Part shown: positions 1 through 24,044 of the stretch, piece by piece
Layout of the letters: each line of letters begins with the position of its first letter
Numbering within the stretch: position 1 is the stretch's first letter
Notes under the pieces: generated by a model
What the model saw: the letters and a program-made list of their open reading frames with translations, nothing else
The model's database searches: none
Told to the model about the DNA's origin: nothing
Assembly (NCBI GenBank): GCA_004431415.1
Contig: QPMI01000676.1
Coordinates: 1-24,044 of the forward strand
Direction: 5' to 3'
Origin: Cyanophora paradoxa CCMP329
Taxonomy: Eukaryota > Plantae > Glaucophyta
DNA: 24,044 nucleotides
Program-made: the position numbers and the translations under genes

Positions 1-261
1 TGTCTAATCGTGCGCGCGAGAAGCCCGTGCGGAGTGCAAGCTCGGCAGGGCGGGGTTTGGCGAGTGCTGCTGCTGTTAGCCACGTGATGGTAGACTGAGG
101 GTGTACCCGTCAACTACGGCGTACCCCGACACACGCATACAAATGACCGCGGCGCTTCTAACTAGCCTAGGCGCCGTCGGCCTAGCAGCACGAAGGCTGC
201 ATACATCATCTAGAGCCTAGCGGCTCACAATCGAGCATCCACTGTAAAGTCGGATGCGACA
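1..261 (-). repeat. 3' LTR (truncated by window start)
   Basis: Matches 16455-16727 with no substitutions seen by eye, only four 1-bp indels and one 10-bp indel. Ends ...GGATGCGACA at 261, next to the PPT. Confidence 0.95.
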
Positions 262-273
262 ACTCCTCCTCTC
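262..273 (-). promoter_or_regulatory. Polypurine tract (plus-strand primer)
   Basis: Minus strand reads GAGAGGAGGAGT immediately before the 3' LTR start TGTCGC. Confidence 0.88.
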
Positions 274-400
274 GGATCCCGCGTCGCGCGGGTCTACGCC
301 CGAAGGCGAACAGAGAGAGGGCCGGGGAAGCCAGGAATTTGATCGAGCCTGAGCTCTCTATACAACGCGACCCCGGCCGCTATACACAAACGCTCGAGCT

Positions 401-520
401 ACCGGCTACTGCCGGGAATCGAAAAAAGGCTCCGAGCCACCACGGTCGGCGTCACCGGCTACTGCGGGAATCGAAAAGACGCCGAGCCCGTCTACGTCCG
501 GCGACTGCCGGAATCGAAAA
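401..520. repeat. Three ~23-27-bp direct repeats with unique 20-26-bp spacers in the element 3' UTR
   Basis: ACCGGCTACTGCCGGGAATCGAAAAAA (401-427), ACCGGCTACTGCGGGAATCGAAAA (454-477), CCGGCGACTGCCGGAATCGAAAA (498-520). Confidence 0.9.
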
Positions 521-1257
521 GGCTGTCGCCCGGCGGGTGCCGGTACGACTCCAGCGTGTAGTGCCCAGGGGGCAAGGTCAACTTCGGGCCGGCGGCCCAG
601 GCAAACCCGCACGAGGCGAGCGGTACGGAGACAGAAGCCGAGGGGGGCCCTGCCCTCATCGCGCAGCACGTTAGCCGCAAGAGCGCACGCTGCAACAGCA
701 ACGCGGGCGTAGCGTCGCGATGGCGCTCGATAGCCCACGCAATATGCCCGTCCCAGCGCTTAGGGATATGCAGCCGTCGTGCGACGCTGCCTAGGCACAA
801 GCCGCGCTCCCACAGCAATTGCACGGCATCGAATCGGGGGACCCCGACGGCGGTGGAGCTAGGGATCTCCAGGGCGAGGCTAGGCGCCGCCCACAGGGCT
901 CAAACCACCGTCACTCGTGACGGCAGGTGCCTGCCCGACCCGTGCATGCACGTCCATTGCGAGGGGGACGTGACCCTCCAGGCGAACGCCACCGAGCGTC
1001 CCGGTGCAGAGCCTGAATGGGGGAATTTTTGCGTCCCCAGTCGTCGTACCCGGAGTGGGATCCGGCGTAACGACCGCCTGCGTGTACCCCCACGGCGCAA
1101 GGCGCGCCCTGGTACACCGCCAGGTCTTACACGGAGGGGGAATGGACATCCCCTGTCGCTGTACCCGAGGCAGAACTCGGCGTCACAGCCGCCTACCGAC
1201 CCTTCTGCAGACGCGAGGCGCGTCCTAGGGCTCGGCTAGGTCTTCGGAGGGCCCCAG

Positions 1258-1392
1258 CCCTGTCACCGTGCCGAGCTGTGCTCAAGGCCACCGGCCGCCC
1301 GCGGCTCATCCAATTTGCCCGGGTCTTTACAAGGGACTCGCACCCTGTCACCGCGCCGAGCTGTGCTCAAGGCTGACGGCCGCCCGCAGCCT
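1258..1392. repeat. ~31-50-bp direct repeat pair downstream of the integrase stop
   Basis: CCCTGTCACCG(T/C)GCCGAGCTGTGCTCAAGGC at 1258-1288 and 1343-1373, each followed by CGGCCGCCCGC. Confidence 0.85.
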
Positions 1393-1557
1393 CTTCTCTC
1401 GGCTCGGGGCTTTCGCGTTGTGCGCGGGGCTCTGAGGCCCGTCGATCCAGCCCGCCTCGGGCGATCTCTTGCTCAGCGCTGCCAAGGGGCTAGCGCAGCC
1501 GCTCTCATGTCCTTGCCCTCGCGTGGGGTCGGGACGCGGCTCGGAGCCGGCTTTCCC

Positions 1558-2930
1558 TTAAGCCGCTCCCGCCGGAGCCGCCGGCGCTGCGGCCGCGGCA
1601 GCCGGCCCACCCGCCGCCTTGGGCCGCCCTCGGGCCGGCCGTGCAGGCGCGTTCGCGTCTCGCACGCGGAACGGGATCATGCAGTCGATATGCACGATCG
1701 TCTCACGGGTGTCGCGCGCCTTCTGGCGGCCGGCGCCCACCGCGCCGTAGGGCCGCGCAAGGCCACGTACGACGTACGTGTACCCGCCCGGGTGCACGCT
1801 CATGACGGTGAAAGGGCCGACCCAGGAGTTGAACAACCCCTTGTCACGGTCGCCCAGCCAGCACAGGACTTTGTCGCCCACGCCGAAGCGGCGGCGGTCC
1901 GGCAGGTCACCCGTCCGGTGCACCATTTGGCGGCGGTACCAGCGGCGGTACTCGCGCACTGCAGCCTCGCGGCTCTTCGCGGAACCGCACTACGATTGAC
2001 ACGTAGTCGGCGTAGCTAAGGGTGTCGAGCATCTCGACCCCGAAGCGCACGTCGCGGGCAGCGTGAGCTCGTGCCCCAGGTGCAGGAGCGCGGGCGAGTA
2101 GCCCGTGGCCGCGTGCACGGTCGTGCGGAGCGCCAGCTGCACCTCGTGCACCGTGCTGGTCCCACTCGTGCATCGGCTCGCGCTCGGCGCGGCACGCCGC
2201 GTGGAGCAGCGTCTTCACGACGCCCCCCAGCCGCCTACCAGCCCATTCGTCGAATGGTGGTACGCAGCGGCGTAAATGAAACGAGTCCCGAGCTTCCGGA
2301 AGTACTCGTTGAACGGGCCGCCCTTCAGGCTGGACCCGTTGTCCATGAGGAGGCGCAGCGGCACGCCCTCATTCGAGACGAAGTCTCGGCCCATTTCGAG
2401 CATGGACAGCCGTCCAGTCGGCTTTCGGTACAGCCGCGTGTACTTGTCCCACGCGTTCACCCAGGCAACAAATACGGTTGCCGCGCGCTCGGGTCAAGGT
2501 GGAACACGTCCACCTGCCACAAGTCATTCCGGCCTCGGCCTGATGACTGCGATCGCGGTTCGCCGCGGCTTCACAGCCTTGGCGAACTGGCAGCAATGGC
2601 AGCTCCGCACGTAGCGAGCGACTGCCGCAAGCATGCCCGCACCAGAACCTCAGCAGATCCGGCGGGCGACGATCGAGGCGCCGCGGTGGCCCACCCATCG
2701 TGGTACGCGTACAGGACGCGGTCCTGCCAGACTCAGGCAGACGGCACGAAGCGCCCGTGGAGCGGCGGGCGGCGGAACGAGCACGCCGTCTGTGTCCACG
2801 TCAAATTTCTGGCGAATTTGACGAAGCCGCCTTGGCCTGACTGCAGAGTAGCAGTCGCCCGTCTGGCAGGAGGCGCGCGTGCAGCGCGCCTCGTTCACGC
2901 CGTTCTCGTGCCAGAGAACAGCTTGCGGCA
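1558..2930 (-). CDS. pol: Integrase: HHCC zinc finger, D,D(35)E core and C-terminal GPY/F module; ORF ends at 1558
   Basis: ARYVRSCHCCQFAK; WQVDVFH; GVPLRLLMDNGS...AAYHHSTNGLV (E-R restored by one base); FGVGDKVL...WVGPFTV...IVHIDCMIPF. No chromodomain seen. Confidence 0.92.
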
Positions 2931-4269
2931 CAGCGAGTCCGCCTTCTGCGCAGCGAGCAGCCGGACTCGCCGCGCGGGAACATGTGGCCAGGGCCTCGGG
3001 CAGGGGCCCGTCAAGGGAAGGCGGCGGCGCGCATCCCAGGTGTCCTGGACCAGCTCCAGCAAGCGCGGCTTGCGCGGTCTCGACCTCGCCCAGCTCAGGG
3101 CCAGGGCGATGGCGCTGGACGAGAGAGCTCCTTCCAGCCCGCGGCTGGCCGCCGCTCGAGCCGGCGTCGCCGCTCGAGGGCGCCTCAGGGCAGCCGGCGG
3201 CTCAGATGAGCCCGCTGTCGCCGCAGTGGTCGACGCAGCCGCGAGGACGACGCCGCCGGGCGCCGCCCTCGGCCCCTCGTCGGGATCGTCCTGACGGGGT
3301 ACAGCGGCGGCCGCAGCGCCAGTGGCGCGGGTTGTCGGCCTGCGGGCGGTCTTGCCCCGGCGCGGGCCTCAGCGGACGCTGGTCGCGCGCAGGGCGCGAC
3401 AGGCCCCTCGTAGCGCCGCGTCCGACGGAGCCGGCGGCGTACGCGATCGAGGAGGGTAACGGGAACCCGTCCTCGTCGAGCTCAAGCTCGACGCCTCGCG
3501 CGGGCCTCAGGCCCGGCACGGCGGCGACCTCGCCATCGGAGCCCAGCTCCATGGGTCGGCCTCGGAGCCGGCGGTGGGCTCGGAGAGCGCGGGCCGGCGC
3601 AGGCCCTGCTCGACAGCGAGCGTGCCACTCGTCAACCTCCTGCCGCATCGCGGCCAGGTGTCGGCTTGCGGCCGCGCCGGTCGGCGGGCCGCCTGCGGCA
3701 GCTGCAGGGCTGCGGGCAGGGGCGCCTCCTGCCCACGGCAGGGCTCGGGGTTCGGGCGGCGCCGGGCCCCTGGGCTCGTCTTCGGCGTCCGCCGGCGCGG
3801 CTCTGGCGCGCGCTCGGAGCGGGAGACGGCTCATCGTCGGAGCCCTCTCGGAAGGCTCAGGCGGCGCGCGCGTCCGGCGTGGACGCGGCCCCTGGGCGGG
3901 CTGACGTCTCGCCTCGCGGCGGGAGCGCCCTCGAAGGCGAGCTGCGCCGGAGACGGCCTTCGCCTCGCGACGAGGATCTCCGCCCGACTCGGCGGGGCCG
4001 CCGGCGTTCGGCCTCGGCGGCCCAGGCGCATGGGCGGGGCCCGGCAGCGCGGCCTCGTCCGGCTATTCAGCCAGCTCGGTCAGGCGGGGCCCGGCGGGGC
4101 TTCCACGGCAACCCGGCTCCGCAGCGCCCTCGGCGCCCAGAGCGACTGCAAACAGCGGCAGCGGCTCATCGAGGTCGCCGGGCTGGCACGCCATGCCCCG
4201 CAGCGCCAGCCAGCGCGTCAGGCGCGGCTGAGCTGCCGTCGGCGCCGCCAGGGGCGAGAACCGGGTGGT

Positions 4270-4640
4270 TCAACGGGGCCGCAGCAGGCGTCGGGCCCTC
4301 CGTTATTGCGCCCCGCGCGGTACTCTACGACGAAGTCGTAGGACTGCAGGAGGAGGACCAGCGTCCAGCTCCCAGAGGTCGCCTCGCGCGAACGCAGCCA
4401 CTGGAGCGCTTGGTGGTCCGTCCGGACCAGGAACTGGGCCCTCCCAAGAGGAAGTGCCGCCAGTATTTTATTGCCCATACAACCGCCAAGCACTCGAGCT
4501 CGTGCGTGTAATTCCGCTCAGCGGGCGCCAGCGTTCGGCTGATGAACGCGATGGCCGCTCACGGCGGGCGAGCCGCCGTCGGACTGCGACAGGATCGCGC
4601 CGATGGCGTACGTCGACGCGTCGGTCGACAGGATGAAGGG
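4270..4640 (-). CDS. pol: RNase H domain (Ty3/Gypsy type)
   Basis: [19 protein letters not shown] (my translation of ~4583-4640); [14 protein letters not shown]...[21 protein letters not shown]. Confidence 0.92.
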
Positions 4641-4689
4641 CCGCTCGAAATCCGGTACCCGAGTACCAGATCTCGAGCAGGGCAGCCTT

Positions 4690-5640
4690 CAGCGCCTCGA
4701 AGCGGCTTGGTGGACCTCGGTCCATTGCCACAGGCGTCCCGAAGCAGCAGGCGCTGCAAAGGGTGGGTGACACGGCAAACCCGTTCACGAACCGCCGGTA
4801 GTACCCGGCCAAGCCAGGAACGACCTCAATTGGTCAGCGTTCGCTGGCGGCGGGTACTGGCGAATGAACGCCAGCTTCGCGGGTCCTGGCGATCCCCTCG
4901 GCCGAGACGAGGTGCCCAGCAGGCAACCTCAGCCACCCGAAGCGGCACTTGGAGGGCTTCAGGCGCAAGTTCGCCGGCATGATTGCGCGGAACAAGGCTC
5001 GAGTCCAGCAGGTGCTGGGGCACGCTCGGCGAGAACACCGTATATCTCGATATAAGCGGTGACGCAAGTCGTGAGCAGGGCCGAGGATGGCAGTCACGGC
5101 GGCGAGAAGCGGCCGGCCCGTTGGTCACACCGAACGGGGTCACGCGCCACTCGTAGTGGCCCCAGGGCACCACGAAGGCCGTGTACTGCCGGGACGCAGG
5201 GTCCAGCGCAGCTGCCAGAAGCCCGCCGTCGCGTCGACGTCGAGAAGATCATGGACCCCCGCAGGCGGTCCAGCTGATCGTCGATCCGCGCAGCGAAAGA
5301 CGTCGCGCTCGGTGATTGCATTTAAGCGTCGGTAATCGACGCAGAACCGCCAGGTGCCGTCCTTCTTAGGAGCGAGCACGACCGGCGAGCCGTAGGCGGC
5401 TTGCGAGGGCTGGATCAAGCCCAGCTCAAGGAGCCGCTTATTTCAGCACGGGCGAAGGCCTCGGCGTGCGGCTTACACGCCGCGGGGCGTGAAGACGGCA
5501 GCCGTGAGGTCAATCGATCACGTGCTCGTAGTGGAGGAGGTTGGCCGTGCCCTCGGTGGCCGTGACCGAGTCGGCAACGCGCACGATAGCGCTTGAGCAG
5601 AGCCTCGAGCTCGGCGCGTTCAGCAGTGCTCATCGCCGGA
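4690..5640 (-). CDS. pol: Reverse transcriptase domain (frameshifted)
   Basis: STAERAELEALLKRY; IQPSQAAYGSPVVLAPKKDGTWRFCVDYRRLNAIT; RIDDQLDRLRGSMIFS; DATAGFWQL; PWGHYEWRVTPFGVTNGPA; LRLKPSKCRFG; AGYYRRFVNGFA. YIDDITVFS is recoverable at ~5030-5055 by restoring two single-base deletions. Confidence 0.95.
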
Positions 5641-6879
5641 TGCGAGCCGCATTCCGGGATTTTAGCACGTGCTCGGTTCCACTCCTCCTCTTCGGAAGAC
5701 GACGTCCCCGTCGTTTCCGGAGGCGCCCGCGGGGGCCGCCATGGGAGGTCCAGGCCTGGCCCGAGGCGGCTCGCAGCGGCGCCTTGCCCTTGTCCTTGCC
5801 GCGCGCGGCAAGAGGACTCGGCTGCAGAAGGCGCGCCCGGCGCGTCCGTGGTACGGACGGAGCAGCCAGGCCGTCCAGCGGCGCTGGTGCCGTCGCGGGC
5901 GGGCAGCAGCTGTGCTCGGCGCAGGCGCCGGCTGCTCGGCTGCGTCGGCAGCGAGATTTATTTGATCCCCGGAGGATTGGTTGGACTACGTTAGCCCCTT
6001 GACGCGCAACGCGCGCCGGCGGGCGCGGCGGCGTGCGGCGCGCTCGGCGCGGCGGGCCGGCCGGTTCGTTCACGCTCCTCTGGGAGGTCCAACCCGGGTA
6101 CCGACGTCGCGCTCGAGCTCCGAGTCGGTGTCGGACGACACCGGCTCATCGTGGAGCGCGAGGCCCTCCATCGTGACGATGGGGACCTCATGGCCCTCGT
6201 CGTCGTCTCGCGCATCATGCGGACAAACAGCGGAGGTGCGCTCGGCGCAGGCTCCTGCCCGTGGCTGCAGTCGCATCGGACTGCCGGGCGCGGGTGCCGC
6301 AAAGATAGGCCCCGGGCAGGGTGCTGGGGCGTCGGCGCGCCCTCAGCTGCCATATAAGCCGCGGCCGTTCGATTGGCCCGGCGACGCATCGAGCGGAAGC
6401 CTGGCCCCGTTTAGGGTAAAAGGCTCGCAGCGTGCGGATGAAAGTATCGCGACTGCGCGCACGGGCGCATCGTCTGGTGGCGGTCATACCCGAAGTCGCC
6501 GGGCGGCAGGTTGTTAGCCTCCGCCACCGCAACAACGGCCCCTGCTGGAGCAGGACGGGCTCATTGGCGGATTTAATAGCCGCACATGCAGGCTGCCGCC
6601 CGCGGCTGGCGCCGGTGCAGCTGGTGGGGCGCGAGTACCCGAGCGCCGACAAGGAGTCGGGCGCCGGCCCGACGGCGAGCGTCGGAGCCTGGTCCGCAGG
6701 CGGCGCAGGGCCGTCAATCACGCAGCGGACCATCCACTCGCGCGCGTCCTTCAGGACGACAGGGCGAAGGACCCGGACAAGGAGAGGCCCCTTCGCTTGT
6801 CCGGGCAGCAAAAAGGGATCACGTGGGGCGGAATTGCGCGTCGCGCGCGTGCAGGCACCAGCCAGAGCTGTGGTGTCTA

Positions 6880-7200
6880 TCCGCCCCTCGACCATCATGA
6901 TCGTGCCGATGCCCACGAGCAGGTCGGCATTGGGGCCCAGGAGCCGTCAGGGACGACGTACACGGCCCGCGAGACGTACACGTCACCGAAGCGCAGCACG
7001 ACGTGCGCGATTTCGGCCGTGATCGTGGCGTGGTGTAGGAAGGCCCGCAGGACCTTCACGCCCGTGTACCGGGTGCCCGGGGGCATGTGGCGCTTCTCGC
7101 CAACTTCGCCCATAGCGCCGGTGTCAAAGAGGATTTGGACACGCGTGCTAGCGCCGAGAGTGCCGTCAGCATTCAGGCGTAGACGAATCCTGGGCACTGC
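6880..7200 (-). CDS. pol: Retropepsin-type aspartic protease domain
   Basis: VQILFDTGAMG (DTG at 7117-7125), followed ~50 aa later by VYVVPDGSW and, after a frameshift, DLLVGIGTI (ILG-equivalent). Confidence 0.88.
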
Positions 7201-7299
7201 AGCTGCAGGCGCCGGAAATCGTGCGGGCGCCCGAGATCCATCGATCACATGCGCAATCGGGATAGGGGCGTTGAGGCTGCCGGCGGCGCGCCTTCGGGG

Positions 7300-10200
7300 A
7301 CTCCGGGACCGCGAGGTCCGACGGGCGGTCCGGGCCGTACCCGGTGAGGTCACCAGGGTCGGCGGCGGGCGTGGGAAGTGCAGCGACGAGCGCTGCGGCT
7401 GTTGCTGGCGTGCAACGCCGCGGACCGACTCTGCGGGGCTGCAGAGGTTTTCCGGTCCGGCCCGTCCGTGAGGGGCTGCGGCTCCCTGGTCGCAGCCGCC
7501 AGGACGCTTTCGGCGATGGACCGCGGCTGCAGTGCAGCGCGCGTCGCGAAGTCGTCCTCGCCGTCATCGTCCCCGTAGACACGGAGGACGGCGCGGGCGC
7601 CAGGACGGCAGCGGCCCTCGCCTGGCGCGCCTGGGCCTGCCCAATCAGCCGGAGCAGCTCGGATTCGATCCGATCGAACTGTTCCAAGCTGGGAACGGCC
7701 GCAGCCCAAATCGTCGCGGCGACGTTGAGGCCGCCCACGAGGCGCCGCTGGCAGCGTCGTGCCCGGAAGATGTGACCGGCGGCGGTCGCAATCTCGTCCA
7801 GGACTTCGGACAGAAGCGGCGGGCTTGCTTCGTTGCCAGCCTCGAGCAGGAGGCGCAAGCGAGCGCGCCAGTTTTTGGCGCTTGTAGTGGGCTGCACCGG
7901 CGCTGTCGCCGGGCGCCGGCGCGCCGGGGCCAGCAGGGCGGTCACGCCCGGCATCGGCGGCCCGTACATCATGCCCGGCGGCCAATAGTAGCCGCCGCCT
8001 CCGGGCATCTGAGGCATCAGGGCCGGTGGCGGCCCGCCCCAGGTGGGCCGCGGCGGCGGCGGCCCATGGGGAATGGCGGTACGCCGCGGCGTCAGCCGGC
8101 GGACACCGTGGGTGCAACGCGAGCCCGCTTGTTGCGGCGCTCGGCTTCGGCTAGGAGGCGGGCGCGCGTCTCCTCCGCGTGGGCGCCGGTGCGGGCGCGT
8201 CCTCGAGCTCGAGGCCGTGCTCACGCGCGACGGCAGCGAACGCTGCGTCATCGAGGCCGGCGAAGTCGTCGGCGTCGCTCGCCGCAGGCGCGGTCGAAGC
8301 GGTCACCGTGACGCGGTTGCCGTGCATCACGCGCCGGTCCCGGTGAGTGCCTTCACGGGCACGGCCACCGCGCGCACGGTCGGCGGGGACCGGGAGGAGG
8401 ACTCGCGCGGCGGGCCGAGCGAGCCTCGCGGCGCTCGGCTTCCGGGTGCTGCCGCTTCGCGCCTTGCGGCGTGCGGACGCACGGCGCCGTCAGGCACCGG
8501 CGAGCGGGAGGCGCGGGGAGCGGGGCTCGGCTCGCGCGACCCGGAGCCCGTTGTGCCCGAGGCAGAGGACGCTTCGTCCTTTGCCTTCTTGGCGTCGAGT
8601 CACCCCGGACCTGGGCCCGCAGGGTCTTCGGGATGACCTCGGGGCGGCGCCCGCTCCAGTGCATGAGGAGGGCAGCCGACATCCGGTAATGGAACGGCGT
8701 GACCGCCATTACCGTGGTGCCCAGGTCGGGCGCATCCGCAGGTGCGGGGAAGGGCGCATCCGGCTTAGCGACCGTGTCGAAAGCCGGCGCCGGCCAAAGT
8801 CGGAGACCAAGAGGCGCGGCGGGCGTGCGCTCGTCATGATGGGCCAGAGGACATCATTGATCTTCTGAACCCAGCTCAGGAGAGCCCGCGAGGTGGCTTC
8901 CTGGCCGTGGAGCATGTGATCCTCGCCAGCATGCGAGAGATGCCGGCGGCCCACGTGTCACGGTCGACGTGACAGAACTCGCGCATGCCGTGCGCGGTGG
9001 TACGGGCGGGCAGGATGCGCTCAAGGAGGCGAACATCCAAGCAGCCGACAGTGTCCTCATGCTTTGCGAGCAGTGCGCGAAGCTGAGTCGTCGCGGGCAA
9101 ACCCCAGATCTGCAGCATCGCGTCTGCGAGCTGCTTCTTCGACGCCGGCGCATTGTCGAGCCACGATGTGGCGACAGCGGTCGGGCGGGAAGGTCTGGCA
9201 TGGAGAACCAGAACAGGGTCGCCAGCGGAAGCTGGGAGGCCAGAACGAGGGCCGCGTACTCGTCGACAATGTCCGTAGGGACTTTGTCTTTGACGGTGTG
9301 GTAGACAGCGTAAAGCTCGTCACCATCGACCGTGCGCATGTGGCTACCGCGCTTGTCAGCGCTCAGAGTATTGCGGTCACCGCGATAGCAGATATCCCGC
9401 AAGAACTCATAGGCCGCGGTCGGCCCCACGACGTGCATCTGCACGTTGTACCCTGCCACCGGCGCCGGGCGCCGGGGCTCAGGCAGCTCGTGGCCGAGGA
9501 TCCAGCCGGCCAAGTGGTTCACATACCCCGCAAGCAGGGATGCGACGAACTCACGAGTCGGCAGCGGTGCCCACGTGGCGCCGTTCTCGGTGACGATGGG
9601 CAGACGAGCGGGTGCATCCGCGTCCCCTTGTGCATCGGGTTCACCGGCGGCCGGCTGGACTCGTACCCCAGCGTAAAGACGCGGGCGGCAAGCGGTCGAG
9701 CTGGCGACGCGCCTCCGCCTCGAGGGGTACTGCATCGCGACGTGGGCGGGCCCAGCGTGACGCGGATGGCGTTCTTCCGGCGGCGTCGCCGAGGACGTCG
9801 AGGGCGTTCGCATCGAGCTCAGCCGCGAAGGCACGCTCGGAGCTTAGGACCGGCTCGCCGGGGACGAGCATGCGCACGCGCGAGTCGGCTTGCGCGACTA
9901 CGCGGATGCCGAACTTGCGGCCGAAGCGCGGGTCCTTGAACGCGACCACGCGACTGCGCGGTGGTGCACGGTTCGGCCCCGCGTGGGGGTTGAACTGGTG
10001 CGGCCGGTGCAGGTACGCGTAGGACATGCGACACGTGTGGTGCATGACCGTGTTCAGCGTGGCGTACGCCTTCGTGATCGGCCCGTCCTCACGGAGCGGG
10101 AGAGCGGGCTCCGAGGAGACCCACTTAGTGATGTGCTCATCGAGCCCCATCATCGCGAGCACGTAGGGCAGGCCCTGGACGTCCGCACCCTCGAGGGTGG

Positions 10201-13200
10201 TCGGAGTCGGCGGGACCGGCGGCCCGTAGAGCAAAATCGCGGCAGGGATGCCGCGGTTATGCCCTTCGACGTTTCCAAGGACCGTCGAGGCGAGGCTGTG
10301 CAGAGCAGCATCGGCGTCGAGCGCGTCCGGGTGGAAGCGCGTTTGCAGGTGTGTGCCCGGGTTAAACACGGGGCCGCAGTCCCGTGGCCCGTTCTCGCCG
10401 TACATGAGAGTACGGAGGCGGGGATTGCGCCCCAGGGCTGCTGCTCGGCAACGTGTTGGTTGCGGAGCCCGCCCCGAGCGGGTCCGGGAGCAGCACGCAG
10501 TACTTTTCGCAGTACCGCAGGCGCTCGAGCGTGCCGTCGTACCAAGTGCGCGAGCCCGGAGGGGCTTGCGGGTCCGGAGCCGGGGGCTCGGAGGGACCGG
10601 CGGCAGCGGCGCTCGAGGCGGAGGCGGCGGCTGTGGCCTCGACCATGGGCGTGTCGCCCGCGGCGTCGCGCTCGTTCGCGCGAACGGCGCCGGCCCAGTC
10701 GTCGATCCACCGCACGAACGGCAGAGAGCGGATGACGACTTCCGCGCCCTCGACGGGGAAGTCGATTTCGCCCAGGGTCCAAGAGGCCCCTTCGACGGCG
10801 TTGTCGTACAGCCGAACCTCCTGGCTCAGCCAGGAGTCCGCGTCCATCTTTGCGGCGGCCCGCTGAACAACTTCGGAGATGTTCAGGTCCGGGGGTACAT
10901 GGAGGCGAGCTCGCAGACGAGACCCTCGCAACCCGGGTGCAGCGCGCGGACGCGCCCGTAGAAGAAGCGAACTTCTTCGGGCAGCTGTTGTTCCGAGTAC
11001 GGAACAAAGGGCACGGTTCCCGGACCAGTGCGTCCGCTGAACCAGCACGACATCAGCCAGCGTGCGTGGGCAGGCACGGGCTCGACGACATCAAGACCGG
11101 GCCCCGTGTTTTGGGACGCGCGCCAGCGGTCATTGACGTAGTATCCCGGCAGGCGGGAGACGTGGAACTCAAAGCGGTCCAGGAAAACCGCGTCCCAGTG
11201 GGAACAGGTCCACCGGTCCGGCTCCGTCGGGAGCTCAGGGCGCGGGTCAAGAGACCCGAGTTCCAGGCTGCAAGTTCGAACGACGCAACCGCGCGCCGTA
11301 GGAACCGCACGTTGGCGGGGTGCCGCTGGGGCACGCTCAGCTCAAGTCGCTCCCACGCCTCGCGCGAGCGTCTGCGTGGAAGTGGCTAAACCGGCGCCAC
11401 GGGGGCTGCGCGGTTTCTGCTGCGAGCCAGCCCTGGAGTTCGGGGTGGGGCTCGATTTGCAGCAGGAGCGGGTTCTGGGCCTGCGTGAGGCCACTGTTCG
11501 CGAGCCACATGTGCTCGACCGACGTCGACCAGTTGGACGACGGGGCGGGGCAACCGACGAGCTCAAAGAGCTTTGCGTCGATGCCGCCTCGGACGAAGAG
11601 CGCGTGCCACATGTGCTCACGGGCGTCGGCATCGATACCCGCATGCTCATCGGATTCCATGGCGTCTGGAGGCGGCGTGGCAGCGCCACCCTCGCCCTCA
11701 TCCGACGAGCCGGAGCCCGGGTCCGAACTGCCGCTGGCGGCGGCGCGGTCGCCGGGCGGCGAGCAGGGGCACCGCGGCGGGCGCGCGAGCCGCCTCGTCC
11801 ACGGCCCTCGGTGGTGCCGGCGGCTGCCGCAGTCGGCTTGCCGCGGCCACGGCGCGTGGTGGCGACTGTTCGGGCCAACGCATCGCACGAAGCGATGATT
11901 TCGTTATGCTTGTCCCACACCGAACTGTTGGTGTGGGGCCCTTATAGCGCCGGCGCACTTCGCCGTAGACCAACCGCATGCGGTGGGCCGGCTTATCAAG
12001 GAGCGTGGTGGCGTAAACGCCGGACTGCGACATGCAGTAGCAGACCCAGACGAACACACACCACGTGAATTCGCCATTGCGAGCGGCGGAATCCATTTCT
12101 CCTTGCAGCGCTTTCATGAGCCACAGGAACTCGGGGCTCGAGCGGCGCTCGTTCTTCACCAGGTCCGGCGGACCAAGGCGCGGGACGGCGCGGGAGGCGA
12201 GCAGGTCGAGCACGTCGACCTCGCGATGGTTATCGCGGCGGGGCACCGGATAACGGCGATCGAGGAACGCCTCGATGCTAGGCCCGCGCATCAGGGGGTC
12301 GGCGTCCGGGTGGTGCCGGAACCGGAGCCCCTCGTCGGACCGACGGGGCGGTCCACAACGACGGTGGGGGCAGCGCGGTACGTGCCAATCCCCAGGAGCC
12401 AGTCAGAGAACAGCAGAGAGCTGAACTCGTCGGGGCGCCGCGGGTCAATGAGCCGGGCCATGCGCTGCACGGCGACGCGCTCGGGCACGTAGACAACGCG
12501 CCACTTGTCCAAATCGGAGCCGTGCTGGACGAGCTCGGAAAGGTTGACGAGCGGGGCTCGCCCCGCACGCAGCGGGCGCGGCGCTCGCCTGTGTGGCCAG
12601 GACGCGAGCGGCGACGGTGCCCTCGGAGCTCTTGTCGAAGCAAGCAGCGCCGGCGACCTCACGCAGCCTTGCGGCATACGTTTGGTACTGAGTGACGGGC
12701 GGAGCCACGTCGTGAGGGGTGATCCACTCAAAGAGGCTGTTCTTGCCAAATCCCAGAGCCCCCGGAACGACCGTGAGGGTGCGGAAACGGATTATGGCCA
12801 GCAGCAACTGCACGCAGTATGCGTGGAAGTCGCAGTCCTCGTGGAGGATCTCGCGGGCTGCGGCGAGTGCCGAGCGCATCGCGTGATAGCCCGTCAGGGC
12901 CGGCGAGACCGGGGTATCGGGCGTCTCGTCCCAGTCCCGCGGGTCAAACGCCACGTCATACCCGTTGGCACTCTCAGCCAGGATGCGGGGCCACTGCAAG
13001 CCCGGCTGGGCGAGCAGGTACGCGGACGCGACGAGAAGGGACAAGATCGGCGAGCGATCAGAGTCGCTAAGCCAACTCGCCTCAGATGCGAGGTCCCAGC
13101 ATGCCGACTTCGGGGCATGCTGCTCCCAAGCGGCGAGCAGATCGTCCCACGCGCGCGGCGACGCGGTGTCGAACTCGAAGGCGAGATCGGGCCAGACGAC

Positions 13201-14199
13201 TTCGGAGTCGTCAGGCGGGGGACCGACCCCGGAGCACGAGCCCGGGTCCTCGGGGTGGGCGAACGCCGCGCGCAGAATTGCACGCATAGCGCGGCCGGAA
13301 TCCGGGCCCTCATGCAGGCGGTGGTCCGTGCGGGCGACCACGGCCGCAGTCTCGATCACGCAAGCGAGGTTGTTAACCTCGGTGCGCTGAGTCAAGCGAC
13401 CCAGGAGGAGACGGTCCGCGCGGTTCAGTCCGCAGGCGCCCAGGAAGCGATCGGCAACGATGCCGATCGTACCCTCGCCGGCAAGTTTGCGCACAAGCGG
13501 GATTTGCTTATGCCCCTCCATGCCGTTGGTGAAGAGGAGCCCGACGGCCCTCGACAGCGCGCGAGGCTCCGAGGCCAGCAGCGCGTACCACTTAGAGAGT
13601 GGCATGAGCAGGGGGCAATGCGGCGGACAATGAAGCGGCTGCCCTCGCGTTGCGAGTCAACGAGCACGCTCTCGGTGTGGTCGCCGGGCATGTACCGCAG
13701 CCCGGTGGGCGCGGACATTGGCTTTTTCTCGACGTATTCGAGACCCGAGCCCTTGCCGCAGGGATCCAGGGGGTCGGACTCCGAGCGGACGCTCAGTCCG
13801 TCGGCGTCGGTCTCGCCGATTTCCGAGTCCCTGAGCCATCGTCGCATGCCGGGCTGGCAAAGCGCAGGGCGGCCTCGAACTCGGTCTCACGCGCGGCGTC
13901 GTCAAGGGCGCCGGCAGCGAGGGTCGAGGCGGCCGCGTCGAAGGCGGCCTGGTCACGCGCCCGGGCGGCGGTGACGCTGGCGTCGGCCGGCTGGCGCACG
14001 GCGGCGACGGGGACGCTGAGGTCCATGTCCGTCTCAGTGCCCACGGGCATCACGAGGACGGACTTGATCGACGGGTCGCCGGTTGGGGCGCCCGGGCCGG
14101 GCTTGCTGCCTGCCGAGGAGGAGCTCGCGGCACGCGCGGCCTCGTGCAGGGCTTGCTGCTGCGACTGAACCAGCAGATGCTGGAAGAATTCAGCCATGT
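7300..14199 (-). CDS. Large uncharacterised polyprotein segment between nucleocapsid and protease (frameshift-fragmented)
   Basis: Overlapping minus-strand ORFs with globular, W/Y/F/C-containing composition tile the interval without gaps: 13425-13847, 12445-13605, 12291-12749, 11698-12291, 11337-11888, 10883-11077, 10362-11048, 9641-10405, 8854-9834, 8876-9118, 8709-8954, 8353-8709, 7166-8251. I recognise no known domain with confidence. Confidence 0.75.
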
Positions 14200-15946
14200 G
14201 GGCAGCGCCCGGGTTCGGCGGCTCGGAGCGCGGCGGATCGCCTCCGGCGCGAACTTGGTTGAACCGGGGCCGGGGCCCGCGGTTCTGCTCGGGGCCATAG
14301 CCGCGGCCGCGGCCGCTCTGGGCGTTGCCCTGGGCGGAGGGGCAATCCCGGCGCATGTGGTCCAGCGAGCCGCAGGTCCAGCAGCCTCGCTGCTCATCCT
14401 GCTCGCTCGTCTCCTTACCCTTCCCCAGTGGGCGCTGGTTCGGGCCGGAGGCCGGGCCACGGCCGGAGCCGCCGGCGTAGCCGCTGCGGGCGCCGCCGCG
14501 GAACCCGCCGCGGGCTTGGAAACCGCCCCGGGGGTACGGCTCCTGGCGGTGTCCACCGCGGTGGGCGTAACCGCCGCGGGTCGGGCCGGGGTCCCCGCGC
14601 TCGTCGCGGTCGGGGCCCTCGTCCTCACGGGTCGCGCGTTCGCGGCGCTTCAAGCCCGCCCGCTTCTCAGCGATCCCTTCACCCAGTCGGCGTACGGGAT
14701 GCCGGGGAACGGGGCCGTGCCCCACGCGCAATTCCACGTAAAGTGGCAGCGGTCGAGGGCCGGCATCTCCACGTGCATGCACAGGGGGCATGGCATCGTG
14801 GTGGTGCACGGGTACCCTAGGTTTTCCTCGTCTGGGTGCCGGCGGCTCGAGACGGGGGCGCCCGGCGGCGCCTTGGTGCCAGGGGCGGCGTGCACCGATT
14901 TCGTCGGGACGGCCTCGTCAGGCTCGTCCGCGTCATCGGCCGCCACGGCCATTTTGCGCACGCGGGGGCGCTTGGTCTCAGGCGCCTCGGGCGCGACCAT
15001 GACCTGGGGCGGCAGCACGGTACGGCAGCCGTGCGTCTCGCATGCCTGGAGGAATAGATCGTCCAGCTGGAGCGGCGACAGGGCGCCGTCCAGAGCGAGA
15101 ATGCGCTGGTCCAGCGCAGTGAGGAACTCGCGCAGCGTGCGCTCGTTCAGCTTCGCGAACCCGGCCATCCGAACATCAAGGTTCTGATATTCCGGGTCCT
15201 CGCTCGTCGCACGGGCCTCAAGCGCAGTGCGCAGGCACTCGGCGTAGTACACGGCGAGGCGCTGGCCCGTCGGCAGCGTGTGCCGGACGAGAGGCAAGAA
15301 CCAGTCGTGCCATGAGCGCGGATCCTCGCCCGTGTAGGGCTCAGTGAGGGCCCGGCGGGCCGCGTGCGGGCGCGCCTTGTGGATCCACGCCGTGATCGTG
15401 TCTAGCAGCCCGGGGGCACGCAAGTACGCATCACGCGTGGCCACGATTGAGGCCTCATCACGCGCGCAGCTCTGCTGCAGCGCGAGGATCGTGGCGTCGT
15501 CATCGGCAGAGCGCAAGTTCGCCGGACGAGCTCAAGGCGCCGCAGCGTAGCGCGGTCACGCTCCAGGCCAGCAATAGAGGCCTCATAGAGGTCGCGCTTA
15601 CGCTCGATTACGGCGCGGAGGGCGCCGGGGCGGATGCGCCCGACGATCACTCCGGCAAGAGCCTCGGACTTAGTATACTCCTGGCCGCCGGCAGCGTCGG
15701 GGCCAAAGAGATACTTCGTCGGCTGCGCCGACTGATAGTTCCGGACGTCCTTGCGGAACCGGTCACCATCGCGAGGCGGGGCTGGGCGGGCAAGAATCCG
15801 ATCCGCGCGGGATCGTCATCAGCCACAGCCGAGGCGCCGGGGGCGGCGTACTGCACAGCAAGTTCGGCCTTCGCAGGCTCAACATGCGCGAGCGCAGACA
15901 GCTGGCTCCGGACTTCAGAACTAAGAAGTTCCGAGGAGTTTGACAT
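14200..15946 (-). CDS. gag: Gag-like region (frameshifted in this sequence): helical capsid-like part, variant CX2CX11HX4C motif, RGG-rich tract and canonical CCHC zinc knuckle
   Basis: Chained ORFs 15647-15946, 15402-15650, 14650-15516 and 13793-14809. CWTCGSLDHMRRDC at 14342-14383; CPLCMHVEMPALDRCHFTWNC at 14728-14790; RGGYAHRGG...RGGFQARGGFRGG. Confidence 0.8.
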
Positions 15947-16409
15947 GTTGTTCTCTTTGCAACGTAAAGCCGCAAGAACAAGATGCCGGGGAGAGCACTA
16001 GGCGCGGGATTTGATCTGCAGCTCGCTGCAGAATCCGGCGCGGGGATCTCGCGGTCACGCAAGAGCGCGACTCAGGGACACTTAGAGAGCTGCTCGCAGC
16101 AGTCTCCGTGGCACGGTTGCTCGCAACCGGCGATGGACAGGCAATGATGAGACTCTCGAGAGAGAGCTCGGCGCGTGCGCTTCGGTCTGGGGATGACCCG
16201 AAGCCCGCGATAGGCACTAGAGACGTTTCCGGTGCACTACCGTCCAACCGCAAGCGGTACAGGGCGGCGCACTCAAACGCAAAGCAACCGTGGGACGGCG
16301 CTCGCGCGGAAAGCAGGTCTCTGGCTCCAATAGGCACTGGGCAAGGCGGCGCAGCGATGCGCGCTGCGCGGCGGGGCTGGGGAGAGCGATACGGACTCAG
16401 ACCCTTGAA

Positions 16410-16434
16410 GGTTCGATTCCGGCAGAATGGCGCC
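16410..16434 (-). promoter_or_regulatory. Primer-binding site complementary to a tRNA 3' end (tRNA-Sec-like geometry)
   Basis: The + strand reads GGTTCGATTCCGGCAGAATGGCGCC and abuts the 5' LTR: T-loop consensus, 13 nt, G, then CC(A). Confidence 0.85.
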
Positions 16435-16727
16435 TGTCGCGTGCGAGATTAGTGTGTCTAATCGTGCGCGCGAGAAGCCCGTGCGGAGTGCAAGCTCGGC
16501 AGGGCGGGGTTTGGCGAGTGCTGCTGCTGTTAGCCACCGTGATGGTAGACTGAGGGTGTACCCGTCCAACTACGGCGTACCCCGACACACGCATACAAAT
16601 GACCGCGGCGCTCTAACTAGCCTAGGCGCCGTCGGCCTAGCAGCACGAAGGCTGCTTCGTGCTGCATACATCATCTAGAGCCCTAGCGGCTCACAATCGA
16701 GCATCCACTGTAAAGTCGGATGCGACA
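16435..16727 (-). repeat. 5' LTR (293 bp)
   Basis: TG...CA ends with imperfect terminal inverted repeats: TGTCGCGTGCG at 16435 versus the reverse complement of the other end, TGTCGCATCCG (9/11 match). 16455-16727 aligns to 1-261. Confidence 0.95.
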
Positions 16728-17763
16728 CAGTCATGATCACTGAGTGTTGGTTATATTTTCGAGCAAACATCGACCACAGAACTGATCATGAAGAGGTGCA
16801 GACACCTTCACGCATCGGCCAGCTGCAGGGCGCCGGCCTCGAGATCGGCGGCGAGGTCAGAGAGGAGGAGATCCTCGTCGAATTCCGCCTCCGCCGAGTC
16901 GGCGCCCTGCGCGCGTTCACGGTTCATCATTCGCGGGTTGCACGCGCGGCTCGACGATTTGTCACTGAGTCAGCTGCTCACCTCGACATCGGCCTCGCTC
17001 ACGGTGGCCGTAGTCTCATCAAGGCACAACTTGCCGCTAATTTGGAGACGATAATCAGCAGGCGATCGACGCTGAAGCGTCGGCGGAGTGGTGATCATAA
17101 ATGATGATCAACGCACCGCATCCGGTCATTGGTCTGTTGATACGATAACATTACAGACGGCGTCAGCCGGAACCTTCCGTTAACGTACTCCACAGACCCC
17201 GCGCCAACAGACGATTGCGAATACGTAGTGGTGGGGACCGGTGGTGACATACTGGGGAGGTTGATGGCGCCGGTGTTAGCGGCCATTGCTGCTGATTCCG
17301 AATTGCCCATCTTATGCTTTGAAGAAAGAGGCTGGAACGCGGGCGCAAGCCTTGAAGCCTTGAAGGATCCCGGAGGAGCTCAGCAACCCGCTCGCTTTGC
17401 GCGTCTGACCCGAGAGACCGTGCGCGCCGCCGGGCCGATGCTGCACGACGTGCCAGATTGCAACAAGCTGCAGCGGCTCAGAGCCTCAGACCCTCCTCGC
17501 AAGTTGAACTGGTTGTAGACTTGTACCGGGGTAGTAGGAGACGGTTTGCGGCCCCAAATTGCCTACTCATGATCAGGCTACTGAGGCTAGTAGGAGACGG
17601 TTTGCGACCAAAAAAAACAAATCAACGGTCCGCACCCCCAAAAAACGGCGTGCTAAGAGCCTAAGACACCCTAGGAGTCTAGGACAGCCTAAAAAAATAG
17701 TTATGCAAACTAGGATTTTTTTTTTTGGTGAATTACCGGCCACCGGAACCTGCAGGCTGCACC

Positions 17764-18469
17764 CAGAGTTCATACATACACGCTGTCTAATTCATGCTTT
17801 CCGTGTTCGAATCGCCCTGCGATGAGAATCACGCCTTCGAATCCCGCCCGCTCCACATAATTCCGATCGATCATGTCCCACCTTGCCTGTATACGCCCCC
17901 GCAGTGCTGGAGTAGACTAGAGGCTGTGGCCGGTAATTCACCAAAAAAAAAATGCACCCAGAGTTCCAAAATGTTTTGTGGGCCCAGGAGACCCCCAAAA
18001 AATTTTAAAAAATTTAAAAAAGTTTTGAAAAATTTCTCAAAAATTTTTGCCATACAAACGAGAAGGCACGTTCCAGAGGCGCGCAAACGCGCTCTAAACG
18101 TGCTCTTAAGGTCCTCTTAACATTCTTGTAGCATGGGAAGTGGTCAGAAGTTTTATTTCGAGCCCATTTGGGCGAAGGCACACTCATGAATTTCCTAGGG
18201 CTCGCCAGGGGTACAGTGAGGTCTGACCCTTATCGACGTGCAGAGTGCCCGGCGGCCCCTATCGCATTGCTTATCGCTTAAACTTCATTATACATGCAAG
18301 AGATACGTATAGGAAGCTTATTACGACGTGTTCTGCACGAGAAAAGGGCCCCCCGAATATTTTCTCGAGAAAAAGTTTTTGAGCGTCCAGCCGAGACCAA
18401 AACATTTTGCAAAAACTTTTACAAAAACTTTTGTTTTATTTTTCGAAAACTTTTTCGGCCGGAACCCTG
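17764..18469. mobile_element. hAT-type MITE; its left end is interrupted and duplicated by the retroposed insertion (body 17959-18469)
   Basis: 8-bp TSD GCTGCACC at 17756-17763 and 18470-18477; termini CAGAGTTCC / GGAACCCTG; A/T-tract subterminal repeats at both ends. Confidence 0.7.
17772..17952 (+). mobile_element. Short poly(A)-tailed retroposed insertion (SINE-like or 5'-truncated LINE) with 14-bp TSD
   Basis: TGCACCCAGAGTTC at 17758-17771 and 17953-17966 flanks a 181-bp segment ending in A10 (17943-17952). Internal GTTCGAATC and TTCGAATCC B-box-like words. Confidence 0.65.
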
Positions 18470-18681
18470 GCTGCACCTGATAACCATATGCATTGAATGG
18501 GACTGTGCTACGGTAACAGTTCGTATTAACTTCGGAAGTTCGTAACTTAGTAGTAACATCGCCGCGGCGCGATCGGCGGCGGGCCTCCCGGCCCGGCGGG
18601 CCCCGGCTTCAGTACTAGTAACTAGTAGTAAGTTGCTCCATACGGACTTATAATTACTAAGTTGGTAAGACTTATAGTATA

Positions 18682-18928
18682 CCGTGTAATACTTACTAAG
18701 TTAATTACCGCGCTGACATAACTACTGCGCTACCATATTACTGCGCTCAAAATTTTTAGAACGCAGTAATTTGGTAGCGCAGTATATATACCCCCTTGGC
18801 TAGTATTACCCCTATTTTCGAGGCCATTATTACTGGAACGCAGTAATTTGGTAGCGCAGTAAAGCGCTAACCGGCGTAGAAATTTTAGAACGCAGTAATT
18901 TGTGGCGCAGTAAATAAGTGTTACACGG
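18682..18928. mobile_element. Tc1/mariner-pogo-type MITE (247 bp)
   Basis: TIRs CCGTGTAATACTTA / TAAGTGTTACACGG (13/14 match), TA on both flanks, many internal TACYGCG / CGCAGTA motifs. Confidence 0.7.
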
Positions 18929-19133
18929 TATACCGCGCTGACTTAACTACCGCGCAGCCAGGTCCGCGCTGCCAAATTTTTTTAAATTACCGCGCTAAAA
19001 AAATTACCGCGCAAATTACTGCACATGCCATGATGCGTTCTTCAAGAAGTTGACAAGAACCGTTGAACCGTTGAACGGAGCGCCTCTCGAGCTCCCAGCT
19101 GCCAGCTGGAGATGGACCCCGAGGACCTGGAGG

Positions 19134-19523
19134 TAGGGTTGGCAGCTTGAAATTTCAAGCCATTGAAATTGCATTGAAATTGAAAATTCAATTTCAATTT
19201 CAACGCCGCCCGTTGAAATTGCATTGAAATAGAATATAAAAATAATAAAATATATTGAATTTCTCCGTTTTCGCACCCTCAGCTTCCCCTTCCCAGCCCC
19301 TCCGGCCTTCCCGGGAGCCCTCCCAGCCCGTAAAGAGACTCAGAGAGTGAGAGTGAAGTCGATTAGAGACAATTCAGAGTGAAAGAGACTCTCCGCAGTG
19401 CGTGGGGTCTCTGCAAGTGCTGCACTGCGGATTGGAATTTCAATTGAATTTTCAAAGCTTTCAAAGGGTCGACTTTCAGTTTCAACGCCAAATTTTTGAA
19501 TTTCATGAAATTCACCAACCCTA
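19134..19523. mobile_element. hAT-type MITE (390 bp)
   Basis: TIRs TAGGGTTGG / CCAACCCTA; perfect 8-bp TSD CCTGGAGG (19126-19133, 19524-19531); TTGAAA/TTTCAA subterminal repeats. Confidence 0.9.
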
Positions 19524-19563
19524 CCTGGAGGACCTGGAGGCTGGAGGAGGACCTAGTCTCAAC

Positions 19564-20151
19564 CAGTGCTGAGTAAAATTTACTCCCCAAAAATTGGCCT
19601 GAAAACTTTCTGCATGCGCAAGCTTAAGCTTTGGAAAATTATGTGCAAATATTTGCGCCATTGAAAACATTCCAAGCACCGCAAAAGCACTGTATCTCGT
19701 AGCTATAGCAAATAAGCGTCTAAACGAGCTCGAGAGATATGGGCTTTACGATGATACCTGTACATGTGCGTTTAGATTCAAAATACGCAAGCGTTTTGTC
19801 TTGTTTCAAGTTTTAATTTGGCATTCTTTTCAGAGTCGCCGATCGCGAGAGGGGGGTACCCATCTTAATGAAGCGACCTTCGCCCTCCTGATCATGACGC
19901 CCATGTAGCTCTCTCACCTTTAAAACTATGCCAGAACCGAAGGGAATGCCGCGAGCAGCCGATAGACCTTGCTCGTAATTGGCGGTGGGGTACCGGTGGG
20001 GTGCGGAGGGGGGGTCAAGCTTAAGTCACTGAGTGCAAATTTACTGAAAGTTTTCTATAGTTGCCGGCGGGGATGAAAATTAACTAGTACTGAAAGTTTG
20101 CAAGAAAATTTTCAACTGAAAGTTTGCCCAGCGCAAAGATACGCAGCACTG
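19564..20151. mobile_element. hAT-type non-autonomous element (588 bp)
   Basis: TIRs CAGTGCTGAGTA / TACGCAGCACTG (11/12 match); perfect 8-bp TSD GTCTCAAC (19556-19563, 20152-20159); CTGAAAGTTT subterminal repeats. Confidence 0.9.
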
Positions 20152-20430
20152 GTCTCAACTCAGTGACTTGTACTATGATCAGGCTCGAGCTTTACAAGAA
20201 TTCGAACGGCGAGCTTTTCCAGGCTTATATGCATCATGCATGACCAGCTTCCCCCACTTCCTCCTCAGGGTTGCAACCGACAGCGCCCTGCTGCATGCGG
20301 GCGCGGCGGACCGGAGGCGTCCTCCGGATCCGGGCTGGCTGGGCGATCGCTTCAGGATGTACTGCCCGAAGCGCGAGCTATTCGGCGACGAAGCCGACGA
20401 GTAGCTCCTCTTCCGATCCCTGCTGTGCTT

Positions 20431-20760
20431 CCCCCCCCCACCCCACACCCCCCACCCCCACCCCCCCTCCCCCCCTCCCCCCCCTCCCTCCCCCCCCCCC
20501 GCCCTCCCAGTACCTGCGCTCCCGCCCTCCCAGTCCTGCGCCTCCCCCTCCCCCCTCCCCCCCCCTTCCCCCCCCCTCCCCCCCTCCCCCCTCCCCCCTC
20601 CCCCCCACTCACCCCCTCCTCCCCCCCACCGCTTCCCCGCCCCCCATCGCCCCTCTCCACCCCGCCGGCCCTGCCCCTTCCCTCCCTCACCCTGTCGCCT
20701 CCCTCCCTCGTTCCCCTTCTCGCCCTGTTTCTCTCGAGCTCCCTTTTGAGCACCTTGTCT
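20431..20760. repeat. C-rich low-complexity tract (G-quadruplex-capable on the minus strand)
   Basis: Dozens of C4-C10 runs separated by single A or T bases. A shorter G-rich counterpart lies at 22021-22062. Confidence 0.85.
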
Positions 20761-20784
20761 GCATCCCTCTCTCGTCTTCCCTGT

Positions 20785-21983
20785 ACCACACCCCACCCCA
20801 GTCGCCAATTCTTCACCCCGCTTTAATACGCTGGTTGCTCATACGAGAAGTAAATACGAGAAGTAAATACACGGAGACTCCATCACTACGCCCACTGACG
20901 ACCTCACTCTCAACCTATCACCTACGGCCGCTCGCCGGGCCCTCGCGCCCGCCGCCGACCCGCCGTCGCCTGCGCGACTTGCGCCTCCACACGTCCCTCG
21001 CTACCGCCGACACGCTCGCCTCCCGCCGCCACCGCTGCTCTTGCTCCCCCTGCCCTCTCTCGCCCGTTGCCCGAGTCGCCTTCCCCCACGGCCCCACCCT
21101 CCACCCACTCTGCCCCTGCCATTCTGCTGATCTCCCGCTACCCCAGGGAGGGGACGGTGGTGCGGGCTGCCAGGTGGAAGGTCGTCAGTCGGCCGCTGAA
21201 CCCACCGGCGCCTGCCCGGCACGCGCCAGCCGGGCGGTTCGGACCGCCGCGGAGGGGGCTCGTCCATTGCCCGCGGCGGGGGGAGGCGCGTCGGCGGGCG
21301 GCTGGAAGCCCGGCGGAACGCGCCACTGGAACCTCCCTCCTCCCGACCGCGGCTGCCCGACCCGTCCTCCCCGTCCTTTCCGCGCCCAACGTCGCCCCAT
21401 GCCGTGCCCTCCTCCCTGCCCCCGTCCCCCTTCCCCCGACCAATCTCCCCGATGCTCTGAACCCGGCGGCTCCACCAGGCTTGCTCTCGCACGAGCGAGC
21501 CCCTGACCCACCGCCGTGCCGACGACACGGCGGGCCGTCTCTAGCGTGTTACAGAGTGGACTAGATTATAGTGCGCCTTCTCGGAGGCCCTAGCTTACTA
21601 GGCATAGCGCTAGCTACAGCTGCAGCTCACTTCGCTGCCGCAGTGCCCACCTCTGATTTCTACTCTCGTCCCTGGTAGTCATCGATATCCCTCTCCCGCG
21701 TAGGATCTTTCCTGTGCTGCAGCTCTAGAATTAGCCCCCTGGGTAGCTTTTCCAGTTCAACGGTTATTTCCACATCGAGCTCCACCCGGTCCGATGTCCG
21801 AAAGGCTTAGTCCCGTAGGCTCATCTCTCGACTTGACACAGATGGACACCTCAGTTATATCTCTAGCCATTTGTCTCGGTGTGTGCGAATTCATTATAAT
21901 TATGACCACACCCCACCCCAGTCGCCAATTCTTCACCCCGCCTTTAATACGCTGGTTGGCTCATACGAGAAGTAAATACACGG
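20785..21983. repeat. Pair of ~80-90-bp direct repeats enclosing ~1.03 kb
   Basis: ACCACACCCCACCCCAGTCGCCAATTCTTCACCCCG...AGTAAATACACGG at 20785-20874 (with a 13-bp internal tandem duplication) and 21905-21983. Confidence 0.85.
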
Positions 21984-22086
21984 CTACAACGTGCGCCCCG
22001 CGAGTGTCCTCGCTACAGGAGGGGGGGTGGGTGGGGGTGGGTTGGGGGGGGGGGGGGGGGGGCGGTCTGCTGAAAAGGGTGGGTGA

Positions 22087-23297
22087 TCAATGTTGCTGTG
22101 GTAGCTTGTTCTTGGGGTAGTATACTTTGACGTCCTGGCGCCAGCCGCTGAGGACGCCCTTCGCCGCGCTGTACAGCAGCGCGTCGTCTGTGCCCACGTG
22201 CATGTTGAGATGCGCGTTCAGGCCGCGGAGGCCCTGCGCAGGAAGGGTCCAGTTAGGGAGCGCCGCGCGGAGCGAGGGTTTCGTGGAGATGGTAACTGAC
22301 CTCGAGGACGAGCAGGTCCGCCCCGCTGTCCAAGAAGCACCGGATCTCCACGCGCCACGGAGACGAGCAGGCCGCGAGCGCCGCGACCTCCTCCGCCGCG
22401 AGGGGCCTCCTGATGAAGAGATTGAGCCGGTGGTCGGGGACGCGGGAGGCAACTGCGACGAAGTCCGCGAGGGCCGCCGGGTCCGTGCCGCCCGGGGCTG
22501 CGCACGCCGCGCTCAGAAATGGGCGGGGCGAGGGGTACACGATTCGACGGACCGTCGAGGACGAGAGAAAGGTCCTTGAAGGAGCGGGAGGCGCGCACGG
22601 CGTCGGCGAGGCCGGCGATGAAGGGCGCCGCGCTCCCCGCGGCTCTCCTGAAGCGGATGTCGAGCCAGCCGAGCTTGGGGGCCGCCCCCAACGCCGCCAC
22701 GTCCTCCCGAGAGACGTCGTCGTCGATCTGCGACAGCCTCGGCGGAAGCTCAAACCGGCAGGGGCGGCGGGGCTCACTTTGAAGCCCTCCAGGGATCGCA
22801 GCTCGGGGAGGCGGGCCACGGCGCGGAGGTCCTCCCCGTTGAACTTGTAGCAGGGCCTGCGTAGCGACGTCGCTGAGCTGGACCGGTGTACTCCTGAGCA
22901 AAGCTGCAAGATCCGACAGACGTGACGGCTGGTTGAAGGACATCGGCCTTCTGGCGCACGCGCTCAGCTTGCGGAAGACGGAGACCTGGATGGTCCCCCG
23001 CCACGCCTTGCACACGCTGCCCCGGCAACTCAGCGATTTAGAATGATGCGGTGAGATCGAGGCGCTCAAAAGCGCACGGGCGAAGGGGCCACGCCTCCTC
23101 CAGCGAAAAGAAAGAGAAAATGTGCGCGAGGAGCTCGTCCGAGAGGTCGCCGATGCTCGCTTCGACTCGTTTCGCGACGCTCGACTCGTTCTCCTGCAGC
23201 GAAGTGTCATCGCCCGCAGGCCGGCGCGCGCGAGGCGGGAAGAGCGCGCGAAGCGCGAACTGACCGCGAGACGGCTCCGTTTCGCTGCGGGTTCCAT
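22087..23297 (-). CDS. F-box protein with LRR/RNI-like C-terminal region; spliced, with apparent indel frameshifts
   Basis: Start MEPAAKRSRL. Removing a 61-nt GT..CAG intron (23017-23077) gives IGDLSDELLAHIFSFFSLEEAWPLRPVCKAWRGTI, an F-box consensus. Downstream LxxLxL-like segments (LPELRSLEG, PKLGWLDIRF, FKDLSLVL). Stop at 22087. Confidence 0.75.
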
Positions 23298-23650
23298 CCC
23301 TTTTGTCTGTGATGCTCTGATGCTGATTAGAGTGCTCGCTGCGCCGGAGCTCGGCCGGCCTGCATGCAGCTGATCTTCCCACGGGCGCAGGCGGTTTGAA
23401 AACTGCCGCAGTCAAGCCCAAGCAGATGACGCGCTGTACCCGGTAGGCTAGCCGGCTAGACGGCTCGCCCTTGCTTCGTGTGCACAGGATCATGAGCTAG
23501 CCCAGCAGCCTCACGATCAAGCTCATCTCGCATGCAAGATACACTACCGAAACCGGATGGGAGCCAGGGGCCGGGGAGGGGACGGGGCCCAGGGACGGCA
23601 AGGGAAGGCGGGGATCTGACGGGAAGGGGGCCGGGGGACGGGGCCGCTCA

Positions 23651-24044
23651 CTCGTCGACGACGATCTTGTTGGCGACGCTCGAGAGAGCGCGTTCGCCTC
23701 CTCGAGCCGCTGGCGGGCGGCGGCGGAGGCGGCGGCGCGGCGGCGGCGGCGTCGGCGGCGATGCCGGCGGCGGCCTTGGCGGCCGGCATCTTGAACTTGA
23801 CGCGGAAGAGGCGCTCGCCGGCGGCCGCCTCCTGCGCCCCGCCGCGCAGCGCCTCGAGCTCCGGCGCCGCCTCCGCGCCGGCTCGAGCTCGGGCCTCGGC
23901 ACGAAGAAGAGGCGCGGGATCTCCGCCGCGCTCGGCGCCGCCAGCTGCAGCCGCACCGCCTCCTCCCCCCGCGCGGCGGCGGCGGCGGCGGCGGCGGCCG
24001 CGGCCTCGTTCGCGGCGACGTCGGAGGGGTGCGGGCCGGCGAGG
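23651..24044 (-). CDS. Internal exon of an unknown Ala/Pro-rich protein entering from outside the window
   Basis: Protein-like frames (RLQLAAPSAAEIPRLFFVPRPELEP; ERLFRVKFKMPAAKAAAG) end at a GTGAGC donor-like site near 23650. Confidence 0.4.

Follow-up and report, generated by a model that had tools for sequence, protein, structure and literature searches.

In a Ty3/Gypsy retrotransposon of Cyanophora paradoxa, about 7.1 kb of coding sequence lie between the nucleocapsid zinc knuckle (14389–14336) and the DTG motif of the protease. This insert, here called the cargo, is probably an integral coding part of a multi-copy element family, kept by selection, and is common to a diverged sister family. 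Gag, cargo and protease share one reading frame, which gives an ORF1 of ~3,060 codons, extending from 15946 to the TGA stop at 6753–6751. The cargo itself comprises ~2,375 codons (14335–7210), i.e., about 2,400, and is best read as an accessory region which is specific to the lineage and belongs to a giant polyprotein of Gag, cargo and protease. All positions refer to the window, the whole stretch of 24,044 nucleotides which was analysed (contig QPMI01000676.1).

One LTR element of 16,727 bp was seen in the window, on the minus strand, with an internal region of 16.2 kb (Table 1). Both LTRs are short (~265 bp); they differ by no substitution and by five indels, four of them 1-nt changes in homopolymers and one of 10 nt, and the element is young. 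A purine-rich, PPT-like tract is located at ~263–274, just inside the 3' LTR, and a stretch resembling a tRNA T-arm 20–75 nt inside the 5' LTR; no canonical TGG PBS follows the 5' LTR, and no tRNA was detected in the PBS region by ARAGORN or Rfam. Judged from its sequence, i.e., by its LTRs, its Ty3-like RT and RNase H and its CCHC knuckle, the element is a member of the Ty3/Gypsy group (Metaviridae).

Table 1. Features of the Cyanophora paradoxa element, listed in element sense (window coordinates).
Feature	Position	Strand	Remarks
5' LTR (element sense)	16455-16727	-	TG..CA, direct repeat of 1-261
gag	15946-14700	-	ATG at 15946; sister-family alignment and codon-position GC
Nucleocapsid CCHC zinc knuckle	14389-14336	-	Pfam zf-CCHC, E 1.8e-5, above gathering score
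Cargo linker 1	14335-13615	-	rich in Q/S/A/D, poorly conserved
Cargo blocks A, B	13614-11944	-	~560 codons; best-conserved part of the cargo
R/G/A-rich linker	11940-11700	-	precedes blocks C-E
Cargo blocks C, D, E	11699-10446	-	gene-model alignments; GC3 0.77-0.87
Cargo blocks F, G, H	10423-8590	-	colinear with P0003 and P0009
Linker 3, block I, pre-protease linker	8589-7210	-	low-complexity linker 3 from 8589 to ~8110; block I at ~8100-7620
Putative retropepsin	7209-6751	-	motif and position; D of DTG at 7125-7123
RT and RNase H	5640-4270	-	RT 5640-4830, RH 4690-4270
Putative integrase	3000-1560	-	HHCC-like, core and GPY/F-like tail, by eye; broken by frameshifts
3' LTR	1-261	-	TG..CA; starts at window base 1

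The order PR-RT-RH-IN was read by eye, with PR and IN assigned from motifs. A second protease motif, LLVGIG, follows ~80 residues after the DTG. The best PDB matches of the RT were the Ty3 RT (4OL8, E 5.5e-10) and the Ty3 Gag-Pol (7Q5B); the Pfam families RT_RNaseH (E 1e-11) and RT_RNaseH_2 (E 3.6e-11) both scored above gathering, and RVT_1 was weak. HHCC, core and GPY/F motifs of the integrase are present at 2900–1600, with a Pfam rve match of only E 0.19. This weak score, as well as the lack of a Pfam or PDB-sequence match for the putative retropepsin, is attributed to the indels which fragment the window. The spacers between PR and RT (~370 codons) and between RH and IN (~400 codons, 78% GC) have a period-3 signal at background level. 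The TGA stop follows the protease, and the gene models P0005, P0006 and P0009 all end there. RT, RNase H and IN are in the -1 frame after this stop, so that their expression would need recoding, unless the shift to the -1 frame likewise stems from an error in the assembly.

All protein matches to the window were gene models of C. paradoxa in EukProt (EP00741). Colinear models were found on 11 other contigs, where they read straight across the frameshifts of the window; these contigs are tig00020510, 20555, 20556, 20675, 20710, 20960, 20961, 21622, 21623, 00520 and 00788. Five of these contigs carry the same family, with 96–100% identity, and six carry the sister family, with 52–71% identity in the cargo and 80–88% in gag (P0005 and P0008, aligned from 15913 to 14674). 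The segment is thus present in other copies as well as in a diverged family, which was a test suggested by the first-pass annotation. Independent models provide colinear coverage from 15913 to 8473 and from 7619 to 6754: gag, CCHC knuckle and cargo blocks A–E are joined in the single models P0008 and P0011, both of which carry the same zf-CCHC knuckle, and the cargo is joined to the protease in P0009 and P0006. No gene model spans the entire ORF1, and predicted introns remove large parts of the cargo in P0005, P0006 and P0009.

Compared to same-family models, the window contains ~25 single-base deletions and four insertions in ~4.6 kb, many of them in runs of G or C, and codon identity to these models is 98–99.6%. 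The source assembly was obtained from PacBio RSII data with Canu (PMC6704402). Breaks of a single base, for the most part deletions in G/C runs, together with LTRs that have indels but no substitutions between them, point to long-read assembly errors rather than to decay. The earlier proposal that the frame changes are 1-nt artefacts agrees with these indels and with the other copies, which read through; the two junctions given as examples (DPL/MRGPSIEAF and GTTV/MAVTPFHY) are located inside continuous reading in P0008 and P0009.

The length of ORFs was rejected as coding evidence. At a GC content of ~70% it is uninformative; in dinucleotide shuffles long ORFs were almost as numerous, and the plus strand behaved alike. 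A frame path from a self-trained codon Viterbi procedure was also discarded, its signal being too weak to trust, and frames were set instead by homology-guided, frameshift-aware alignment. In the cargo frames defined in this way, GC1/GC2/GC3 amounted to 0.66–0.72/0.45–0.56/0.77–0.87, which is the same pattern as in gag (0.71/0.52/0.84). The period-3 signal was 0.26 for the cargo, compared to 0.28 for gag and 0.10 for shuffles.

The cargo consists of conserved blocks, complex in composition and rich in hydrophobic and aromatic residues, which alternate with poorly conserved linkers of low complexity; gaps in the alignments with the sister family are concentrated in the linkers. Linker 1 is 56–64% identical to the sister family, decreasing to 29% at 13829–13608, and is read through by the same-family model P0006 with 97% identity. 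Blocks A–B showed 97–100% identity within the family (P0004, P0006, P0007) and 54–71% to the sister family (P0001, P0002, P0008, P0010, P0011). For blocks C–E the values were 96–98% (P0003, P0009) and 52–69% (P0008 and P0011, as far as 10704), respectively. Blocks F–H were compared with same-family models alone, sister-family models not being represented there; 755 of 768 codons were identical to P0003/P0009, which originate from other contigs, single-base indels being allowed for. The region 8473–7619, a low-complexity linker and one block, is without an independent gene model. Within it, the period-3 signal is coding-like at ~8100–7650 and at background level at 8250–8150, as it is also at 8650–8500. 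From 7619 to 7210, coverage is provided by P0009 and P0006.

Pfam searches of minus-strand pieces, long plus-strand ORFs and full gene models yielded zf-CCHC and pol domains only; no cargo domain was obtained from cargo pieces or gene models at E<=1. NCBIfam and PDB sequences (sequence and profile searches) gave no match to the cargo, and Pfam and PDB sequence/profile searches gave none to gag. When 1.84 billion representative proteins were searched exhaustively with a profile of blocks A–B, only six proteins were returned, all borne by these elements, and no stand-alone C. paradoxa gene related to these blocks. Word-based protein searches with blocks F and G found element copies only, or nothing; the empty result for block G should be given little weight because of its length filter. 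Metagenome, IMG/VR and prokaryote genome collections contained no match to the cargo. The domains may therefore be called novel, as the first-pass annotation had proposed: the blocks are without a match in Pfam, NCBIfam or PDB sequences, and A–B are without relatives outside the elements among the representatives searched.

The same annotation had described the blocks as globular-looking, which was not confirmed. AlphaFold2, with alignments from two lineages, gave pLDDT values of only 33.5 and 30.0 for blocks A–C and E–H, respectively, and the models are unusable. The cargo is predicted to be mainly alpha-helical. Neither a catalytic or nucleic-acid-binding signature nor a convincing membrane-spanning segment was detectable in it. 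Internal LTRs or TIRs were absent from the cargo, a BLAST self-comparison revealed no internal repeats, and by hhalign the cargo is unrelated to gag, and its halves are unrelated to each other.

Several other explanations of the insert need to be considered. A nested transposon or a local insertion in this copy, or decay of the copy to a pseudogene with real frameshifts, would be in keeping with the many frame changes in the window, and the contig from which P0004 stems apparently has these breaks too. This is highly improbable, however, and largely refuted, by the lack of internal LTRs and TIRs, the same architecture on the 11 other contigs and in the sister family, LTRs without substitutions, and breaks of a single base, often in G/C runs, with nearly complete codon identity to other copies, in an assembly of the PacBio/Canu type. 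The colinear models and missing internal LTRs or TIRs bear out the earlier view that the insert belongs integrally to the element, on the same strand and in frame. The two families could, on the other hand, go back to an ancestor which had captured one or several host or foreign genes, in which case the cargo would be of cellular or viral and not of de novo origin. LTR elements are known to take up ORFs (PMC6431247), and an architecture of several unrelated blocks would fit stepwise acquisition; yet the profile search with A–B returned element-borne models only, the searches with F and G gave element copies or nothing, and the metagenome, viral and prokaryotic collections were empty, so that capture appears very unlikely.

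The cargo might also be removed facultatively, through splicing, in a fraction of the transcripts, most Gag or Gag-PR being made without it, comparable to the intron which is found between gag and pol in Ogre (PMC9289625). This would make the stoichiometry of so large a Gag less of a problem, and some BRAKER/Augustus models do jump over cargo sequence (P0006 from 12961 to 7434, P0005 from 12889 to 6919, P0009 from 8473 to 7619), with GT and AG present in the window at the junctions of P0006. But the junctions of P0005 and P0006 differ, and a conserved splice site is thus not evident; chance GT-AG pairs are common, a gene predictor needs introns to bridge assembly frameshifts, and the predicted introns of P0004 coincide exactly with breaks in the window. 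Splicing of this kind is considered unlikely. It is distinctly unlikely, too, that the cargo represents tolerated filler in a bloated lineage, open only through its position between gag and pol and without a function of its own. The element is indeed bloated elsewhere, in its PR-RT and RH-IN spacers, the cargo evolves faster than gag, and AlphaFold2 found no confident fold. However, the blocks retain 52–71% identity across the families, compared to 29% in a linker, and gaps are mostly in linkers; the period-3 signal and GC3 of the cargo equal those of gag and not those of the true spacers, and the hydrophobic and aromatic-rich blocks are not of low complexity.

With respect to known systems, the planarian elements Burro/GYPSM1 come closest in layout; they were reportedly described by Grohme (2018) and Jurka (2007). 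Their ORF1 encodes 4,873–5,140 aa within an internal region of up to 25 kb, and their cargo includes AIR1, Smc, MATH, BIR, ankyrin, BCL2-like, SUMO-like, env-like and dUTPase domains (PMC6431247). This precedent shows that a polyprotein with such a cargo is viable (PMC6431247). The first-pass annotation had considered the position between knuckle and protease unusual; the cargo does lie there in frame, but a precedent exists in Burro/GYPSM1 (PMC6431247), and this layout was previously documented mainly for these elements. Burro and the Cyanophora element are both Gypsy-type, multi-copy and young, with a huge ORF1 that begins with gag and CCHC knuckle and continues in frame with cargo before PR-RT-RH-IN. 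In contrast to Burro, the Cyanophora cargo is without Burro's domains by Pfam and without a convincing membrane segment, the internal region is smaller (16.2 kb), and the host belongs to the glaucophyte algae.

The pro ORF of betaretroviruses contains a dUTPase between NC and PR, which is freed by the viral protease. The location of accessory sequence between nucleocapsid and protease is similar, but the dUTPase is one small enzyme of known fold, whereas the Cyanophora insert is more than 10 times larger and gave no dUTPase signal by Pfam. Positions of dUTPases vary among elements (PMC6431247). Plant Ty3/Gypsy elements of the Ogre/Tat lineage and the orchid element Gypsy_Pa_2799 are likewise oversized, with lineage-specific extra coding capacity; there, the extra ORFs are separate and either precede gag or follow pol, and much of the size is due to LTRs of 1.9–6.5 kb (PMC9289625), in contrast to an in-frame cargo inside the polyprotein and LTRs of ~265 bp. 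The Gypsy/Ty3 element Cer1 of C. elegans is similar in its enlarged orphan GAG region and in a lineage-restricted accessory protein, CERV, whose homologues are absent outside the host clade. Its GAG has 690 aa, however, and CERV is produced from a spliced mRNA and an ORF downstream of pol, not from sequence inserted in frame between NC and PR (PMC10309623).

The preferred reading, a maintained accessory region, would imply translation of the cargo within one giant Gag-cargo-PR polyprotein, which the element's own protease may cut at the linkers, releasing several accessory proteins that could travel with the particle. Their roles would most likely be structural or regulatory rather than enzymatic, e.g., in particle assembly or trafficking, or in dealing with factors of the host or with its silencing, since catalytic, membrane and nucleic-acid-binding signatures are lacking and the prediction is mainly alpha-helical. 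Awkward for the polyprotein reading are the ~2,400 extra residues on every Gag molecule, which count against it with respect to particle assembly. Rather tentatively, the cargo may represent several folds which arose or became fixed only in glaucophyte retroelements and supply the capacities of accessory genes, a second and independent origin of the Burro-type strategy, in the Archaeplastida. If so, such folds could perhaps help the element to export or traffic its RNA, to suppress silencing by the host, or to spread from cell to cell.

To our knowledge, mobile elements of glaucophytes are almost undescribed. The genome paper of C. paradoxa gives LTR elements as 1.77% of the genome and nothing further on them (PMC6704402). 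In EukProt, fragments of the two families described here are listed as C. paradoxa gene models in at least 11 cases. This type of element raises the questions how particles are assembled from a Gag of ~3,000 residues, whether the cargo is spliced out or cleaved off, and which roles the orphan domains have. The Cyanophora element shows that conserved orphan sequence of ~2,400 codons can be accommodated within a Gag-protease polyprotein by a retrotransposon whose LTRs are short.

In the window, whose overall composition is ~70% GC, a single LTR retrotransposon was found, oriented along the minus strand. No substitutions separate its two LTRs; they differ only in four homopolymer indels of 1 nt each and in one 10-nt indel. 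The order of domains, as read from the sequence, fits Ty3/Gypsy, and the top matches of the RT fragment among solved structures were Ty3 RT 4OL8 (E 5.5e-10) and Ty3 Gag-Pol 7Q5B. The putative protease (PR) was called from two motifs ~80 residues apart and gave no matches in Pfam or PDB sequences. Two oversized spacers are present inside pol on the minus strand, one of ~370 codons between PR and RT (5650-6750) and one of ~400 codons from RNase H to integrase (3050-4260; A/P/R/G-rich, 78% GC). Between the integrase end and the 3' LTR, two 71-nt direct repeats (1258-1413) were found, with 79% identity and 85-nt spacing.

Features of the element, and Cyanophora paradoxa gene models from other contigs as aligned to the window
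Feature	Position	Strand	Remarks
LTR pair	1-261 and 16455-16727	minus (element)	ends TG..CA
zf-CCHC	14389-14336	minus	Pfam match
Putative protease	7125-7123 (D of DTG)	minus	DTG in hydrophobic strand, later LLVGIG
RT_RNaseH / RT_RNaseH_2	4688-4328	minus	Pfam match
Integrase motifs	2900-1600	minus	recognised by eye; Pfam rve reaches only E 0.19
P0006 (same family)	14197->12961 and 7434->6754	minus	gene-model alignment
P0004 (same family)	13605->11340	minus	gene-model alignment
P0003 (same family)	10895->9971	minus	gene-model alignment
P0009 (same family)	10847->8473 plus 7619->6754	minus	gene-model alignment
P0008 (sister family, 1,510 aa)	15913->11370	minus	gene-model alignment
P0011 (sister family, 1,417 aa)	15297->10704	minus	gene-model alignment

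The first-pass annotation had placed a protein-like cargo between the zinc knuckle and the protease. Long open frames are no evidence of coding in this DNA, since 8 ORFs of ≥200 codons at 7300-14340 compare with a mean of 4.6 in dinucleotide shuffles, and the antisense strand presents a similar picture. The cargo was confirmed by three other sources, namely other copies, conservation versus a sister family, and codon-position composition. Gene models of the same family showed 96–100% identity to the window; in the sister models P0008 and P0011 a single reading unites gag, the CCHC knuckle and cargo blocks A-E (conserved segments, lettered from gag towards PR). Compared with the sister family, identities were 80–88% for gag, 56–64% around the knuckle, 52–71% for cargo blocks and 29% for the acidic linker at 13829-13608; alignment gaps were concentrated in linkers. 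In homology-defined frames, GC1/2/3 of the cargo blocks was 0.66–0.72/0.45–0.56/0.77–0.87 (gag, 0.71/0.52/0.84), and the sliding period-3 signal of the cargo (0.26) was close to that of gag (0.28), compared with 0.10 for shuffles and 0.06–0.12 for LTRs and leader. The sole cargo segment without an independent gene model is 8473-7619, which appears coding-like at about 8100-7650 and not at 8250-8150; 8650-8500 is likewise not coding-like.

Frameshift-aware alignment of the same-family models to the window gave 98–99.6% identical codons, together with ~25 single-base deletions and 4 insertions in ~4.6 kb, many within G/C runs; the 1-nt frame shifts noticed earlier are thus supported. Natural decay is expected to produce an excess of substitutions over indels. 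The indel-only LTR differences point to long-read consensus error, rather than natural decay, as the source of the frame breaks. The element is accordingly young, and other copies of its family possess intact-looking reading frames. In P0004 (tig00021622), predicted introns fall exactly on the frame breaks of the window, and identical wrong frames are read; the window probably represents this contig or else a copy with the errors in common. The assembly was obtained from PacBio RSII reads with Canu, followed by Quiver polishing and Illumina correction (PMC6704402). Among the "genes" annotated in C. paradoxa, at least 11 (P0001-P0011) are pieces of these two retrotransposon families, and several of them contain predicted introns which merely span assembly frameshifts.

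Neither LTRs, TIRs nor repeats were detected within the cargo, which also showed no relationship to gag, and the identical layout was present on 11 other contigs, in two families. The absence of a nested element, as originally read, therefore holds, the segment does occur in other copies, and a copy-specific insertion or a decayed window copy is essentially excluded. Another explanation would be a cellular or viral gene, captured long ago, whose relatives have all been lost. All protein matches obtained were C. paradoxa gene models (EukProt EP00741, naming tig..._g....t1); when 1.84 billion representative proteins were searched with a blocks A-B profile, six matched, all from these elements, and word-based searches with blocks F and G found one element copy or nothing. 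Scans of metagenome, IMG/VR and prokaryotic genome collections yielded no matches. For the cargo, none of the separate pieces and none of the full gene models had a match in Pfam, NCBIfam or PDB sequences, in agreement with the novel domains proposed at first. P-loop, HExxH and extra D[TS]G motifs in the right context were absent, as were convincing transmembrane segments (the top Kyte-Doolittle 19-residue mean was 1.6, in a stretch containing arginines). AlphaFold2, with shallow two-lineage alignments, predicted mostly helices, but at pLDDT of only 33.5 and 30.0.

The cargo could also be tolerated filler, since the two spacers inside pol (PR to RT, RNase H to integrase) are oversized as well; however, the period-3 signal of these spacers is at background level, and they lack the coding signal seen in the cargo. 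Facultative splicing is suggested by three gene models which jump over large cargo portions, but their skip junctions disagree, and a gene predictor is forced to bridge assembly frameshifts somehow. Most likely, Gag, cargo and PR would be made as one polyprotein of ~3,060 codons; cleavage of its linkers by the protease of the element would then free accessory, probably non-enzymatic proteins.

All models reaching the protease (P0005, P0006 and P0009, from two families) end at a common TGA (6753-6751, minus), ~35 codons past the protease motifs, after which protein-like pol reading resumes in the -1 frame (region 6753 to about 6640). Pol expression may thus need recoding, which, from frame positions, is suggested to link ORF1 (gag-cargo-PR) and ORF2 (RT-RH-IN); no canonical slippery heptamer was seen. 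Alternatively, a common homopolymer error may mask a continuous gag-pol frame.

At the expected place of the PBS, 20–75 nt inside the 5' LTR, the sequence 16380-16434 is tRNA-like on the plus strand, antisense to the element, with a T-arm motif (GGTTCGATTCC) and an acceptor-like end. ARAGORN and Rfam reported no tRNA there, and TGG does not immediately follow the 5' LTR; this stretch could represent a primer-binding region that is extended or unusual. An imperfect inverted repeat (16436-16474) across the boundary of 5' LTR end and leader forms a predicted hairpin on the element strand (105-nt fold, -36.4 kcal/mol, z -2.7). The flank at 17000-20000 has 44–54% GC, versus 65–75% otherwise. Tandem repeats rich in A/T occur in it, together with short palindromes or inverted repeats (17717-17743 with 17926-17952; 18723-18784); it may be the remnant of another mobile element, or intergenic DNA. 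Further on are a 200-nt poly-C-rich tract (20431-20630), whose G-rich inverted partner (22018-22061) is 1.5 kb off, and a 75-nt direct repeat (20785-20857 and 21905-21979; 97% identity, 1.1 kb apart). Long ORFs at 20271-21506 (plus) and 22218-23297 (minus) had no Pfam matches.

No description of this Cyanophora element family was found in the literature. Among known elements, the planarian Burro/GYPSM1 comes closest: its ORF1 of 4,873 aa holds numerous domains, an env-like one among them, placed in frame after the gag knuckles and before PR (PMC6431247). The in-frame layout is common to both, although the Cyanophora element is smaller, resides in a glaucophyte and has none of the recognisable domains of Burro. 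In contrast, the extras of Ogre, Tat and orchid 2-ODD elements are separate ORFs (PMC9289625), and CERV of Cer1 is made via a spliced mRNA from an ORF downstream of pol (PMC10309623), not between knuckle and PR. What is new here is a Burro-type in-frame cargo of orphan domains in Archaeplastida.
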